Assembly: GCA_902619825.1 (NCBI GenBank)
Contig: CACNFT010000001.1
Location: forward strand, 135,529 to 199,528
Direction of reading: 5' to 3'
Origin: an uncultured Candidatus Actinomarina sp.
GTDB taxonomy: Bacteria > Actinomycetota > Acidimicrobiia > Actinomarinales > Actinomarinaceae
DNA length: 64,000 nt
Part shown: positions 1 through 64,000 of the stretch, one piece after another
Position numbering within the stretch: position 1 is the stretch's first letter
Layout: each line of letters begins with the position of its first letter
Notes under the pieces: generated by a model
What the model was told of the DNA's origin: nothing
Database searches by the model: none
The model's input: the letters and a program-made list of their open reading frames with translations, nothing else
Translations under genes and position numbers: made by a program

Positions 1-2325
1 GTTTTTGATTTCTTCTTCTAGTTGTTGTTTATTCTCAAGTTCTTCCTCTAACTTGGATATTGAATTGTTAAAATCTTCAATGTGGCTTTGAAGAGAAGTT
101 CTTTCTAGTTTTTCTATTTCTAAATCTTTACTAATAGGTTCTAGTAGTTTTTTTAGGCTTTTCTTCTTAGAGTTCAGATCTGTAGTGAGACTATTGAGTT
201 CTAGATTTTGCTCTTCTAAATTTAATGTGTCTTGATTTAAATCACCTAAAAGATCTAATTGCTCTTCTAAATCTTCACTTTCCATAAAAGCTTTCGAAAC
301 TTTATATTTTTTTATTAACTCATCAGACGCTTTTTTAATTTCTGTGATGCCTTCTTTCTTTTTGCTTAATTCTTCTTCTAACTTGCTCTTTGAATCATTT
401 AAGGTGTTTAATTCCTCTTCTAAATCTAATAAGTCATCTAACTCATCAAAATAATAGGAGAAATCCGAGTCTTTAAGGGTTACTTCACCCAATTTATATT
501 TTTTTGAGATTGTCTCATTTTTCTTTAAAATATTCCTTACATCAGAGGTATATGTCTTTTCTTTGAGTTTTAAAATTTTGATTTCTTCTTCTATAGACTG
601 AAACTGTAATCTTGCTGTTAAATTTTTAACTAGACTCTCATAATCATCATGAATTAAAGACACCTTAGACATTATCAATGTCTCATTTTCCACAATAATA
701 TCTAATAGATCTTCTAATTTTTTTATATCTTTATAAGATTTATGAACTTTTTTAAATGTCTTTTGATTTTCTTCTAAAATGCTCTGGATAGATTCTGTAA
801 TTGAAAATATATCATCTCCTCTATAGTCGATGTGCTGTGTGTCGGCTTTGTCTTCATTCAATCTTTTTAGCTTTTTCTTTGTCTCATTAGCGTTTTGTTT
901 GATGTCAAGAATTTCTTTATTGAGTTTTTTCAACAACGTTTTATCTTTTGCGGTTATTTTTTCTTTTTTTAATTGAGCTATAGTCTGAGGAGAAAAGCCA
1001 CAACTATCTATTGACTCTTTAATTTCTTGTTTCTTGTTTTTTATATCGATTTTAAGTTCTGCTATTTCATCTACTAAAGGTTGTGAATCAAATTCATTTA
1101 TCTTGTTAGAAATTGTAAGTATTTTGTTTTTATCACTTTCTTTTAACTTAGTTTTTTTATAGTACGCAACACTTGTTTTTGTCAGATTTAACTCTTCTTC
1201 TATTTCCGTTAAGGCAGTTTTTAAACTTTCAACTTTATCTATTTGTAAAAGAACTTTTTCGTTTGCATTTTCATACTCATCAAATGCACTGAGATAGGTG
1301 TCTATTTCCAATTCTTTTAAATTGGTCTTTTTGACTCCACCAATCCTTTCATCACACTCTTCCAATTGGATTTTTAAATCTACTAGATTATTTCCCTTCA
1401 CTTCAACCTCTGAAATAGATTCATTCAAATTTTTATAATCTGATTCTATTTTTACGAGCTTATGGGTTTTATAAGAATTGGTCTTAATGTTTTTCTTTTG
1501 AAGAGAATTTAGTGAATCTAGTAATTCTCCAATATTTTCAATATGTTTTTGTTGAATTTGTATTTCTGTTTTTGTAGATTCCAGTTCACTAATTTTTGTA
1601 TTCAAGCTTACTATATCTTTCTTTAACTTAGCTATGTCCTCTTCATCATTTTTAGATAAATTATCTCTATTTTCTTTCTCTGTTTTTTCAAGGTCTTTTA
1701 GCCTATCGTTTACATCTTTTAAATTGTTTTGAAGCTCTCCAATTTTTGTTAGGTTTTTAGTTCTTGTTGCACTCTCTGTTTTATCTGTCAACTTAGTTGC
1801 ATACTCAGCATAAGACATAACAGCTTCTTCAACATTTTGAGACATTGAACCTGACGCTACGCTTATTAACTTTATTAAATCATTTCTTATGTTTTTATCT
1901 AACGAGATTGAACCTTGTATGTCTGAAATCATCTTTGTTGATGTAAAAAAGAAGTTTGAAAATAATCTTCGCATCTTCTCAACATCTTCTATTTGAGGAT
2001 ATATATTTTTTATCTGTTCATTAATATTTTTATCCCACTTACTTCTTGAAATTGATAGCTTGTCTCCATTGCTGTCAATATTTAAGATAACTCCTCCAGA
2101 TCCAATTTCTGTTCGTGACACTGCAGTTGGTCCGTCATAATCATATTGAAAATAGTGATCGCTTTTTGTGGGTATTCCAAAAAGCAAATGATAAAGAGAC
2201 TTCACAATAGATGATTTGCCAGAACCATTATCTCCAAGCAAAACATTTATATTAGGTTCGAATGAAATTGGCTTGAAGTCAACTAGGGCACCGTATTTTA
2301 GGATTGATAATTCTTCAAACTTCAT
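1..2325 (-). CDS. SbcC/Rad50-like ATPase, N-terminal 775 aa only; the gene continues past the window start
   Basis: Uninterrupted minus-strand frame from an ATG at 2325-2323 to the window edge; I spot-checked the translation at 1-60 and 1201-1260. The N-terminus MKFEELSILKYG...INVLLGDNGSGKSS has a Walker A motif. It is followed by hundreds of residues of K/E/L-rich coiled coil, as in SbcC. The start overlaps the sbcD stop (TAATG). Confidence 0.6.
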   Translation of the reverse strand, partial: MKFEELSILKYGALVDFKPISFEPNINVLLGDNGSGKSSIVKSLYHLLFGIPTKSDHYFQYDYDGPTAVSRTEIGSGGVILNIDSNGDKLSISRSKWDKNINEQIKNIYPQIEDVEKMRRLFSNFFFTSTKMISDIQGSISLDKNIRNDLIKLISVASGSMSQNVEEAVMSYAEYATKLTDKTESATRTKNLTKIGELQNNLKDVNDRLKDLEKTEKENRDNLSKNDEEDIAKLKKDIVSLNTKISELESTKTEIQIQQKHIENIGELLDSLNSLQKKNIKTNSYKTHKLVKIESDYKNLNESISEVEVKGNNLVDLKIQLEECDERIGGVKKTNLKELEIDTYLSAFDEYENANEKVLLQIDKVESLKTALTEIEEELNLTKTSVAYYKKTKLKESDKNKILTISNKINEFDSQPLVDEIAELKIDIKNKKQEIKESIDSCGFSPQTIAQLKKEKITAKDKTLLKKLNKEILDIKQNANETKKKLKRLNEDKADTQHIDYRGDDIFSITESIQSILEENQKTFKKVHKSYKDIKKLEDLLDIIVENETLIMSKVSLIHDDYESLVKNLTARLQFQSIEEEIKILKLKEKTYTSDVRNILKKNETISKKYKLGEVTLKDSDFSYYFDELDDLLDLEEELNTLNDSKSKLEEELSKKKEGITEIKKASDELIKKYKVSKAFMESEDLEEQLDLLGDLNQDTLNLEEQNLELNSLTTDLNSKKKSLKKLLEPISKDLEIEKLERTSLQSHIEDFNNSISKLEEELENKQQLEEEIKN

Positions 2326-3665
2326 TAATCATCCTTGTAACTTAAGCCGTTTATTATTCTTGAAGCTATTTTTATAGAATTGTTAATAATCTCTGAAGAC
2401 TCTTGCTCATCTATTTCGTCTGAAATAACTTTTTGTTCTGTAAGGGGAATCGATTTTGGCAAAATACCAAACTTTTTATTTAAATTTTTTTTAAATTCTT
2501 TTTTGGTTAAATGTTCAAAAACAGTCTCATTAATAAAGTTTTCTAAATCGTCTATATCTAGACCTTCTAGTTCTGTAACTATAGATTCAATTGCTTCTAG
2601 TGAGTCTTCTTTGGTGGAGGGTTTTAGTTTATTAATACATTTTATGATATTTAAATCTTCATATTCTAACTCCTCATTAAGACTTGTTAAGAGCTCTTCT
2701 TCTAAAATAAGGTTGTAATAGTCAGATTTTCCTTCTAATTCGACTGTTATCATCAAAAACTTACCTGGGTTTTCATTCTGAATTGATTCAATTTTTTTGA
2801 CAGTATTATTAACAATCTCACTTATGTCTTGATCTTTTTTGACTTCTGTTACTGCTGTAAAAAACCTAGCATCATCTAATGTCTTAAATGTTAACTCTGG
2901 TTCAAAATTTTTTACTTCAACTAAATAACACCCTTTTCCATCTGAAATATCATTACAAGTTTCTGACGGTTTAGTGCTTAGCCCCTGTGGATTTCCAGGG
3001 TAGACAGCTAAATATGGATCTTGAATGAGAATTTCTCTTTTGTGGATATGTCCAAATGCCCAGTAATTATATTCACATTTATCCAACATAGCTTTATTTG
3101 TCGGAGCATAGTTATGTGTTTCATCAAGCTTATATGTATTTTCATAACTTGTATGAATTAAACCAATGTTGAAGAAATCTCTGACTGGCTTTGGAAACTT
3201 TTCTACAAGTTTTTCTGTTACTACTTTTTTTGGGTAGCTTTGACCATGGATAGCTACTTTAAAATTATCAATAGTAAAAGTATCTGCATTTTTAGCTGGA
3301 AATACATAGGTGTTTTCAGGTAATTTTTTTGCTTCAAAAGATGTTAATAAATCAGAATCAACATCATGGTTTCCTAAAACAATGTAGATGTCAATATTTA
3401 ATTGGTCTAACTTTTTTAAAAAGTTTTTAAATTTTTTAAAATAATTGTCACTAGAGGGCATGTCGTCATCAAATGTATCTCCAGCGAGAAGAATGAAATC
3501 TGGTTCTTCTTCTTCGGCTAAAGCAACTAGATTGTCGAGAACCTTAATGGGAGAACGTCTTACTCGAATTTCTTGGTCAGGATCCAAAAAGCTATATTTT
3601 TTTGTTATTTCTCGCCCTATGTGTAGATCAGAAATGTGAATAAATTTAAATTCTTTACCCGCCAT
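2325..3665 (-). CDS. sbcD: SbcD/Mre11-family DNA repair nuclease (calcineurin-like phosphoesterase), 446 aa with an acidic C-terminal tail
   Basis: Phosphoesterase motifs I (HISDLHIG), II (LLAGDTFDD) and III (VLGNHD) are present. The gene sits immediately upstream of the SbcC-like ATPase and overlaps it. Confidence 0.75.
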   Translation of the reverse strand: MAGKEFKFIHISDLHIGREITKKYSFLDPDQEIRVRRSPIKVLDNLVALAEEEEPDFILLAGDTFDDDMPSSDNYFKKFKNFLKKLDQLNIDIYIVLGNHDVDSDLLTSFEAKKLPENTYVFPAKNADTFTIDNFKVAIHGQSYPKKVVTEKLVEKFPKPVRDFFNIGLIHTSYENTYKLDETHNYAPTNKAMLDKCEYNYWAFGHIHKREILIQDPYLAVYPGNPQGLSTKPSETCNDISDGKGCYLVEVKNFEPELTFKTLDDARFFTAVTEVKKDQDISEIVNNTVKKIESIQNENPGKFLMITVELEGKSDYYNLILEEELLTSLNEELEYEDLNIIKCINKLKPSTKEDSLEAIESIVTELEGLDIDDLENFINETVFEHLTKKEFKKNLNKKFGILPKSIPLTEQKVISDEIDEQESSEIINNSIKIASRIINGLSYKDD

Positions 3666-3733
3666 AAAGATATTGTAAGAAAAATTTTATTGATAAACAA
3701 TCTGTCTTACTAAATTCTTAAAATTAAAGTGTA

Positions 3734-4186
3734 ATGGTTAAGATAGAGACAAGAATTCAACTAGCAATTAAAGAGATTCTTGAAGAAGAAACCTGGAAAC
3801 ATCTGAAATCAAATAATAATTTCGACAAAGTGTTATCTATTGCTTCATTGATTAAACCTTTTGATGAAGGTCCTGATGTGTGTTATGAAGACTGCAATGG
3901 CATGTGTTTTGGTTGTTACGATGGCTATAAATACTCTCTTGATTGGAGAGCAAGTTATAACCTCCGAGAAAAAAAGCCTTTTAGTTTAATAACAGATCAC
4001 GAACTAGATATGTTAATTGATGCAATAGACGATAAGGTACACACATGTGATGAGTGGTGTTCAGATTTTATCTGTTACAAATATGAAGCTACAAATTGTA
4101 AGACTTGGTACTGTGAGAACTTATTTCTTAAAGAAAAAAAGAATATTAAATACTGTTCTAACTGTAGAGGACTTGCTCATATCTAA
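3734..4186 (+). CDS. Hypothetical Cys-rich protein, 150 aa (16 Cys, several CxxC/CxxxC clusters)
   Basis: Complete ORF with Cys clusters CYEDCNGMCFGCYDGY, HTCDEWCSDFICY and YCSNCRG. I recognise no family. Confidence 0.5.
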   Translation: MVKIETRIQLAIKEILEEETWKHLKSNNNFDKVLSIASLIKPFDEGPDVCYEDCNGMCFGCYDGYKYSLDWRASYNLREKKPFSLITDHELDMLIDAIDDKVHTCDEWCSDFICYKYEATNCKTWYCENLFLKEKKNIKYCSNCRGLAHI

Positions 4187-4187
4187 A

Positions 4188-5216
4188 TTAGACTTTTGTT
4201 AGCGAAGAAGAATATTTGCTTTCTAACGCAATTTTTATTTTTGATCCTATAAGTTTCATTAATGGAACAGTCACTGCATTACCTGCTTGTTTGTATAGTT
4301 GACCATCTGCAACATCAGTAGGCAATTTAAAAGACTTGGGGAATCCTTGAAAATTAAAACACTCTTTCGGAGTTAATTTTCTAAATCCCTTGTCATCAAT
4401 AACTAGTGGTACATTGTGACCACCAGTACCCATGTTTGCAGTCAATGTAAACATTTCATTACTTTGATTCTCTCTTACATAAATTCTTCGCCATTGATAT
4501 GCTGTTTCAGGATTTTTCATAGTTGCTTTTAATTCTTTATACATATACTTATCTGGCCCATAGTAATATTTTTCATCGACATCAGTTTCAAGCAGATCTC
4601 GAATACTTCTATTCCTTTTTCTGTTTTTAGGAGGATATACCGCATCAAAGTTAGCACTGGCTAATGGAAACTCACGATCTTTTCTTTCTTCCCAGTCAAC
4701 TTCATCCCTGAAGCCAACGATAATTGTTCTTTCTCTGTTTTGAGGAATATTGGTTAACTCTGAAGTGTTTAAGATATTCCAAAAAACTGAATACCCCAAT
4801 ACCCTTAAAGTGTCTTTAATGACTTCTGCTGTCTTACCTTTATCATGACTGGAAAGCCCTTTTACATTTTCTAACATGATTGCTTTTGGTGGTGTGTCTA
4901 ATTCTTCAATTAATCTGGCTATTTCAAAAAATAAATTACCTCTAGGATCCCTAAACCCTTTTCTGTATCCAGCAACAGAGAACGCTTGGCAGGGAAAACC
5001 ACCAACAAGAACATCTACTGGCTCAAGATCTTTTCCTTGGAGTAAATGAACATCATCTTCAATTAAATGTTTTCCATGATTTAACCTATAAGTTTTAGAA
5101 GAATACTTATCAAACTCATTTGCCCATGTAGTTTTAAATCCAGCCTGTTGAAATCCTAATTCAATTCCACCAACACCAGAAAATAGTCCACCAACTGAAA
5201 ATTTTTCCATAGGCAA
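4188..5216 (-). CDS. DNA (cytosine-5)-methyltransferase
   Basis: C5-MTase motifs are all present: I FSGVGG, IV GFPCQ, VI ENV, VIII QNRERTIIVGF, X GNAVTVP. At 342 aa it has the size of small type II m5C methylases. Confidence 0.85.
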   Translation of the reverse strand: MPMEKFSVGGLFSGVGGIELGFQQAGFKTTWANEFDKYSSKTYRLNHGKHLIEDDVHLLQGKDLEPVDVLVGGFPCQAFSVAGYRKGFRDPRGNLFFEIARLIEELDTPPKAIMLENVKGLSSHDKGKTAEVIKDTLRVLGYSVFWNILNTSELTNIPQNRERTIIVGFRDEVDWEERKDREFPLASANFDAVYPPKNRKRNRSIRDLLETDVDEKYYYGPDKYMYKELKATMKNPETAYQWRRIYVRENQSNEMFTLTANMGTGGHNVPLVIDDKGFRKLTPKECFNFQGFPKSFKLPTDVADGQLYKQAGNAVTVPLMKLIGSKIKIALESKYSSSLTKV

Positions 5217-5258
5217 AGTTTAGTGACACACTCAGACAAAAAATAATATACTGACTAT

Positions 5259-5846
5259 ATGATTGAGAAAGAAATTTCTTTAATTAGAAGTGGGAAGCTT
5301 GTTTTTAAAGGCCATAGATACGAAGATTTTGAAAGTGAGAAGTTTGCTGAATTATTTTTCTCTTGGATGCAATATAAAGAATCAGGAACTTTTGTAAAAC
5401 AAAGAGCAAATATACCAGAAGGATTAACTGAAGGCCTAGTAGCCAAAGATATACCCAATGTATTCAGAAAGATTGAAATTGTAAATAATCGTGATAGACA
5501 GCCATCCAAATTTGATTGTTACAATATTGATTCAGATGAAATAATTGAGGTTAAAGCGTGTTCTGTTCCTAATGATTTAACTAGCTGGAGCCCTAAACCT
5601 TATTTTGATAAACTGTATTTTGTTGATTTTTCTTCTTTGGATGGAAGTTACAAAATTTACAAAATTGACATCAATGGTGAGGAAATAAAAGAAATTAAAG
5701 TTAGTGAGAATGAAACATTTGGAGATCAGGTTAGTAATCAAAGAAGACCTCGCTTCAGTGTATTTGATACTTTCATAAGACCTAGGTACAAATGTTCTGG
5801 CGTTCCTGTTTTTGAGGATGATTTAAAAAAATATCTAAAAATTTAG
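5259..5846 (+). CDS. Hypothetical protein, 195 aa; candidate cognate restriction endonuclease of the adjacent MTase
   Basis: It is divergent from the C5-MTase across a 42-bp gap. It contains a DSDEIIEVK segment compatible with a (D/E)xK nuclease motif, but I recognise no family. The call is positional inference. Confidence 0.4.
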   Translation: MIEKEISLIRSGKLVFKGHRYEDFESEKFAELFFSWMQYKESGTFVKQRANIPEGLTEGLVAKDIPNVFRKIEIVNNRDRQPSKFDCYNIDSDEIIEVKACSVPNDLTSWSPKPYFDKLYFVDFSSLDGSYKIYKIDINGEEIKEIKVSENETFGDQVSNQRRPRFSVFDTFIRPRYKCSGVPVFEDDLKKYLKI

Positions 5847-6038
5847 TGACTTTTTAGGTGGTAGATAGTGGATGGCTTACAACAGTATTTAGATAACAAC
5901 CCACAACTAAAAGAATATGTAAAAGATGGTGTAATACTTTGGGATAAACTTGGTGTCGATATTGACGAAGAAAGAAAACAACCTGATTATGATGATGACT
6001 TGACTTTGTTTATGATTATGACTGTATTTCTATAATTT

Positions 6039-6566
6039 TCATCCAAAATAATCCTTGTCTCTTGGAGTTAAGGGTGCTCCGTATTGTCTATAAGGTGCTG
6101 CGTCTTCAATTCTTTTTTCACGCGCAATTCTCTCTTTATTAGTTTCTTTTAGATTCGTATCCTTATAATTCTTGATTTTCTCGAACTCTAAATTAAAAAA
6201 TTCTAATTTTTTACTAAGTTCATCTTTATCAATTCTAAAGTCAATTTGTCCTCCCTGAATCTCATCTAAAGTAAGCTCGACAAGTTTTTTTAGTTTTCTA
6301 AGTAAGCGAAGAAATTTTCTATCTGTAGATGTTGTTTTAAGTTGCTCAATCTCAGCTAACCTATTTAATAACTCATTTACAATCTTTTTTAAACTGGCTT
6401 CTTGAATAATTTCCATATCTGTCATGTTTTTTCCATGCTTGATAAGATTTTCCTGTCTTTCAAAATTCTCAACAGATTGTTTTTCTCGAATTAATCTCTC
6501 TTTATCTGTTTCACGGATACCAGTTTCTAACCAGTTTTTCATTTTCTCTTTTTTATTTTCATCCAT
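6039..6566 (-). CDS. Hypothetical coiled-coil protein, 175 aa
   Basis: Complete ORF that is K/E/L-rich with heptad-like periodicity, divergent from the Hsp70-like cassette. Confidence 0.5.
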   Translation of the reverse strand: MDENKKEKMKNWLETGIRETDKERLIREKQSVENFERQENLIKHGKNMTDMEIIQEASLKKIVNELLNRLAEIEQLKTTSTDRKFLRLLRKLKKLVELTLDEIQGGQIDFRIDKDELSKKLEFFNLEFEKIKNYKDTNLKETNKERIAREKRIEDAAPYRQYGAPLTPRDKDYFG

Positions 6567-6591
6567 AATTGCTGCCTATTAATATTTAATT

Positions 6592-6903
6592 ATGGTCATG
6601 AAAAGTAAAACAAAAAAGTTAAAAATAGATTTTAAAAATATTGAGACAGACCTTTTAAAAATCAACAAAAGTATCTGCGATCTTTACCAAAAAATAGAAC
6701 ACCTTGATAAAGAAGAGCTTAAGGATGAGATAAAGAATTTGTTAGAATCCGCTGAAATAAATATTGTCAATAATACTGAAGGGTACGATAACTGTTTTAT
6801 AACATCAAACGGTGCTGAAAATAAAGTTAACAGACCGGCATTTGTTGATAAATATGGGAATTGTCTAGTGCAGGGATATAGAGAAGTGAAGAAAAAAGAG
6901 TAA
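6592..6903 (+). CDS. Hypothetical protein, 103 aa, first gene of the Hsp70-like cassette
   Basis: Complete ORF whose stop lies 5 nt before the start of the downstream Hsp70-family gene. Confidence 0.45.
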   Translation: MVMKSKTKKLKIDFKNIETDLLKINKSICDLYQKIEHLDKEELKDEIKNLLESAEINIVNNTEGYDNCFITSNGAENKVNRPAFVDKYGNCLVQGYREVKKKE

Positions 6904-6908
6904 CATCT

Positions 6909-9158
6909 ATGGGTAAACAAGCCTTAGGATTTGACTTTGGTACTTCAAACTGCACCGTATCAATTTTTGACTCAGATAAAGGGGTGGTCGAAACACTTCC
7001 TATCTCCAATTACTCAGAGTCAAAAAAAAGAAGCTTAGCTAATCAATCATTATTTCCTTCAAAAGTTGGTCTTAATGATGATTTTGAATATGTATTTGGT
7101 GATGAAACAAAAAAATGTGAGAGAGATTTTGTATGGGATAACTCTAAAAGGCTGTTGGAACACAATACTCCAATTTATAGAGGAGGAGTTCACAAAAAAC
7201 CTATTTGGGTTGCAATAGGAATAATGGCTGGAATTTTTAAGGAACTCAAAAACCTATCAGTAAAAACCTCTTCTCCTATGGTTATAACAGTTCCAGCTAA
7301 CTCATACAGTACACAAAGAAGCCTTACGAGATTAGCTGCTGAATCATTTAGCTTTAATGTAGACCAATTAGTTTCTGAGCCTTGTGCGGCCGCTTTAGGA
7401 TGTTATGAGTATATTGATAAATTAAAACACATTCTAATTGTAGATGTTGGTGGTGGAACAACAGATATAGCTTTGATAGAAAATGATTTTGGAACACTAA
7501 AAGAAATAGCAATTGAAGGCTTGAAACGATTTGGTGGTATAAATATTGATCAAAAAATGTATGAGAAATATAAAGTTGACTTCGAATTGTCAACTGATTC
7601 AGAAAAATTACTTTTCAGGGATTTACTAGAAGATGTAAAAATAGAATTATCTTCCAAGAAAAAGTCTAAATTAATTTATAAAGATCAGGTAGTTGAAATT
7701 ACAAGAGAAAGTGTTGAAAAATTAATAAAAAAAGATATTGAAAGTTTAGATAAAACAATTGATAAGGTTTTAAAAAAAGGAAAAGTTGAGATAAAGAACA
7801 TTGAGGCTGTTTTACCTATCGGGGGCTCTTCTAATATTCCTGCAATTAGAGAACACCTGAAAAAAAAGTTTAAATCTAGATTAATAAATCTTGATTTTGA
7901 TGAATCAATAACTGCAGTTGCAAAAGGTGCTGGAATAGCATCAGCTATAAATGCAAAGATTATAAAAGATCTAAACTTTAAACAATGTTTAGAACATAGT
8001 GTGGGTCTTAGAATTTGGAGTGGCACTAAAGAAAATAAAATTTTTAAACCGATGCTAGAAAAAGGGTCTGTATTTCCAGCGTCTGCAGTGCAAACCTTTA
8101 TCGCCGATACAGATGAATCTATAGTTGCTTTGTATGAAAGTACTTCAGGTAAATTAATAAGCAATGATACAAAGTTAATTATTGAAAAAAGAATTAAAAC
8201 TGGTGTTATGCATGTTGATGTTGAACTCACTTATGATGATGATGGAAAAATAGACATCAAAACATATAACATAAATAGAGGAGAGTGGGGAAAGTTAGGT
8301 GACCTAGGTGATAGTAGTAAGGACTCTCAAAGTTATATAAAAAATTTACGATCAAAATCCCGAGAACAAGGAATGAATCTAAGGATTGACAGTATCAATT
8401 ATATAGATTCACAATTAAATCAAAAAAAATTAAAAGAATGGTCAAACGAGTTCTTAGGAAAGTACAAAAAATACAAAAAAGTATCGGAAAAAGTAAAGAG
8501 CATTTTTAGTAAAGAAGTCAAAGATGAATTTATCTCTGTTAATAATGAGGATCTCTCGAATGTTGTTGTTGAAATTAGCTCAGAGGCAGAGTTTGGAAGT
8601 ACTAATGACGCATTTATGTATGCTGAAGGTGTTTTAAAACGTACTTTAAGAATTGTCTTTTCAATTGCAGGATACGAAAAAAAAGGTCATTTCAAAAGTA
8701 TTCATGACTTGTTAAGTGAATGTGATGTAGTTTATAAAACAAGACAAAAGTTATTGCCAGAACAGCCCCTTGATGACATAAGATGGTTAATTAAAGTTCT
8801 ACAAAGATCAAGATATTTAACTAATTTAGGACATATTAACACTGATGAATTAAGAAGTGATCTTGACTCATTGAGAACAATTTTAAATAAATATAGTCAT
8901 GGAGTTAGGTCTAGTTTTTTTTCAGAAGTATTCAATGATTCCTTAGATGAATACGACTCACTTATAGAAAGTAACATACTAGATGAAGTCTACAAAGAAT
9001 CTAAATATTCTGCACAAGATGTAGTTTTGATTTCTTCGAACATAGCTTCGTTAATATCATCTTTAATAAACACAAAGGTTTATATAGGCACAGATAGAGA
9101 CAACCTTATCAAAATGTTAGAAAGTATGTACACTTTGGTACAAACATATAAAGAGTAA
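6909..9158 (+). CDS. Non-canonical Hsp70-family (actin-like ATPase) protein, 749 aa, with an extra C-terminal helical domain
   Basis: Hsp70 motifs are present: phosphate-1 GFDFGTSNCTVS, phosphate-2 IVDVGGGTTDIALIE, adenosine PIGGSSNIPAIREHL. The ~370-470 segment resembles the substrate-binding beta-sandwich. The last ~280 aa form a helical domain unlike the DnaK lid, and there is no EEVD motif. Confidence 0.75.
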   Translation: MGKQALGFDFGTSNCTVSIFDSDKGVVETLPISNYSESKKRSLANQSLFPSKVGLNDDFEYVFGDETKKCERDFVWDNSKRLLEHNTPIYRGGVHKKPIWVAIGIMAGIFKELKNLSVKTSSPMVITVPANSYSTQRSLTRLAAESFSFNVDQLVSEPCAAALGCYEYIDKLKHILIVDVGGGTTDIALIENDFGTLKEIAIEGLKRFGGINIDQKMYEKYKVDFELSTDSEKLLFRDLLEDVKIELSSKKKSKLIYKDQVVEITRESVEKLIKKDIESLDKTIDKVLKKGKVEIKNIEAVLPIGGSSNIPAIREHLKKKFKSRLINLDFDESITAVAKGAGIASAINAKIIKDLNFKQCLEHSVGLRIWSGTKENKIFKPMLEKGSVFPASAVQTFIADTDESIVALYESTSGKLISNDTKLIIEKRIKTGVMHVDVELTYDDDGKIDIKTYNINRGEWGKLGDLGDSSKDSQSYIKNLRSKSREQGMNLRIDSINYIDSQLNQKKLKEWSNEFLGKYKKYKKVSEKVKSIFSKEVKDEFISVNNEDLSNVVVEISSEAEFGSTNDAFMYAEGVLKRTLRIVFSIAGYEKKGHFKSIHDLLSECDVVYKTRQKLLPEQPLDDIRWLIKVLQRSRYLTNLGHINTDELRSDLDSLRTILNKYSHGVRSSFFSEVFNDSLDEYDSLIESNILDEVYKESKYSAQDVVLISSNIASLISSLINTKVYIGTDRDNLIKMLESMYTLVQTYKE

Positions 9159-9162
9159 AAAA

Positions 9163-9849
9163 TTGATTTTCAAAAGAAAAATAATTGACAGCCTTAAAAT
9201 ATCTCAAAAAGATGAGATTAATGAACTAAAAACTGAACACACAAAAGAACTAAAGCAAATAAAAAAAGTACATGATCAAGCTCTCAAAAACGTTTCAGAA
9301 ACTTATGTTGAAGAACTAGAGATAAAAAAATCTGAATATAGAAAAAAATTAGAAGATTGGAAAGTAAGAGCTGACAAACATTTACAAGATGAGATTGATA
9401 AATACAAAAAAGAAATAGGAAGAGAAGAAAAGAAAAAAACTGAAATTGAAAGAAAAGAAATACAAAAGAAAATGGAAAATGAAATCTCCTTATTAATAGC
9501 CAAATTGGAAGAAAAAAAACAAAAGGAATTAAAAAAATTAGAAGAAAAATATAAAGATACTGGAGTGCTTACTGAGAAATTACAAAACTATTTCTCTAAT
9601 TTTTTAGGAAAAGAATATGATGATATTTCTTTCAAAGAGCTTGAAAAAATTCTAAAAAATGAACTAGAAGAACTAGTTAATGAACTTGATGAGGTAAAAA
9701 AAGAGATTGATACTAAGAATGAAGTTGTCAAAGAATTTAATGAATTAGCCAAAGAAATGAATTATTTACATGAAGAGACAGTAGAGAAAAAGAATGAACT
9801 CTATGAACTAAAACAAGTAATTAGAAAATTGAGAGAGGAAAATTTTTAA
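9163..9849 (+). CDS. Hypothetical K/E-rich coiled-coil protein, 228 aa (TTG start)
   Basis: The ORF begins 4 nt after the Hsp70-like stop. It is strongly charged, helical and low-complexity. Confidence 0.45.
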   Translation: MIFKRKIIDSLKISQKDEINELKTEHTKELKQIKKVHDQALKNVSETYVEELEIKKSEYRKKLEDWKVRADKHLQDEIDKYKKEIGREEKKKTEIERKEIQKKMENEISLLIAKLEEKKQKELKKLEEKYKDTGVLTEKLQNYFSNFLGKEYDDISFKELEKILKNELEELVNELDEVKKEIDTKNEVVKEFNELAKEMNYLHEETVEKKNELYELKQVIRKLREENF

Positions 9850-9966
9850 GGAAAAACATGCTTTATGAGTTTAATTTGCATACCTGTGGCCTCATATAGG
9901 CTTTATCACTGCCAGAACTGCCAAAAGTAAATTAGGTCGTCTGAAAACAACCTGTACAATATATAT

Positions 9967-11808
9967 ATGGAAAAGAGAATATCTAAATCATTTAGGATCA
10001 TTTTTTCTAGTTTGTACCCAAATTTCAATGAAGAAGAAGCAAAAAACTCTGAGAAATACTTTAATTTCATCCTCGCAAATTTTCCTGATAGATCAGAAAT
10101 CACACTGCTAAAAATCGTCTTTTTTATCTTTTCTTTTGGTATAAGAAAAGTGTTCATAAAAGACAAAAATATTCCTAAATTTGTACAAAATCTACAAAGC
10201 TCGAACTTATCATTACTCAGAAAACTTGGCTCAGGCATGACAGCATTATTTGGATTAAGTACTGCAAGATCCCTTGACGGAGAGGGTTCTGTATACAAAC
10301 ATCTTGATTATCCGATCTATAAAAATACAAGAATAGAAAAAAAAGATGTATCAATTCCAAAAAGTATTGAGGTAGCAGTGATTGGAAGTGGTTCTGGTGG
10401 AGGTGTTGCAGCCAATATTCTCAATGAAAAATATGAAGTAGGTCTCTTCGAAAAAGGTAGTCACGGAAATGGTGAGACAAACAACGAGACATTCGGATAT
10501 CACAACTTCTATGACACTAACGGAATACAACAAACTAGAGGATATAAAGTCTTACTTTTGGCTGGAATGGGAATTGGTGGAGGTACCAGCGTGAATTGGA
10601 CAACTTCTCTACGAACACCTGACAATATATTAAGTGAATGGGACTCACTTACAGGACAAGATAACTATTTCAACTCCAGTGAATTTAAAAGCAGTATGGA
10701 TTATGTCTGTAAAGAATTAAATGTTGATGTAGAAAATAATAGAATCCCACAAAAAGAAGAGAAATTGGCAGAGGGTTTAGAGCTTAATGATCTTAGTTAT
10801 AAACTTATCCCGAGGAACACCAGTAATGCAGATTGCACAGAATCTGGCTTCAGTACTTTTGGTCGTTACGATGAAAGTATCAACTCCACTAACAAAGTTT
10901 GGTTTTCAGAAGATAAATTTGATCCTAAAAATGTGTTCAGTGATACAAATATCAAAAGCCTTGATATATCAAATGGAAAAGCAACACACATTAATGTTGA
11001 AAATAACGGGACACTACATAAAGTTGCCGTTGATAAGGTGATTCTTGCTGCTGGTTCCCTTAATACACCTAAAATATTGCTTGATAGTGGATATAGAAAT
11101 AAACATCTTGGTCATAATTTAAAACTACACCCTGTTTCTGGTGTCGCAGGTAAATTCTCAGACGAACAGAAACCATGGGCAGGAACAATGCAGGGTATAT
11201 ATTCAGATGACAATTTGTTTATGAAAGACAATTATGGATATCTTTTAGAGGGACTGCCAATGCATCCAAGTCTTTTCTTTCCGTTTTTTCCAAATAACAC
11301 TGATAAATTTGATGATTTTGTTGAAAGCTACAATCATTGGTCTGGAGGGATAGTTCTCACATCAGATACTAGCTCTGGATCAATCATCAATAAGAACCCC
11401 CAACATTTATGGGATTATAATTTAAACGATTTTGATCATAAGAACTTGATGCATGGAATTGAAAACCTTGTACGAGCAAATTATTTGGCCGGCGCAGAAG
11501 AGATTATGGTTGCAGCCTCTCCCACAATGCATTGGAAAAAATCATCAAATATAGATATCGAAGACTTCATAAACGATATTAGAGCAATAAAAAATCAGCC
11601 TTTTAGAATGCTGCTTGGTTCTGCACATCAAATGGGAACAGCCAGAATGAACCCAGATCCAAATCTAGGAGTAACTGATATTGATGGAAAAGTACATGGA
11701 TTAGATAATGTTTATGTTGTTGACTCATCGGTGTTTCCTCGATGTTCTGGAGTGAATCCAATGGTGACTATACAGTCAACAAGTCACTTTTTAACGTCAA
11801 AGATTTAA
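9967..11808 (+). CDS. GMC-family FAD-dependent oxidoreductase with a ~130-aa N-terminal extension
   Basis: FAD motif VIGSGSGGGVAA. C-terminal GMC signature HQMGTARMNPDPNLGVTDIDGKVHGLDNVYVVDSSVFP. Confidence 0.8.
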   Translation: MEKRISKSFRIIFSSLYPNFNEEEAKNSEKYFNFILANFPDRSEITLLKIVFFIFSFGIRKVFIKDKNIPKFVQNLQSSNLSLLRKLGSGMTALFGLSTARSLDGEGSVYKHLDYPIYKNTRIEKKDVSIPKSIEVAVIGSGSGGGVAANILNEKYEVGLFEKGSHGNGETNNETFGYHNFYDTNGIQQTRGYKVLLLAGMGIGGGTSVNWTTSLRTPDNILSEWDSLTGQDNYFNSSEFKSSMDYVCKELNVDVENNRIPQKEEKLAEGLELNDLSYKLIPRNTSNADCTESGFSTFGRYDESINSTNKVWFSEDKFDPKNVFSDTNIKSLDISNGKATHINVENNGTLHKVAVDKVILAAGSLNTPKILLDSGYRNKHLGHNLKLHPVSGVAGKFSDEQKPWAGTMQGIYSDDNLFMKDNYGYLLEGLPMHPSLFFPFFPNNTDKFDDFVESYNHWSGGIVLTSDTSSGSIINKNPQHLWDYNLNDFDHKNLMHGIENLVRANYLAGAEEIMVAASPTMHWKKSSNIDIEDFINDIRAIKNQPFRMLLGSAHQMGTARMNPDPNLGVTDIDGKVHGLDNVYVVDSSVFPRCSGVNPMVTIQSTSHFLTSKI

Positions 11809-11809
11809 T

Positions 11810-12313
11810 TTACGGATAGTTCTTGTCAGGTATAAAAAATGTCTGAGCCCTGGCTTGACCTAAGTTTATAAACAATCCAGAAGACTCAACATGTACTTCT
11901 TCACCAGAGAATATTATGGATTCGGTATATACCTTTTTTCCATCAATCTCTTTAACCCAAGCACTTAACTCAAACTCTTCTTCAACTGGACATGGTGATC
12001 TATAGTTGACTTCAAGATTGGCCGTCACACACCAGAGGTTATGGGTAACGGTTGCATACCCCATCATTTCATCTAATACTGTTGAAAGTATTCCACCATG
12101 TACGAGACCGGGCCCTCCCTCAAATCTTTTCTCAAATATATATTTAGCATATATTTTCTGATCTCTAATCACAGGAACCATTTTCATGCTCTGGGGGTTC
12201 TCTACTCCACTTACAAAAGAAGAGTCTGGATATATATCTTGTAAAACTGTCCCCTCAGACCATCCAGGGCTTGAAATTTCTAAATTGTCTCCAGTTATGA
12301 ATTTATAGTCCAT
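11810..12313 (-). CDS. Hotdog-fold thioesterase (PaaI/YbgC-like)
   Basis: Motif LVHGGILSTVLDEMMGYA; 167 aa. Confidence 0.65.
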   Translation of the reverse strand: MDYKFITGDNLEISSPGWSEGTVLQDIYPDSSFVSGVENPQSMKMVPVIRDQKIYAKYIFEKRFEGGPGLVHGGILSTVLDEMMGYATVTHNLWCVTANLEVNYRSPCPVEEEFELSAWVKEIDGKKVYTESIIFSGEEVHVESSGLFINLGQARAQTFFIPDKNYP

Positions 12314-12927
12314 TATTTATTTTTAAGTTCTTTTCTTAATGATTCACTAACTATAGCATTTGTGAGATCTGACCTTGTTCTCTCTATGATTGCTCTGGCG
12401 GTATCAGCGTATCTTCTAAGACCTCCAGTCAAAGCATCCGGGTAGTCTAACTCGTTAAAGATTTCCATAGAGGCCTCCATAATAGCCAAATACTTCTCAC
12501 CTTCTTCAATCTCTAGTTTTCTAAGACTATCCAAGACTTTTCTTCTCCACTCTCCAATTGCATCACCAAGTCCCTGTATGTAGTTTGAGGCAGACACATT
12601 CATCCCCTCAAATTCAAGAAGTGAATTAGTTTTCTCGAATTCGAAAACTAAAAATGCCTCAATTAACTCCCTTTCCGAGTCATTTACATAACCTGCAAAT
12701 CGCAATTCTGGAATATCTTTCAAAGAAGAGCGTAAATCCTGGTAATTTTTATTTGCCTCGTCTAAATGTTGTTTAGCCTCGTCTAGATTGTTACGATGAA
12801 CATTCCTTATCGACTTAGAACAAGATTTTATGATCTCTCTGGAGAGTTTTAGGGACTGTTCTCTAATATCGTTTAATTTATCAAACTCTTTAACGAGACT
12901 ATTGGTAATCTGCTCAGGTGTTTTCAA
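12313..12927 (-). CDS. Hypothetical helical protein, 204 aa, possibly translin-like
   Basis: The pattern DIREQSLKLSREIIKSCSKSIRNVH ... RFAGYVNDSERELIEAFLVFEFEKT resembles translin/TRAX helices. I could not verify this. Confidence 0.45.
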   Translation of the reverse strand: MKTPEQITNSLVKEFDKLNDIREQSLKLSREIIKSCSKSIRNVHRNNLDEAKQHLDEANKNYQDLRSSLKDIPELRFAGYVNDSERELIEAFLVFEFEKTNSLLEFEGMNVSASNYIQGLGDAIGEWRRKVLDSLRKLEIEEGEKYLAIMEASMEIFNELDYPDALTGGLRRYADTARAIIERTRSDLTNAIVSESLRKELKNK

Positions 12928-12930
12928 GTT

Positions 12931-13305
12931 TTAAACAGCTTCTTTGAAGTAGCTTTCTTCCTCTACCGTATTTTCTACTTGATTGCCCATGGTTAGATTA
13001 TTTTGTACCTGCATGGATCTTCTTACCTGAAAGGAGAGGAACGCATAAATACCAAATACGCAATCAAGAACAAGATGAAAAATAAATAATGGGACAGACA
13101 TGGTCTGTATAGATACAAAGAAAGTTGAAACTGCAAGTAGTCCTAGTACTAGATACCCTCTTCTTTGCCTATTCACCATGGAGTCATATTCAGGAGAGAT
13201 AATATAGGCATAACTGTTTTGATTTTTGGAAATCTGAATCTCGGGAAGTATCACTGCCATCGATAGTGATAAAAGTAGCCCTATTAAAATTAATGTTGAA
13301 CTCAT
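12931..13305 (-). CDS. Small integral membrane protein
   Basis: 124 aa with 3 hydrophobic segments. Confidence 0.45.
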   Translation of the reverse strand: MSSTLILIGLLLSLSMAVILPEIQISKNQNSYAYIISPEYDSMVNRQRRGYLVLGLLAVSTFFVSIQTMSVPLFIFHLVLDCVFGIYAFLSFQVRRSMQVQNNLTMGNQVENTVEEESYFKEAV

Positions 13306-13366
13306 TGCCCTGCCTCAACTCTTCTTAAAAATATATTACAACAAATCTAATTTATATTCTTAAGTT

Positions 13367-13966
13367 TCAAAATTTATTCTCATCGCCTTTTGATAGTCGG
13401 GATAGATTTTCTCGATGCTGATAGAAAATTAGTAACAAAATAAATAGTTGAAACCCAACGATGTAAATTTCTGGTGATTGAAAAATGACATAAAGTGCAC
13501 CAACTGAGCATGTAAACAGACTTGATATTGCTGAAATTCTAAAAATGAAGAATATTCCAAAATAAAGTGCAATAAATCCAAAAATTAGAGCAATTTCCCA
13601 AAATAAAAACCCTAAATCTGGTGCAATAAAAACAATATATCCTATTACTGTCCCTAAATACGTTGCGACACCCTTTCCGCCTTTAAATCCATAAAATATT
13701 GGAAAACAATGCCCTATAACTGCGAGAGATGCATAGATTAATGTCTCTAATTCACCTCCAAAAATCAGAAATGGAGCAATTCCCTTAAATAAATCGCCAA
13801 CGAGTACGATTATTGCATATTTTTTTCCGAGTGCTCGCAAAACGTTTGAAGAACCTGGATTTCCACTTCCAATCTCTTGAATATTGATATTTTTGAATTT
13901 TGCAACAATATAAGCAAAATTAATCGAACCTATTAGATAGCTTGCAATAACGGGAACAATGCTCAT
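13367..13966 (-). CDS. plsY: Glycerol-3-phosphate acyltransferase PlsY
   Basis: Motif SGNPGSSNVLRALG; multi-pass membrane protein of ~200 aa. Confidence 0.85.
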   Translation of the reverse strand: MSIVPVIASYLIGSINFAYIVAKFKNINIQEIGSGNPGSSNVLRALGKKYAIIVLVGDLFKGIAPFLIFGGELETLIYASLAVIGHCFPIFYGFKGGKGVATYLGTVIGYIVFIAPDLGFLFWEIALIFGFIALYFGIFFIFRISAISSLFTCSVGALYVIFQSPEIYIVGFQLFILLLIFYQHRENLSRLSKGDENKF

Positions 13967-14196
13967 GATTAGATTCTACTTACTTAAATTTAAATAAGTT
14001 TTTATTCCATTGATGTATTTTTAATTTATTGTAGATATTGGTAAAGATGAATATAGAGAGTTGTTCAAAAAGAAGATTTAAATCTGAAAACGAGGCAAGA
14101 AAAGAAAGAGGCTGGGCTGAGTCAGAGTACAATCAGAAATTCAATATTTATAGATGTGGTGATTGCAACAACTGGCATTTAGCTAGTATAAAATAG

Positions 14197-14952
14197 ATGC
14201 TTGAAATTTTAACTGGTGTTTTACAGGGACTGACAGAATTTTTACCGATATCATCAAGTGGTCATCTCGTCATTATTTCATCATTAAGTTCTGAACTCGA
14301 CCTAAACACCAATGACATTGCCTTCTTGCATATTGGCACTTTATTCTCAATAGTATTTTTCTACCGAAAGAGAATTTTCGAGATATTTGAAGATTTAGAG
14401 ACTTTTATCTTTTATTTCAAAATAATTCTTGCTGGTATTATTCCAGCGGTTCTCATTGGTTTACTGACACCTATACAAAATATCATCGATGAGAGTCCCA
14501 ACCTTATTCTTATCACAGGAGCCTCATACTTAATTTTTTCATTACTCCTAATTTTTTCAGGAAAAATAAATAATAGTGAAGCATTAAACATCAGAGATAT
14601 AACCGTCAGCCAAGCATTTGTTATTGGGATCGCTCAATCTATTGCATTGCTTCCAGGAGTTTCACGATCTGGTGTAACTTTATTGACAGCTATTTATCTC
14701 GGGGTAAAAAAAGCTGATGCAATTTATTATTCACTCTTGCTAGGTATCCCAACAATATTTGGAGCATGGAGCCTAACCTTTATCAATGACTCCTTTCAAG
14801 TAAACACAAATATTATTCTTCCAACAGTTGTTGCTATGTTTACCGGACTACTTGCGATAAGAGTTTTAATTAATTTTACAACCAGTTCAAAACTGCAATA
14901 TTTTGGTTATTACTGTCTATTACTTTCCGTGTTCTGTTTTATAGCTAATTAA
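14197..14952 (+). CDS. uppP: Undecaprenyl-diphosphatase UppP (BacA)
   Basis: N-terminal LQGLTEFLPISSSGHLVI and the PGVSRSG motif. Confidence 0.85.
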   Translation: MLEILTGVLQGLTEFLPISSSGHLVIISSLSSELDLNTNDIAFLHIGTLFSIVFFYRKRIFEIFEDLETFIFYFKIILAGIIPAVLIGLLTPIQNIIDESPNLILITGASYLIFSLLLIFSGKINNSEALNIRDITVSQAFVIGIAQSIALLPGVSRSGVTLLTAIYLGVKKADAIYYSLLLGIPTIFGAWSLTFINDSFQVNTNIILPTVVAMFTGLLAIRVLINFTTSSKLQYFGYYCLLLSVFCFIAN

Positions 14953-15994
14953 TTTTTAGATCAATTGGTTTTTTCTTTGGGGCAATGGCATTAATTGCAT
15001 TGACCATTTCCTCGACAACTTTGAAATCATTATCTCCACCAAATTCGAGAAGTTTTCCATCCTCTGAATATTTTGATACAGAATCATATAACGGTAGGCT
15101 GCCAATAAATTCAACACCTAAGTTCTTTGAAAGTTCTTCTCCTCCGCCTTTACCAAACGGATATAGTTTTTCATTCCCATTCTCTAAATAAGACATATTT
15201 TCAATAACACCAATGATGCTTGAGTTCACTTTTTTCGACATAATTCCTGCTCTTTCTGCAACAGTTGTTGCATTACTTTGAGGTGTTGTAATAATGATCG
15301 TTTCATAAAAGTTAAGAAATTGAGAAAGGGATATCGAGACATCACCTGTTCCAGGTGGCATATCGATAAGTAAGATATCTATATCCTGCCATAAAACTTC
15401 ATACAGGAATTGTTCAATAGCCTTATGAAGCATTGGCCCTCTCCAAATTACTGCCTCATCTTGTTTAACGAAGTACTCCATTGAGATAACGCTGAGGTCA
15501 TTTATTTTTGATGGAAAAATTCTGTTATTGAATGGGATTGGTGGAAATTTTGCTCCTAACATTTTTGGTATTGAATATCCCCAGATATCAGCATCAAGAA
15601 TCCCAACTTTTTTTCCTTGTTTTGCAAAAGCCATTCCAAGTAAAGATGAAATAGTTGATTTTCCAACACCACCTTTTCCGGAAGAGATACCAATAATTCT
15701 CTTACCTTTGCTAAAGTCTTTTTTTGCATCCTCTACAGATAGATCTGCTTTCACTAATTTTGATGCAGATTCAATATCTACTGTCGTTGGCTCAATAAAC
15801 TCAATTTTTATCTTTTCATCAACAGTTTTTATAAGCTCTTGAACGGCTGAACGAACCCAATCTATATTGAAATAATCAATAACCTCTAATTGATTGCTTT
15901 TGTTTAATGTAAAGCACTCAAGCTCTCCAAATGTCTTATTGAATCCAGGATAAATAAGTTTTTCAAATTCCATACTTATGTATTGTATGTTCAA
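14945..15994 (-). CDS. Fe-S cluster carrier ATPase Mrp/ApbC
   Basis: P-loop GKGGVGKST; ParA/MinD-like deviant Walker A; N-terminal DUF59-like region. Confidence 0.85.
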   Translation of the reverse strand: MNIQYISMEFEKLIYPGFNKTFGELECFTLNKSNQLEVIDYFNIDWVRSAVQELIKTVDEKIKIEFIEPTTVDIESASKLVKADLSVEDAKKDFSKGKRIIGISSGKGGVGKSTISSLLGMAFAKQGKKVGILDADIWGYSIPKMLGAKFPPIPFNNRIFPSKINDLSVISMEYFVKQDEAVIWRGPMLHKAIEQFLYEVLWQDIDILLIDMPPGTGDVSISLSQFLNFYETIIITTPQSNATTVAERAGIMSKKVNSSIIGVIENMSYLENGNEKLYPFGKGGGEELSKNLGVEFIGSLPLYDSVSKYSEDGKLLEFGGDNDFKVVEEMVNAINAIAPKKKPIDLKIN

Positions 15995-16014
15995 TACTTT
16001 ATTAAATTAAACTT

Positions 16015-16506
16015 ATGTTGAAAAGAAATTTTATCCTATTGTCCCTAGTCGGACTAGTTCTTGTAATCTCAACAACATTTCAAGAGGAAAATACAGATCT
16101 TGAAGCACTACCAAACAACGTAAATTTAGACCTATCTATTGTTTTTGAAAATCTAGATCCGAATATTGCCCTTACAAGCGAGGAATATATTGTTATTAAC
16201 CTCTGGGCGACTTGGTGCACACCATGTATCGAGGAAGTGGGATACCTTCAAAAATTAAATGAACTAGATAAATTTGTTGTAGTTGGATTATTGGTCGATG
16301 ATTCTGAGACAAATGCAATTGAATTTATAAAAGAATATAACTTAACGTATGAAAATATTTTGTCGGAAGAAAAAGTTGAATCATTCATCACTCAATTTTT
16401 CTGGAGCGGACTTCCAACAACTCTATTATTAAACAAAGACTTTGTTGTAGTCAATACATTTAACGGTCCTATAACGGATCAGATGATTATTGATTATGTC
16501 AATTAG
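16015..16506 (+). CDS. TlpA/ResA-like membrane-anchored thioredoxin
   Basis: Signal/anchor segment followed by the motif WATWCTPC. Confidence 0.75.
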   Translation: MLKRNFILLSLVGLVLVISTTFQEENTDLEALPNNVNLDLSIVFENLDPNIALTSEEYIVINLWATWCTPCIEEVGYLQKLNELDKFVVVGLLVDDSETNAIEFIKEYNLTYENILSEEKVESFITQFFWSGLPTTLLLNKDFVVVNTFNGPITDQMIIDYVN

Positions 16507-16537
16507 AACAAATACAGTTTCTGCTTATAATTAAATT

Positions 16538-16675
16538 ATGGATGCAATAATGATTTGGCGAATTGTCCTCGTTCTTGGGACACTTGGATTTTTAGGTGCA
16601 ATGGGTATATTCACTTTAAAACTTATTGCTGCATCTACTGGAAGAAAACGACTTATAGATCTATTTGTTAGATGA
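16538..16675 (+). CDS. Possible small hydrophobic peptide, 45 aa
   Basis: ATG ORF MDAIMIWRIVLVLGTLGFLGAMGIF... lying between the trx-like gene and the tRNA. No other support. Confidence 0.2.
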   Translation: MDAIMIWRIVLVLGTLGFLGAMGIFTLKLIAASTGRKRLIDLFVR

Positions 16676-16677
16676 TT

Positions 16678-16754
16678 TGGTAGCGGGGGTAGGATTTGAA
16701 CCTACGACCTCTGGGTTATGAGCCCAGCGAGCTACCAGACTGCTCCACCCCGCG
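16678..16754 (-). tRNA. Initiator tRNA-fMet (anticodon CAT), CCA encoded
   Basis: The sequence CGCGGGGTGGAGCAGTCTGGTAGCTCGCTGGGCTCATAACCCAGAGGTCGTAGGTTCAAATCCTACCCCCGCTACCA folds as a cloverleaf. The 1:72 pair is unpaired (C.U) and the anticodon stem has three G-C pairs, both initiator hallmarks. Confidence 0.9.
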
Positions 16755-16798
16755 CTGAATACCAATAGTAATTAAGAATTTATTTAACTCAAGCTTTT

Positions 16799-19618
16799 TT
16801 ATTGTTGATTAAGGATTTCTAAAGCTTTATTTACAAGTTCTTCAACTTGAACAATTAGATCTTGATATTTTCCAAGATTTCCATCTGTTAACGCATTTTG
16901 TGCTTGATCAAATAAATCGCTAGCTTTATTTAATAAATCGATCGCACTTATATCTTCGGTATCATCAACATCTAAATCAAGATCAATTTCAAGGTCACCA
17001 AATACACCCTCAAGAGCAAGGGTAAGTGATTCGGCCATTATTATTCTGTCTTGGAAAACTACAACAACAAATTTAAATTCAGGTAGTGGGTTTTGCTCAC
17101 CCTGTAGATATATTGGTTGATAATAAAGTACAGACTGATTAATTGGAACAACAAAAAGATTACCTTTAATAACACTTGAACCTTGTTGGTCTAACAATGT
17201 AAATATTTGAGATATATCTGGATCCTGGTTTATTCTTGTAGCAACCTGAGATGGTCCATCTACGAATTCACCTTTAGGTAATTTAAAGTCGATTATTTGT
17301 CCATAGTTTTCTGGATCTGCATCCGCAACAAGGAAGGACTGCATATTCGGTCTATTTTCAGGGTTAAATGGTTGGAAGATTAGATAACTCAAATCACTCT
17401 CTCCTGGTAATGACATCAAAAGATAGTATGGAAGCATTGGTTTGAAGCCAATTTCGCTGAACTCACCTCTCAAAGTTGCAAGCCTTGGTGTAGTGGATGA
17501 ATCTGTAGGAATTACCCATGGATCCTCGTCAGCATAAAACACTCTTGGATCAGTCATGTGATAATCCCTGTACATGTCAGATTGAATCGTAAAGAGATCT
17601 TCTGGGTATCTTATGTGATTCAATAAATCTTGAGACATATTTGATTTATTATCAAAAAGAGATGGGAAGATTTCAGCATATGACTGAATCAATGGGTCAT
17701 TCTCATCAAAGACATAGAAATTCATCGTTCCGTCATAGGCGTTAACGACTGCTTTTACAGAGTTTCGAATGTAATTAAAGTTTACAGGCAGTCCAGATCT
17801 GTCATTAATTCTTGTTGTGTCAGCTGGTTGAGCATAAGGATATCTATCACTTAAGGTATAAAGATCAATAATCCAAAATAGGTTGCCATCAATTAATGCC
17901 AAATAAGGATCATTGTCAGTGTATAAGAAAGGAGCAGCTTTTTTAACCCTACTGATTATGTTCCTTTCCATAATTAGTTTTGAACCATCACTCAACTGAT
18001 TTGATATAAGTAGGTTTAATTCACTGTAACGTAGTGCGAATCCAAGTCTTTTAAAGAAAGAACCTATGCTAACTCCCCCATCACCTGAATAATTTGTGTA
18101 TGCAACAGATTGCCCCTCAGTTGATAATGGGTAATCTACTTCGTCTTGAAGAGAATTTACAACAACATATTCATCAGAGTCAGCTGATTCACCAAAATAT
18201 ATTCTTGGTTGGTCTACTTCAAGTTCAGCAACACTTGTATTTGCTGGAACACCCTTAACATAGAAGTCAGGTTGTCCTTGGCTAGCCACATTATTTGCCG
18301 GACTGAACACAACTCCAAAACCATGGGTGTACTGTAATTTTTGATTAACCCAACCCTGGGCAGGTAAGTTAGTTTGATCTAATTCTCTTGCAGATACCAT
18401 TACCTGAGTTAATTGACCATCAATCATATATCTGTCTACGTCGACTTCATCAAGAGCATAATAAGCTCTGATTTCTTGTAGCTGGCTATAAGTCTCAGCT
18501 AAAACAGTTGGATCCCATAATCTAATATTGTCGACTGTTTGAGAGTTGTCATTTATGTCATTTTGAGAAAGATTTGGTGAAGCTTCGAACTGTCTTTCTT
18601 CTATGGAGTCAAGTCCATATGCCAATCTTGTGTAATTAATATGATCTTCAACATAAGGTAGCTCTTTATTCAATTCGTCAGGAACAACTCTAAATCTTTG
18701 GATAGCAGCTGGAACAATTCCCCCAACGATGATAGATACTGCTAACCATAGACCGATTGCTGTTGTAGGAAGTAACCAACCTCTTCTCCTAATATTAACT
18801 AACAAGAGTACCGCTCCAAAAAGTGAAATTAGAATCAAAAGATTCAAGGCAGGTAAATGAGCTACAACATCTGTATAACTAGCGCCAAAAACTTTTCCAC
18901 GTGGCGAGTAAAGAAGCTCTAAAGCATCTAGCCTATATGCAACAGCTTTCAAAATAGCAATAAATGCTAGTAAAACAGATAGGTGTGCTTTTGCTCCGCT
19001 ACTAACTTCTGGTAACCTTCCAGGCCTTAATTGAAGAGCTCCAGTAGCAATAAAATACAAAATAATTACAAGCGATGTTAGAGTTACAAGTTGAAATCCC
19101 CAAGAAACAAAGAGTCTGTACAGGGGTAATCCATAAACATAACTTGAAACATCATAATTGAATACGGGATCACTAACACCAAAACCTTGTTGGTTTAGAA
19201 ATAATAAAACTTGTTCCCACAGTGTGGAGGCACCAGCACCTAAAAAGAGGGAAAGTGCTACTGCACCAGTCAACCTGAACCTAGCGAAGCGCTCACTTAC
19301 AAAACTCCTAAACCTCGCAAGAGGGTCTTCTGAGTCAAATGCTTCAAAAATATCCATAACTGGGGTTGCTCTTGTAGCCAGTCTTAAATTAGTAAATATA
19401 AAAATGAACGCAACTAGTGATGTAGCACCAACAAGTCCAGTCCTTGTTAATAAGATTTTTATCCAAACACTTTCTAACCCAACAGAATCGAACCATAAAT
19501 AATTTGTATAAATATTAGCAATACCTCTTGCTAATGAGAATCCAATGATTGCAATGAAAACAATGAAAGAAAATCCTCTTCTTTCAGAGTTTGTATTTAA
19601 ATTACCGATATTAACCAT
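16799..19618 (-). CDS. UPF0182-family large membrane protein
   Basis: 939 aa with an N-terminal multi-TM region and a large extracytoplasmic domain. This family is typical of Actinobacteria. Confidence 0.75.
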   Translation of the reverse strand: MVNIGNLNTNSERRGFSFIVFIAIIGFSLARGIANIYTNYLWFDSVGLESVWIKILLTRTGLVGATSLVAFIFIFTNLRLATRATPVMDIFEAFDSEDPLARFRSFVSERFARFRLTGAVALSLFLGAGASTLWEQVLLFLNQQGFGVSDPVFNYDVSSYVYGLPLYRLFVSWGFQLVTLTSLVIILYFIATGALQLRPGRLPEVSSGAKAHLSVLLAFIAILKAVAYRLDALELLYSPRGKVFGASYTDVVAHLPALNLLILISLFGAVLLLVNIRRRGWLLPTTAIGLWLAVSIIVGGIVPAAIQRFRVVPDELNKELPYVEDHINYTRLAYGLDSIEERQFEASPNLSQNDINDNSQTVDNIRLWDPTVLAETYSQLQEIRAYYALDEVDVDRYMIDGQLTQVMVSARELDQTNLPAQGWVNQKLQYTHGFGVVFSPANNVASQGQPDFYVKGVPANTSVAELEVDQPRIYFGESADSDEYVVVNSLQDEVDYPLSTEGQSVAYTNYSGDGGVSIGSFFKRLGFALRYSELNLLISNQLSDGSKLIMERNIISRVKKAAPFLYTDNDPYLALIDGNLFWIIDLYTLSDRYPYAQPADTTRINDRSGLPVNFNYIRNSVKAVVNAYDGTMNFYVFDENDPLIQSYAEIFPSLFDNKSNMSQDLLNHIRYPEDLFTIQSDMYRDYHMTDPRVFYADEDPWVIPTDSSTTPRLATLRGEFSEIGFKPMLPYYLLMSLPGESDLSYLIFQPFNPENRPNMQSFLVADADPENYGQIIDFKLPKGEFVDGPSQVATRINQDPDISQIFTLLDQQGSSVIKGNLFVVPINQSVLYYQPIYLQGEQNPLPEFKFVVVVFQDRIIMAESLTLALEGVFGDLEIDLDLDVDDTEDISAIDLLNKASDLFDQAQNALTDGNLGKYQDLIVQVEELVNKALEILNQQ

Positions 19619-19646
19619 GTAAATTAATTGTATTTATGTTTCGTCT

Positions 19647-20657
19647 TTAACGTGAACTAAACTCAAAAATTACATCCAAAGCTTCTTGAAATGAATCAAC
19701 AGCGACAATTAAAGTATTTTCATCGGAATAAGCATCTGCTTCTGAAAAGTTAGCTGTCGGAACCAAAATCAAAGATGCGTCAGCTCGTTTTGCAGCAATT
19801 ACTTTTTGTTTTACACCTCCGACAGGCCCTACTGATCCATCAATTTCAATTGTTCCTGTTCCAGCAATTTTCTCTCCATGTGTAATGTCACTTTCAGTTA
19901 ACAAATTATAAACATTAAGAGCCATCATCATTCCAGCAGAGGGGCCTCCAACATTTCCAGTTTTGATATCGATATCAATAGGAAATATAAATTTTTGATT
20001 TGGTGTTGAGGCTAGAAATCCTACCATCGGTTCATTTTCATATTCAACATGTTCTATCAAAGTTGTTTTAAACTGAGTAGGTTTATCACCTCTAATTAGA
20101 CCAATTTCTACTGTGTCACCAATCTTATAGGTTCTGAGTAATGATATGAATTCTGAAGTGGATTTAATATTTTCATTATTGATTGAAACAATTAAGTCAT
20201 TTTTAAAGAGTTTGTCTTTTACAGGTGAGTCATCAAGCAAACCTACAACTAAAACACCGTCACCCTCAGATGTTACATCATAGCCAAGCGAATCAAGAGC
20301 TACTGCGATTGCGACATTTTCAGAGTTCATCATATTTTGCATGCTAATCTCTGATAATTCCTGAGGTGTTACACCATCCGGTAAAATAACCTCTCTAGGA
20401 TAAAGATCAATTTCATTATTTAAATTTGCCCAAGCATAAACAAAATAATTAGCTTCATCTCTTCTTACAGTCAATTGAAATAAGTTACCCTCAGAATCAA
20501 ACGTTTTTGTGTCACTGACTTCAATATTCCACTGATAAGGAGGGCCGGGAGACATGAAATAATAGTCTGATTTTGCAAATCCAAAAGGAAAAATAACGAT
20601 TAAGTATGTAACAAGTATAAGTTTTAATACTTTATTCTTTTGAAAGAATTTCTTCAT
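19647..20657 (-). CDS. PDZ domain / Lon-like (S16) protease, YlbL-like
   Basis: Signal anchor, a PDZ-like middle region and the Lon catalytic GPSAG motif. Confidence 0.7.
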   Translation of the reverse strand: MKKFFQKNKVLKLILVTYLIVIFPFGFAKSDYYFMSPGPPYQWNIEVSDTKTFDSEGNLFQLTVRRDEANYFVYAWANLNNEIDLYPREVILPDGVTPQELSEISMQNMMNSENVAIAVALDSLGYDVTSEGDGVLVVGLLDDSPVKDKLFKNDLIVSINNENIKSTSEFISLLRTYKIGDTVEIGLIRGDKPTQFKTTLIEHVEYENEPMVGFLASTPNQKFIFPIDIDIKTGNVGGPSAGMMMALNVYNLLTESDITHGEKIAGTGTIEIDGSVGPVGGVKQKVIAAKRADASLILVPTANFSEADAYSDENTLIVAVDSFQEALDVIFEFSSR

Positions 20658-20687
20658 ATGTAAATGTTAATTTAAACAATTATATAT

Positions 20688-20720
20688 AAAAAAAGAGCCG
20701 GTTAAACCGGCTCTTTTTAG
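20688..20720 (-). terminator. Rho-independent terminator (bidirectional hairpin) after the ABC-transporter operon
   Basis: AAAAAAAGAGCCGGTTAAACCGGCTCTTTTT: a GC-rich stem flanked by an A-run and a T-run. Confidence 0.55.
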
Positions 20721-20734
20721 TTATTCAAATTATA

Positions 20735-22138
20735 TTATGAACAAGGTCCTACAGACCAATCATAAGCACTTGCAGATGGACCTACATAGTCTTTTTTAAC
20801 TACTACAGCTCCACTACCAACACTTCCGTCTGGTTTTGTAATGGTACTTGCAACATCAGGTAATCCTGATCCTAATTTCTTCTCAGGCATCATACCGTCA
20901 GAACTAACTGTAACGTTAGTTGCTGCTCTTCTAATACCTGCTTTAGTAAGATCTCCACCTTTTACAGCTGCTTCAAGTACACCCTTTAGGTGATATTGCG
21001 AACCCCATCCTCCAACGAAGAATGTGCTTGCACTATCGGTTATTTGACCCAGTGTTTGTCTCATTGTTGCGTGACCAACAGTATCTGCCTCATAAGGTGC
21101 GATACCAAAAGACATTGCATATATGAGTCCTGATTCAAATAAACCTTTTACAGCTGAACCTTCAGCCACAAAAGCATCGTTATATGATGTTCCTAGGAAC
21201 ATAGCAAAAGGAGTAACTCCTTGTTGTGCTGCTCCACCAGCAACTTGAGGTGCTACGGCTAATCCAGTTGCTAAGAAATAAGCGTCAACTGGTTTTGTAA
21301 CCAGTAAACCAACGGCTTGAGTAACGTCAAACTCTGTTGGAGGTGCTAAATATTCCCATGCAACTTCAACGCCTGCATTCGCAGCTGCTGCTTTAATTCC
21401 AAATGCGAAATCCTTACCATAGTCACTTTCGTAACCGATGATTCCAACAGTGTTTATATCAACTAAACCACCTGTTAGAGGACCAGCATTTGCAGATGCC
21501 CAATCCATAGCATTCATTCCGTCTGCACAATATTGTGTTCCGAATTCAATTACTGTAGAAGCATCTACGCCTTTATAGGCCCAACCTGACCACCAGCTCA
21601 TTGGTACTGCTACCATGTCATCTTCATTTAAGTTATCTAAAATAAATAATGTCTGCGGTGTTCCAAGTGACATAGAGAAAGCTGCAACTGAATCTTTGAG
21701 TGAGTTATAACCTTCTAAATGTTTTTGTGGATTGTATGACGCATCAAATCCTTCTCGAATTGCCACACTATAATCTCCAATTCCACCTGTTGAATTAGCC
21801 CAGAGCCAAAATGCTCTCTGTCCAATATCGAGAGCTGGCCCAGCAGCTCCGAAAGGTCCTGAATAGTCATTTAACATTCCTAGATAAATACAACCTTTGG
21901 TTGGATCTGCTCCAGTTGGAATGTTAGATATAACTTCGGGACAAGCCTCTTCTGTAATTCCAACACCTGTTTTTACTGTACCGGCTGTTGTTACAGCTGG
22001 TGAGTCAAGTGTTTCAGTTACTTCTTCTGCAACTACCTCTTCTACTTCAGAAGTTTCTTCGGTAGCTCCACCACAAGCAACAAGAATTAGGGCTAGAATC
22101 GAAAAAATTATGATTCCTTGCTTACGCAATGGTTTCAT
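20735..22138 (-). CDS. ABC transporter substrate-binding lipoprotein (LivK/branched-chain-type family)
   Basis: Lipobox LVACGG followed by an acidic linker and a periplasmic-binding-protein type I fold. Confidence 0.75.
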   Translation of the reverse strand: MKPLRKQGIIIFSILALILVACGGATEETSEVEEVVAEEVTETLDSPAVTTAGTVKTGVGITEEACPEVISNIPTGADPTKGCIYLGMLNDYSGPFGAAGPALDIGQRAFWLWANSTGGIGDYSVAIREGFDASYNPQKHLEGYNSLKDSVAAFSMSLGTPQTLFILDNLNEDDMVAVPMSWWSGWAYKGVDASTVIEFGTQYCADGMNAMDWASANAGPLTGGLVDINTVGIIGYESDYGKDFAFGIKAAAANAGVEVAWEYLAPPTEFDVTQAVGLLVTKPVDAYFLATGLAVAPQVAGGAAQQGVTPFAMFLGTSYNDAFVAEGSAVKGLFESGLIYAMSFGIAPYEADTVGHATMRQTLGQITDSASTFFVGGWGSQYHLKGVLEAAVKGGDLTKAGIRRAATNVTVSSDGMMPEKKLGSGLPDVASTITKPDGSVGSGAVVVKKDYVGPSASAYDWSVGPCS

Positions 22139-22192
22139 TTTTCCCCCTTATTATTAGTACTAATACAAGTAGATTACTATATGTTTTCGAAT

Positions 22193-23296
22193 TTAGTAGG
22201 AAAAAGGCCATGCTTTAAAATAATTTCGTAACCTAAACCATATTCCCCATAATCCCCTAGGTTCAAAAATTAAAAATAATATGATAAAAAGACCAAAAAT
22301 GATTCGTTCAATTTGTTGAGGTGTAATTAAAAGATCTTGCTCACTTAAGTTTGATGACAACACAACATATTGTATTATTGCTGGGAAAAGGACATAGAAA
22401 AAGGCTCCAAATAGTGGACCAAGTACTGTACCTGCTCCACCAATAATCACTATTGCGATGAAAAGTATAGAATAAAGTAGATTAAATGTACCTGGCTCGA
22501 CTCCACCAAATGTAGTTGTTAATAATGCACCAGCAACACCACCATAAAAACACGATATTGCAAGAGCACTTGCCTTAAATTTAAATAAATTAATGCCCAA
22601 TGCCTCAGCCGCAATATCTCTATCTCTGATTGCTGCAAAAGCTCTTCCAGTCTTTGATCTAACTAAATTTTTTACGCCCAAGCCTAACAAGACTGCAACC
22701 AGTAGAGAAATTAAATACAAAATTTGATTTTTTTGAATTAAGAAATCTCCTATTTGATATCCAGAATTGAGGTCAATTCCAAAAATATTTAATTTTGCAG
22801 CTTTTCTTCCAAGTCCTGAACCTCCAGTAACAAATGTCATATTATTAAAAAAGTGAGCTCCAATAAATACAAAAGCTAAAGTAACAAGACCTAAATTAAG
22901 CCCTTTTAATCTCACAGCAATAGGTGAAATAATTAGACCTATTAGAGCAGCAGCAATTCCTGAAAGAGGAAGCCATATAATTAGATCAAGTTCAAATCCA
23001 ATTACACTTCTTGTTGCTACACCACCTAACACAGCCGAAGTATAAGTTCCTATTCCAACAAATACACCATGCGCTAAATTGATCTGTCCAGCAAGTCCAG
23101 ACACAATATTCAAACCCCAAGCTGCAATAGAAACGAGTAAAGCATTAGTTAGTAGGATAAGCCAATAGTCAGAAGCTATAAAACAAACATAAATTGAAGC
23201 TATTAATAAAGTGATGAACCAGAATTTCTGAGTGTTGTTTGGAAAAATAGATATTTCTTTTTGATATGATGTAAATAAATCTGGACGCTTACTCAT
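22193..23296 (-). CDS. Branched-chain-type ABC transporter permease (LivM-like)
   Basis: Multi-TM permease of the LivM family. Confidence 0.8.
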   Translation of the reverse strand: MSKRPDLFTSYQKEISIFPNNTQKFWFITLLIASIYVCFIASDYWLILLTNALLVSIAAWGLNIVSGLAGQINLAHGVFVGIGTYTSAVLGGVATRSVIGFELDLIIWLPLSGIAAALIGLIISPIAVRLKGLNLGLVTLAFVFIGAHFFNNMTFVTGGSGLGRKAAKLNIFGIDLNSGYQIGDFLIQKNQILYLISLLVAVLLGLGVKNLVRSKTGRAFAAIRDRDIAAEALGINLFKFKASALAISCFYGGVAGALLTTTFGGVEPGTFNLLYSILFIAIVIIGGAGTVLGPLFGAFFYVLFPAIIQYVVLSSNLSEQDLLITPQQIERIIFGLFIILFLIFEPRGLWGIWFRLRNYFKAWPFSY

Positions 23297-24213
23297 ACTC
23301 TCTCTACTTCTTCAGTCCCAAATAGTCCATGAGGTTTTACGAGAAGAATTACAAACATAATTAGATATGGTGCAACAATTGAAAATCCATTTCCTAACTT
23401 GATGTTATAAGCACTTTCAATGTCAAATTGATAATAACCAACATATGCTTGAGTTAATCCAATAATTAATGAACCAATAATTGCTCCTGTTATGGAATCA
23501 AGCCCTCCAATTACAACTGCAGGAAGTGCTCGAAGAGCAGAAATAAAACTTGTATTAGTTAATGTGTTGAATCCACCGGTTATGAAAAAGCCAGCAAATG
23601 CTGCTAATAATCCAGCAATAAACCAAACTAATCCAAAGACTCTTCCGACATTAATTCCCTGTGCTAATGCTGCTTCTTGGTCAAGAGAAGTTGCTCTCAT
23701 TGCAACACCATATTTTGATCTTTTGAAAAAGACAGAAAGGATAGAAATTAGAATTAACGATGTTATTAATGCTGTAACCTCTAAATACTTTATTGTAAGA
23801 CCCCCGATATTTAGCGAGCCAAAATTTCCATAACTTGGAAACGGATCACCCATGTATTTTGGATTAATCCCTATCCAATTGTCTAATATAACTCGAAGCA
23901 ATATATCAATTCCTATTGTAAGTACCGCAACTGAAAAAACAGGCTCTCCTACCATTGGCCTTAAAAAAGTTCTCTCTAAAATAAAACCAAGTAGGCCTGT
24001 CAAAATGATACCTATGATAAATGCAAATATGAATGGTATACCTAACTGTGTTGCAAAATAACTTATAAATCCGGCTCCAACAACCACCATCGCAGGTTGA
24101 GCAAAACTTAAAACATCTGTAGCTCTAAAGATTAAAACAAATCCTATAGCAACTAATGAATAAACTGCTCCTAATGATAAACCTTCAAATGTTGCTTGGA
24201 GAAAAATATTCAT
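23293..24213 (-). CDS. Branched-chain-type ABC transporter permease (LivH-like)
   Basis: Multi-TM permease of the LivH family. Confidence 0.8.
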   Translation of the reverse strand: MNIFLQATFEGLSLGAVYSLVAIGFVLIFRATDVLSFAQPAMVVVGAGFISYFATQLGIPFIFAFIIGIILTGLLGFILERTFLRPMVGEPVFSVAVLTIGIDILLRVILDNWIGINPKYMGDPFPSYGNFGSLNIGGLTIKYLEVTALITSLILISILSVFFKRSKYGVAMRATSLDQEAALAQGINVGRVFGLVWFIAGLLAAFAGFFITGGFNTLTNTSFISALRALPAVVIGGLDSITGAIIGSLIIGLTQAYVGYYQFDIESAYNIKLGNGFSIVAPYLIMFVILLVKPHGLFGTEEVERV

Positions 24214-26051
24214 TTGTACATGTCATCAATTAGATCAGCAAATTTTTCCATAATCACATTTCTTTTTGCTTTTTGAGTAGCTGTAAGATCACCATCTTCA
24301 TGATCTAACTCTTTAGTTATCATTCTGAATTTTCTTAATTCAAGCGTTGATGTTAATTCATTTGCCTTTAGTATCTCATTCCAGATGAGTTTTTGTACTT
24401 CTTCATTTTCAGACAAATTCCTGTAAGTTGTATGGGGTATATTCTTCCTGAGTGCCCAATTAGAAACAATGTCATACTCAATACCAATTAGACAGGATAG
24501 AAATTTTCTATCATCACCAATTACTATTGCTTCCTTTATGTATGGTGAGGTTTTTAAATTATTTTCTATTTCAGATGGTGAAACATTTTTTCCACCACTT
24601 GTAATAATGATATCTTTTTTTCGATCAATAATTTTTAAGAACTCGCCATCATACTCTCCAACATCACCCGTGTACAACCATCCATCTTTATCAATCGTTT
24701 CTTTTGTAGCTTCTTCATTTTTGTAATAGCCAAGAAATACTCCAGGATGTCTTACAAGTATCTCTCCATCATCAGCTAGCCTTATTTCAACATCAGGTTG
24801 AGGAACTCCTACAGTACCTAACTTTACGCTGCCAGGTTTATTTCCCGTGGCTACTGCACTGTTTTCTGTCATCCCATATCCCTCATAGATAGGCACTCCC
24901 ATATTCATAAAGAATTTTAAAATTTCAGGAGCTATTGGAGCTGCACCAGATACTGCATTATCAACATTTAAAAGACCAAGTTTCTTTTTTAGAGCTCTGA
25001 AGCAGATTACCTGAGCAATAAAATTTGTGACTTTAGCCATGAAATCATCCTCACCGATATTAAGTCTTCGATTTGCCGAAAAATTTCCTAACTTCGATGC
25101 TGTCGCAAATAGTAATTTTTTTAATCTTGATGCATCTTTCATCCTTACAAGAGTTCCGGCATGCATGCGTTCAAGAATTCTTGGAACTGCAGGAAACATT
25201 GAAGGTTGAACTTCGGCTAGATCTCTTTGTACAGTATCGATTGATTCTGCAAAGTTAATCGTTCCCATGACATGAATAGCCACAATGATATCTATTAATC
25301 TCCCAAAAATATGACAAATTGGTAGATATGATAAAAATTCAGGATTACTTATTCCTGGTGTAAAAGATAATTTAGGAATAATTGAACCACACCACTCTAA
25401 ATTGCCGTGAGATATCATAGAACCTTTAGGAGCTCCAGTAGTACCTGATGTATATATCAAACAGGCTACATCACCTGATTCAATTTCTTCCATTCTTGAT
25501 GTAACAAAATCATTGTTTTTTTCATACTCTTCTTTTCCAATAGCTAAGAAATCATTCCATGACATAAGTATGTCTTCTTTATAACTTACAACTCCCCTGT
25601 CTTCAAAATATATAATTTTTTGTAAATTAGGTAATTCATCCATTACTTCTAGAGCTTTATCAACTTGTTCTTGATCCTCTGCAAAAAGTATTTTTGTTTC
25701 TGAATGCCCAAGCAGGTATTTAACTTCTGATGGGGGATTTGTTGGATAGAGTCCAACAGTTATTGCTCTTATAGATTGAATACCAATATCTGCGATGATC
25801 CACTCGGGTCTATTTTCAGAATGCACTGCTGCTTTATCGAATCTATCTACACCAAAATAGTTTAATGCGCATCCAACCCACTGTGCTTGGTCCCAGAAGC
25901 TTTGATATGATATTTCACTCCAGATTCCAAATCTTTTGTCCCTGAATGCAACTCTTTCAGGAAATCGGGAAGCAATCTCGTTAACTTTCCTACAGGGAGT
26001 ACTTCCTCCATTTTCAATAATTTCACTAAATATGTTTTCCATTGTTAACAT
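24210..26051 (-). CDS. Long-chain acyl-CoA synthetase (AMP-binding)
   Basis: AMP-binding motif YTSGTTGAPKG and core. It is embedded between the permease and ATPase genes. Confidence 0.8.
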   Translation of the reverse strand: MLTMENIFSEIIENGGSTPCRKVNEIASRFPERVAFRDKRFGIWSEISYQSFWDQAQWVGCALNYFGVDRFDKAAVHSENRPEWIIADIGIQSIRAITVGLYPTNPPSEVKYLLGHSETKILFAEDQEQVDKALEVMDELPNLQKIIYFEDRGVVSYKEDILMSWNDFLAIGKEEYEKNNDFVTSRMEEIESGDVACLIYTSGTTGAPKGSMISHGNLEWCGSIIPKLSFTPGISNPEFLSYLPICHIFGRLIDIIVAIHVMGTINFAESIDTVQRDLAEVQPSMFPAVPRILERMHAGTLVRMKDASRLKKLLFATASKLGNFSANRRLNIGEDDFMAKVTNFIAQVICFRALKKKLGLLNVDNAVSGAAPIAPEILKFFMNMGVPIYEGYGMTENSAVATGNKPGSVKLGTVGVPQPDVEIRLADDGEILVRHPGVFLGYYKNEEATKETIDKDGWLYTGDVGEYDGEFLKIIDRKKDIIITSGGKNVSPSEIENNLKTSPYIKEAIVIGDDRKFLSCLIGIEYDIVSNWALRKNIPHTTYRNLSENEEVQKLIWNEILKANELTSTLELRKFRMITKELDHEDGDLTATQKAKRNVIMEKFADLIDDMYK

Positions 26052-26053
26052 GT

Positions 26054-26830
26054 TTAATCACTCACTCCTAAATATGCTTCAATGACAGACTGGTCTTTTG
26101 CAGCATCTGTTGGTGAACCTGAAAATAATTTCTTTCCAAAGTCCATCACAATAACATCAGTTGCTATATCCATAACCATATTCATATCATGATCTACCAA
26201 TATAATCGTTACTCCTAATTCTTCATGTATATCTAGTATAAATCTCGCAATATCTTCTGTTTCCTCGTTGTTCATTCCTGCAGCTGGTTCATCTAGTAAA
26301 AGTACATCCGGTTTCATAGCTAAGGCTCTTCCAAGCTCTATTCTTTTTTGTATTCCATAAGGCAGCGACAAAATATATGAAAATCTATGTTCTTCAATTT
26401 CTAAAAAGTCAATCACATCCTCTGCAATATTTCTTGCTTCATCTTCTTGGATTCTAACTTTTTTTGTCCTAAATAAACTAGAAACCGCCCCATAGTTAAT
26501 GTGCTTATGAGCACCAATTAAAATATTGTCCAACGCTGTCATATTTTCAAATAGTTCAATGTTTTGAAAAGTTCGTGATACACCCATATTTGCAATATCA
26601 TCTGGTTTCATGTCTTTAATTGATTTATCAAATATTTTTATTTCACCTGAAGTAGGCCTGTATATTCCATTGATACAGTTAAAGACCGAGGTTTTTCCTG
26701 CACCATTAGGACCAATAATTGAAAATAATGACCCTTCTTTTACTTCAAAAGATATACCATCAAGAGCTTTTACTCCTCCAAAGTTCAACCCAACATCTTT
26801 AAATTCAATTACATTTTTCATGACAACCAA
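26054..26830 (-). CDS. ABC transporter ATP-binding protein (LivG-like)
   Basis: Walker A GPNGAGKTS, signature, and the LivG C-terminal extension. Confidence 0.85.
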   Translation of the reverse strand: MVVMKNVIEFKDVGLNFGGVKALDGISFEVKEGSLFSIIGPNGAGKTSVFNCINGIYRPTSGEIKIFDKSIKDMKPDDIANMGVSRTFQNIELFENMTALDNILIGAHKHINYGAVSSLFRTKKVRIQEDEARNIAEDVIDFLEIEEHRFSYILSLPYGIQKRIELGRALAMKPDVLLLDEPAAGMNNEETEDIARFILDIHEELGVTIILVDHDMNMVMDIATDVIVMDFGKKLFSGSPTDAAKDQSVIEAYLGVSD

Positions 26831-27606
26831 CGTTTCTTACGTTTATAGTGTTTTACATCCTTAAAGGATTTTCTATCCGTTCCTTCAGCATTCAAGCCAA
26901 GATAAAATTCTTGAACGTCTTGATCTTGTAACAATTTTGAACTTGGATTGTCCATCACAATATTTCCTGTTTCCATAATGTACCCGTGAGAGGATATCTT
27001 TAATGCCATATTTGCATTTTGTTCCACTAACAAAACAGTTACGCCTTGACTATTTATTTCCAAAATTAGCTCAGATATTTGTTGAACTAACTTAGGAGCC
27101 AAACCAAGGCTCGGTTCATCCAATAAGAGATACTTTGGATTTGACATTAAAGCTCTGCCAATAGCTAGCATTTGTTGTTCTCCACCAGACATGTATCCTG
27201 CAATATTTTTATCTCTGTCTTTTAAAACAGGAAATAAATTAAAAACCCTATCTATATTCTCATCAATGGATTCATTTGCAGTAAAGCCACCAAGTCTTAA
27301 ATTTTCTCTCACAGTTAATTCTGAAAATATACGCCTTCCTTCTAATACTTGTGCAATACCTAACTGAACAATTTTTGATGGCAGTGCATTTGTAATTTCT
27401 TCATCCTCAATGAAAATTTTTCCTTTTGTAATATCTCCGTTTTGAGTGTCTAATAAACCGGTTATTGCACGAAGAGCGGTTGTTTTTCCAGATCCATTAC
27501 TACCTAGTAGCGAGACAATTTGACCTTTAGGTACTTCAAAAGATACACCTCTCAAAACTAAAATAACGTCTTGATAAACAACTTCTAAATTTTGAACTGA
27601 TAACAC
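26818..27606 (-). CDS. ABC transporter ATP-binding protein (LivF-like)
   Basis: Walker A GSNGSGKTT and the ABC signature. Confidence 0.85.
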   Translation of the reverse strand: MLSVQNLEVVYQDVILVLRGVSFEVPKGQIVSLLGSNGSGKTTALRAITGLLDTQNGDITKGKIFIEDEEITNALPSKIVQLGIAQVLEGRRIFSELTVRENLRLGGFTANESIDENIDRVFNLFPVLKDRDKNIAGYMSGGEQQMLAIGRALMSNPKYLLLDEPSLGLAPKLVQQISELILEINSQGVTVLLVEQNANMALKISSHGYIMETGNIVMDNPSSKLLQDQDVQEFYLGLNAEGTDRKSFKDVKHYKRKKRWLS

Positions 27607-27704
27607 TATGTATTTACTTTAACTTAATCAAATTAATTTTACTAAAAAAATAAGAGATAGGTTTTCAAAAACAAGTACAACTGAGACATACTTAATATTG
27701 TTAT

Positions 27705-28913
27705 ATGGAAGAAAATGAATTTAGACAACAAGAACTTTTCGAGACCGAAAAGTATATTTCAGATTTATTAGAAGAAAAAACAAAAAGAAAATCTTCATCC
27801 TTTAATGTGATATTTTTATCTTCATTTTTTACCAGTGTCATAGTTTTATCGTTTTTATTCTTTTTTGGTGTATTTGAAGAAGAAGAAGTAGTTTTGCCGG
27901 AACCAATTACGATTACTGAAACAGTAAAAGAAAAAGAGCTGATTATGCCTCGTGTTGACTCTACTGAAGTTGTTTCTGTTGCAGAAATTGCAACAAAAAC
28001 AATCGTCCAGCTTCAAGTTGGCGAGCTAAATCAAGATGGTGAATTTATATCTGTTGGTGGTGGTTCAGGAGTAGTTATAGATGAAAAAGGATTAATCATC
28101 ACAAACCATCATGTGATAGAAGGAACAACTGATGTAAGAGTTATTTTTGAAGACGGACGAATGTATGAAGCAACAATTATTGGTTCTGACAGGTTGACTG
28201 ATATTGGTGTTGTTAAAATTGAGAACGAAAATCTCTCACCAATAAATTTTGGTAATAGCGAAGCAATCCTTGTTGGTGATTTAGCTGTTGCAATAGGTCA
28301 TCCCTTAACACTTGGAGCAGCTCCTACAGTAACTACAGGTGTTATATCGGCACTTGATAGGCGACTCGATGTTGGGAGTGAGAGTATGAATGATGCGGTT
28401 ACTTTATTTGGTCTTATTCAAACAGACGCACCTATCACAAGAGGTTCAAGTGGAGGGGCACTACTAAATCAAAAAGGAGAACTGATTGGAATTACTACTG
28501 CAATTGCAACAGCAGATGTTGGAGCAGAGGGCTTGGGATTTGCTGTCCCAATAAATCTCGCTCTGGGAATTGTCGAAGACATTCTTGATGATGGAAAAGT
28601 TTTACACGCATTTTTAGGAATTCTTGGAGCGCAATACTTTGAAGTTGCCGATGATGGAGCAAGAATATTTTCAGGTGTTGTAATCGAGGAGCTCTACGGA
28701 CCTGCAAATGATATCTATGCAATAGGAAAAGCTGGTGCGTTACCAGATGATGTTATTAAGAAAATTAATGATATCAATATCACAACACTCGACCAGTTAA
28801 TAACTATTTTAAGAAGTAAAAGAGCAGGTGATCCTATTACTGTTGAAATACTAAGAGGTACAAATACAATAATTTTGGATTTCACCCTTGATTTAAGACC
28901 ATCTGATGTTTAA
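27705..28913 (+). CDS. HtrA/DegP-family trypsin-like serine protease with PDZ domain
   Basis: Catalytic His (TNHHV) and Ser (GSSGGALL) motifs, an N-terminal TM segment and a C-terminal PDZ domain. Confidence 0.8.
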   Translation: MEENEFRQQELFETEKYISDLLEEKTKRKSSSFNVIFLSSFFTSVIVLSFLFFFGVFEEEEVVLPEPITITETVKEKELIMPRVDSTEVVSVAEIATKTIVQLQVGELNQDGEFISVGGGSGVVIDEKGLIITNHHVIEGTTDVRVIFEDGRMYEATIIGSDRLTDIGVVKIENENLSPINFGNSEAILVGDLAVAIGHPLTLGAAPTVTTGVISALDRRLDVGSESMNDAVTLFGLIQTDAPITRGSSGGALLNQKGELIGITTAIATADVGAEGLGFAVPINLALGIVEDILDDGKVLHAFLGILGAQYFEVADDGARIFSGVVIEELYGPANDIYAIGKAGALPDDVIKKINDINITTLDQLITILRSKRAGDPITVEILRGTNTIILDFTLDLRPSDV

Positions 28914-29965
28914 TGTCTGAAGATATTTTCTCCCAATTTTTCAATCTTTTCAACAATGAAGAATCCGGTGTCAATTGGGAGCTAGCTAAACAAATCAATA
29001 ATCATATAACAAAGGATGAGGAGGTCTTGCCATTAGAACTGTCTAATAAAGATTTAAATTTTGAGCAAATTTTCAGAGTAATTGAGCTTAAATCTGATGA
29101 GTTTATAAGCTACGAAACTGCTCCTAAAGAAATAAGATTGATGACACCCAAAGATTACGGACTATGGTTCATTGATTCAATAAAACACTTTGATTTTGAA
29201 AATATAGAATCTCCTGAATTTTCAATGTTTGGTGGAATCGGTGGAAATAACATGAAATCATCTATTTTGGGAATGCAATTTGGCAATCTAGCTGGACTGT
29301 TAGGAAAATTTTCATGGGGATTAAGCCAATTTGGTATCATTCTTCCAAAATCAAATACACTTGCAATAAACCACAAAACATTTGTTTCTAAAATTACTAA
29401 TTTTGAAGCAAACGAAAACGATCTAAGTCTTGCATACTTCACTGTTGAATACGTCGCTTTATGCTTAGGAAAATATTCTCAGCCCTTTGAGAATATAATG
29501 AATACAATTTCAAAAAGTTCTGAGGACATGATTAACAAACTTAAAGATTTAAATTTAGATATGGGTCCAGAAGCTATAAACAATCCTCAAGAAATAATTT
29601 CAAATATTTCAGGGGTAGAGGGATTAGATCCAAATCAAATATTTGAGAGCATTGCGGCTCCTCTTAGTTTTTACAGATCAGTTATAAAACAAAAATCAAA
29701 AGGACTAAACCTTTTACAGGACAACAGTATTTTTGATCTACTAATGGATTTGTCATTTTCAAATTACGAAAGTCCTACAAAAGACATCGAAACAAAAATT
29801 TCTGAATTAGATTTTTACTCTGACGGTTTCTTAAATTATCTAAATGATTCACAATCTACATTTACATTGGACGATATTCTTGGTTCGACAGAATTGATTC
29901 CAACCTTAGATGAATTGCATGATCCTATTTCATGGGCAGCCCGTACATCTTTACCTCCTATATAA
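28913..29965 (+). CDS. Conserved hypothetical protein, 350 aa
   Basis: Complete ORF translationally coupled to htrA (ATGA overlap). It has no HExxH motif and I recognise no family. Confidence 0.5.
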   Translation: MSEDIFSQFFNLFNNEESGVNWELAKQINNHITKDEEVLPLELSNKDLNFEQIFRVIELKSDEFISYETAPKEIRLMTPKDYGLWFIDSIKHFDFENIESPEFSMFGGIGGNNMKSSILGMQFGNLAGLLGKFSWGLSQFGIILPKSNTLAINHKTFVSKITNFEANENDLSLAYFTVEYVALCLGKYSQPFENIMNTISKSSEDMINKLKDLNLDMGPEAINNPQEIISNISGVEGLDPNQIFESIAAPLSFYRSVIKQKSKGLNLLQDNSIFDLLMDLSFSNYESPTKDIETKISELDFYSDGFLNYLNDSQSTFTLDDILGSTELIPTLDELHDPISWAARTSLPPI

Positions 29966-30003
29966 TCATTACTGTTAAAGTAAAAAGCAAAAGGAGAAAA
30001 TAA

Positions 30004-30462
30004 ATGAGTTTAAACATAGGTGATAAAATTCCAGATTTTTCATTAGTAAATTATGACAAAGAATCTTTTAATTCAGAAGATTTTCTTGGTAAAAAAACTA
30101 TGTTTGTCTTCATGCCATTTCCTTTCAGTTCTGTATGTGATGGAGAAATATGCGAACTTAGAGACAATATTGATGCATTTAAATCTGCCGATACTGATAC
30201 AGTAATGATTACAGTTGCTGCAGGGCCAACTAACAGAGCTTGGGCAAATCACTACAATATTGAATTCCCAATCTTGGCAGACTTTTGGCCTCATGGGGAA
30301 GTATCGAAACAATTTGGATGTTTTCATGATGGAGTTGGAATCTCTTTAAGGTATACCTACATCACTAACGAAGAAAATGTAATAACTGAGATAATAAAAA
30401 GTGATGAAATTGGAGTGGAAAGAGACTTCGAGGCTTATAAAGAAAAATTTAGTATTTCTTAA
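30004..30462 (+). CDS. Peroxiredoxin-like (AhpC/TSA/redoxin family) protein
   Basis: The motif FPFSSVCDGE resembles the peroxidatic Cys context; an AAGGAG RBS lies 8 nt upstream. Confidence 0.6.
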   Translation: MSLNIGDKIPDFSLVNYDKESFNSEDFLGKKTMFVFMPFPFSSVCDGEICELRDNIDAFKSADTDTVMITVAAGPTNRAWANHYNIEFPILADFWPHGEVSKQFGCFHDGVGISLRYTYITNEENVITEIIKSDEIGVERDFEAYKEKFSIS

Positions 30463-30740
30463 CCAACGTCCCTAATGTCTGTGTCATGAATTCTCTGTCG
30501 TTTGATTCTTCTTCTTTCTCTTTCAGAAAGTCCGCCCCAGATTCCAAATTTTTCTGAGTTTTCAATAGCAAACTCCAAACAGTCTTCTTGTACAGAACAA
30601 GCTCTACAAATTGATTTAGCTTTTCTAGTTGAGGCACCTCTTTCAGGAAAAAATATATCTGCATCAGCCCCTTTACAATTTGCTTCTTCCGTCCAGGAAG
30701 GCATTCCACCTAAGAGTTCCTCAATTATTGAATTTTCCAC
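30459..30740 (-). CDS. WhiB-family Fe-S transcriptional regulator
   Basis: Four Cys in the WhiB pattern (C-x22-C-x2-C-x5-C), a GIWGG turn and a basic C-terminus. Confidence 0.85.
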   Translation of the reverse strand: MENSIIEELLGGMPSWTEEANCKGADADIFFPERGASTRKAKSICRACSVQEDCLEFAIENSEKFGIWGGLSERERRRIKRQRIHDTDIRDVG

Positions 30741-30822
30741 ATCACCCCTTTAACTATTGAAAACTAAATCACATATGTGTAATTTATTATTGTATTATCG
30801 TTATGTCAAGGGGCTAATCTTC

Positions 30823-30866
30823 TAATTAATTAACAATAATATACCTTTTGTAGGATAATTAATTAA
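30823..30866. promoter_or_regulatory. Two identical TAATTAATTAA 11-mers 33 bp apart in the whiB/sdhC divergent region; candidate operator
   Basis: Copies lie at 30823-30833 and 30856-30866. The second overlaps the sdhC ATG. Confidence 0.25.
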
Positions 30867-31327
30867 TGGCATATCAACGAATTGTTTCTACAGGTTCGAT
30901 TTATAAAGGAAAGACTGGAATGTGGCTCTATATATTTCATAGAGTTACTGGTGTTGGTCTTTTTGGATATCTTCTCTTACACATAATATCAACAGCATTG
31001 ATTCTTCTTGGACCAGAAATTTATGAAGGTGCTGAAGCAATCTACAAAAACTTTTACTTTAGAGTTGCCGAAATTGGACTAATGGCTGCGGTACTTGGTC
31101 ATGCTATAAATGGATTACGAATAATTGCCGTAGATTTATGGGCAAAAGGCTCTGATTATCAAAAACAACTAAATTTTGCATCATTGTTTGTATTTTTGAT
31201 AATTTTTGTACCAACTACCTACAAAATGACTACTTCATATTTTGACTTATGTCTTGAAAAAAGCTCAGAGGGCACCACCATAGTTGATTGTATGATTAGG
31301 CCGATACCAGATTGGAAGACAAGATAA
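30866..31327 (+). CDS. sdhC: Succinate dehydrogenase cytochrome b subunit SdhC
   Basis: 3-TM protein directly upstream of sdhDAB. Confidence 0.7.
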   Translation: MAYQRIVSTGSIYKGKTGMWLYIFHRVTGVGLFGYLLLHIISTALILLGPEIYEGAEAIYKNFYFRVAEIGLMAAVLGHAINGLRIIAVDLWAKGSDYQKQLNFASLFVFLIIFVPTTYKMTTSYFDLCLEKSSEGTTIVDCMIRPIPDWKTR

Positions 31328-31722
31328 TGCAGACAACAAGAACTGATTGGGGAAGACGTCAACCACCTGTTGGTGGATCTAGTTTTGAGCTCCAAGCGTG
31401 GTTTTTTATGCGAGTAAGTGGACTTGTGCTTGTATTTCTTGCTGTTTGGCATATGTTCATTATGCATGTCTTTAATGACACGTTGAACTTAGATTATAAT
31501 TTTGTGGCGGCAAGGTGGGAAACTCCTTACTGGAGAGCATTTGATTGGCTTTTATTAACATTGAGCCTTTTACATGGAACAAATGGATTGAGAGTAGTTA
31601 TTCATGACAATCTAGCTGATAAAACAATTCGAAAACTTGCACACAGTGCTCTTTACAGTACATCTTTAATTTTCTTTATAATAGGAACATATGCAATTGT
31701 TGCATTTGTAAGACAAGTATGA
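31312..31722 (+). CDS. sdhD: Succinate dehydrogenase membrane anchor SdhD
   Basis: Small hydrophobic protein in the operon position. Confidence 0.65.
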   Translation: MEDKIMQTTRTDWGRRQPPVGGSSFELQAWFFMRVSGLVLVFLAVWHMFIMHVFNDTLNLDYNFVAARWETPYWRAFDWLLLTLSLLHGTNGLRVVIHDNLADKTIRKLAHSALYSTSLIFFIIGTYAIVAFVRQV

Positions 31723-33461
31723 AAATAGTAAAACATTCATTTGATGGAGTAATAGTTGGTGCTGGTGGAGCAGGTCTTAGGGCTGCGATAGAAGCAGCAC
31801 CGCATATGAAGCTTGCTGTCATAACAAAACTTTATCCTACAAGATCTCACACAGGTGCAGCTCAAGGTGGGATGAGTGCCGCTCTTGCAAATGTTGAAGA
31901 AGATAACTGGAACTGGCACGCTTTCGATACCGTCAAAGGTTCAGATTATCTTGCAGACCAACCTGCAGTAGATATTTTATGTAAAGAGGCAATTGATGCC
32001 GTGATTGAATTGGAGCACTGGGGATTACCATTTAGTAGATTAGATAATGGAAAAATTGCACAAAGAAGGTTTGGTGGTCACACTGTAAAAGAAGGTGAGT
32101 CTCCTGCTTTCAGAGCTTGTTATGCAGCTGATAGAACTGGTCATATGATTCTTCAGACTCTTTATCAAAAATGTGTATCTATGGGAGTAACTTTTTTTGA
32201 TGAATTTCAAGTTCTAGATATCAAGATTGAGGATGGTATCTGCCAAGGTGTTATTGCCTATGAACTTGCAACCGGAGATATACATATTTTTGAAACTAGA
32301 GCAGTTACATTTGCAACTGGTGGTTTTGGTAAAATATTTAAAGTTAGCTCTAATGCTCACTCTTTAACTGGTGATGGACCAGGGATTTTGTATCAAAAAG
32401 GTATACCTTTGGAAGATATGGAGTTTTATCAATTTCATCCAACTGGAATATATAGATTAGGTATTTTGCTTTCAGAGGCAGCGAGAGGTGAGGGTGGAAT
32501 TCTAAGAAATAAAGATGGAGAGAGATTTATGGAAAGATATGCTCCGTCAATTAAAGATTTAGCACCTAGGGATATGGTTTCAAGAGCTATAGCTACTGAA
32601 ATAAGTGAAGGCAATGGTGCGGGACCTGATAGCGATTACGTTTATTTAGATTTGACTCACCTTGGTGCAGAAACAATAAAGAAAAAATTACCTGACATAA
32701 CTGATTTTGTCAGAACATATGTGAAAATTGAACCGATTGAAGAACCTATACCTGTTCAACCTACAGCACACTACGCTATGGGAGGCATCCCAACAGATGT
32801 TTATTCACGTGTACTTAGTGATGAAAAAGGAACAGTTCTACCAGGAGTTTATGCTGCTGGAGAAGCAGCATGTGTAAGTGTTCATGGTGCTAATAGATTA
32901 GGTACTAATTCACTCCTAGATATAGTTGTTTTTGGTAAAAGAGCAGGTCAAAGCATGGTTGATTACGTAACTCAAACAAAACCAAATAGCATTAGTGACA
33001 GTGCATCTGATGATCTTTCGAAAAAGATACAAAATCTTATTGATAAAGAACATACTGATGAATTTTCTGTAGCAAATATTAGAAAAGACCTTCAAGAATC
33101 TATGGAAGAGAATGCAAAAATATTTAGAACTAAAGAGACTTTAGAAAAACAAACAGAGATATTAGAAGAACTAAGAGACAGATACGAAAATGTTACAATT
33201 TTTGATAAAAGTAAGGTGCATAATTCAGAGCTTGTCGAGGCTATTGAGTTAGATTACCTATTAGATATGTCCGAGGCTACTGTAGCAAGCGCACTTGCTC
33301 GCAATGAGTCAAGAGGGGCTCACTCAAGACAAGATTTTCCTGATCGTGATGATACAAACTTTATGAAACATTCCTTTGCGTTTAAAAAAGATAACACAGC
33401 AAATCTAAAGTACAAAGATGTAGAATTAGGAAAATATGAACCAATGGAACGTAAATACTAA
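31719..33461 (+). CDS. sdhA: Succinate dehydrogenase flavoprotein subunit SdhA
   Basis: FAD motif VGAGGAGLRAA, the covalent-FAD His context RSHTGAAQGG, and the active-site HPTG. Confidence 0.9.
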   Translation: MKIVKHSFDGVIVGAGGAGLRAAIEAAPHMKLAVITKLYPTRSHTGAAQGGMSAALANVEEDNWNWHAFDTVKGSDYLADQPAVDILCKEAIDAVIELEHWGLPFSRLDNGKIAQRRFGGHTVKEGESPAFRACYAADRTGHMILQTLYQKCVSMGVTFFDEFQVLDIKIEDGICQGVIAYELATGDIHIFETRAVTFATGGFGKIFKVSSNAHSLTGDGPGILYQKGIPLEDMEFYQFHPTGIYRLGILLSEAARGEGGILRNKDGERFMERYAPSIKDLAPRDMVSRAIATEISEGNGAGPDSDYVYLDLTHLGAETIKKKLPDITDFVRTYVKIEPIEEPIPVQPTAHYAMGGIPTDVYSRVLSDEKGTVLPGVYAAGEAACVSVHGANRLGTNSLLDIVVFGKRAGQSMVDYVTQTKPNSISDSASDDLSKKIQNLIDKEHTDEFSVANIRKDLQESMEENAKIFRTKETLEKQTEILEELRDRYENVTIFDKSKVHNSELVEAIELDYLLDMSEATVASALARNESRGAHSRQDFPDRDDTNFMKHSFAFKKDNTANLKYKDVELGKYEPMERKY

Positions 33462-34156
33462 TGGATATTAATTTAAAAATTCTAAGGTATGATCCAGAAT
33501 CAGATAGAAAAGGGCACTGGGAAAACTATATTGTAGATGCTGAACCAGAAGAAAGAATTCTAGATTTACTGCACAAAATTAAATGGTTTGAAGATGGTTC
33601 ACTCTCATTTAGAAGATCTTGTGCTCACGGAGTATGTGGTTCTGATGCGATGGTCATCAACGGTGAAAATATGCTTGCTTGCCAGGTATTAGTTAAAGAA
33701 GTTGGAAATCCTATAAAAATTGAACCGATACGTGGCCTTCCTGTTGTCAAAGATTTGATTGTTGACATGGAACCATTTTTCGATAGTTATAAAAAGGTGA
33801 TGCCTTATCTAATTAATGAAAAAGAACCTGGAGATAGAGAAAGATTACAGTCTCCAGAGGATAGAGATAAGTTTGAAGATACTACAAAATGTATTTTGTG
33901 TGCAGCCTGTACAACTAGCTGTCCTGTATTTTGGACTGCAGAAACATATGTTGGGCCAGCAGCAATTGTAAATGCACACAGATTTGTTTTCGATTCTAGA
34001 GATGAAGGTACAAAGCAAAGGCTTGAAATTTTGAAAGATGTCAATGGTGCATTTAGATGTAGAACAGCATTCAACTGTACATCAGCGTGTCCACGAGGCA
34101 TACAAGTAACAAAAGCAATTGAGGACATCAAGCGAGAGACACTCCTAAATAGTTAA
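33461..34156 (+). CDS. sdhB: Succinate dehydrogenase iron-sulfur subunit SdhB
   Basis: 2Fe-2S CxxxxC...C and 4Fe-4S CxxCxxC...CP motifs. Confidence 0.9.
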   Translation: MDINLKILRYDPESDRKGHWENYIVDAEPEERILDLLHKIKWFEDGSLSFRRSCAHGVCGSDAMVINGENMLACQVLVKEVGNPIKIEPIRGLPVVKDLIVDMEPFFDSYKKVMPYLINEKEPGDRERLQSPEDRDKFEDTTKCILCAACTTSCPVFWTAETYVGPAAIVNAHRFVFDSRDEGTKQRLEILKDVNGAFRCRTAFNCTSACPRGIQVTKAIEDIKRETLLNS

Positions 34157-34446
34157 TGACTGACCTAAATAGTGATATTGAAGAAGTTATAAAGAACTTA
34201 AAACTTTCTGAAAAAAAATCGTTAAACAATATATATCTTCAATTGATAGATGAAAGAGATGAAAACACTTTTATAAATTTAGATACTGGAGAAATTACAA
34301 AAGAACTTTCTCACAAAAATTATGGATTGATAATAAAAATGTCTATTCAAACATTTAACGAATTAAAAAATAATGAAAAACACCCAGAAGATTTAATGTT
34401 TGAAGAGAAAATTAAGATTTCTGGCGATCTTAAGTTAATACAGTAA
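34156..34446 (+). CDS. Small SCP2-like protein, 96 aa
   Basis: The C-terminal KIKISGDLKLIQ resembles the SCP-2 fold terminus. Confidence 0.4.
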   Translation: MTDLNSDIEEVIKNLKLSEKKSLNNIYLQLIDERDENTFINLDTGEITKELSHKNYGLIIKMSIQTFNELKNNEKHPEDLMFEEKIKISGDLKLIQ

Positions 34447-34474
34447 AAAGAAAAGACGGCTATGCCGTCTTTTC
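34446..34474. terminator. Bidirectional rho-independent terminator between convergent sdh operon and hup
   Basis: AAAGACGGC-TAT-GCCGTCTTT: a perfect 9-bp stem with flanking A-run and T-run. Confidence 0.6.
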
Positions 34475-34493
34475 AAATGATTAAAATCAAGAG

Positions 34494-34766
34494 CTAGTTC
34501 AAACTATCTTTTAATCCTTTTGCAGCTTTAAAAGCTGGTGCATTTTTTGCAGCAATTTGGATTGTTTCTCCAGTTGCTGGATTTCTACCCTGTCTAGCAG
34601 CCCTGTATCTTGACTCAAACTGTCCAAATCCAGCAATACTTACTTTATCGCCATTCTTCATACCGTTTGTTATGCCATCAAAAACTGCGTCTACAGCTGC
34701 TTTTGCGTCTGATTGTGACAATCCTACTTCTGATGCCACTACGCTTGCCAATTGGTCTTTATTCAT
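34494..34766 (-). CDS. hup: DNA-binding protein HU
   Basis: MNKDQLASVVASEVGLSQSDAKAAVDAVFDGI...GRNPATGE is the HU signature. I took the internal ATG as the start, giving 90 aa. Confidence 0.85.
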   Translation of the reverse strand: MNKDQLASVVASEVGLSQSDAKAAVDAVFDGITNGMKNGDKVSIAGFGQFESRYRAARQGRNPATGETIQIAAKNAPAFKAAKGLKDSLN

Positions 34767-34871
34767 AGCTGTTTTGCCTTTCTTTAATATTCTTAAGGCA
34801 ATTATAGTTTTTTTATTAAAAATATCACAAAAATACAATAAATATTGGGTTTTTTTTCAAAAAGACTGATT

Positions 34872-35810
34872 TTATTGATTTTTTATGTTATTGAGCTCTT
34901 CAACCTTAGCTTTTACAGCGTTTGATGCATCAATTAGTGCATTTTTTTCAGGTTCGGTAAGTTCAAATTCTACTACTTCTGTGACACCATCTTTACCTAG
35001 TTTTGCAGGCACTCCTAGATATACGTCATCAATACCGTATTGACCTTCAAGCCAAGCACAAACAGGAAATATTTCATCTGAATTGTTTACTATTGATTTA
35101 ACCATGACTGCAGCTGAAGAAGCGGGAGCAAAATATGCACTCCCAGTTTTTAGCAATCCAACAATTTCAGCACCTCCATTAGAAGTTTTCTCAACCAGCT
35201 CATTTATATCAGATTCATTCAAAATATCTGTAAGAGGTTCTCCTTTCACCGTACAAAGTGATGGGACAGGGACCATTGTTTCTCCGTGGCTTCCTAAGGT
35301 TAGTGCGTATACATCAGAGGTATCAACAGAAAGCTTTTCAGCGATAAAGTATGCGAACCTCGATGAATCTAAAATTCCTGCTTGTCCCATGACTTTATTT
35401 TTAGGCAAACCAGAAACATCTGAAGCAAGAGTAGTCATTTGATCAAGTGGATTCGTCACAACAATGATCGAAGGATTGTCAGAATACTTTAATATTTCCT
35501 CAGTCACGCCTTCAACAATTTTTGCATTTACCTCTAACAAATCCATTCGAGACATTCCTGGCTTACGTGGTAAACCAGCAGTTATAACGACTACATCACT
35601 TCCTTCTGTGTCCTTATAATCATTAGTTCCTATTAGTTTTGTGTTAAATTGTTCAACAAATCGTGACTGATTGATATCTAGGGCAAGCCCTTGAGGAAGG
35701 CCTTCAACAATATCTGTCATTACGACTTCTTGTACAATATCGTACTCAGCTATTCTTAACGCTGTCATCGATCCATACTTTCCAGCTCCGACAACTGTAA
35801 CCTTATTCAT
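34872..35810 (-). CDS. mdh: Malate dehydrogenase (LDH-like type)
   Basis: NAD-binding [13 protein letters not shown] and the catalytic GSHGETMVP region. Confidence 0.9.
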
Positions 35811-37060
35811 TTACTACTTCTCCCTTTTGAAGTTTTCATATTACTGATTAAAGCATTTGCAAATTCTGATGAAGAAAGAATTTTTTTGACACTTCTTCCT
35901 CGAGCAAGATCATAAGTTACTTTTCCTTCGAGAATTGTTTTCTCCATTGAGTTAACAATTAGATCAGCAGCACTATTCCAACCCATATATCGAAACATCA
36001 TTACTCCTGACAAAATTAATGATCCTGGATTTGTTTTATCTTGACCAGCATATTTAGGAGCAGTACCATGTGTTGCTTCAAAAACTGCTTTTCCATTTTC
36101 ATAGTTTATGTTTCCTCCTGGACTGATACCAATGCCCCCTATTTGAGCTGCTAAGGCGTCAGAAGCATAATCTCCATTGAGATTCGTTGTAGCAATTACA
36201 TCAAACATTTGTGGTTTAATTAAGATTTGCTGTAAAAATGCATCTGCAATAACATCTTGTACTAATATTTTATCTCCAGGATCACCACCACAATCCTCCC
36301 ATGAAACCGCAACATCTGAAAATTCTGACTTTACAAGGTCGTAACCCCATTTTCTAAATGCACCTTCAGTAAACTTCATAATGTTTCCTTTATGCACTAA
36401 AGCAACATTTTTTTTATCATTTTCTACGGCATAATTAAGTGCTGCTCTTATCAGCCTTTCAGAAGCAGTCTGAGATATTGGTTTTATTCCAATCCCGCTG
36501 TCTATTCTTATATCCCATCCAAATTCCTGTTTTAAAAAATTATTAAGTTTTTCAACATCTTCTGAGGAATTTTCTAGTTCTTTTCCTGCATAGACATCTT
36601 CGGTATTTTCTCTAAATAAAGTGATATCTACATCTTGTGGGTTTTTTGTAGGAGTTTGAATACCTTTGAAATATTTGATAGGCCTCAAGCAAACATATAG
36701 ATCAAGTTCTTGTCTTATTGCAACATTGATAGATCTTATTCCTTCACCTACAGGTGTAGTTAATGGACCTTTTATACCCACACCATATTCATTAAATGTT
36801 TCTAAAGTTTTATCTGGAAGCCACTCAGAAGTTGTATCATAAGCTTTTTGTCCCGCTAAAACTTCTATCCAATTAATCTTTCTATCATTTTTGTAAGTTT
36901 TTTCGACTGCAGCATCAAAAACTTTTTTTGCAGCTGGCCAAATATCGATACCAATTCCATCCCCCTCAATGAAAGGAACAGTAGGATTGTCAGTATCAAA
37001 AGATTTTCTTGTCTCCTCAATAGCATTAATTAGATCTGTTCTTTTTAAATTTTCAGCCAT
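35807..37060 (-). CDS. icd: Isocitrate dehydrogenase (NADP)
   Basis: Close match to the prokaryotic Icd N-terminus ([13 protein letters not shown] ... [33 protein letters not shown]). Confidence 0.9.
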
Positions 37061-37928
37061 TTATAACATCTTTCATTGCTTTTCCTATTTCAGTTGGCGT
37101 CTTAACAACTATTGCACCAGCATCAGTTAAAGCTTGAATCTTTGCTTCTGCGGTGCCTTTGTTTCCTGAAACAATTGCTCCAGCATGGCCCATTTTTTTA
37201 CCAGGAGGTGCAGTTACACCAGCTATATATGACACAACAGGTTTTGTGACATTTTGTTTAATAAAATCTCCTGCTTCCTCTTCAGCTGTACCACCAATCT
37301 CTCCAATCATAACGATACCTTCTGTTTCACTATCTGCTTGAAATTTCTCAATTACATCTATGAATGACATTCCAGGTACTGGATCTCCACCAATACCTAT
37401 ACACGTTGATTGTCCAATATTAAGATTTGTTAGCTCATGAACAGCTTGATACGTCAAAGTTCCTGACCTTGAAACTACTCCTATATTTCCCGGCAATGTA
37501 ATTTCGTGAGGCATAATTCCAACATTTGCCTTACCCGGTGATATTAAACCTGGACAATTTGGACCTAAAAGAGATGCTTTTGTTTCTTTTTTCAGAATGT
37601 CATACATTTCAGCTTCATCTTTTGCCGGTATTCCTTCAGTTATACATACTATTAATTCACATCCACCAAACGCCGCTTCTAACACTGCATCTTTTGCAAA
37701 TGCAGGTGGTACAAAGGTGAGAGCGACATTAGCATCTGTTTCACTGACAGCTTTTTCAACATCATCAAATATAGGAATGCCCTCAACATTTTCCCCACCT
37801 TTTCCTGGTCTTGTTCCAGCTACAATTTTGGTTCCATAATCTCTATTTCTCAGAGCATGAAATTGGCCTTCTCTACCGGTAAGACCTTGTACTACAACTT
37901 TTGTATTTTCATCTATGAGAATTGACAT
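37053..37928 (-). CDS. sucD: Succinyl-CoA synthetase alpha subunit
   Basis: CoA-binding VQGLTGREG and the phosphohistidine loop. Confidence 0.9.
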
Positions 37929-39062
37929 TTAAAGACCTTTCTGAACTGCCAATTTTGCAGCTGAATCCATTGACTCTTCTATGAATATTTTTTCATTAGG
38001 GTTTGCTTTTAATATCTCTAGTCCTTCTAAAGAATTTGTTCCGTCTAGCCTTATGATAATTGGCCATACAAGTTCTTTTCCTTTAGTTGCCTCGATTATT
38101 CCTTCAGCAACTAAATCACACCTTGTTATTCCACCAAATATATTTATCAATACTGACTTTACATTTTGATCAGCCTCTAAAACTTCAAGAGCAGAACTTA
38201 CAGTCTCAGCTTTTGCTCCACCACCAATATCAAGAAAGTTTGCTGCTTTACCACCATTTTCAGCAACAACATCAAGTGTAGACATGACTAAACCTGCACC
38301 ATTTCCAATAATTCCAACAGATCCATCAAGTTTGATAAAATTTAAACCTTTTTCTTTCGCATTTTTCTCGGATTCAGGAATTGGTATTTCTTGTTCAAAA
38401 TCATCAAAATATGGATGTTTATATTTTGCATTCATATCCAATGATACTTTTGAATCAAGTGCCATTACTCCATTGTCTGTAACTGCAAGAGGATTGACCT
38501 CTACAAGATCACAATCTCCTTCTGTGAACATCAAATACAAGTTTTCTATTATTTCAGAAAGACTTTCTTCATGATCTTTATTCAAATTAGCTTTATTAAT
38601 TAATTCGGAAATAGTTGATGACGTTAATTTTTCTGATGGACTTACATGAAACTTAACTAAGTCATCAGGATTTTCCTCTGCAACTTGTTCAATGTCCATA
38701 CCTCCTTTAGCACTCAACATAATTAGATATTTTTTTTCTGACCTGTCTAAAGTAAACGAGATATAATATTCCTCCAAAATATTTGATGCTTCCTCTAAGA
38801 GAAGAATTTCTACCTTGTGGCCTTTTATATCCATACCTAATATTTCTTCTGAATATTGTGATAACTCGTTAATGTCTTTAGCTACCTTGATACCCCCCGC
38901 TTTTCCTCTTCCCCCGACTTGTACCTGGGCTTTTACAACAACGGGAAAATTGAGATTAATTGGGTCATTTAAATCATTTAGGTTTTTAATTAGTTTTGAA
39001 TTGGGATGATTTATATTAAATTTTTGATATAAAGATTTTCCTTGATATTCAAATAAGTCCAT
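37929..39062 (-). CDS. sucC: Succinyl-CoA synthetase beta subunit
   Basis: ATP-grasp MDLFEYQGK N-terminus; adjacent to sucD. Confidence 0.9.
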   Translation of the reverse strand: MDLFEYQGKSLYQKFNINHPNSKLIKNLNDLNDPINLNFPVVVKAQVQVGGRGKAGGIKVAKDINELSQYSEEILGMDIKGHKVEILLLEEASNILEEYYISFTLDRSEKKYLIMLSAKGGMDIEQVAEENPDDLVKFHVSPSEKLTSSTISELINKANLNKDHEESLSEIIENLYLMFTEGDCDLVEVNPLAVTDNGVMALDSKVSLDMNAKYKHPYFDDFEQEIPIPESEKNAKEKGLNFIKLDGSVGIIGNGAGLVMSTLDVVAENGGKAANFLDIGGGAKAETVSSALEVLEADQNVKSVLINIFGGITRCDLVAEGIIEATKGKELVWPIIIRLDGTNSLEGLEILKANPNEKIFIEESMDSAAKLAVQKGL

Positions 39063-39109
39063 TACTCCCCCAAAAGATTATATATTACCAAGTTCAAATA
39101 TTAAAGATA

Positions 39110-41242
39110 TCATTCAAATATTATAGGGGCCCATTCAATATCTAAATGTTTGATTCCATGCTCTCCACCAAAGTTAACTGTGATCTCATTACCATTCACT
39201 TCTTCAACAATTCCTGAACCATATTTTTCATGAATCACTTTCTTTCCAAGAGAACCTGCAGAATTACTTTTGTCATTAGTTGATTCTTGATGAATTTTAA
39301 TTTCTTTCAAATAGGGTTTGGCTTCATCGATGAATCTGCTAGGAAGGTAATAATTTGTTCCTCCCCACATAGTTCTGGTATTTGAATATGTTAAGTAAAG
39401 CTTTTTTTCAGCCCTCGTCATCCCAACATAACAAAGTCTTCTTTCTTCTTGTATTTCAAAATCAGTTTCAGATCTTTGACTAGGAAATATGTTTTCCTCC
39501 ATCCCAGTCATGAATACTACCGGGAACTCCAATCCTTTAGCATTATGTAGGGTCATCAGCAGAATTCTATCTTCTTTGTCTACATCGTCTGAATCTGTGA
39601 AAAGTGCAATTGATTCTAAATAGTCCCTTAAAACTGTAAATGGATCTTCTATGTCTTCTTCGTATAAATTTTCAAATTCAAATGCTGAAGTAAGTAATTC
39701 ATCGAGATTTTCTAATCTCATTTGAGAGTCTAAAGTTCCTTCTTTAACTAATTCATCTTTGTAGCCTGTTAATTCTAAAGTTTTTGAAATTGTTTCTGAA
39801 GGGCCCTTCAATGCAAAGGATTTCAAGTCATTAATTATCTCTTTGAAATTATTTATTTGTTTTTTTACCCTGTCAGATAAATTATTGATTTCATCTAGAT
39901 TTTCTATAGATTTTGATAAAGAAATCTCATTTTTGTTTGCGTAATCTCTTAACTTCTGAAGTGTTGACTCCCCAATTCCTCTTTTGGGAACATTTAATAT
40001 TCTCTCAAATGAGACTGTATCCTCTGGATTTATTAAGTAATTTAAATATGCAAGAATATCTTTAATCTCCTTCCTGTCGTAAAATCTCACATTACCAACA
40101 ACCTTATAACTTAAACTTAATTTTCTTAACTCTTCTTCAAAGAGTCTTGATTGATTATTTGTTCTATAAAAAATAGCAATTTCAGTAAACGCTTTATCTT
40201 CTAAAAGTTTATTTATTTGTTCAGCTATCCATCTTGATTCATCTCTTTCAGAATTGAATTCAACTAAATTTACATCTAATCCTTCGTCATTATCAGTCCA
40301 TAATTTTTTATCTTTTTTTCTTGGATTGTTTGAAATTACCGCATTTGCAATATCTAAAATTTTTTGGGAAGACCTATAATTTTTTTCTAGAGATATAACT
40401 TTTGCATCCTTAAAGTCACTTTCAAACTCTTCAATATTTCTAATATCCGCACCCCTAAATGCATATATGCTTTGATCAGAATCCCCAACAACACAGATAT
40501 TCTTGTGTTTTGATGCAAGTAGTTCAACAAGACGATATTGCACCATATTAGTATCTTGATACTCGTCAATCATTATGTATTGAAATTTTGAAGACCAGTA
40601 ATTTAGTGACTTGTCACTAGTCTCAAGAAGTTCTACTGCTTTAATTAGTAAGTCATCAAAATCCATTGAGTTAGCTAGCATAAGTTTTTTCTGATATGAT
40701 GAATAAATCTCTGCGACTTTTACATCAAAAAACGATTGTGCAAATTCAACAGCTTCTCCAGGTAAGATTCTTTGATTTTTTAAAGATGAGATGTGTGCTT
40801 GTATTCTTTTTGGAGAATATTGTTTTGTGTCAATATCTGAATCTCGCATACAATTACGAACTAATTTTGTAGAGTCGCTTTGGTCGTAAATAGTAAAATT
40901 ATTATTAAAGCCAATCAGATGGCCATGTATTCTTAACATTTTGACACAAAGACTATGAAACGTAGATATCCATTTCGGAGACAACTCAAGATTTAGTAAA
41001 TCACTTATTCTATCTTTCATTTCATTTGCAGCTTTATTTGTAAATGTAATAGCCAACACATTTTCAAAATTTATCCCATATGTTTTTATTAAATGTGCAT
41101 ATCTGTAAGTTAAGACTCTTGTTTTACCTGAACCTGCCCCAGCAATAATAAGTAAAGGACCATTAATATTTTCAATCGCTTCTTTTTGTTCATTATTTAG
41201 CAATCCTGACCATTCTTCAGGAAGTGGTTTTAATTTATTCAT
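39110..41242 (-). CDS. ATP-dependent DNA helicase UvrD/PcrA
   Basis: Walker A AGAGSGKTRVL and SF1 helicase motifs; 710 aa. Confidence 0.85.
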   Translation of the reverse strand: MNKLKPLPEEWSGLLNNEQKEAIENINGPLLIIAGAGSGKTRVLTYRYAHLIKTYGINFENVLAITFTNKAANEMKDRISDLLNLELSPKWISTFHSLCVKMLRIHGHLIGFNNNFTIYDQSDSTKLVRNCMRDSDIDTKQYSPKRIQAHISSLKNQRILPGEAVEFAQSFFDVKVAEIYSSYQKKLMLANSMDFDDLLIKAVELLETSDKSLNYWSSKFQYIMIDEYQDTNMVQYRLVELLASKHKNICVVGDSDQSIYAFRGADIRNIEEFESDFKDAKVISLEKNYRSSQKILDIANAVISNNPRKKDKKLWTDNDEGLDVNLVEFNSERDESRWIAEQINKLLEDKAFTEIAIFYRTNNQSRLFEEELRKLSLSYKVVGNVRFYDRKEIKDILAYLNYLINPEDTVSFERILNVPKRGIGESTLQKLRDYANKNEISLSKSIENLDEINNLSDRVKKQINNFKEIINDLKSFALKGPSETISKTLELTGYKDELVKEGTLDSQMRLENLDELLTSAFEFENLYEEDIEDPFTVLRDYLESIALFTDSDDVDKEDRILLMTLHNAKGLEFPVVFMTGMEENIFPSQRSETDFEIQEERRLCYVGMTRAEKKLYLTYSNTRTMWGGTNYYLPSRFIDEAKPYLKEIKIHQESTNDKSNSAGSLGKKVIHEKYGSGIVEEVNGNEITVNFGGEHGIKHLDIEWAPIIFE

Positions 41243-41252
41243 ACCCTAGGAA

Positions 41253-42224
41253 CTAAACTCCAACAACTGCGCTTACTTCATCCATTGTTTTTTTTGCTGA
41301 ATCTTTAACATCATCAAGATTATCTTTAATCAAAGAGGCAACATCTCCTTCACTTAATGAGTCATATCTTTCTTTAATTGGCTCTAAATAACTTATTACG
41401 CTTTCTCCAACCTCAATCTTAAATTCACCATAAGACGAATTTTTAAATTTATTTTCAACATCTGCATGAGTAAGTTCGTGTAGTGTTGAATAAATATCAA
41501 TTAAGTTGCTAATACCTTTTTTAGTTTCGTTATCAAATTTTATTTCATTTTCAGAGTCAGTAACTGAAGACTTGAACTTCTTAATAATCTCATCTTTTGA
41601 ATCATCAAAATATATTGTTCCATTTAAATCATCTTTGCTTTTTGACATTTTGTTATCTGGGTGGCGTAAAGACATCAATCGAGCTCCTACTTTGCCAGTT
41701 GTTCTTTCAGGTAACGGAAAAATTTCACCGTAAGAATTATTAAATCTTTCAACAATGTTTCTAGTTAGTTCTAAATGCTGAGTTTGATCGTCTCCAACAG
41801 GTACTTCATTAGCTTTGTGGATTAAAATATCAGCAGCCATCAACACAGGATATGTAAGTATTCCAGCGTGGCTACCCAATTGATCTGCTTTTTCTTTAAA
41901 TTGCGTCATTCGTTGTAGCTCTCCAATTTGGCAGAAGTTTGATAGGATCCAAGAAAGTTGTACATGCTCAGGAACATTACTTTGGATGTAAATTTTAGAA
42001 TTTTTTTGATTAATTCCTGAAGAAATAAGGACTTTTATAGTTTCATTAATATTTTCTTGCATTAATGCAGGGTCTGGATGTGTAGTTAAAGAATGAAGAT
42101 CGACAACACAAAAATAGTTTTTATTTTCCTCATTTGATAAATGTACCCAATTATTTATAGCGCCTAATAAGTTTCCTAAATGCACTTTACCAGTAGGTTG
42201 AATTCCTGAAAAAACAGTTTTCAT
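41253..42224 (-). CDS. trpS: Tryptophan--tRNA ligase
   Basis: HIGH-class motif TGKVHLGN and KMSKS. Confidence 0.9.
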   Translation of the reverse strand: MKTVFSGIQPTGKVHLGNLLGAINNWVHLSNEENKNYFCVVDLHSLTTHPDPALMQENINETIKVLISSGINQKNSKIYIQSNVPEHVQLSWILSNFCQIGELQRMTQFKEKADQLGSHAGILTYPVLMAADILIHKANEVPVGDDQTQHLELTRNIVERFNNSYGEIFPLPERTTGKVGARLMSLRHPDNKMSKSKDDLNGTIYFDDSKDEIIKKFKSSVTDSENEIKFDNETKKGISNLIDIYSTLHELTHADVENKFKNSSYGEFKIEVGESVISYLEPIKERYDSLSEGDVASLIKDNLDDVKDSAKKTMDEVSAVVGV

Positions 42225-42283
42225 ATCTGCTATTCTAATAAACTAAATCGAAATGGAGTAATTTTATAAAATCCAAGTACACA

Positions 42284-43171
42284 ATGTCACCTTATGCAGG
42301 TCTAAGAAATATAGTTCTAATTGGTTTCTTATTTGGGTTTCATGGGTTACTAAATAGAAGTTTACTCATTGACAATGTAAGTGAAATTTTTATTGTCACT
42401 GCAAGAATTACAATCGTGACTGTTCTACTAGGAATATATTGTGGAAAAGAATTTTTAAGAGAAATTAATTTAAATTTTTTTTTGAAAGGTAGTTTAACTG
42501 GAACACTTGCTATTTTTATTCCTGGTTGGACCTTTATTTATGCATTAAAGAATATATCTTCTGGCTTACAAAGTATATTCATTTCTACAATTCCATTGTT
42601 TACAGTGTTTTGGGTCCTATTACTTTTTAAAGAAGAAAAAATTACAAGATTAAAAATTATTTCAGTTCTAATAGGACTTATTGGATTAATAGTCTTATTT
42701 ATGTCTGGTGCTACTGGTTTGTCAGGTCAGGGTGATTTACTTACAGGAGGAATCCTAGCTTTAGTAGGGGTTCAAGGATTAGCACTCAGTAACATAACAA
42801 ATAAAAAAGACTCGCAATATATTCCAGCTAAAACATATCTTTTTACTCAATGGCTATGTGGAAGCCTGATTTCAATAGTTTTATTTTTTGCTCTTGGTGG
42901 AGAAATTGAACCACTTAATTCGTCAGCAAACCTCAGACTTATGGGTCTCGTATTCATAGATATATTCAATTATTCACTCTTTTTCTACACAATAAAAAGA
43001 CTCTCAGCAACTTTTACAACAATGGTAGATTATGTCGTACCAATCACTGGAATTACCCTTGGTTATATCTTTTTAGATGAGATCGTAAATAATGTTTTTT
43101 ACCCTACACTGCTGTTAATTTTTGTGTCTTTATACTTGGCTGTAAAAGATGAGGCAAATAATTTATCCTAA
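42284..43171 (+). CDS. EamA/DMT-family transporter
   Basis: About 10 TM segments with a duplicated EamA-like architecture. Confidence 0.55.
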   Translation: MSPYAGLRNIVLIGFLFGFHGLLNRSLLIDNVSEIFIVTARITIVTVLLGIYCGKEFLREINLNFFLKGSLTGTLAIFIPGWTFIYALKNISSGLQSIFISTIPLFTVFWVLLLFKEEKITRLKIISVLIGLIGLIVLFMSGATGLSGQGDLLTGGILALVGVQGLALSNITNKKDSQYIPAKTYLFTQWLCGSLISIVLFFALGGEIEPLNSSANLRLMGLVFIDIFNYSLFFYTIKRLSATFTTMVDYVVPITGITLGYIFLDEIVNNVFYPTLLLIFVSLYLAVKDEANNLS

Positions 43172-43672
43172 ATTAACTCCAAGTAACGCTCTTGTCATGT
43201 AAGCTGTTGCACCCCATAGGATTTGGTCTTGAAAATTAAAAATCCAATCATTTTCATAATTTCCTCGATAGATCCAATTATCCGAATTCTCTAAGTCTTC
43301 AATTTTAAGAAAATAAATGTCTTGAACTTCGTTCTCATTAAATCTATCTGGTTTGTCAGAGGTTTCACAAATTATTGGAAAGACTTTAAAAGCATACTCT
43401 ACAGTATCAACATGATTTAAACTTCCAAGTAGTTTAATTGATGACTGTTCAATAAAAAGTTCTTCTTCTGCCTCTCTCAGTGCTGTTTCAACAATATTTT
43501 TATCTGAATTCTCTTTTTTACCACCAGGAAAAGCAATATGACCTTTATGAGTGGGCAAGTTTTCCGATCTTTTTATAAATAGGATCTCTTTATTGTCAAC
43601 TATCAGAATTGCAACAGATGCATAATCCTCCGAAAAAGAAGGGTATGGTTGAATTAATTTATCAAATTTCAA
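43163..43672 (-). CDS. NUDIX hydrolase
   Basis: Nudix box GGKKENSDKNIVETALREAEEELF. Confidence 0.75.
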   Translation of the reverse strand: MKFDKLIQPYPSFSEDYASVAILIVDNKEILFIKRSENLPTHKGHIAFPGGKKENSDKNIVETALREAEEELFIEQSSIKLLGSLNHVDTVEYAFKVFPIICETSDKPDRFNENEVQDIYFLKIEDLENSDNWIYRGNYENDWIFNFQDQILWGATAYMTRALLGVNLG

Positions 43673-43674
43673 GC

Positions 43675-44406
43675 TTAACCAGAAGATTTTTCAGCAACAA
43701 AGTCTATCTCTATTCCGATTGGGTTTAATACCTCCCATGCATTGAATTTAGTTGGGGCGTCGAAACCAAACCAGGTCGTATCAACTTCAGTTATTCCTGA
43801 AATAAAAATATTATCGTCTTGCATATATGCTGTAATTGAAAACGGTATATTAACTTCAATATTTCTTATTGTTAAAACACCAACAACTGTTTCATCTATT
43901 TTTGAATCGAAATTATTGTTAGGTAAAACAAGTTCATCAATTTTATATATTGCACTAGGAAATAATTTTGACTCTAACCATTGATTTTTAATTGCACCAT
44001 CTCTTATAGAGTTACCACTTTTTAAAGTGGATAAATCAACTGAAATTAGTAAATTTGAGATAAATAAACATGAATCAGCTTGATCACAGTCATCTAAAGT
44101 CAATTCGAACCCGCCAACAATTTCATTGGTTGTGCCCCTGACGATCTCTAAATTTGAGTTTAAAAAGTCTTTTGGTGCAAGATAACTAGCTGTACTTTTT
44201 TCTTGGTTTATTGTAAATAAATTTTCACTAAATTTTTCAATTTGCTCAACTTCAACTGTACTGGAGGTATCATTGCTCTCTTCATTTTCTACTTGTGTAG
44301 TAGTTACTTCTTCAGACGTTTGATTTTCTTGATTTACTGGCTCTGCTTGTTGTGAACAGAATGTAACAAAAATCGCTAAGACTAAATATTTTGTTTTTCG
44401 AATCAT
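43675..44406 (-). CDS. Secreted hypothetical protein
   Basis: Signal peptide followed by an acidic linker; I recognise no family. Confidence 0.5.
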   Translation of the reverse strand: MIRKTKYLVLAIFVTFCSQQAEPVNQENQTSEEVTTTQVENEESNDTSSTVEVEQIEKFSENLFTINQEKSTASYLAPKDFLNSNLEIVRGTTNEIVGGFELTLDDCDQADSCLFISNLLISVDLSTLKSGNSIRDGAIKNQWLESKLFPSAIYKIDELVLPNNNFDSKIDETVVGVLTIRNIEVNIPFSITAYMQDDNIFISGITEVDTTWFGFDAPTKFNAWEVLNPIGIEIDFVAEKSSG

Positions 44407-44446
44407 ATACTTTTATTTTAACTTCTACAAAATGTTAGATTAAATT

Positions 44447-45031
44447 ATGTCGTTGGTTGCAAGAAAATATTTACAAGCAATCCTAGGAATTACCTTAATT
44501 GGTGTAGGTGTTGCTTTTAACTATACAGCTAATTTAGGCCTTGGTCCTTGGGGTGTTTTCCATGATGGTATTTCGAAAACTATCGGTGTAACATATGGCC
44601 AAGCCGGAATCCTAACTTCTTTGATAACACTTTTTTTGTGGATTCCATTAAAACAGAAACCAGGAATTGCTACAGTCTTCGATGCTTTTTGGATAGGCTT
44701 AACTGCAGATTTTGTAATAAATATAATAAGTTTCCCAAATCAAGTATTTATCCAATATTTAACACTTTTTTTTGGTATTACGCTCATTGGATTAGGAACT
44801 GCTATATATGTCGGTGGGGACCTTGGCGCTGGGCCAAGAGATGGTGTAATGGTTGGGTTAGAACAAAAAGGTCTAAAAATAGGTACTGCAAGAACAATAA
44901 TTGAAGCTGTTGCTTTTTCATGTGGCTTTTTACTGGGCGGAAAAATAGGAATTGCTTCAATAATTATTGTATTTTCAGTTGGAAGAGTCGTTCAGTATTT
45001 TATTCCATTTTTTGATTTGAGAAAAAAGTAA
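44447..45031 (+). CDS. Integral membrane protein (YczE/YitT-like)
   Basis: Multi-TM protein with Gly-rich helices. Confidence 0.5.
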   Translation: MSLVARKYLQAILGITLIGVGVAFNYTANLGLGPWGVFHDGISKTIGVTYGQAGILTSLITLFLWIPLKQKPGIATVFDAFWIGLTADFVINIISFPNQVFIQYLTLFFGITLIGLGTAIYVGGDLGAGPRDGVMVGLEQKGLKIGTARTIIEAVAFSCGFLLGGKIGIASIIIVFSVGRVVQYFIPFFDLRKK

Positions 45032-45072
45032 TATAAATTCATTTCTAAATTTCAATATTATAAACTGAGCTT

Positions 45073-45801
45073 ATGAATCCCGTAAGTTTTCGAACAAAAT
45101 TAAAAACATTTTTTATGTTTCCATTATTCCTAATTATATTTAGCTTTTTAATAATTCTTATAATACTTACGGTCTTTATTCCAAATGGAAAGTCATTAGC
45201 TACAAAATATTACAAATTTTTTGGATGGTTGGGATTAAGAATGGTTGGGATTAATTTAACCGTTTCTGGTTTAGAAAATATTGATACCAATAAAAGTTAC
45301 GTTGTAGTTTCTAATCACCCATCAACTCTTGATATATTTACCCACATTTATGGGTTACCAATATCTGTAAGATTCCTAACTAAAACTGAACTTTTTCGTA
45401 TTCCTTTCTTTAGTAGAGTATTAAAGATTCTGGGTCTTCCAAGAATTGATAGAGGTAGTTCATCATTAGATCTTGATAAAATTAATAATTCGATACAAAG
45501 TGTTATAGATGATGGTAATTCAATAATGATATTTCCAGAAGGTAAAAGAAGTAATCAAAAAAATCTTTTGGAATTTAAAAAAGGAGCTGCACATATTGCT
45601 AAAAAATTCAATTTATCTGTTCTGCCAGTTGTTACACACAATGCCCATAAATTAATGATAAAAGGTAAGGTTTGGTTTTTATCTGGTGATATACATTTGG
45701 ATGTTTTGAAACCTATTGACGATATAGATAAGTATGAAGTTGATGAATTAACAATTCTATTTTTTCAAAAAATAAATGAGGTTTTAACTACGAAGAAATA
45801 A
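45073..45801 (+). CDS. plsC: 1-acyl-sn-glycerol-3-phosphate acyltransferase PlsC
   Basis: Acyltransferase motifs NHPSTLD and FPEGKRS. Confidence 0.75.
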   Translation: MNPVSFRTKLKTFFMFPLFLIIFSFLIILIILTVFIPNGKSLATKYYKFFGWLGLRMVGINLTVSGLENIDTNKSYVVVSNHPSTLDIFTHIYGLPISVRFLTKTELFRIPFFSRVLKILGLPRIDRGSSSLDLDKINNSIQSVIDDGNSIMIFPEGKRSNQKNLLEFKKGAAHIAKKFNLSVLPVVTHNAHKLMIKGKVWFLSGDIHLDVLKPIDDIDKYEVDELTILFFQKINEVLTTKK

Positions 45802-46323
45802 TTCTATATAACTGAAGAAGTCTTTACTTTTGGAATCATTAGTTAGTAAATCATCAACTTTATCTTCTTCATTAAATAAATAAAAATTTTCGTATACGTT
45901 TAATCCATAATTGCTAAGTTGAGCGCCTAGTAAATCAAATGCATTCTTTGCATTGTTGCCCTTACCGTCAACTGAACTAATAATTGCAACATCCTTATCT
46001 TTAAACAATTCATTGTAAGAATAGTTATCGAAACTTATTGAAAGCCAATCGAGTAAATTTTTCAAATGGGAGACATAACCTCCATTGAAAACAGGACTAA
46101 AAATTATTATTTTTGAAGTTTCAATTAAATCATCTCTTACTTTTATGACATATTCAGGTTGTTCATCATTGTAATCTCGGAGAAAAGGAACATTTTCATA
46201 AAAATCATCATATAGATTACAAGATATCTCTAATTCACTTAGGTAGCTATTAACGATACCTGCTACTTTATTATTTTTTGATTCTGGTCTTGTTCCAGCC
46301 GATAAAAGCAAAATTTTTGACAT
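45784..46323 (-). CDS. NAD(P)H-dependent FMN reductase / flavodoxin-like protein
   Basis: Flavodoxin-like N-terminus MSKILLLSAGTRPES. Confidence 0.6.
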   Translation of the reverse strand: MSKILLLSAGTRPESKNNKVAGIVNSYLSELEISCNLYDDFYENVPFLRDYNDEQPEYVIKVRDDLIETSKIIIFSPVFNGGYVSHLKNLLDWLSISFDNYSYNELFKDKDVAIISSVDGKGNNAKNAFDLLGAQLSNYGLNVYENFYLFNEEDKVDDLLTNDSKSKDFFSYIELFLRS

Positions 46324-46353
46324 AGGTTAATTATGTTATAAGATACTTTTTAT

Positions 46354-46686
46354 ATGGATAGTAATGTTGAAAATTTTGCAAACCTAGACATAAGAGTTGG
46401 CCAAATTTTATCAGCTGAAGTTTTTGAAGAGGCAAAAAAACCTGCATACATTTTAAAAATAGATTTTGGAAATGATATAGGTGTAAAAAAAACAAGTGCT
46501 CAAATTACAAATTATCAGATAGATGAACTGATTGGAGTTAGATGTATTGGAGTAATCAATCTTGGTGACAAACAAATTGGTCCGATAATTAGTCAATGTT
46601 TAATTCTTGGATCGATAAACGATAATGGGGATGTTTTACTGCTTCAACCCAGTCCAGAAGCTGATTTAGGTGACAAAGTTTCTTAA
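46354..46686 (+). CDS. tRNA-binding protein (CsaA / Trbp111-like EMAP domain)
   Basis: LDIRVGQILSAEVFEEAKKPAYILKIDFG matches the tRNA-binding OB fold. Confidence 0.7.
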   Translation: MDSNVENFANLDIRVGQILSAEVFEEAKKPAYILKIDFGNDIGVKKTSAQITNYQIDELIGVRCIGVINLGDKQIGPIISQCLILGSINDNGDVLLLQPSPEADLGDKVS

Positions 46687-47156
46687 CTAACCAAAGAGTC
46701 AAACTTCTCAACATTAAAAGTACCGACCCTTTTATAAATTTTATCTCCATGTTTGTCTACAAGAACATATGTTGGTGTATATTTAAGATTATATTTCTCA
46801 ATAGTCTCAAGATAATCTTTTTTTGAAGCATTTACCGATACAATTGGTATTTCTTCATGCTTTTTTTTGAATTCATTAACTATGAATTTTGAAGCAGTGC
46901 AACCCAGTCAGTAGTCAGAGTAAAATTCAATTATTGTATATTCAAAGTTTGAAAAATTATGATTATCAAGAACTAAACCTCGTTTTGAATTAAATAAATA
47001 CAATCCAAAAAAAGAACCTATCACAAAAAAACTTAATATATATAGAACGATTGAAGGCTCAAATGCGATAAAAAATATCACTAAGCCAAATATCCACCCC
47101 AAAGGTAAGTAAATAAGGCTGTATCTATTGATAAACTTTAAAAGAATTTTTTTCAT
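46683..47156 (-). CDS. Membrane-anchored thioredoxin-fold protein interrupted by an in-frame TGA at 46908-46910; candidate UxxC selenoprotein or TGA-disrupted gene
   Basis: The 82-aa ORF (2 TM, ...EFYSDY) ends at TGA. The same frame continues with no ATG for 74 codons to a TAA at 46683-46685. The continuation is LGCTASKF...YNLKYTPTYVLVDKHGDKIYKRVGTFNVEKFDSL, which aligns to the thioredoxin WCGPC...cis-Pro...C-terminus with TGA at the first Cys. Confidence 0.45.
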
Positions 47157-47191
47157 ATATTTACATTCTTTTCACAAATTATACTTTAATT

Positions 47192-47602
47192 ATGGATCTG
47201 ATTAACAAACTCAGAGATAATGGTAATCGTATTACTGAGTCTAGAAGTACAATTTGTAAAATTCTTGAGGAAGCAGGTCATGAACATTTTACAGCAGATG
47301 AACTATACAAACTTGCCTTAAACAGAGTTCAAGACATTGATTTAGCTACCGTATATAGAACACTAGAAATTCTTGAGTCATTGGATCTTGTAGAGCATTC
47401 ACACCAACAACATGGCTCAGGGATTTATTATCTTAAAAACCAAGAAAGAACTGCTCATATAGTTTGTAACAGTTGTAAAAAGATTATAGACATTTCAAAA
47501 AACGTCATCAACTCTGTCGAAAAAATTATTGCAAAAGAATCAAATTTTAATTTAATTGACAATCATTTCGTGTATGCGGGAGTTTGTAATAAATGTAAAT
47601 AA
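47192..47602 (+). CDS. Fur-family metal-responsive transcriptional regulator
   Basis: Winged-helix N-terminus, HxH and two CxxC pairs. Confidence 0.8.
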   Translation: MDLINKLRDNGNRITESRSTICKILEEAGHEHFTADELYKLALNRVQDIDLATVYRTLEILESLDLVEHSHQQHGSGIYYLKNQERTAHIVCNSCKKIIDISKNVINSVEKIIAKESNFNLIDNHFVYAGVCNKCK

Positions 47603-47640
47603 CTATTTTTATTGCAAATTGATTGCATTAAAATATTGTC

Positions 47641-48405
47641 ATGTATCCTACAAGCCACCAACATCATTTATCAATTCATGAAAATTCTGAATTAAAGAAT
47701 ATTAAACCCCAGCAAAAAGTATTAGGTTGCTTTTTGATTGTTTTGTCTATTGCATTTTCTGATGTAAGAGATCTATTTCAAATATTCTTGCATATATTTT
47801 TAGTTTTTTATATTTTATCACTGACAAAAATTCCAACTAAAACATATTTAAAGAGATTAACTTTAGATATACCTTTTATTTTATTTGCATTATTCCTTCC
47901 ATTCCTTAGCAGTGAGAATAATGACAAAATATTTGAAATTTTTTCATTTAATGTTTATCAAACAGGTGTAAATGATATGTTTACAATTTTATTCAAAGCA
48001 ACTTTGGGTCTGACCGTTGGAATAATTCTTACGGGAGTAACTTCAAGCATGGAAATAATTTATGGTCTCCAAAAATTAAAAATTCCAAATATCATTATTG
48101 CGATCATGTCCTTCACGATACGATATATTGATGTATTCATTGATGAGTTCAAACGAGTTAAAATTTCAATGGCATCAAGAGGTTATGTTGAAAAAGGTTT
48201 AAAAACCTTAATACCTATTGCATTTGCATCTGGAGCCCTGTTAATTCGAGGATATGAAAGAGGTGAAAGAGTTTATTTATCCATGATATCAAGAGGGTTC
48301 AATGGAAATATAGATTTCAAATCACGAAATTACGAAATTTCTAACAAATTTAACTTTTGTGTAATTTTATCAATCATAACTTTATTGTTGGACAAGATAC
48401 TATGA
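47641..48405 (+). CDS. ECF/cobalt-type transporter transmembrane component (CbiQ/EcfT)
   Basis: Multi-TM protein with a CbiQ-like C-terminal ARG motif region; overlaps the ATPase gene. Confidence 0.7.
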   Translation: MYPTSHQHHLSIHENSELKNIKPQQKVLGCFLIVLSIAFSDVRDLFQIFLHIFLVFYILSLTKIPTKTYLKRLTLDIPFILFALFLPFLSSENNDKIFEIFSFNVYQTGVNDMFTILFKATLGLTVGIILTGVTSSMEIIYGLQKLKIPNIIIAIMSFTIRYIDVFIDEFKRVKISMASRGYVEKGLKTLIPIAFASGALLIRGYERGERVYLSMISRGFNGNIDFKSRNYEISNKFNFCVILSIITLLLDKIL

Positions 48406-49148
48406 CTAAATATTTAGAAGTTAATAATTTAAGTTATTCCTATCCAGACGGTCATGAAGCATTAAAAAATATAAGCTTTGATCTTGATAACAAAGAGTCA
48501 TTGGCAATATTAGGCCCTAATGGTGCAGGAAAAACTACTTTGATTCTTCACTTAAATGGGATTTTAGGAAATTTAGATAAAGAAATAAAAGTAAGTAATT
48601 TTGAATACACAGATGAAAATATCGCAGATATTAGAAAGACTGTAGGTGTGGTTTTTCAAGATCCTGATGATCAATTATTTATGCCAACAGTAATAGAAGA
48701 TGTTATGTTTGGACCAAAAAATTTTGGATACAATGTTACAGAATCTGAAGAACTTGCAATCCATGCACTAAAACAAGTTAATATGATTGATTTCTTAGAT
48801 AGACCACCACACCACTTAAGTTATGGACAAAAACGTAAAGTTGCTATCGCAAGCGTTTTAGCATCAAAACCAAAATTATTAGTTCTTGATGAGCCAGGAT
48901 CAAATCTTGATCCATCATCTCGTAGGGAGTTAATTGAAATACTTAATAATCTAGAAGTTTCAAAAATTCTTGTGACCCATGACTTACCTATGGCATTAGA
49001 AATCTGTGAAAGAAGTATTGTTTTAAATGATGGAAAAATAACTCGTGATGACAATACATTAAATATTTTAAAAGATGAAACTTTTATGAAAAATAATAGA
49101 CTAGAGCTTCCATATGGATTTGCATTTCATCATTTAGGTGAAGAATAA
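48402..49148 (+). CDS. ECF/cobalt-type transporter ATP-binding protein (CbiO/EcfA)
   Basis: Walker A GPNGAGKTT, signature LSYGQKRK, and Walker B LLVLDEP. I chose the start at the ATGA overlap with the cbiQ stop. Confidence 0.85.
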   Translation: MTKYLEVNNLSYSYPDGHEALKNISFDLDNKESLAILGPNGAGKTTLILHLNGILGNLDKEIKVSNFEYTDENIADIRKTVGVVFQDPDDQLFMPTVIEDVMFGPKNFGYNVTESEELAIHALKQVNMIDFLDRPPHHLSYGQKRKVAIASVLASKPKLLVLDEPGSNLDPSSRRELIEILNNLEVSKILVTHDLPMALEICERSIVLNDGKITRDDNTLNILKDETFMKNNRLELPYGFAFHHLGEE

Positions 49149-50128
49149 GAATTATCCTTTACAAATGAAACAATCTTCTCTCTAGCGTCTTGGGATTCTT
49201 GAATTGGAAAAAATTGCCATCCATGCCATAAATTTTCCCATGTTTGCAACTCATAAGGAATATTATTTTTTTCTAACTTTTTACAAAACTCAATTGCGTC
49301 ATTGTATAGAAGTTCATCAGAACAAACTTGGATAAGAGTATTTGGAAATGTTTTAATCTCTGCAAAAACTGGAGACAAAATCGGATTTGTAACTCCATAT
49401 TCTCCAGCATAATATTCGCCAATATTTTTAACACCATCTATTGCCAATAAGATATCTTTGTTTTTAAGATATTTTCTATCTTTATTCTCATCTGATAAAT
49501 CTAACCAAGGTGACATTAGAATTAATTTATCAGGGCTTATATCAAATGTTTTATCAACCAATATACCGGTAGCTAGTCCACCTCCTGCTGAGTCTCCCAT
49601 CCAAATTGTTTGTTTACTGGTTTCAAGTTTACTTATGATTTCAACAGCTTTTTTTGCATCTTCGTGTGCTGCAGGAAATAGAAATTCTGGAGTTAATGAG
49701 TATTCAAAGTAATACATTGGAATCTGAAGCTCATAAGTAAATTGAGAAACAATGTTTTTGTATGCGGTAATGCTACCGTTGTAATATCCACCTCCATGAA
49801 AATAAATCCCGAAAGTATCGTCCTGAGCATTGTTAGGAGTAAATTTATAAATATCCATCTCACTGGTAGTAATTTTTTCAAGATGAACATTATCATTAAA
49901 TTTATTTAATCTTGAACCTGTATAGTCATAACCTATTCTGGCAGTCCTGGCGAAATCAATTCTATCCTGAAACGTCTGTTGACTTTTTGGTTTATTTAGT
50001 AGAACTTTGTCTTTTAACTTTCTGATTGGAAGAATATTTTTATAAAGTTTTGTTCTTAATCCAATAGGAAGGCTTGGAATATAATCAAGCGTAAACTTTT
50101 CCAATATTTTTAATAATATATTTATCAC
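49130..50128 (-). CDS. Alpha/beta-hydrolase esterase/lipase (HSL-like family)
   Basis: HGGG oxyanion motif (FHGGGY) and nucleophile elbow GDSAGG. Confidence 0.75.
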   Translation of the reverse strand: MINILLKILEKFTLDYIPSLPIGLRTKLYKNILPIRKLKDKVLLNKPKSQQTFQDRIDFARTARIGYDYTGSRLNKFNDNVHLEKITTSEMDIYKFTPNNAQDDTFGIYFHGGGYYNGSITAYKNIVSQFTYELQIPMYYFEYSLTPEFLFPAAHEDAKKAVEIISKLETSKQTIWMGDSAGGGLATGILVDKTFDISPDKLILMSPWLDLSDENKDRKYLKNKDILLAIDGVKNIGEYYAGEYGVTNPILSPVFAEIKTFPNTLIQVCSDELLYNDAIEFCKKLEKNNIPYELQTWENLWHGWQFFPIQESQDAREKIVSFVKDNSYSSPK

Positions 50129-50179
50129 ATATTAATTATACAATTTTTCAAGAATGAATAAATACCTATAATAGTTTCT

Positions 50180-51265
50180 ATGCAAGAAGTAAATGGTTCA
50201 ATTGCAATACTTGGTTCTGGAGAAACAAGTCCTAATTTGGTTTCTGTACATAGAAATTTAATAAATAAAATTGATGGTGAAGTAATTGCTTCTTTAATAG
50301 ATACGCCTTTTGGATTTCAAGAAAATGCTGATCAGTTAGTTGATAAATTGATTGAATTTTATGATGTAAGTCTAAATTTAGAAATAAACTTGGCTAGCTT
50401 TAGAAATAAAAAGTTTTTTAAATCAGTTGAATACTTTGAGTTTATAAAAAAAATTCAAAGTTCAAATTTTATATTTTCGGGACCAGGTAGTCCAAGCTAC
50501 GCAACAAAAAATTGGATAGATACAGATGTACCAGAAATTTTTAAAGAGAGACTTTGCTCTGGAAGTAGCTTAATTTTTGCCAGTGCAGCAGCATCAACTT
50601 TAGGTATTAGAACAATTCCTGTCTATGAAATATACAAGGTTGGGATTGATCCCTACTGGGAGAAAGGTATAAATCTTCTTGAAGTTTTTGATATTGATTG
50701 TGTAGTTGTTCCACACTTTAATAATAAAGAAGGTGGAAACCATGACACGAGCATAAGTTATCTTGGTGCTAAAAGAATGGAAATTCTACAAGAGATTCAA
50801 CCAACTAATATATTAGGAATCGATGAACATACAGCTCTTATAATTGATGCAAAAGAAAACCTTTTTGAAGTTGAAGGGTTAGGACAAGTCACTGTCATTA
50901 ATCAAAATGAAACTCAAAACTTTAAGAATGGTGAAAAATATAGTTTAGATGATCTTAGAAAGTTATTAGAAAGTACTGAAACAAAACAAATTAAAGTACG
51001 TGCTGACAATGATCAAAATTCTCAAGATGAACAAATTGAAGATGTTTTAAGAAAAGAAATAGCTGAATTAAGACTGGAAATTGAAAAGAATAATAAAAAT
51101 TTAGAAAATATAAATAATTTAATCAATAAATTAATTTCTTACCGTATAGAACTTAGATCATCTAAAAAATATGAAGAATCAGATATCGTCAGAGATTTTC
51201 TTACAGAATCAAATATAGAAATTGAGGATGATAGGAATTCTTCCAGCTGGAAGTTTAAAGATTAA
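50180..51265 (+). CDS. Peptidase S51-like (class I glutamine amidotransferase-like) domain protein with C-terminal coiled-coil region
   Basis: The N-terminal domain carries the S51-like elbow IFASAAAS. The ~100-aa C-terminus is K/E/N-rich and helical. Confidence 0.4.
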   Translation: MQEVNGSIAILGSGETSPNLVSVHRNLINKIDGEVIASLIDTPFGFQENADQLVDKLIEFYDVSLNLEINLASFRNKKFFKSVEYFEFIKKIQSSNFIFSGPGSPSYATKNWIDTDVPEIFKERLCSGSSLIFASAAASTLGIRTIPVYEIYKVGIDPYWEKGINLLEVFDIDCVVVPHFNNKEGGNHDTSISYLGAKRMEILQEIQPTNILGIDEHTALIIDAKENLFEVEGLGQVTVINQNETQNFKNGEKYSLDDLRKLLESTETKQIKVRADNDQNSQDEQIEDVLRKEIAELRLEIEKNNKNLENINNLINKLISYRIELRSSKKYEESDIVRDFLTESNIEIEDDRNSSSWKFKD

Positions 51266-52070
51266 TTGATCCGTATTCACCCAAAATTTTAAATTCTTTG
51301 GCTACTTGTCTAAGATTATCCATTAAAAGTTGGTCAATTTTTATGTCAGTATTCTGATAATCTACGTAAAACTTATATTCCCAAGGAGATCCCAGGATTG
51401 GTCTTGATTCTAATTTTATAAGATTTAATTTAAGAACATCGAACACAGTTAAGGCCTTAAGTAAGGAGCCAGGCTCATCCGCTGCTACAAGAATTGCAGA
51501 GCGAATATTTTTTTCTTCAGAAATTTCAAGTGGTTTTTTTCCTGTCAAAAAAAATCTTGTGTAATTTTCTTCGTGATTAGATATATTTTTCTCAATTATT
51601 GTAAATCTTTCATCATTATCAAAATGATCACCTGCTATAGCCCCAATATCAATTGATTTAGTCTCTAATAAACTAATTACACTTCCTGCAGTATCAAACA
51701 CTGGTTGAAGTTCAACATCTAAATCATTTAAATATTTACTACATTGTTGAAGTGCTTGTGGATGAGATATAACTTTTTTTATATCTTCTTTTTTTGTTCC
51801 TTTAATACCAATGAGGGCATGGTTTATCTTCTTTTTAATCTCTAAATATATTTCTAAATTGTGTTCAATTAAACTTTCATAAGCTTCTATTACTGTTCCA
51901 ACAAGAGAATTTTCAACTGGCAAAAGCCCAAAACCTTCTTGAGTCGTATTTTTAGATACCTCCTGAAAGGTTTTGCAAGAGACTAATTCGTAATCTGGAA
52001 ATAATTCTAATAATACAGATTCAGAGTATGAGCCCTTTGATCCCTGGTAAAAAATTTTTTCATTTTTCAT
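51255..52070 (-). CDS. pheA: Prephenate dehydratase
   Basis: PDT domain plus C-terminal ACT domain; last gene of the aro cluster. Confidence 0.85.
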   Translation of the reverse strand: MKNEKIFYQGSKGSYSESVLLELFPDYELVSCKTFQEVSKNTTQEGFGLLPVENSLVGTVIEAYESLIEHNLEIYLEIKKKINHALIGIKGTKKEDIKKVISHPQALQQCSKYLNDLDVELQPVFDTAGSVISLLETKSIDIGAIAGDHFDNDERFTIIEKNISNHEENYTRFFLTGKKPLEISEEKNIRSAILVAADEPGSLLKALTVFDVLKLNLIKLESRPILGSPWEYKFYVDYQNTDIKIDQLLMDNLRQVAKEFKILGEYGSINL

Positions 52071-52491
52071 TTATATAATCAATTCCTTTTTTGTAACTAT
52101 CAATACCTAAACCTACAAATGATTCCTCACATACATCGTGAATTAGATTTGTTTTTCTAAAGTTTTCCCTCTTTCTAATATCTGTCATATGTACTTCTAC
52201 GATAGGTAAATTTAGAAGTAGTAATGAATCTCTTATTGCCACACTTGTGTGAGTATATCCACCAGGATTAATTATCAAACCGTCAATAGCTTCATTATTG
52301 AAAATGTTTTGGATAAATTCACAAATATCTCCCTCATGATTGGATTGATAAAAAATTAATTTATCTTGATTGTTCGTGTAGTTTTCAAGTTCAGAAATTA
52401 ATTCCTTATAAGTAGTTGTTCCATATTTATCAATTTCTCTTTGCCCAAGAAAATTTAAATTTGGACCATTGATGATTACAATTTTACCCAT
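52060..52491 (-). CDS. aroQ: 3-dehydroquinate dehydratase type II
   Basis: IVIINGPNLNFLGQRE N-terminus and HxTDIRxRE. Confidence 0.9.
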   Translation of the reverse strand: MGKIVIINGPNLNFLGQREIDKYGTTTYKELISELENYTNNQDKLIFYQSNHEGDICEFIQNIFNNEAIDGLIINPGGYTHTSVAIRDSLLLLNLPIVEVHMTDIRKRENFRKTNLIHDVCEESFVGLGIDSYKKGIDYINEK

Positions 52492-53485
52492 TAATTAAAA
52501 CCTCCAAAAGATCGTTTACGTGTAAATCAATCAAAATAGGTTTCTCAATATCTTCAATTAATACGAATTTAATTATGTCATTTGATACTTTCTTATCATT
52601 TGAAATTATCTCTTTTAGATAATTGTTATCATTTGAAAATTTATAATCTGTTTTTAGTGATTTTTTACTCAAAAAATCTTCAAACTGATGTTTCACATTA
52701 TTATCAAGATGGCACTTAGTCTCAGCTATTTCAAGGCCTTTAAGAATTCCAATAGCTACAGCCTGTCCATGGGAAACACTGTAATCCGAATCTTTTTCAA
52801 TTAGATGTCCTATTGTATGTCCTAAATTTAGAAACATTCTTTCATTACTTTCTTCAATATCATTGTGTAAAATACTATTTTTCACTTTTACACTTTTTTT
52901 TATTATTTCATCGATATTTTTCATAAAATCATCAACATATATCAAATCAAGTATTGTTCTATCCCCTAAAAAGCCAGCCTTAATGGATTCAATTATTCCA
53001 TTATTAAGTTCATTTTCAGAAAGGGAATCTAAAAATTCTGAGCAAATCAATATTTTTTCTGGAATAAAAAAGGTTCCAATCTGATTTTTACCATAGTCGT
53101 TGTTAAAACCATTCTTACCTCCATGAGCTGCATCTACCATCCCCAGCAACGTCGACGGTATTAAACATAATTTTGCACCACGTTTGAATGTACTAGTTGC
53201 AAAACCCACTAAATCAGTTAGTACACCTCCACCAATCCCAATAACTTTAGAATTTCTATCTAAAGATTGATCAAACATAATTGCCCAGAGCTTTTGTATA
53301 GTCTCTAAGTCCTTGGTTGATTCATTTATATCAATTTCAAAAATGTTTAAATTCTCATCTAGGTTGAGAATTGATGAGAGATTAGAGTCAAGAAATACCA
53401 CATAATTATGAGTATTTATATAGTTTTTTAGATCTATATATAGATCATTAAAGTTATTTGAGTAATCTATTTCAGATAACTTCAT
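52484..53485 (-). CDS. aroB: 3-dehydroquinate synthase
   Basis: NAD-binding GGGVLTDLVGF and metal-ligand His residues. Confidence 0.85.
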   Translation of the reverse strand: MKLSEIDYSNNFNDLYIDLKNYINTHNYVVFLDSNLSSILNLDENLNIFEIDINESTKDLETIQKLWAIMFDQSLDRNSKVIGIGGGVLTDLVGFATSTFKRGAKLCLIPSTLLGMVDAAHGGKNGFNNDYGKNQIGTFFIPEKILICSEFLDSLSENELNNGIIESIKAGFLGDRTILDLIYVDDFMKNIDEIIKKSVKVKNSILHNDIEESNERMFLNLGHTIGHLIEKDSDYSVSHGQAVAIGILKGLEIAETKCHLDNNVKHQFEDFLSKKSLKTDYKFSNDNNYLKEIISNDKKVSNDIIKFVLIEDIEKPILIDLHVNDLLEVLING

Positions 53486-53981
53486 TTTTTAACCACGTAT
53501 TTTGAATAATTGTTTCTGCTATTATTTTCTCTTTTTTATTTTTGATATCGATAAAATGTTTTGACTGGCTATATAAATTTTCACGCAATCTGTAAAGTTC
53601 TAATATCTCTTCTTTACCTTTTTTTACAAGCGGACGATCTGAATTTGAAATTCTTTTCCATAAATTTTCAAATGTATCTTTTAGATAAAAACTAAGTTCT
53701 GAATTTTTGACCTCATCCAGAATATGTGAGACTTCAAGAGAACCTCCACCAAGAGCAATTACGGAATCATTATTTGGCAATGCTTCAAAAGTTTTAAGTT
53801 CAATATTACGAAAATATTTTTCACCTTTTGTTTGAAAGATTTTATTTATACTTCCATATTTTTTTTCAATATTTTCATCTAGGTCAATTGTATTTACATT
53901 TACTATCTGTTTTATTTTTTTGAGAATCGATGTTTTACCAGAACCCATGAATCCAACTAAATAGATATTATTCTGTTTCAT
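53472..53981 (-). CDS. aroK: Shikimate kinase
   Basis: P-loop GFMGSGKTS. Confidence 0.85.
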   Translation of the reverse strand: MKQNNIYLVGFMGSGKTSILKKIKQIVNVNTIDLDENIEKKYGSINKIFQTKGEKYFRNIELKTFEALPNNDSVIALGGGSLEVSHILDEVKNSELSFYLKDTFENLWKRISNSDRPLVKKGKEEILELYRLRENLYSQSKHFIDIKNKKEKIIAETIIQNTWLKNEVI

Positions 53982-55146
53982 AGTTCATTTTCCAAGTCTG
54001 ATTGTCCATGTCAAAATCATCAACATTCAATTTTGAAATACTATTAAAGTTTTTTACAATTTCTTTTTTGCTGTCCCCTCCAGTTTTAAGTAATAAATTT
54101 CGTAAAATTTCAAATGCCATTGCGCTTTCGAAAATTGGGACAGCCCTTGGTACCGCACATGTATCAGAACGTTCATAAACTGTGTTTGTTTCCTCCTTTG
54201 ACGATAAATTTACGCTCTTTATCGGAGTTAATGTCGTACTAATTGGTTTTAAATATGCTTTAACTATAATTTCTTCTCCGTTAGTCATACCACCTTCAAA
54301 ACCTCCAAGATTATTGGATTCTTTTTTGATAGATCCATCTTGTAAAACATATTGATCTTGAACATCTGTTCCAAAGTTTTTTGAAGCTTCTATTCCATTA
54401 CCTATTTCAACAGCTTTTACACTTTGTATTGACATAAATATTCTGGCAAGATTCGCATCTAACTTTCTATCCCAATGTACAAAACTTCCTAATGTAGGAG
54501 GTACTCCTGATGCTATTGTTGTGATTGCTCCGCCAAGTGTATCTTTCCTTTTTCTTGCTTCAAGTATCTCATTCTCCATATCTTTCCCGGCTTTTTCATC
54601 GGGACAAGATACTGGTGAGTCGGTGACTTTTGATTGTAGATCTTGTAAATCAATTATTTTTTCTTGCACATAATCAACTTTTCCAATTCCAGAAACATAT
54701 CCACAAATATTGATTTCAAAACTTTCTAAAATTTGAGCCGCTATTGCTCCTAGAGCACATCTCATAGCTGTTTCCCTTGCGCTTGATCTTTCGAGTACTA
54801 ATCTGATGTCCGAACTATTATATTTCGCAGTTCCTATCAAGTCAGCATGTCCGGGCCTTGGTACTACATAAGGTTCAATATCTTTATCTTTCCAATTTTT
54901 CCAATCATTATTTTTTATTTTTAATGTGATTGGCCCGCCAGTAGTTAGGTTGTTTATTATTCCCGAGGTTATCTCAACTTCATCGCTCTCAATATTCATT
55001 CTTCCACCTGAACCTTGGCTTTTTTGTCTTCTTTTAAGAAAACTATCAATATAGTCTTTTGTTATGTTAAATCCGGCAGGTAGGCCTTCAATGATACCTG
55101 TTAACTCAGGCCCATGGCTTTCACCGGCAGTTAAGAATCTAATCAT
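53968..55146 (-). CDS. aroC: Chorismate synthase
   Basis: N-terminus MIRFLTAGESHGPELTGIIEGLPAG. Confidence 0.9.
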   Translation of the reverse strand: MIRFLTAGESHGPELTGIIEGLPAGFNITKDYIDSFLKRRQKSQGSGGRMNIESDEVEITSGIINNLTTGGPITLKIKNNDWKNWKDKDIEPYVVPRPGHADLIGTAKYNSSDIRLVLERSSARETAMRCALGAIAAQILESFEINICGYVSGIGKVDYVQEKIIDLQDLQSKVTDSPVSCPDEKAGKDMENEILEARKRKDTLGGAITTIASGVPPTLGSFVHWDRKLDANLARIFMSIQSVKAVEIGNGIEASKNFGTDVQDQYVLQDGSIKKESNNLGGFEGGMTNGEEIIVKAYLKPISTTLTPIKSVNLSSKEETNTVYERSDTCAVPRAVPIFESAMAFEILRNLLLKTGGDSKKEIVKNFNSISKLNVDDFDMDNQTWKMNYETE

Positions 55147-55927
55147 TTTGACTTTCTAGTAATTTGTATAACTCATCATATATATCTAAAACTTGTAAGT
55201 TAAGATTTGTCCAAATGTTAAAAGACAATACCGCTTGGCAAATAAGCATCCCTATACCATCGTAGGACTCAAATTCTGAAATAAATTTTTCAAAAAAAGA
55301 ATTTTTATAACCATATCCAATATTTAAAAATAATTCTAGATTTGTAAATTGATTTGTATCTAAATCAAGTGATTCCGAAGATAAATGAGACATCCCAACT
55401 GGTGTAGTATTAATCACTAAATCAATTTCAGGAGCAAGTTCTTTTGCATTTACATATGAAATTGTCTCATCAGTTTGATTTCTACTTACAACATGAGTTT
55501 TTGTTTTATGAGTTGATAAAGCATATTTAATTGCTTTGGAACTTCCACCACTTCCCAAGATTAATATATTTTTTTTGTTCAAATCATATCCAATTTTTTT
55601 CAAAAATAGTGTAAAACCTTCAAAGTCAGTATTGAAAAGTTCAATTTTATCGTCTGTTCTTTTTACAGTATTCGTAGATCCTATTTTTTGGACATGTTCA
55701 TCAATAGTAAAATCTATATCTAAATTTAGTATTTTTTCTTTGTGTGGAATAGTTATATTGAATCCATTAAGATCAGCAATTAATGTATCAACCGATTCTG
55801 TTGTTAAATTCTTAATTTTAAATGGCTGATATTTACTATCCAGATTGTTCATATTAAACAAATAGTTCTGAATAATTGGAGAATAAGTTTTTTCGAGTGG
55901 CCATCCAATAATTCCATAATTACTCAT
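55139..55927 (-). CDS. aroE: Shikimate dehydrogenase
   Basis: N-terminal substrate domain and the NADP GSGGSSKA motif. Confidence 0.8.
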   Translation of the reverse strand: MSNYGIIGWPLEKTYSPIIQNYLFNMNNLDSKYQPFKIKNLTTESVDTLIADLNGFNITIPHKEKILNLDIDFTIDEHVQKIGSTNTVKRTDDKIELFNTDFEGFTLFLKKIGYDLNKKNILILGSGGSSKAIKYALSTHKTKTHVVSRNQTDETISYVNAKELAPEIDLVINTTPVGMSHLSSESLDLDTNQFTNLELFLNIGYGYKNSFFEKFISEFESYDGIGMLICQAVLSFNIWTNLNLQVLDIYDELYKLLESQND

Positions 55928-57239
55928 TTATTTCACCTCCTAATAGCTTTATATCTTCAAAAAAAGAAGGATAAGAATCATTTATACACTCAAAATTATC
56001 TGGAATTATTTTTTTATTTAGTCCTATGTTTGCAACTATCGCCGTCATAGCGATTCTATGATCATCAAGTGTTTCAATTTTTCCTTTTTTTAATTTTTGG
56101 ATACCTTGAATCTCAAACCCATCATCAAACAACTTAATTTCACCACCTAAATTAAGAATAAAATTTTTCATCGCATCTAATCTATTTGATTCTTTAACTT
56201 TTAGCTCTTCCGCGCCAACTACTTTTGTCAATCCTTTGGCTTGTGAGGCAAGTAAAGTAAAAATTGGAATTTCGTCTATTAAATCCGGAATTTCGTCTTT
56301 ACTAACTGTTGTTCCATTGAGTATTGACTTATTTATTTTTATATCACCTATTACTTCATTGTTTTCTTCTCTAATATTTAAGATCTCAATTTTTGCTTCC
56401 ATTCTTTTTAAGACTTTTATAAATCCCAGTCTTCTTTCATTAATTAGCATATTGGAAAGAATTATTTGTTTACCTCTTAATAAACCGAGAGCAACTAAAA
56501 AAGCACCTGATGATATATCACCAGGAATAGTAATGGTCAATGGTTCTAACTTAGTTGTTGGTGGGACAGTTAATGTATTTCCAAGCCTCAATATATCTAC
56601 ACCCATAGCTACAAGCATTCTCTCAGTATGGTCTCTAGTAGGAACGGTTTCTTCAATAAGGGTTGGTTCATTATGATATAGAGAAGCAAGAATTAATGCG
56701 CTTTTGACTTGGGCACTTGGTACTTTGGTATTTTGATAACTGAATGAATATTCTTTTGGGTTAAAATTTACTGGTAAAAAATTATTTTTTATTTTTATAT
56801 CAGCTCCATGATCAACCAACAAATTAGCAATTCTATTCATTGGTCTTTTATTTAATTGAGTGCTGCCAATTAATGTTGACGAAAATTTTTGTTTAGATAA
56901 TAATCCAATAAGCAATCTAGCAGTTGTTCCAGAATTCTTGGCATTAAGCTCATTTTTTGGTTTTTTTAATCCATTTATTCCCTGACCAGTTATTGAAACT
57001 TTATCCTGGATTTTTACATCAGCCCCCATTTGTTCAACGATTTCTAAAGAGGCTTTTGTATCTTCGCTAATTAATAAATTCTTAATTACAGATGTGCCCT
57101 CAGCTAAAGCAGAAAACAAAATTGCTCTATGGGATATAGATTTATCTCCTATCACTTGAACTGTTCCGGATAACCCTCGATTAATTAATTTCAACTTAAT
57201 GGTCTCTCTCCAAATTTTTCTGATAAAGCTCTTCTCCAC
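55920..57239 (-). CDS. aroA: 3-phosphoshikimate 1-carboxyvinyltransferase (EPSP synthase)
   Basis: LSGTVQVIGDKSISHRA motif. Confidence 0.9.
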   Translation of the reverse strand: MEKSFIRKIWRETIKLKLINRGLSGTVQVIGDKSISHRAILFSALAEGTSVIKNLLISEDTKASLEIVEQMGADVKIQDKVSITGQGINGLKKPKNELNAKNSGTTARLLIGLLSKQKFSSTLIGSTQLNKRPMNRIANLLVDHGADIKIKNNFLPVNFNPKEYSFSYQNTKVPSAQVKSALILASLYHNEPTLIEETVPTRDHTERMLVAMGVDILRLGNTLTVPPTTKLEPLTITIPGDISSGAFLVALGLLRGKQIILSNMLINERRLGFIKVLKRMEAKIEILNIREENNEVIGDIKINKSILNGTTVSKDEIPDLIDEIPIFTLLASQAKGLTKVVGAEELKVKESNRLDAMKNFILNLGGEIKLFDDGFEIQGIQKLKKGKIETLDDHRIAMTAIVANIGLNKKIIPDNFECINDSYPSFFEDIKLLGGEINE

Positions 57240-58024
57240 TCAACTGAAGAGGTAAGGTATTCTATTAATTGATTTTTCTCCTGAAGTGACATTAATGAGG
57301 ATATTTCATCAATTAGTGAAATAAGAAATTTATTTATATTTTCAGAGTTTGTGTTGTACATGTCTATTATCATTTCTGGATTTGTTCTTGTTAGCCTTGT
57401 TGCTCCATCGAATCCACCAGCTGCTAAACCCATAATTTCATCTATTTCATAATCTTTTTTAGCTATCCCAACCAATGCTGAGCTTATTAAATGTGGCAAA
57501 TGACTGGTAATAGATAATATTTCATCATGTTTTTTTCGATCTATCCACACTTCTTTGCAGTTCAATATGTTCACTAAATCTCTAGCAATTTTTTTTGAAT
57601 TGTCATTCATAGATTCTGTTTCACAGAGTAAAAATGTTGCATCATCGTACATTTCAGGTGTAGGTTCCCAGATTCTATTATCAGCTAAACCACACAAAGG
57701 ATGGCCACCTACAGAAGGTATTTTAGAGCTATCCATAAGATTGCAAATTGATTCTTTAGTACCACCAATATCAATTAATAATTTTGAATCATCAATTTCA
57801 TTACCCTCTGATAGAAATGAGACTATATTATTTATCGGCATAGATAGAACTGTCACATCATAACTTTCCTCTTTAGATTTTGTATCAATACCAAATTTTT
57901 CAGCCCTATTTTCAGCTTCCTTATCAACGTCCTGACCAAAAACATCTATACCTTTACTTTTTAAATTGATTCCAAGATTCGCACCCATCAATCCAAGGCC
58001 AATTATTTTTACTTTGTTAATCAT
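57191..58024 (-). CDS. tyrA: Prephenate dehydrogenase
   Basis: NAD-binding IIGLGLMGANLG; TyrA family. Confidence 0.8.
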   Translation of the reverse strand: MINKVKIIGLGLMGANLGINLKSKGIDVFGQDVDKEAENRAEKFGIDTKSKEESYDVTVLSMPINNIVSFLSEGNEIDDSKLLIDIGGTKESICNLMDSSKIPSVGGHPLCGLADNRIWEPTPEMYDDATFLLCETESMNDNSKKIARDLVNILNCKEVWIDRKKHDEILSITSHLPHLISSALVGIAKKDYEIDEIMGLAAGGFDGATRLTRTNPEMIIDMYNTNSENINKFLISLIDEISSLMSLQEKNQLIEYLTSSVEWRRALSEKFGERPLS

Positions 58025-59040
58025 GTTTTTAATGACCTACCAACTACTTCAGCCATTGAACTTACTTTTTTCCCTAAGTCAGTAAGTTCTGGTGGAGTTA
58101 AAGCTTGTGGCCCATCACATAATGCTTCATCTGGCCTTGGATGTATCTCGATAAGAAGACCGTCTGCTCCCGCAGCAATAGCTGCTAAAGCAATTGGAGC
58201 AACTAAATTATTTGCCCCAGTCCCATGGCTTGGATCAGCAATAACTGGTAAATGTGTATTCATTTTCAAATAAGGAATAGCATTTATATCAAAAGTATTT
58301 CTTGTGGCTGTCTCAAAGGTTCTGATACCTCTCTCACATAAAATAACATTTTCATTACCTCTCGTAAGGATATATTCGGAAGCTAAAAGTAGCTCTTCAA
58401 GGGTTGCGCTCATTCCTCTTTTTAATAAAACTGGGAGTTTTGATTCTCCAACAGCTTCCAAGAGTTTAAAGTTTTGCATATTTCTTGCTCCGATTTGAAG
58501 TACATCAACATATTTTTCCATCATTTCAAGATGCTGAACATCCATAATTTCACTGAATAGTGGTAAATTATGTAAATCTGCAGCTTCTTTAAGCAACACT
58601 AGACCTTCTTCACCAAGACCTTGAAAACTATATGGAGAGGTTCTTGGTTTAAACGCACCGCCTCTTAATCCATTTCCTCCAGCTTGAACAACAGCTTCAG
58701 CTGTTTCTAACGTTTGTTCTTGATATTCTGCGCTATCTGGCCCAGCTATAAATGCAAGTTCTTTACCTCCCACAACTAAATCTTTGATTTTTACTTCTGT
58801 GTTTGACTCTTTATAGGTTTTACTTGCAAGCTTGTAAGATCTTCCGATTGGAATAACCTGATGAACGTTATCTAACAATCGCATAACTCCACGATTATCT
58901 TCAATTACCTTCCCATGGACAGCAACTACAGTCCTTTCAACTCCATAAAGAACTTTTGGCTCATGACCTTGTTCAATTGCCTTTGCCTTTACCTTTTCAA
59001 TGTCTTCCTCAGAAGCAGCTTGCTTCATTACTACGATCAA
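58021..59040 (-). CDS. 3-deoxy-7-phosphoheptulonate (DAHP) synthase, type I-beta with N-terminal regulatory extension
   Basis: RGGAFKPRTSPYSFQGLG and the catalytic core. I placed the start at a TTG 6 nt after an AGGAGG motif. The longer ORF to 59085 would translate the terminator hairpin. Confidence 0.75.
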   Translation of the reverse strand: MIVVMKQAASEEDIEKVKAKAIEQGHEPKVLYGVERTVVAVHGKVIEDNRGVMRLLDNVHQVIPIGRSYKLASKTYKESNTEVKIKDLVVGGKELAFIAGPDSAEYQEQTLETAEAVVQAGGNGLRGGAFKPRTSPYSFQGLGEEGLVLLKEAADLHNLPLFSEIMDVQHLEMMEKYVDVLQIGARNMQNFKLLEAVGESKLPVLLKRGMSATLEELLLASEYILTRGNENVILCERGIRTFETATRNTFDINAIPYLKMNTHLPVIADPSHGTGANNLVAPIALAAIAAGADGLLIEIHPRPDEALCDGPQALTPPELTDLGKKVSSMAEVVGRSLKT

Positions 59041-59052
59041 TTTGTTCCTCCT

Positions 59053-59080
59053 AAAAAAAAATCGGGCTTTTGCCCGATTT
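59053..59080 (-). terminator. Intrinsic terminator/attenuator hairpin between aroH and DAHP synthase
   Basis: AAATCGGGC-TTTT-GCCCGATTT followed by a T-run on the transcribed (minus) strand. An AGGAGG RBS for the next gene follows immediately. Confidence 0.5.
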
Positions 59081-59187
59081 GACATAACGTTACTTTAGGG
59101 CAGCTTATATGTGCGCTCTAAAGTAAAAGTATGTGTTAATTTTCATTGTGGTAATAATACCATGTATTACAGATTTGCAAATAGTTT

Positions 59188-59529
59188 TTATCTATCTGGT
59201 CTTAAATTCTCAGCTTCACCTAAATAGGTATGACTTACTTCAATTTCATCCTTGTAAGTTACTAAAACTCTTATACAACCTTCAAGGTCATTAACTACGT
59301 TTGGTGCCTTTGTATCAATCGCAGATAATTGATGGTGACCAAGTTCTCTGAGAGCCTTTGCTGGGAAAGCGGCATCAAGATCATTAGTAACAGTAAAAAT
59401 TACAGAAACAATTTTTGAAATATCAAGGTTGTTATTTTCTACAATCGTATTAAATAATTCTTTTGTAGATTTTAATATATCGTTTTCTGTGTTTTCTACA
59501 GTAGCAATTGCTCCTCTTATTCCATTCAT
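59188..59529 (-). CDS. aroH: Chorismate mutase, AroH class
   Basis: MNGIRGAIATVENTENDIL...FPAKALRELG...RPD matches monofunctional AroH. I chose the ATG at 59529; the upstream GTG at 59568 lies inside the groEL terminator hairpin. Confidence 0.75.
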   Translation of the reverse strand: MNGIRGAIATVENTENDILKSTKELFNTIVENNNLDISKIVSVIFTVTNDLDAAFPAKALRELGHHQLSAIDTKAPNVVNDLEGCIRVLVTYKDEIEVSHTYLGEAENLRPDR

Positions 59530-59541
59530 GACAACTAATGA

Positions 59542-59578
59542 TAAAAAAAAAGAGTGGACATTGTCCACTCTTTTTTTT
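59542..59578 (-). terminator. Rho-independent terminator after groEL (bidirectional hairpin)
   Basis: A-run, then AGAGTGGACATTGTCCACTCT, then T8. Confidence 0.6.
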
Positions 59579-59592
59579 AAAAAATGTATGTT

Positions 59593-61230
<1,638 letters not shown>

Positions 61231-61233
61231 CTA

Positions 61234-61527
61234 TTATTTTCCGACTACTGCGAGTATATCTCTACTTGATAAAATCAAATACTCTTCGCCGTCAACTTTA
61301 ATTTCTGTTCCACCATATTTTGAATAAACAACTTTGTCACCCTTTTTAACATCAGGTTTAATTTTTTCTCCATTGTCATTAGTTTCTCCAGGTCCTACAG
61401 CAACAACCTCTCCTTCTTGGGGTTTCTCCTTCGCCGTATCAGGTATGTAAATTCCCGATGGAGTTTTCATATCTTCTTCAGACAGTGGCTTTACAACAAC
61501 TCTATCTCCCAGTGGTTGAAGATTCAT
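61234..61527 (-). CDS. groES: Co-chaperonin GroES
   Basis: 97 aa, [14 protein letters not shown]. Confidence 0.95.
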
Positions 61528-61606
61528 GTTTAATTCCTTTCTAAAATTTTCTACGTTTTGAATTTAATATAGTTATGTTTATAAAGGTATTTATTTTCTT
61601 AAATTG

Positions 61607-62608
61607 TTAGGAAATTATTGAAGATAACCTTATATCGTCAATATTCATTTTATTTGTAATAAGCTCATTTTTAGCAGCAACGCAAATCATTGCTGCATTA
61701 TCAGTTGATAATCTTGGTGATGGTAAATAAAGGTTTTTATTATTATTTTCAGAAAAAAATACAATTTTTTTACGTAACCTAGAATTTGCCATGACTCCAC
61801 CTCCGCCTGATATATTGTTAACACCGGTTTCATTAATCGCTTTGACAAAAATGTCCATTAAGGAATCGACTATTGCCTCTTGGTATGATGCAGCAAAATC
61901 TTTTTTTAATAGTTGATCCTCTTCTGAAAGTTTCTGTAGAAAATAAACTGCTGCTGTCTTCAATCCTGAAAAAGAATAGTCAAATTTGTTTGAGGTTTTA
62001 GGTCGAGGAAGATCTACTTTTTTTGGATCACCACCCTCTGATATTTTTTGTATTGCTGGACCTCCAGGAAAACCAAATCCACAAAATCTTGATAATTTGT
62101 CAAAAGCTTCACCTGCAGCATCATCAATGGTTGAACCCAAGAGATTATATTTACCCCACTCTTCAACTAAAACAATTTGTGTATGTCCTCCAGAGACAAG
62201 TAATGATAAAAATGGAGGCTTCATGTTTGGATGCTCAATAAGTGGTGCGCTTAAATGTCCGACCATATGATCTACTGCATAAAATGGCTTTTCAAGAGCC
62301 CATGCCACAGATTTTGCAAAATTGTAGCCTACAACAAGACTACCTGCCAGACCAGGACCATCAGTACTGGCAACAATATCAATTTCACTTAAATCTATAC
62401 CACATTCATTGATAGAGGAATGAAAAAGATTTCTTATCATTTCAGCGTGTGCTCTAGATGCTACTTCAGGTACTACTCCACCAAATTTCTCATGAATTTC
62501 AACTTGTGATGAAATTTTGTTAATTAAGAGGTTGTCACCTTTCATTAAAGCAATCGCTGTCTCATCACAACTTGTTTCAAAACCTAAAATGATTTTTTCA
62601 CTCTGCAT
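61607..62608 (-). CDS. tsaD: tRNA N6-adenosine threonylcarbamoyltransferase TsaD
   Basis: Kae1/TsaD HxxGH metal motif (VDHMVGHL). Confidence 0.9.
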   Translation of the reverse strand: MQSEKIILGFETSCDETAIALMKGDNLLINKISSQVEIHEKFGGVVPEVASRAHAEMIRNLFHSSINECGIDLSEIDIVASTDGPGLAGSLVVGYNFAKSVAWALEKPFYAVDHMVGHLSAPLIEHPNMKPPFLSLLVSGGHTQIVLVEEWGKYNLLGSTIDDAAGEAFDKLSRFCGFGFPGGPAIQKISEGGDPKKVDLPRPKTSNKFDYSFSGLKTAAVYFLQKLSEEDQLLKKDFAASYQEAIVDSLMDIFVKAINETGVNNISGGGGVMANSRLRKKIVFFSENNNKNLYLPSPRLSTDNAAMICVAAKNELITNKMNIDDIRLSSIIS

Positions 62609-63044
62609 ATGCTTTTTCCTTTATAAAAATATCTGCATCTTCAGTGACATAATATTTTTTTCTTTTACCAAAATGTTTAAAGTTGTATTTTTTATACAAA
62701 CTCTGAGCAGATTTATTAGATTCACGAACTTCCAAGATAATTTTTTCATATTTTGAAACTTCAAAATAACTTATTAATTCGTCCATAAGTTCGGTTGCTA
62801 CACCTTTTTTTCTGTATTCTTCCAATACACCAATTCCTAGAATCTCAATATCGTGATGTATAAATTGGATACCCAAATAGCCTATAATTTCATCTTCATT
62901 TTGGTAAGTCCAATATTTAAAACTTTTATCATTAATTTTTTGCTCAATAATACTGGCATCCCATGACATAGAAAATAAATTCTGCTCTAAGTTAGACAAC
63001 TTAAGTGCTGTCTTAGAAGAACAAGATTCTAAACTTTTAATCAT
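62598..63044 (-). CDS. rimI: Ribosomal-protein-alanine N-acetyltransferase (GNAT)
   Basis: GNAT acetyl-CoA motif RKKGVATELM, placed between tsaB and tsaD. Confidence 0.7.
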   Translation of the reverse strand: MIKSLESCSSKTALKLSNLEQNLFSMSWDASIIEQKINDKSFKYWTYQNEDEIIGYLGIQFIHHDIEILGIGVLEEYRKKGVATELMDELISYFEVSKYEKIILEVRESNKSAQSLYKKYNFKHFGKRKKYYVTEDADIFIKEKAYAE

Positions 63045-63732
63045 AAAACTTCACATTCCCACTCAAAGTATCTTTTGATAATGTCACGTCAGGTTCTCTC
63101 ATATATTCAAGATTTATTTCATTGAAGTTGGGATAGTCTTTTATTTTTTCACCAACGTTATAAATATTTTCAGCTGTTACAAATCTTGGCTCAGCTAATT
63201 TAGTATTACTATCAGTAAGAATTTTTTTATTTTCTATAAGATCCCAATTACCTACTAATAATTTTTTATCGGCATCATCAGAAAGTTTAATTTCTAAGTT
63301 TTCAACTGAAATTACTTGAGGATCAGACTCTCGTGTTACTCCACCAGGAACAGGCATATATTCGCAATAAGCAAACTCATTTCGTTTGATATCAATCAAC
63401 GAACATATTTTTCTGTGACTTGTATGTGCTGCAAACGCAAGAGCGTCAAGACCATTTACTGGAATAATAGGTATGCCTAAAACTGCACCAAGTCCCTGGG
63501 AAACTGATAGACCGATTCTTAGTCCAGTGTAATATCCCGGTCCAACATCGAGATAAAGTGCATTAAGATCATTTCTACTTGCCTTTGTTTTATCAAATAA
63601 CTCATTTATTTGATTTAGCAATATTCCAGTTGAGCCTTTATTAGTTTTTGAAACAAAACTAGCAAGTAATTTCTCCTCAAATATTGCCGCAGAAACATAT
63701 TCACCTGATGTAGAAATTGCTAATTTATACAA
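63037..63732 (-). CDS. tsaB: tRNA threonylcarbamoyladenosine biosynthesis protein TsaB
   Basis: YeaZ-like inactive Kae1 paralog N-terminus. Confidence 0.8.
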   Translation of the reverse strand: MYKLAISTSGEYVSAAIFEEKLLASFVSKTNKGSTGILLNQINELFDKTKASRNDLNALYLDVGPGYYTGLRIGLSVSQGLGAVLGIPIIPVNGLDALAFAAHTSHRKICSLIDIKRNEFAYCEYMPVPGGVTRESDPQVISVENLEIKLSDDADKKLLVGNWDLIENKKILTDSNTKLAEPRFVTAENIYNVGEKIKDYPNFNEINLEYMREPDVTLSKDTLSGNVKFYD

Positions 63733-63733
63733 T

Positions 63734-64000
63734 TTAAAACCTTATCTTTCTTGTTGAATCATCAATTATATCAATATCAATAATTGTCCAATTGCTTAGG
63801 TTTGTATTAGGAAGTTGGTTTGACCATTCAACAAAAAATAAAGTTTTTTCTTCAAACAAAGGAAGATCTAGGTCAATAAATTCTTGGAATGATGAAAGTC
63901 TATAAAGATCAACATGGTAAATACTTAAATCTTCTTTGAGATAATTTTTTACAATATTAAATGTTGGAGAAGTTACATTATCTTCGATACCAAGGTGATA
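63734..64000 (-). CDS. tsaE: tRNA t6A biosynthesis ATPase TsaE, C-terminal 88 aa; the gene continues past the window end
   Basis: The minus-strand frame reads ...SPTFNIVKNY...YHVDLYRL...FVEW... with a stop at 63734-63736. It sits in the typical tsaE-tsaB-rimI-tsaD order. Confidence 0.65.
   Translation of the reverse strand, partial: YHLGIEDNVTSPTFNIVKNYLKEDLSIYHVDLYRLSSFQEFIDLDLPLFEEKTLFFVEWSNQLPNTNLSNWTIIDIDIIDDSTRKIRF

Follow-up and report, generated by a model that had tools for sequence, protein, structure and literature searches.

The three-gene operon described here very probably encodes a dedicated accessory module built around a non-canonical Hsp70 derivative. The sequence of this derivative, with its nucleotide-binding domain (NBD), atypical invariant linker and beta-sandwich substrate-binding domain (SBD), suggests that it is ATPase-competent. 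The operon is optional in Actinomarina-type genomes, occupying ~3.3 kb of a streamlined genome of ~1 Mb. It lies in a 64,000-nucleotide stretch of DNA (hereafter the window). Its GC content of 33% notwithstanding, the window is correctly assigned to an actinobacterium, as its UPF0182 protein falls in one 90% cluster with Candidatus Actinomarina sp. RDX33495.1. In the window we delimited the following features:

6039..6566, minus strand: divergently transcribed gene for a 175-aa coiled-coil-rich protein, a constant neighbour in subgroup A only.
6567..6591, no strand: divergent intergenic region of 25 nt, marking the left edge of the unit in which the trio recombines.
6592..6903, plus strand: small partner gene (103 aa, ATG start; many orthologues begin 2 codons later, at 101 aa).
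6909..9158, plus strand: Hsp70-like gene, the whole ORF as called (749 aa, ATG start).
6909..7943, plus strand: NBD, residues 1-345, placed by Pfam HSP70/MreB matches and residue alignment to DnaK 5obu.
7944..8288, plus strand: interdomain linker and beta-sandwich substrate-binding-like domain, residues 346-460, placed by alignment to DnaK SBD-beta and by invariant columns.
8289..8588, plus strand: weakly lid-like helical segment, residues 461-560, where the DnaK profile ends and model confidence is low.
8589..9158, plus strand: C-terminal helical bundle, possibly HEPN-like, residues 561-749 plus stop, with the invariant D623-x-R625 and N660-x3-H664.
9163..9849, plus strand: K/E-rich coiled-coil partner (228 aa, TTG start, where locus L001 has ATG).

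The three ORFs, with gaps of 5 nt between the small ORF and the Hsp70-like gene and 4 nt between the latter and the coiled-coil gene, are present as described in an earlier sequence-only reading of this DNA. All three are under purifying selection (omega of 0.11, 0.06 and 0.17 for the 103-, 749- and 228-aa proteins, respectively), and therefore none is a chance ORF. A TAATAT element lies 7 nt upstream of the ATG of the small ORF, a spacing that would be consistent with a leaderless transcript. The same reading had named a restriction-modification pair and an SbcCD-like pair as neighbours, and these we identified as a C5 methyltransferase with a Bsp6I-like restriction endonuclease and an SbcD-like/SbcC-like pair. 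It was also right that the housekeeping dnaK-grpE-dnaJ context is absent locally, as neither another Hsp70 gene nor one for GrpE or a J-domain protein lies within the 64-kb window. The island in which the trio sits has no tRNA, flanking repeats or Rfam family to mark it.

The Hsp70-type NBD motifs and beta-sandwich-like segment claimed previously are found in the translation of the 749-aa protein, which matches Pfam PF00012 (E = 2e-33, residues 120-556, above the gathering score) and PDB DnaK 5obu (E = 4e-22, residues 6-480, covering the beta-sandwich). The NBD keeps the DnaK catalytic set (D9, K80, E157, D179, T184/T185, D186 and G305/G306); these residues are invariant across 21 family members, as is the phosphate-1 motif DFGTSN within the family, and omega for the NBD is 0.04. 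With the catalytic Asp/Lys/Glu/Thr set and a beta-sandwich SBD together, the protein belongs to the Hsp70 superfamily (PF00012). Its scores nevertheless lie far under the equivalog cut-offs for canonical DnaK (111 bits against 822.55 for TIGR02350 and 104 against 648 for PRK00290) and for HscA (106 bits against 708.55 for TIGR01991), and it is therefore non-canonical, as had been proposed. Secondary matches to MreB_Mbl (E = 5e-17), ParM_N and a PHROG 'partition protein' family could be taken to indicate an actin-like filament or segregation ATPase of the ParM/MreB type. We consider this scarcely credible, since Hsp70 profiles score far higher, the alignment runs on through the linker and the beta-sandwich SBD, cross-matches within the actin/Hsp70 fold are expected, and searches of IMG/VR and phage records revealed no plasmid or phage context.

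In its linker the Hsp70-like family departs from DnaK, in which a hydrophobic interdomain linker is conserved (DVLLLD in E. coli; PMC13580251). The segment aligned to DVLLLD reads DLNFKQCLEHSV and is invariant within the family, and the family-invariant F357-x-QCLEHSV365 (bases 7977-8003) stands in place of the VLLL/DVTPL linker of DnaK. This motif occurs once in the 64-kb window and served as a family-specific search probe.

Beyond the SBD, the Pfam and TIGR DnaK profiles extend to residue 556-559 (profile position 593 of 596-599), with AF2 pLDDT values of 30-75 across the lid-like segment (residues 461-560). The sequence-only reading had treated the last ~280 residues as a non-lid C-terminus. 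It was correct that the C-terminal domain is not a DnaK lid; the domain stands in place of the lid bundle. The lid region of the Hsp70 profiles, however, can still be aligned with residues ~461-556, which leaves a novel part of ~190 aa (about 561-749). That reading had also remarked on the missing EEVD tail, which is a feature of eukaryotic cytosolic Hsp70s and whose absence from a bacterial protein is uninformative. The R-x6-H stretch RSRYLTNLGH, offered earlier as a clue, is not conserved; the invariant residues of the domain are instead D623, R625 (bases 8775-8783) and H664, with N660 nearly invariant (N660-x3-H664, bases 8886-8900).

In the structural model this domain is a compact bundle with no repeats, and its modelled topology of four up-and-down helices, with helices 2 and 3 separated by an insert, resembles that of the Abi2/Swt1-like branch of the HEPN superfamily. 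Within the family, L/T-N-x3-H stands in place of the HEPN Rx4-6H motif, and the closest R/H is at -8; HEPN families that keep the His without the Arg do exist (PMC3710099). A Foldseek search of the domain model against the PDB returned no match, and we found no relatives of the domain outside the Hsp70-like family. We judge the chances that the domain has a HEPN fold to be evenly balanced, and it is unlikely to be an active RNase. Going by conservation, the D-x-R/N-x3-H set looks more like an active or ligand site than a docking surface.

The small partner protein is predicted to consist of a long helix, a second helix and a 5-stranded beta-sheet, and its model is well folded (pLDDT 85). F69, R81, A83, D86 and G95 are invariant, and the protein bears the motif NRPAFVD. 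As modelled, the entire protein can be superposed on GrpE, and a colinear hhalign alignment pairs the C-terminal signature motifs of GrpE (KFGVexI ... FDP.H ... R-[VIL]-[VIL]-RPA-x-V) with the 103-aa family in order (score 20.1, compared to 10.6 ± 1.7 for shuffles, 0/200, and 10.2 for the reversed sequence). R81 and A83 of this signature are invariant in the family and the FDP/His positions are not conserved. In profile searches, hhalign against a 13-sequence GrpE profile was weak (Prob 2.1%, P 0.023), hhalign against a single GrpE sequence and a PDB HMM search for GrpE were negative, and PF01025 (GrpE) had no match at E ≤ 10 in 19 members. Taking the structural model into account, we regard the 103-aa protein as a probable minimal GrpE-like nucleotide-exchange factor, which would make the module a self-contained chaperone-type machine. 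GrpE genes were absent from unrelated atypical Hsp70 loci drawn from genome contigs by generic Hsp70 motifs. One homologue of the small protein carries the JGI name 'H-NS', which is spurious: the DNA-binding loop is missing and the resemblance to H-NS is limited to the RPAxxYVD stretch.

The pair formed by the small ORF and the Hsp70-like gene is kept in 52/52 loci and is probably translationally coupled. Such tight coupling with the small gene first, the frequency of HEPN domains as toxin-antitoxin and Abi toxins (PMC3710099), and the position in variable islands would also suit a toxin-antitoxin-like pair, with the C-terminus as toxin and the small protein as an antitoxin or inhibitor bound by the SBD. 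We hold this to be improbable given that the small protein, as modelled, matches GrpE in fold over its full length, has the motifs in colinear order and is well folded, in contrast to typical labile antitoxins, and that the canonical HEPN Arg and an MNT partner are both missing.

The third gene of the trio is less widespread. Whereas the sequence-only reading had proposed a three-gene cassette, and the partners are indeed tightly coupled, the conserved unit is the pair, as the coiled-coil gene is limited to subgroups A and B, the two closest. There the coiled-coil protein varies in length from 146 to 261 aa and is duplicated in B, with similarity at E = 1e-25 to 1e-81 within group A and ~1e-7 between A and B. 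The 228-aa protein bears a conserved C-terminal helix motif, KKNELYELKQvIRKLk. The divergent 175-aa gene was present in every subgroup A locus having upstream sequence, as constant a neighbour there as the coiled-coil gene, and is evolutionarily separable from the trio: between the window and L001 it is 95% identical, and the trio 59-87%. It is possibly a regulator or accessory component. Neither the 228-aa nor the 175-aa protein matched a family in Pfam, PADLOC, NCBIfam or PHROGs, and Pfam searches at E ≤ 1 with the partners P0207, 175-aa, 228-aa and 310-aa returned only noise.

All occurrences of the Hsp70-like family were in metagenome and single-cell assemblies of marine origin and low GC content, and none was on a viral contig. 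An IMG/VR scan with the linker/SBD alignment recovered 0 relatives bearing the family-specific motif, and 50,697 phage records held only DnaK-like matches of ~24% identity to the Hsp70-like protein. Identity to L001 drops at ~6600, the left boundary of the trio, from 95-97% to 79-87%; the three genes are passed on and recombine together as a single unit, within which allelic divergence is much deeper than in the flanking genes. It is missing from the genomes of close relatives at both known sites, as re-tested with lysA-anchored loci, and these relatives hold other cargo there, including a defence-type cluster. The absence of the block beside a GMC oxidoreductase in L095-97 carries less weight as evidence of accessory status, since most subgroup A loci adjoin lysA instead. 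The trio's setting is thus variable and defence-rich, and partner genes differ between subgroups. The sequence-only reading had named a core locus with chaperone context as the finding that would count against it. The locus does occupy one and the same chromosomal region in divergent relatives (lysA, RNase J, NERD helicase and SbcCD), which suggests long vertical residence, yet no ordinary chaperone context surrounds the module loci, and six neighbourhoods chosen independently of the module all lack it.

Alternatively, the module could be a client-specific chaperone with no conflict role, which like HscA-HscB-IscU would serve the folding, assembly or remodelling of a single substrate in the cell, such as the coiled-coil protein or a nuclease complex encoded nearby, with the C-terminal bundle docking a client or partner. 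Intact ATPase residues and SBD, strong purifying selection, a chromosomal setting common to deeply diverged subgroups and suggestive of vertical descent, the lack of defence-model matches and the common occurrence of bacterial DnaK derivatives with altered lids, most of them uncharacterised (PMC13580251), all speak for it. Absence from close relatives, the far deeper allelic divergence than in flanking genes, the switching of partner genes and the apparent active or ligand site speak against it, and an optional operon of this size in so small a genome fits routine housekeeping poorly. On balance we think it somewhat unlikely. The most likely role is that of a conflict or stress module, abortive-infection-like or acting in RNA-level shut-down, rather than in general protein folding. 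The earlier suggestion of a dedicated module, possibly anti-phage or stress-related, thus stands as far as a dedicated, non-housekeeping module is concerned; its anti-phage part is argued from location and evolutionary pattern only, and we advance an anti-phage role tentatively.

Our full explanation, a self-contained specialised Hsp70 machine with a GrpE-like partner and a gated HEPN-like domain, seems to us as apt to be wrong as right. In such a machine, the small protein would reset the ADP-bound Hsp70-like ATPase, and as a private factor it may insulate the module from housekeeping DnaK-DnaJ-GrpE. The SBD would bind a specific peptide or protein signal, for which the conserved C-terminal helix of the coiled-coil partner or a foreign protein are candidates, and the nucleotide cycle would control the C-terminal domain, which may bind or cleave RNA. 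Its most specific form, a chaperone-gated RNase in which the SBD senses a phage-derived or misfolded polypeptide, ATP hydrolysis and the mini-GrpE time the response, and the HEPN-like domain cuts RNA to arrest the cell as an immune or stress effector, is a long shot.

To date, the presence of Hsp70-like proteins in conflict systems is a matter of prediction only. The module is compact, with a probably GrpE-like partner of ~100 aa, an Hsp70 that appears from its residues to be active and, fused to it, an orphan domain in which four polar residues are invariant or nearly so; this self-contained make-up renders specific hypotheses directly testable in vitro. It raises the questions of whether GrpE can shrink to 100 residues, whether a fused effector can be gated by the Hsp70 cycle, and how an Hsp70 functions when its linker is rewritten and no J-protein accompanies it. 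Noteworthy, too, is that a streamlined marine genome of ~1 Mb retains an optional 3.3-kb operon whose deeply diverged alleles are exchanged as a whole, at a hotspot that in relatives holds restriction or defence genes. If it is a defence system, it would add to the very little that is known of immunity in the abundant, uncultured actinobacteria of the ocean, and if the chaperone-gated RNase were true, an Hsp70 would have become a pattern-recognition switch in one of the smallest free-living bacteria.

Among known systems, DnaK-GrpE-DnaJ shares with the module the NBD catalytic residues, the beta-sandwich SBD and a co-encoded partner of probably GrpE-like fold with RPA-x-V. It differs in that here VLLL is replaced by FxQCLEHSV and the lid bundle by a new domain, while the partner is half the size of GrpE, under Pfam detection and encoded first. 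Unlike the dnaK-grpE-dnaJ-hspR operon of Actinobacteria, the module is accessory and non-essential and has no DnaJ or HspR; only the GrpE-like mini-protein stands beside the Hsp70-like gene, and no J-domain ORF was found in 55 sources. The E. coli paralogues HscA-HscB and HscC are likewise specialised Hsp70s that have dedicated partners and a lid that is shortened or altered. HscA profiles rank with the top matches of the 749-aa protein (E = 1e-30), but the module lies far under the HscA cut-offs, lacks an HscB-type J protein, and has no isc genes in its fetched neighbourhoods. HscA functions without a nucleotide-exchange factor, whereas the module appears to encode one. That chaperone modules can be combined with a HEPN domain is known from sacsin (DnaJ plus HEPN).

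The earlier statement that no described defence system has this composition holds for PADLOC-DB v2, in which the trio proteins matched no system (best BrxL, E = 0.005, and PDC-M61B, E = 8e-4 over ~45 residues), but related predicted systems have been published (PMC11090510, PMC7159879). The predicted CoCoNuT type III systems combine CnuD or CnuCD with the McrB-like NxD GTPase CnuB and the McrC/DUF2357 protein CnuC, CnuD having HEAT-like repeats and degenerate Walker A-like motifs (PMC11090510). With the module they have in common an Hsp70-like NBD/SBD that leads into a C-terminal helical region, an association with coiled-coil proteins, surroundings rich in R-M genes and a HEPN theme. The GAP1-N2 GTPase-centric conflict systems, predicted mainly in actinobacteria and firmicutes, embed a similar pair of Hsp70 and nucleotide-exchange factor (GrpE) in a conflict locus (PMC7159879). 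Membership of the trio in either is nonetheless very improbable. The Pfam annotation of the fetched neighbourhoods contains no McrB-like GTPase, DUF2357/McrC or GAP1-N2 GTPase, nor the FNIII/DnaJ or TPR proteins that help define GAP1-N2 systems. Compared with CnuD, moreover, the Hsp70-like protein has an intact rather than degenerate catalytic set, and its possibly HEPN-like bundle, which has no outside relatives, is fused to the Hsp70 itself.

The three ORFs called by the sequence-only reading were borne out in the window, with gaps of 5 nt (first) and 4 nt (second) between them.

The trio in the window
6592-6903, + strand, small ORF (probably GrpE-like), 103 aa
6909-9158, + strand, Hsp70-like gene, 749 aa
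9163-9849, + strand, coiled-coil gene, 228 aa, TTG start

Upstream (6567-6591), the 175-aa gene and the small ORF diverge from start codons just 25 nt apart, and TAATAT stands 7 nt before the small ORF's ATG, suggesting that the promoters could be leaderless or overlapping and divergent. The window is actinobacterial despite a GC content of 33%; its UPF0182 protein falls in a 90%-identity cluster with one from Candidatus Actinomarina sp. HD9-500m-PIT-SAG01. GC content is 28-35% across all module loci, every one of which is from a marine metagenome or single-cell assembly.

The 749-aa protein matches Pfam HSP70 over residues 120-556 (E 2e-33) but scores far under the curated cut-offs for DnaK (111 vs 822 bits) and HscA (106 vs 709 bits), which agrees with its earlier description as a non-canonical Hsp70-family member. 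Residues 6-480, the nucleotide-binding domain and beta-sandwich, align to solved DnaK structures, and alignment to the lid region of Hsp70 profiles persists weakly over residues ~461-556. An actin-like role in segregation is disfavoured by the presence of the SBD. Because the residues aligned to the DnaK catalytic set (D9, K80, E157, D179, T184/T185, D186 and G305/G306) are invariant in a 21-member alignment, the protein looks ATPase-competent. A family-invariant F-x-Q-C-L-E-H-S-V stands in place of the DnaK interdomain linker. Among 5.8 billion proteins searched, the family was small and sharply bounded: some members have 66-100% identity, further sets lie at 40-48% and at 32-41%, and below these the scores are at the generic Hsp70 level.

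In subgroup E (proteins P0071-P0074 and locus L007 8001-10334), an insertion of ~46 aa lies between apparent strands 1 and 2 of the beta-sandwich SBD, by alignment to DnaK, and adjoins the expected substrate cleft, which hints at possible subgroup-specific ligand recognition. The C-terminal domain also has a stand-alone homologue, the 164-aa protein P0207, which shares its EDLRF and LNNDAH motifs. Hsp70-like proteins bearing SEPCAA and GGGTTD-type motifs occur in many unrelated bacteria, including Vibrio, Myxococcales, Saccharibacteria and Nitrospira; these atypical Hsp70 loci (L015-L094) form a broad population, and no grpE was found within 10 kb of their Hsp70-like genes. In P0075, an unrelated 883-aa metagenomic protein, a truncated GrpE-like insert (FKKYDVTVIK...GDEYNP...NGYMYDGKVISPEYVNV) separates two Hsp70 nucleotide-binding domains, so other atypical Hsp70s can carry an attached, shortened GrpE module. 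The JGI name of the small-protein homologue P0229, 'DNA-binding protein H-NS', is probably a spurious call.

We compared the window with its close relative L001. DNA identity is 95-99% across SbcC, SbcD and the genes of 150 and 175 aa; precisely where the small ORF begins it falls to 79-87%, and it remains low throughout the trio. The three genes show a synonymous divergence of ~1, compared with 0.07-0.24 in the flanks, and dN/dS, in gene order, is 0.11, 0.06 and 0.17. Together, these values indicate that the trio's genes are functional and are exchanged as one unit; the trio's coalescence is much older than that of its surroundings. In other genome pairs, too, module genes are more diverged than SbcD, lysA or nuc484.

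Presence of the module was assessed at loci located through core genes beside it, and hence chosen irrespective of the module itself. Four GMC oxidoreductase-side and two lysA-side contigs lacked it, an absence that concerns these two sites rather than whole genomes. Four Actinomarina contigs, 97% identical to the window beyond 9875, carry the GMC oxidoreductase and then other genes. The DNA immediately preceding the GMC oxidoreductase gene (~9875 in the window, ~19700-21260 in relatives' loci L095-L098) is a rearrangement breakpoint, with three different gene sets beyond it in genomes 97% identical on the other side. The two contigs whose lysA is ≥90% identical to that of L001 hold different genes at the module's lysA-adjacent site. 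One, from a related single-cell genome (L141 11667-19937), carries a defence-type cluster with a DrmD/PbeA/BrxH-like PLD-SNF2 helicase (PADLOC PLD_Helicase 2e-53, DrmD 5e-48), a D12 N6-methyltransferase, two unknown genes and a 477-aa unknown gene; the other carries unrelated genes. No member of the Hsp70-like family was found in IMG/VR, and the phage records searched gave generic DnaK-like matches only.

Partner genes differ among subgroups, so the conserved core is the pair of small ORF and Hsp70-like gene with lineage-specific additions; the proposed three-gene cassette holds as one exchange unit between the window and L001, whereas across subgroups the core is the pair. The coiled-coil gene (146-261 aa) occurs in all subgroup A loci with enough downstream sequence and as two paralogues in subgroup B, the link between the A and B proteins being chiefly a conserved helix motif at the C-terminus. 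Subgroup C has no such partner and always carries an unrelated convergent 310-aa gene instead, and in subgroups D and E the module adjoins lysA, RNase J or a NERD helicase. The 175-aa divergent gene (6039-6566) is beside the module in subgroup A only.

The R-M and SbcCD-like pairs previously noted next to the trio were both found by family matches.

Neighbourhood genes
Window 1-3665, L001 1-6541, L104 1570-9292, L106 9516-14047 (the L loci being relatives' DNA): SbcC-like/SbcD-like, 484-aa nuclease, NERD-UvrD helicase region
3734-4186, + strand, Cys-rich 150-aa gene, 630-member 90% cluster
4188-5216, - strand, C5 methyltransferase, R-M insertion
5259-5846, + strand, Bsp6I-like endonuclease, R-M insertion
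5868-6035, 55-aa ORF, R-M insertion

The R-M insertion (4260-6029) is a presence/absence polymorphism, being in L009 and missing from L001 and L010, with no obvious flanking repeats. Recurrent across subgroups are lysA, the NERD-UvrD helicase (PADLOC RTasNERD-Hel 2e-32), the RecB/Cas4-like nuclease (484 aa), SbcCD, RNase J and the Cys-rich 150-aa gene, which suggests long residence of the module in one chromosomal region; single neighbourhood genes are present in some close relatives and missing from others. The SbcCD-like pair (SbcC-like protein 1063-1065 aa, LmuB matches weak), nuclease and helicase might form a separate defence or repair cluster. The Cys-rich protein, which had no family match, is encoded near the module in several subgroups and immediately upstream of it in L134, a subgroup D locus. 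A subgroup E module is preceded, at a distance of 4-6 kb, by a DarT-Macro pair and a PD-(D/E)xK gene (L007 2158-4290), and a GmrSD_C-type nuclease, accompanied by unknown genes of 108 and 857 aa (L106 2-3784), is divergent to the subgroup B module.

The best-supported reading is a self-contained specialised Hsp70 machine. In it, an Hsp70 derivative would pair with a GrpE-like exchange factor of its own and be kept apart from the housekeeping DnaK system, and its nucleotide cycle would control the fused HEPN-like domain; in some lineages the coiled-coil protein may serve as adaptor or client. Optional presence, deep allelic divergence and a defence-rich location favour a predicted conflict or stress role for this machine, the main rival being a client-specific chaperone with no such role.

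The module does not qualify as a CoCoNuT or GTPase-centric system, since the neighbourhoods examined lack the GTPase and McrC components that define these. Hsp70-like and GrpE components in predicted conflict systems are already published (PMC11090510, PMC7159879), as is a chaperone-HEPN combination, sacsin (PMC3710099). We found no description, in the literature and libraries searched, of a fused Hsp70-HEPN-like protein with a ~100-aa GrpE-like partner and neither GTPase nor J-protein. The Walker A-like motifs of CnuD, the Hsp70-like protein of CoCoNuT, are described as degenerate (PMC11090510), whereas the catalytic residues here are invariant.

Follow-up and report, generated by a model that had tools for sequence, protein, structure and literature searches.

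The gene described here lies on the minus strand of the window, as we call the whole 64-kb stretch of Actinomarina DNA that was analysed. It very probably encodes a 157-residue UxxC selenoprotein with two N-terminal membrane helices and a minimal thioredoxin-fold domain, in which a hairpin in the mRNA would direct the insertion of selenocysteine (Sec) at an in-frame UGA. As judged from comparison with its relatives, the in-frame TGA almost certainly stands for selenocysteine in the active site. The sequence-only reading of this DNA had put forward a candidate UxxC selenoprotein, and this proposal is supported by the conservation of the TGA, a Sec/Cys pair, bSECIS geometry, frozen synonymous sites and compensatory changes across lineages. 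Substitution of Sec for the attacking Cys in thioredoxin-like oxidoreductases is well known and would not surprise specialists. Among free-living marine bacteria, Actinomarina ranks with the most abundant and the smallest. That it uses selenium was not reported until 2026 (bioRxiv 10.64898/2026.04.03.716425), and the analysis assigns a fold, the active site and a defined putative SECIS to one of the approximately five selenoproteins of the genus.

In the mechanism that we propose, UGA codon 83 would be redefined as Sec during translation. The putative mRNA hairpin would recruit SelB-GTP-Sec-tRNA(Sec) to the ribosome, resulting in Sec insertion rather than termination. The product would act as a thiol/selenol-disulfide oxidoreductase with U83 of the U83-L-G-C86 motif as the attacking redox residue, would cycle between the selenolate/thiol form and a Sec83-Cys86 selenenylsulfide and would in this way reduce disulfides, or isomerise them, at the membrane. 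In this scheme, we infer SelB binding, selenium incorporation, the substrate and the side of the membrane on which the domain lies. The features of the gene and its surroundings are compiled in Table 1.

Table 1. Features of the predicted selenoprotein gene and its divergent neighbour, in positions of the window.
Feature	Position	Strand	Evidence or remark
Complete predicted selenoprotein gene	46683..47156	(-)	157 codons plus TAA; UGA (putative Sec) is codon 83
TM helix 1, residues 16-31	47064..47111	(-)	AlphaFold2 model m5c8131665d1e; preceded by N-x-Y-S motif (N10, Y12, S13)
TM helix 2, residues 36-57	46986..47051	(-)	AlphaFold2 helix
Thioredoxin-fold domain, residues 72-157	46686..46943	(-)	PF00085, phmmer against PDB, Foldseek
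In-frame UGA, inferred Sec codon 83	46908..46910	(-)	TGA at 58/58 orthologous loci, TGG at 0/58
Predicted redox motif U-L-G-C, codons 83-86	46899..46910	(-)	Aligned with CGPC/CGHC of thioredoxin/PDI structures
Frozen synonymous block, codons 89-95 (S-K-F-I-V-N-E), over the hairpin	46872..46892	(-)	Synonymous entropy
bSECIS-like hairpin, 7-bp stem AAUUCAU/AUGAAUU, loop AGUUA (46877-46881)	46870..46888	(-)	Conserved, covarying
Pro128 codon, putative cis-proline (T-P-T)	46773..46775	(-)	P128 invariant; aligned with thioredoxin cis-Pro
Fur-family regulator gene, divergent	47192..47602	(+)	PF01475, E=8.5e-29; 35-bp gap to the selenoprotein start codon

Reading frame and the in-frame TGA

The sequence-only reading had described an 82-aa minus-strand ORF (47156..46908) that ends in ...NFEYTIIEFYSDY, is halted by TGA and continues in the same frame for 74 open codons, LGCTASKFIVNEF...EKFDSLVS, up to a TAA at 46685-46683. 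Both parts of this description were borne out. Its further statement, that the frame holds no start codon after the TGA, holds in substance and needs one correction, as codon 155 is an in-frame TTG. This is the sole ATG, GTG or TTG past the TGA and lies three codons short of the stop. At 58 loci (55-99% protein identity), the analysis found orthologues that match the gene in length and frame; these loci take in all 47 GTDB species representatives together with independent metagenome contigs. Among the contigs with an orthologue are JBJKUL010000001.1 and CALSSQ010000001.1, each of roughly 1 Mb. Codon 83 is TGA at every one of the 58 loci, a degree of conservation that far exceeds chance. The alignment of orthologues that had been proposed as a check gave TGA, and no TGC, TGT or TGG, in 47/47 GTDB species representatives and in the metagenome contigs. 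The codons flanking the TGA vary synonymously among the loci, and L84, G85 and C86 are invariant across the genus, the exception being one MAG with U-L-G-F.

The TGA had alternatively been viewed as the mark of a TGC-to-TGA pseudogene or as a sequencing error. More broadly, TGC/TGT or TGG could have turned into TGA by mutation or by faulty sequencing or assembly, leaving a gene that is dead or mis-read. One base change would be enough for this, and in full-length database homologues the position is superficially occupied by a sense residue (W). However, the DNA of these homologues reads TGA. About 55 of them show W at position 83, and this W is an artefact of gene calling with genetic code 4, so that the idea of taking the W homologues as a sign of a TGG-to-TGA nonsense mutation was rejected once their DNA had been read. 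Furthermore, the 58 loci come from SAGs, MAGs and metagenome assemblies that are independent of each other and were produced with different technologies, and TGA at all of them excludes the alternative in the form in which it had been worded. The 74 downstream codons are open and under purifying selection. A pseudogene or an error of any of these kinds has next to no probability.

Another explanation would be that translation simply stops at the UGA, the product being a two-helix membrane peptide of 82 residues and the remainder being untranslated or a relic. Exactly this product is given by gene callers using code 11 (P0059, P0061, P0062, P0067), and when selenium is limiting, Sec insertion is expected to face competition from termination at the UGA. 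Against termination, the 74 downstream codons are free of stops in 54/54 distinct coding sequences, the UGA being the single internal stop in every one, and pN/pS is 0.38 after the UGA and thus near the value of 0.31 before it, so both halves are under similar purifying selection. The downstream codons also supply the rest of a thioredoxin fold that would otherwise be incomplete, and Cys-form orthologues are continuous. As far as the pattern of coding constraint can tell, translation of the 74 codons after the UGA is shown, and termination as an explanation is extremely improbable.

What is inserted at codon 83 is indicated by the relatives of the gene. A scan of the wider family in which TGN was permitted (n=97) returned 86 TGA, 11 TGY and 0 TGG forms. 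The syntenic orthologue P0077 from a sister lineage carries TGT at the position of the UGA, a CxxC is present in many distant two-helix thioredoxin-fold homologues, and where distant family members are annotated with W, their DNA again reads TGA. At the level of codons, the UGA and the Cys homologues are shown to form what looks like a classic Sec/Cys pair. The UGA might instead be decoded as a standard amino acid, either Trp by a near-cognate tRNA or Cys, with the hairpin acting as a generic stimulator of read-through. Leaky UGA read-through by tRNA-Trp occurs in bacteria, the hairpin is weak, and the window is devoid of Sec machinery. Trp insertion, however, should let TGG interchange with TGA, which was seen neither in the 58 orthologues nor in the 97 members of the wider family, and where homologues have another residue, it is invariably the Cys of the catalytic CxxC site. 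In addition, the hairpin carries the loop signature (G-U) and the spacing of a bSECIS, and the genus has been reported to possess selABCD (bioRxiv 10.64898/2026.04.03.716425). Decoding as a standard amino acid is very unlikely. An alternative genetic code with TGA as Trp or Gly was also considered and rejected, since TGA is a normal stop in Actinomarina, where 17/68 long ORFs of the window end with it, several as ATGA overlaps, and since TGG never substitutes.

The hairpin downstream of the UGA

The hairpin AAUUCAU-AGUUA-AUGAAUU that had been noticed after the UGA was recovered with its 7-bp stem and 5-nt loop, with a spacing between UGA and stem of 19 nt instead of the 20 nt first given. The distance from UGA to loop is 26 nt. 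The bSECIS consensus has a loop of 3-9 nt, an upper stem of 4-16 bp and a UGA-to-loop distance of 16-37 nt (PMC13188914, Fig. 2), with a G within the first two loop positions, then U, and a stability criterion of MFE <= -7.5 kcal/mol (PMC13188914). With its 5-nt loop, 7-bp stem, G-U in the loop (A-G-U-U-A) and 26-nt spacing, the hairpin has the geometry of a bSECIS. Thermodynamically it is weak, with -3.5 kcal/mol for the hairpin alone. When the sequence was folded from the UGA onwards, the MFE depended on the stretch used and amounted to -4.3 kcal/mol for 45-50 nt, -6.2 kcal/mol for 60 nt and -7.6 kcal/mol for 70 nt, so that by the energy criterion of the consensus the hairpin is borderline or fails. 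Compared with shuffled sequence, it folds no better (z=+0.49), and Rfam gave zero matches to it at gathering and at permissive thresholds. In the Actinomarina preprint, too, Rfam SECIS models match nothing (bioRxiv 10.64898/2026.04.03.716425). The significance of the hairpin stems from conservation and covariation and not from folding energy.

Within the genus, codons 89-95 have a mean normalised synonymous entropy of 0.087 as compared to 0.61 for the gene (permutation p=1e-4), and their TTC, ATA and GTT codons are invariant in 54/54 distinct sequences. The consensus structure is retained in 31/31 Actinomarina species; among these 31, the stem exhibits zero compensatory changes and two wobble changes only. 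Across lineages, 91.5% of the cells pair, compensatory changes occur at 5/7 pairs, and both-side changes were observed in 71 cells as opposed to 20 in shuffles, with 0/500 shuffles equal to the real helix; these covariation statistics ignore shared ancestry, and the pattern used for the metagenome search preset part of the helix, namely its U-A closing pair and the C-C that the Pro codon contributes on the 5' side. In Cys-forms the pairing is 67.9%, the same as in shuffles, indicating that the helix is not maintained there. All inner pairs are formed in 59/74 U-forms versus 2/10 C-forms (Fisher p=3.4e-4). These patterns of substitution show the predicted RNA helix to be under selection solely in the UGA forms.

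The palindrome TTCATAGTTAATGAA could also be a DNA operator, for instance for the adjacent Fur-family regulator, instead of or besides an RNA signal. Its two arms are perfect inverted copies of each other, 5 bp apart, and the start codon is separated by only 35 bp from the Fur-family gene, which is divergently transcribed and conserved as a neighbour; the adjacency recurs at loci L005-L011 and at the Cys-form orthologue L068/L069. The palindrome, however, is situated some 270 bp into the coding region and is present in one copy per locus, being absent elsewhere in the window and from the approximately 20 kb around each of 47 related loci. Other lineages change the sequence completely yet keep the pairing, as would be expected of an RNA helix and not of a sequence-specific operator, and lineages with an altered helix sequence are without a Fur neighbour. 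Conversely, the syntenic Cys-form has the Fur neighbour and is without the palindrome. A role as operator is most unlikely on this evidence. As a putative SECIS, the hairpin resembles that of the E. coli fdhF type in forming a stem-loop within coding sequence immediately 3' of the UGA. It differs from the fdhF/bSECIS consensus in that it consists nearly entirely of A-U pairs, has a folding energy of -3.5 kcal/mol and contains no bulged U that we could identify.

Thioredoxin fold and membrane anchor

Pfam PF00085 matched the protein with 28.2 bits (cutoff 23.5). The AlphaFold2 model (pLDDT 84) presents strands and helices in the order expected for the beta-alpha-beta-alpha-beta-beta-alpha thioredoxin fold, and the best Foldseek matches are thioredoxins with a probability of 1.00 and a target TM-score of 0.7-0.76; StoA is among the structural matches. 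Thioredoxins and PDI were matched by phmmer against the PDB. The alignment to thioredoxin on which the original suggestion had been based was reproduced by HMMER, which places EFYSDY[83]LGC on DFFATWCGPC (2xbi) and on EFYAPWCGHC (PDI-A4 3idv), so that residue 83 occupies the place of the N-terminal CxxC cysteine, and YTPT is aligned with the cis-Pro MPT. As modelled, the protein is a member of the thioredoxin-fold superfamily (PF00085). The numbers of K/R residues are 4, 0 and 2 for the N-terminus, the loop and the segment after TM helix 2, respectively. By the positive-inside rule, this distribution predicts an N-in, C-in topology and hence a cytoplasmic redox domain in Actinomarina.

Assignment to thioredoxin proper (TrxA, TIGR01068), which is soluble, about 105 aa long and has a WCGPC active site, was rejected, as the score is 28.7 bits versus 96.8 and as the protein has a Y-U-L-G-C motif and two TM helices. 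TxlA/slr1796 (NF038096, cutoff 140 bits) was likewise rejected, the window protein scoring 16.0 bits and P0084 24.3 bits. The profiles of DsbE, ResA and slr1796 show weak similarity to the protein, far below the family cutoffs. Like ResA, StoA, TlpA and DsbE as well as TxlA/slr1796, the protein combines a thioredoxin-fold domain with a membrane tether. In contrast to the ResA/StoA type, it has two helices and not one signal-anchor, and the domain is predicted to be cytoplasmic and not extracytoplasmic. Compared with classical thioredoxin, the first strand and helix are missing.

An experimentally verified selenoprotein with PF00085 and UxxC is the thioredoxin of Treponema denticola (PMC13188914). 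The window protein shares with this Sec-thioredoxin the thioredoxin fold, the predicted Sec in place of the N-terminal Cys, the resolving Cys at +3 and the cis-Pro. It differs by YULGC in place of WCGPC/WUGPC, by its two N-terminal TM helices and by the conserved NxYS.

Selenocysteine machinery and the wider family

None of selA, selB, selC and selD lies inside the 64-kb window, in which tRNA-Met is the only tRNA. Ten window ORFs of matching size were checked, and none is SelA, SelB or SelD. The flanks of 47 related genomes (+/-10 kb) contain no Sec machinery and no tRNA. For the genus, selA, selC and selD together with a divergent selB, which falls below the profile threshold, have been reported in 84/84 complete Actinomarina genomes, along with about five predicted, mostly uncharacterised selenoproteins per genome (bioRxiv 10.64898/2026.04.03.716425). 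On one contig with a U-form (L186), a tRNA-Sec is located about 4 kb from the gene; its neighbours are a SCO1664-family gene, Maf, a YgeY-like hydrolase and ThrC, and SelA and SelB were not found there. The gene neighbourhood holds no CcdA/DsbD partner. A search for further selenoprotein genes in the window yielded none that is convincing; the candidates turned out to be artefacts, either antisense or out of frame, and the gaps are small.

The preprint names a 78-aa family of unknown function, SelD and a K07090 family, mentions no thioredoxin-like membrane protein and describes no SECIS structure; one of its supplement files gave no match to the window protein (bioRxiv 10.64898/2026.04.03.716425). 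The protein is one of a far larger family of mostly Sec-containing proteins that are annotated merely as "thioredoxin family protein". No curated model covers this family. GOS_C (NF045500), SaoT (NF040730), HUIPC (NF047660) and VPGUxxT (NF041383) gave no match above cutoff to the window protein, and TIGR02187 (PDO_seleno_TRX; 15.4 versus a cutoff of 185) and NF045694 (TsoB; 14-24 versus 805) gave trace matches. N10, Y12 and S13 of the N-x-Y-S motif are invariant or nearly so in the wider family, and family contigs with the cross-lineage helix span a GC content of 0.29-0.75.

Trx-like 3 from the GOS data (Zhang and Gladyshev, 2008; PMC2398784, Table 2) resembles this family in its UxxC, thioredoxin fold and marine enrichment. 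In both, Sec forms are as numerous as Cys forms or more so, with 212 Sec versus 183 Cys forms in Trx-like 3 (PMC2398784) and 86 versus 11 in the window family. Similarity of the TxlA type is weak in both cases (cd02950 above the E-value threshold for Trx-like 3; NF038096 with 16-24 bits for the window family), and a bSECIS with an apical-loop G is common to Trx-like 3 and the window gene. The likeness to Trx-like 3 is one of descriptive features only; the truncated supplementary sequences of the GOS study gave no match to the motifs of the window family, and neither a two-helix anchor nor Actinomarina is mentioned in PMC2398784.

Taken as a whole, a broader reading is tentative and rather doubtful. 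The gene would represent Actinomarina in a widespread family, dominated by Sec forms, of two-helix membrane-anchored thioredoxin-fold selenoproteins (GC 0.29-0.75), and this family is undescribed as such and has no Pfam or NCBIfam selenoprotein model. Its SECIS would lie inside the conserved coding segment K-P/F-x-V-D/N, AT-rich hairpins would be missed by energy-thresholded predictors, catalogues would truncate the proteins or put Trp, and the orientation of the redox domain might be inverted in Actinomarinales. For gene catalogues, code-11 callers split or truncate the selenoprotein gene, and the switch to code 4 on short AT-rich contigs has led to dozens of false Trp entries at the Sec position. 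The family alignment provides a test set for bacterial SECIS recognition that comprises A-U-rich as well as G-C-rich helices, with the Cys-forms as negative controls.

Reading frame and codon 83 in orthologues

As the sequence-only reading had claimed, an 82-codon minus-strand frame stops at TGA and the same frame stays open for 74 further codons (see table). Its statement that no start codon follows the TGA needs qualification: one in-frame start-type codon is present, a TTG three codons from the gene end, and with this as the sole candidate the second half is indeed not translatable alone. TGA is a normal stop in the window (~32% G+C) because it terminates 17 of the 68 long ORFs, several as ATGA stop-start overlaps.

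Coordinates of features in the window (positions without a locus name) and at related loci
Feature	Position	Strand	Remarks
Window gene, 5' half	ATG at 47156	minus	82 codons, ending ...EFYSDY; sequence read
In-frame TGA	46910-46908	minus	Ends the 82-codon frame
Window gene, 3' half	TAA at 46685-46683	minus	74 codons, LGCTASKFIVNEF...EKFDSLVS; open past the TGA
Hairpin AAUUCAU-AGUUA-AUGAAUU	46888-46870	minus	Sequence read
Codons for residues 1-72	46941-47156		Used for topology
Fur-family gene leading a CbiQ and ABC-ATPase pair	47157-49148		Fur-family gene on the strand opposite to the window gene
SbcC-like ORF	left end of 1-5216	minus	At least 776 aa, runs past the edge
SbcD	2325-3665		Follows the SbcC-like ORF
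Dcm-type cytosine-5 DNA methyltransferase	4188-5216		Follows SbcD
GMC-family oxidoreductase and FadD11-like fatty-acid-CoA ligase	9967-11808 and 24210-26051		
U-L-G-F variant	L055:10247-10260		MAG JBEROH010000022.1, Candidatus Actinomarina sp.
tRNA-Sec and family gene	L186: 4554-4650 and 8550-8597		G+C-rich metagenome contig with a TGA form
Cys-form sister lineage	L068:7019-9957		CbiM/PDGLE gene between Fur and CbiQ

About 55 of the homologues retrieved by a protein search are full-length at 157 residues (50-98% identity), and all of these have W at position 83; a few others stop exactly at ...FYSDY. The W suggested that a TGG codon had mutated to the nonsense codon TGA in the window, which was ruled out since the homologues' DNA reads TGA. 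Translation of their own contigs with table 11 reproduced none of the W proteins and, as the DNA carries TGA in every case, the W evidently arose during metagenome gene calling, when short AT-rich contigs were assigned genetic code 4. Dozens of such false-Trp entries (P0001-P0058, P0078, P0080, P0084, P0143 and others; loci L001-L010 and L059-L067) populate the ENA/MGnify, JGI, Logan and NCBI catalogues, and on longer contigs the family gene is cut at the UGA into fragments of 82-94 aa.

The alignment of orthologues proposed from the sequence alone was carried out, and codon 83 was TGA in 58/58 loci. These are the 47 GTDB species representatives, without exception, plus 11 contigs of metagenomes that differ in project and assembler. 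The flanking codons show synonymous variation, and each of the 54 distinct coding sequences holds exactly one internal stop. Pairwise pN/pS in these sequences was 0.31 5' of the TGA and 0.38 3' of it; with the frame intact, this indicates that the downstream half is translated and under purifying selection. A pseudogene or a sequencing error, the alternatives named in the sequence-only reading, are excluded by the uniform TGA together with this selection, and the latter also rules out a functional product ending at the UGA. One locus, L055, retains the TGA and hairpin but has Phe instead of the resolving Cys at position 86 (TGT to TTT); this is a natural monoselenol variant, or else the assembly is wrong here.

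The window shares 99% protein-level identity with several single-cell Candidatus Actinomarina genomes. The 47 loci of the family scan (one genome per GTDB species) are labeled Candidatus Actinomarina or related Actinomarinales/Acidimicrobiia, except for three odd MAG labels. L018 and L054 carry the label Acidimicrobiaceae. L015 (JAKVCV010000044.1), a 4.7-kb contig with a gene copy 99% identical to that of the window, is filed in a 'Saprospiraceae bacterium' MAG and is probably a binning contaminant.

Thioredoxin fold and Sec/Cys pairs

Residues 72-152 match Pfam Thioredoxin with 28.2 bits (threshold 23.5). HMMER against PDB sequences aligned EFYSDY[83]LGC to DFFATWCGPC of thioredoxin and EFYAPWCGHC of PDI-A4, and YTPT to the cis-Pro segment. 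The UGA therefore coincides exactly with the Cys that attacks in the CxxC redox motif, giving U-L-G-C. An AlphaFold2 model (pLDDT 84, based on 24 homologues) places two helices, at residues 16-31 and 36-57, ahead of a domain of the order strand-helix-strand-helix-strand-strand-helix. Its best Foldseek matches in the PDB were thioredoxins (probability 1.00, target TM-score ~0.7-0.76), and the membrane-tethered StoA was also among the matches. Topology was compared using window residues 1-72 and alignment A5. Lysine and arginine counts for the N-terminus, the inter-helix loop and the segment after helix 2 are 4-5, 0 and 2-5 in the Actinomarinales clade (4, 0 and 2 in the window gene) and 0, 2-4 and 0-3 in most other members. 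By a simple positive-inside rule, the domain is predicted to be cytoplasmic in the Actinomarinales clade and extracytoplasmic in most of the wider family.

Searched exhaustively with a profile, a set of 1.84 billion representative proteins yielded 353 relatives. Many have ~160 residues and the same architecture, in which an N-x-Y-S motif at the N-terminus accompanies two hydrophobic helices. Some carry CxxC and others "WxxC"; in the four WxxC lineages whose DNA was read, TGA was found again. The Cys-form P0077 is 32% identical, with the motif FSSIYCAGC and a TGT codon. It shares with the window gene the neighborhood of Fur-family regulator, gene, tRNA-binding-domain protein, FMN reductase and acyltransferase, which makes it a positional orthologue that carries Cys. 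Searching with a mid-GC member showed that MAGs of Chloroflexota and Bacteroidota contain many Cys-forms of full length. The names given to Cys-forms in public sources do not go beyond "thioredoxin family protein" and "thiol-disulfide isomerase/thioredoxin". Metagenomes were scanned with a DNA pattern that allowed any TGN at the key codon and also demanded S-x-[YF] and K-P-x-V-D. At least 120 stretches matched, and among those listed 97 look like family members, on contigs of 29-75% G+C. Of these, 86 have TGA, 11 TGT/TGC and none TGG, a Sec:Cys ratio that may be biased by the fixed motifs. The lack of TGG among the listed members argues strongly against Trp decoding.

RNA helix downstream of the UGA

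The hairpin proposed from the sequence is present, at 19 nt rather than 20 nt from the UGA to the stem and 26 nt to the loop. Its folding energy is modest, -3.5 kcal/mol by itself and -6.2 kcal/mol for 68 nt, and at 68 nt it is not more stable than shuffled sequence (z=+0.49). Synonymous sites are frozen over codons 89-95 (mean normalized entropy 0.087 vs 0.61 gene-wide; permutation p=1e-4), and the Phe91 codon is TTC in 54/54 sequences, the gene's other Phe codons being mostly TTT. The 7-bp stem is whole in 31/31 Actinomarina species; among these no compensatory change was found, the only two substitutions producing G-U wobbles.

Other lineages carry different hairpins at the same offset, AAGCCUGU-AGUUG-AUAGGCUU, AGCCUAU-AGUUG-AUAGGUU, CCUGU-CGUUG-ACAGG and, where the genome is G+C-rich, CCCGU-CGUGG-ACGGG. 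The synonymous third base of a Pro codon covaries with the first base of the codon four positions 3' (C-G 44, U-A 23, G-C 5, mismatched 2), and the A/G of an Ile/Val codon with the U/C of an Asp codon. In a 69-sequence U-form (TGA) alignment, 91.5% of cells pair compared with 20-44% when the partners are slid, the scan pattern having pre-set the Pro-codon C-C and the closing U-A pair. Both sides change in 5/7 pairs, and double-change cells number 71 vs 20.0 +/- 9.6 in shuffles that ignore shared ancestry (0/500 reach 71). In the same register, 12 Cys-forms show 67.9% pairing, no better than shuffles (309/500), and P0077 has no hairpin at that offset. All four unforced inner pairs are formed in 59/74 U-forms vs 2/10 Cys-forms (Fisher p=3.4e-4). 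Hence the helix is under selection in the UGA forms only. The bacterial SECIS consensus comprises a loop of 3-9 nt beginning with G then G/U in its first positions, a stem of 4-16 bp, a UGA-to-loop distance of 16-37 nt and an energy at or below -7.5 kcal/mol (PMC13188914). The hairpin's geometry agrees with it, and the energy value is reached only with 70 nt folded. No Rfam model matched the hairpin.

Probable selenocysteine insertion and gene context

Standard bacterial Sec recoding at codon 83 is the best-supported explanation, and the selenoprotein proposed by the sequence-only reading proved right on the conserved UGA, the translated 3' half, the thioredoxin fold with the UGA at its catalytic position, the Sec/Cys pairs and the UGA-only helix. 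The hairpin would offer its G-U-containing apical loop to SelB bearing Sec-tRNA(Sec), whereupon the ribosome would place Sec into codon 83. The product would be an oxidoreductase of thioredoxin fold anchored in the membrane: Sec83 would attack substrate disulfides and Cys86 would resolve the intermediate via a selenenylsulfide, substrate and electron donor both being putative.

The only tRNA encoded in the window is tRNA-Met, its ten ORFs of matching size include no SelA, SelB or SelD, and no tRNA of any kind flanks the 47 related loci. All 84 complete Actinomarina genomes are reported in a preprint to possess tRNA-Sec, selA and selD, together with a selB homologue that scores slightly under the profile threshold, and to lack selenouridine synthase; about five selenoproteins, mostly uncharacterized, are predicted per genome, and Rfam SECIS models give no hits ("Actinomarina, resolved", bioRxiv 10.64898/2026.04.03.716425). 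That preprint does not mention a thioredoxin-like membrane protein, and one of its supplement files contains no match to the window protein. On L186, tRNA-Sec lies ~4 kb from the family gene and adjoins a homologue of the YgeY-family 'selenium metabolism-linked' hydrolase (score under its cutoff); neither selA nor selB was found on this contig, and a neighbor of the SCO1664 family is of actinobacterial type.

According to the GOS marine selenoproteome study, thioredoxin-fold UxxC proteins are the commonest bacterial selenoprotein kind, especially in marine metagenomes, and "Trx-like 3" is a marine-enriched UxxC family with weak cd02950 similarity and 212 Sec vs 183 Cys sequences (PMC2398784). 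Compared by description only, the wider family is plausibly Trx-like 3. The window protein differs from thioredoxin proper, TxlA/slr1796 and the curated NCBIfam thioredoxin-like selenoproteins, scoring far under every model cutoff. The evidence supports well that the gene belongs to a known selenoprotein kind and is not a new kind of system. Sec in a thioredoxin-like oxidoreductase is biology that specialists would expect; what is added is the gene's identification in a key marine organism, a family-wide SECIS with built-in Cys-form controls, a weak A-U-rich SECIS variant and the finding that public protein collections contain an artefact of code-4 mistranslation.

Only 35 bp separate the start of the Fur-family gene from that of the selenoprotein gene, so that the two divergent promoters must overlap coding sequence. 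The CbiM/PDGLE gene of the L068 lineage is missing in the window and in L005-L010. A possible context of metals or oxidative stress is suggested by the neighborhood, namely the conserved divergent Fur-family gene and the adjacent ECF-type CbiQ and ATPase genes. Elsewhere in the window, the GMC-family oxidoreductase has weak mycofactocin-associated MftG-like matches; all scores for it and the FadD11-like ligase lie under the family cutoffs, and both fit an actinobacterial origin.
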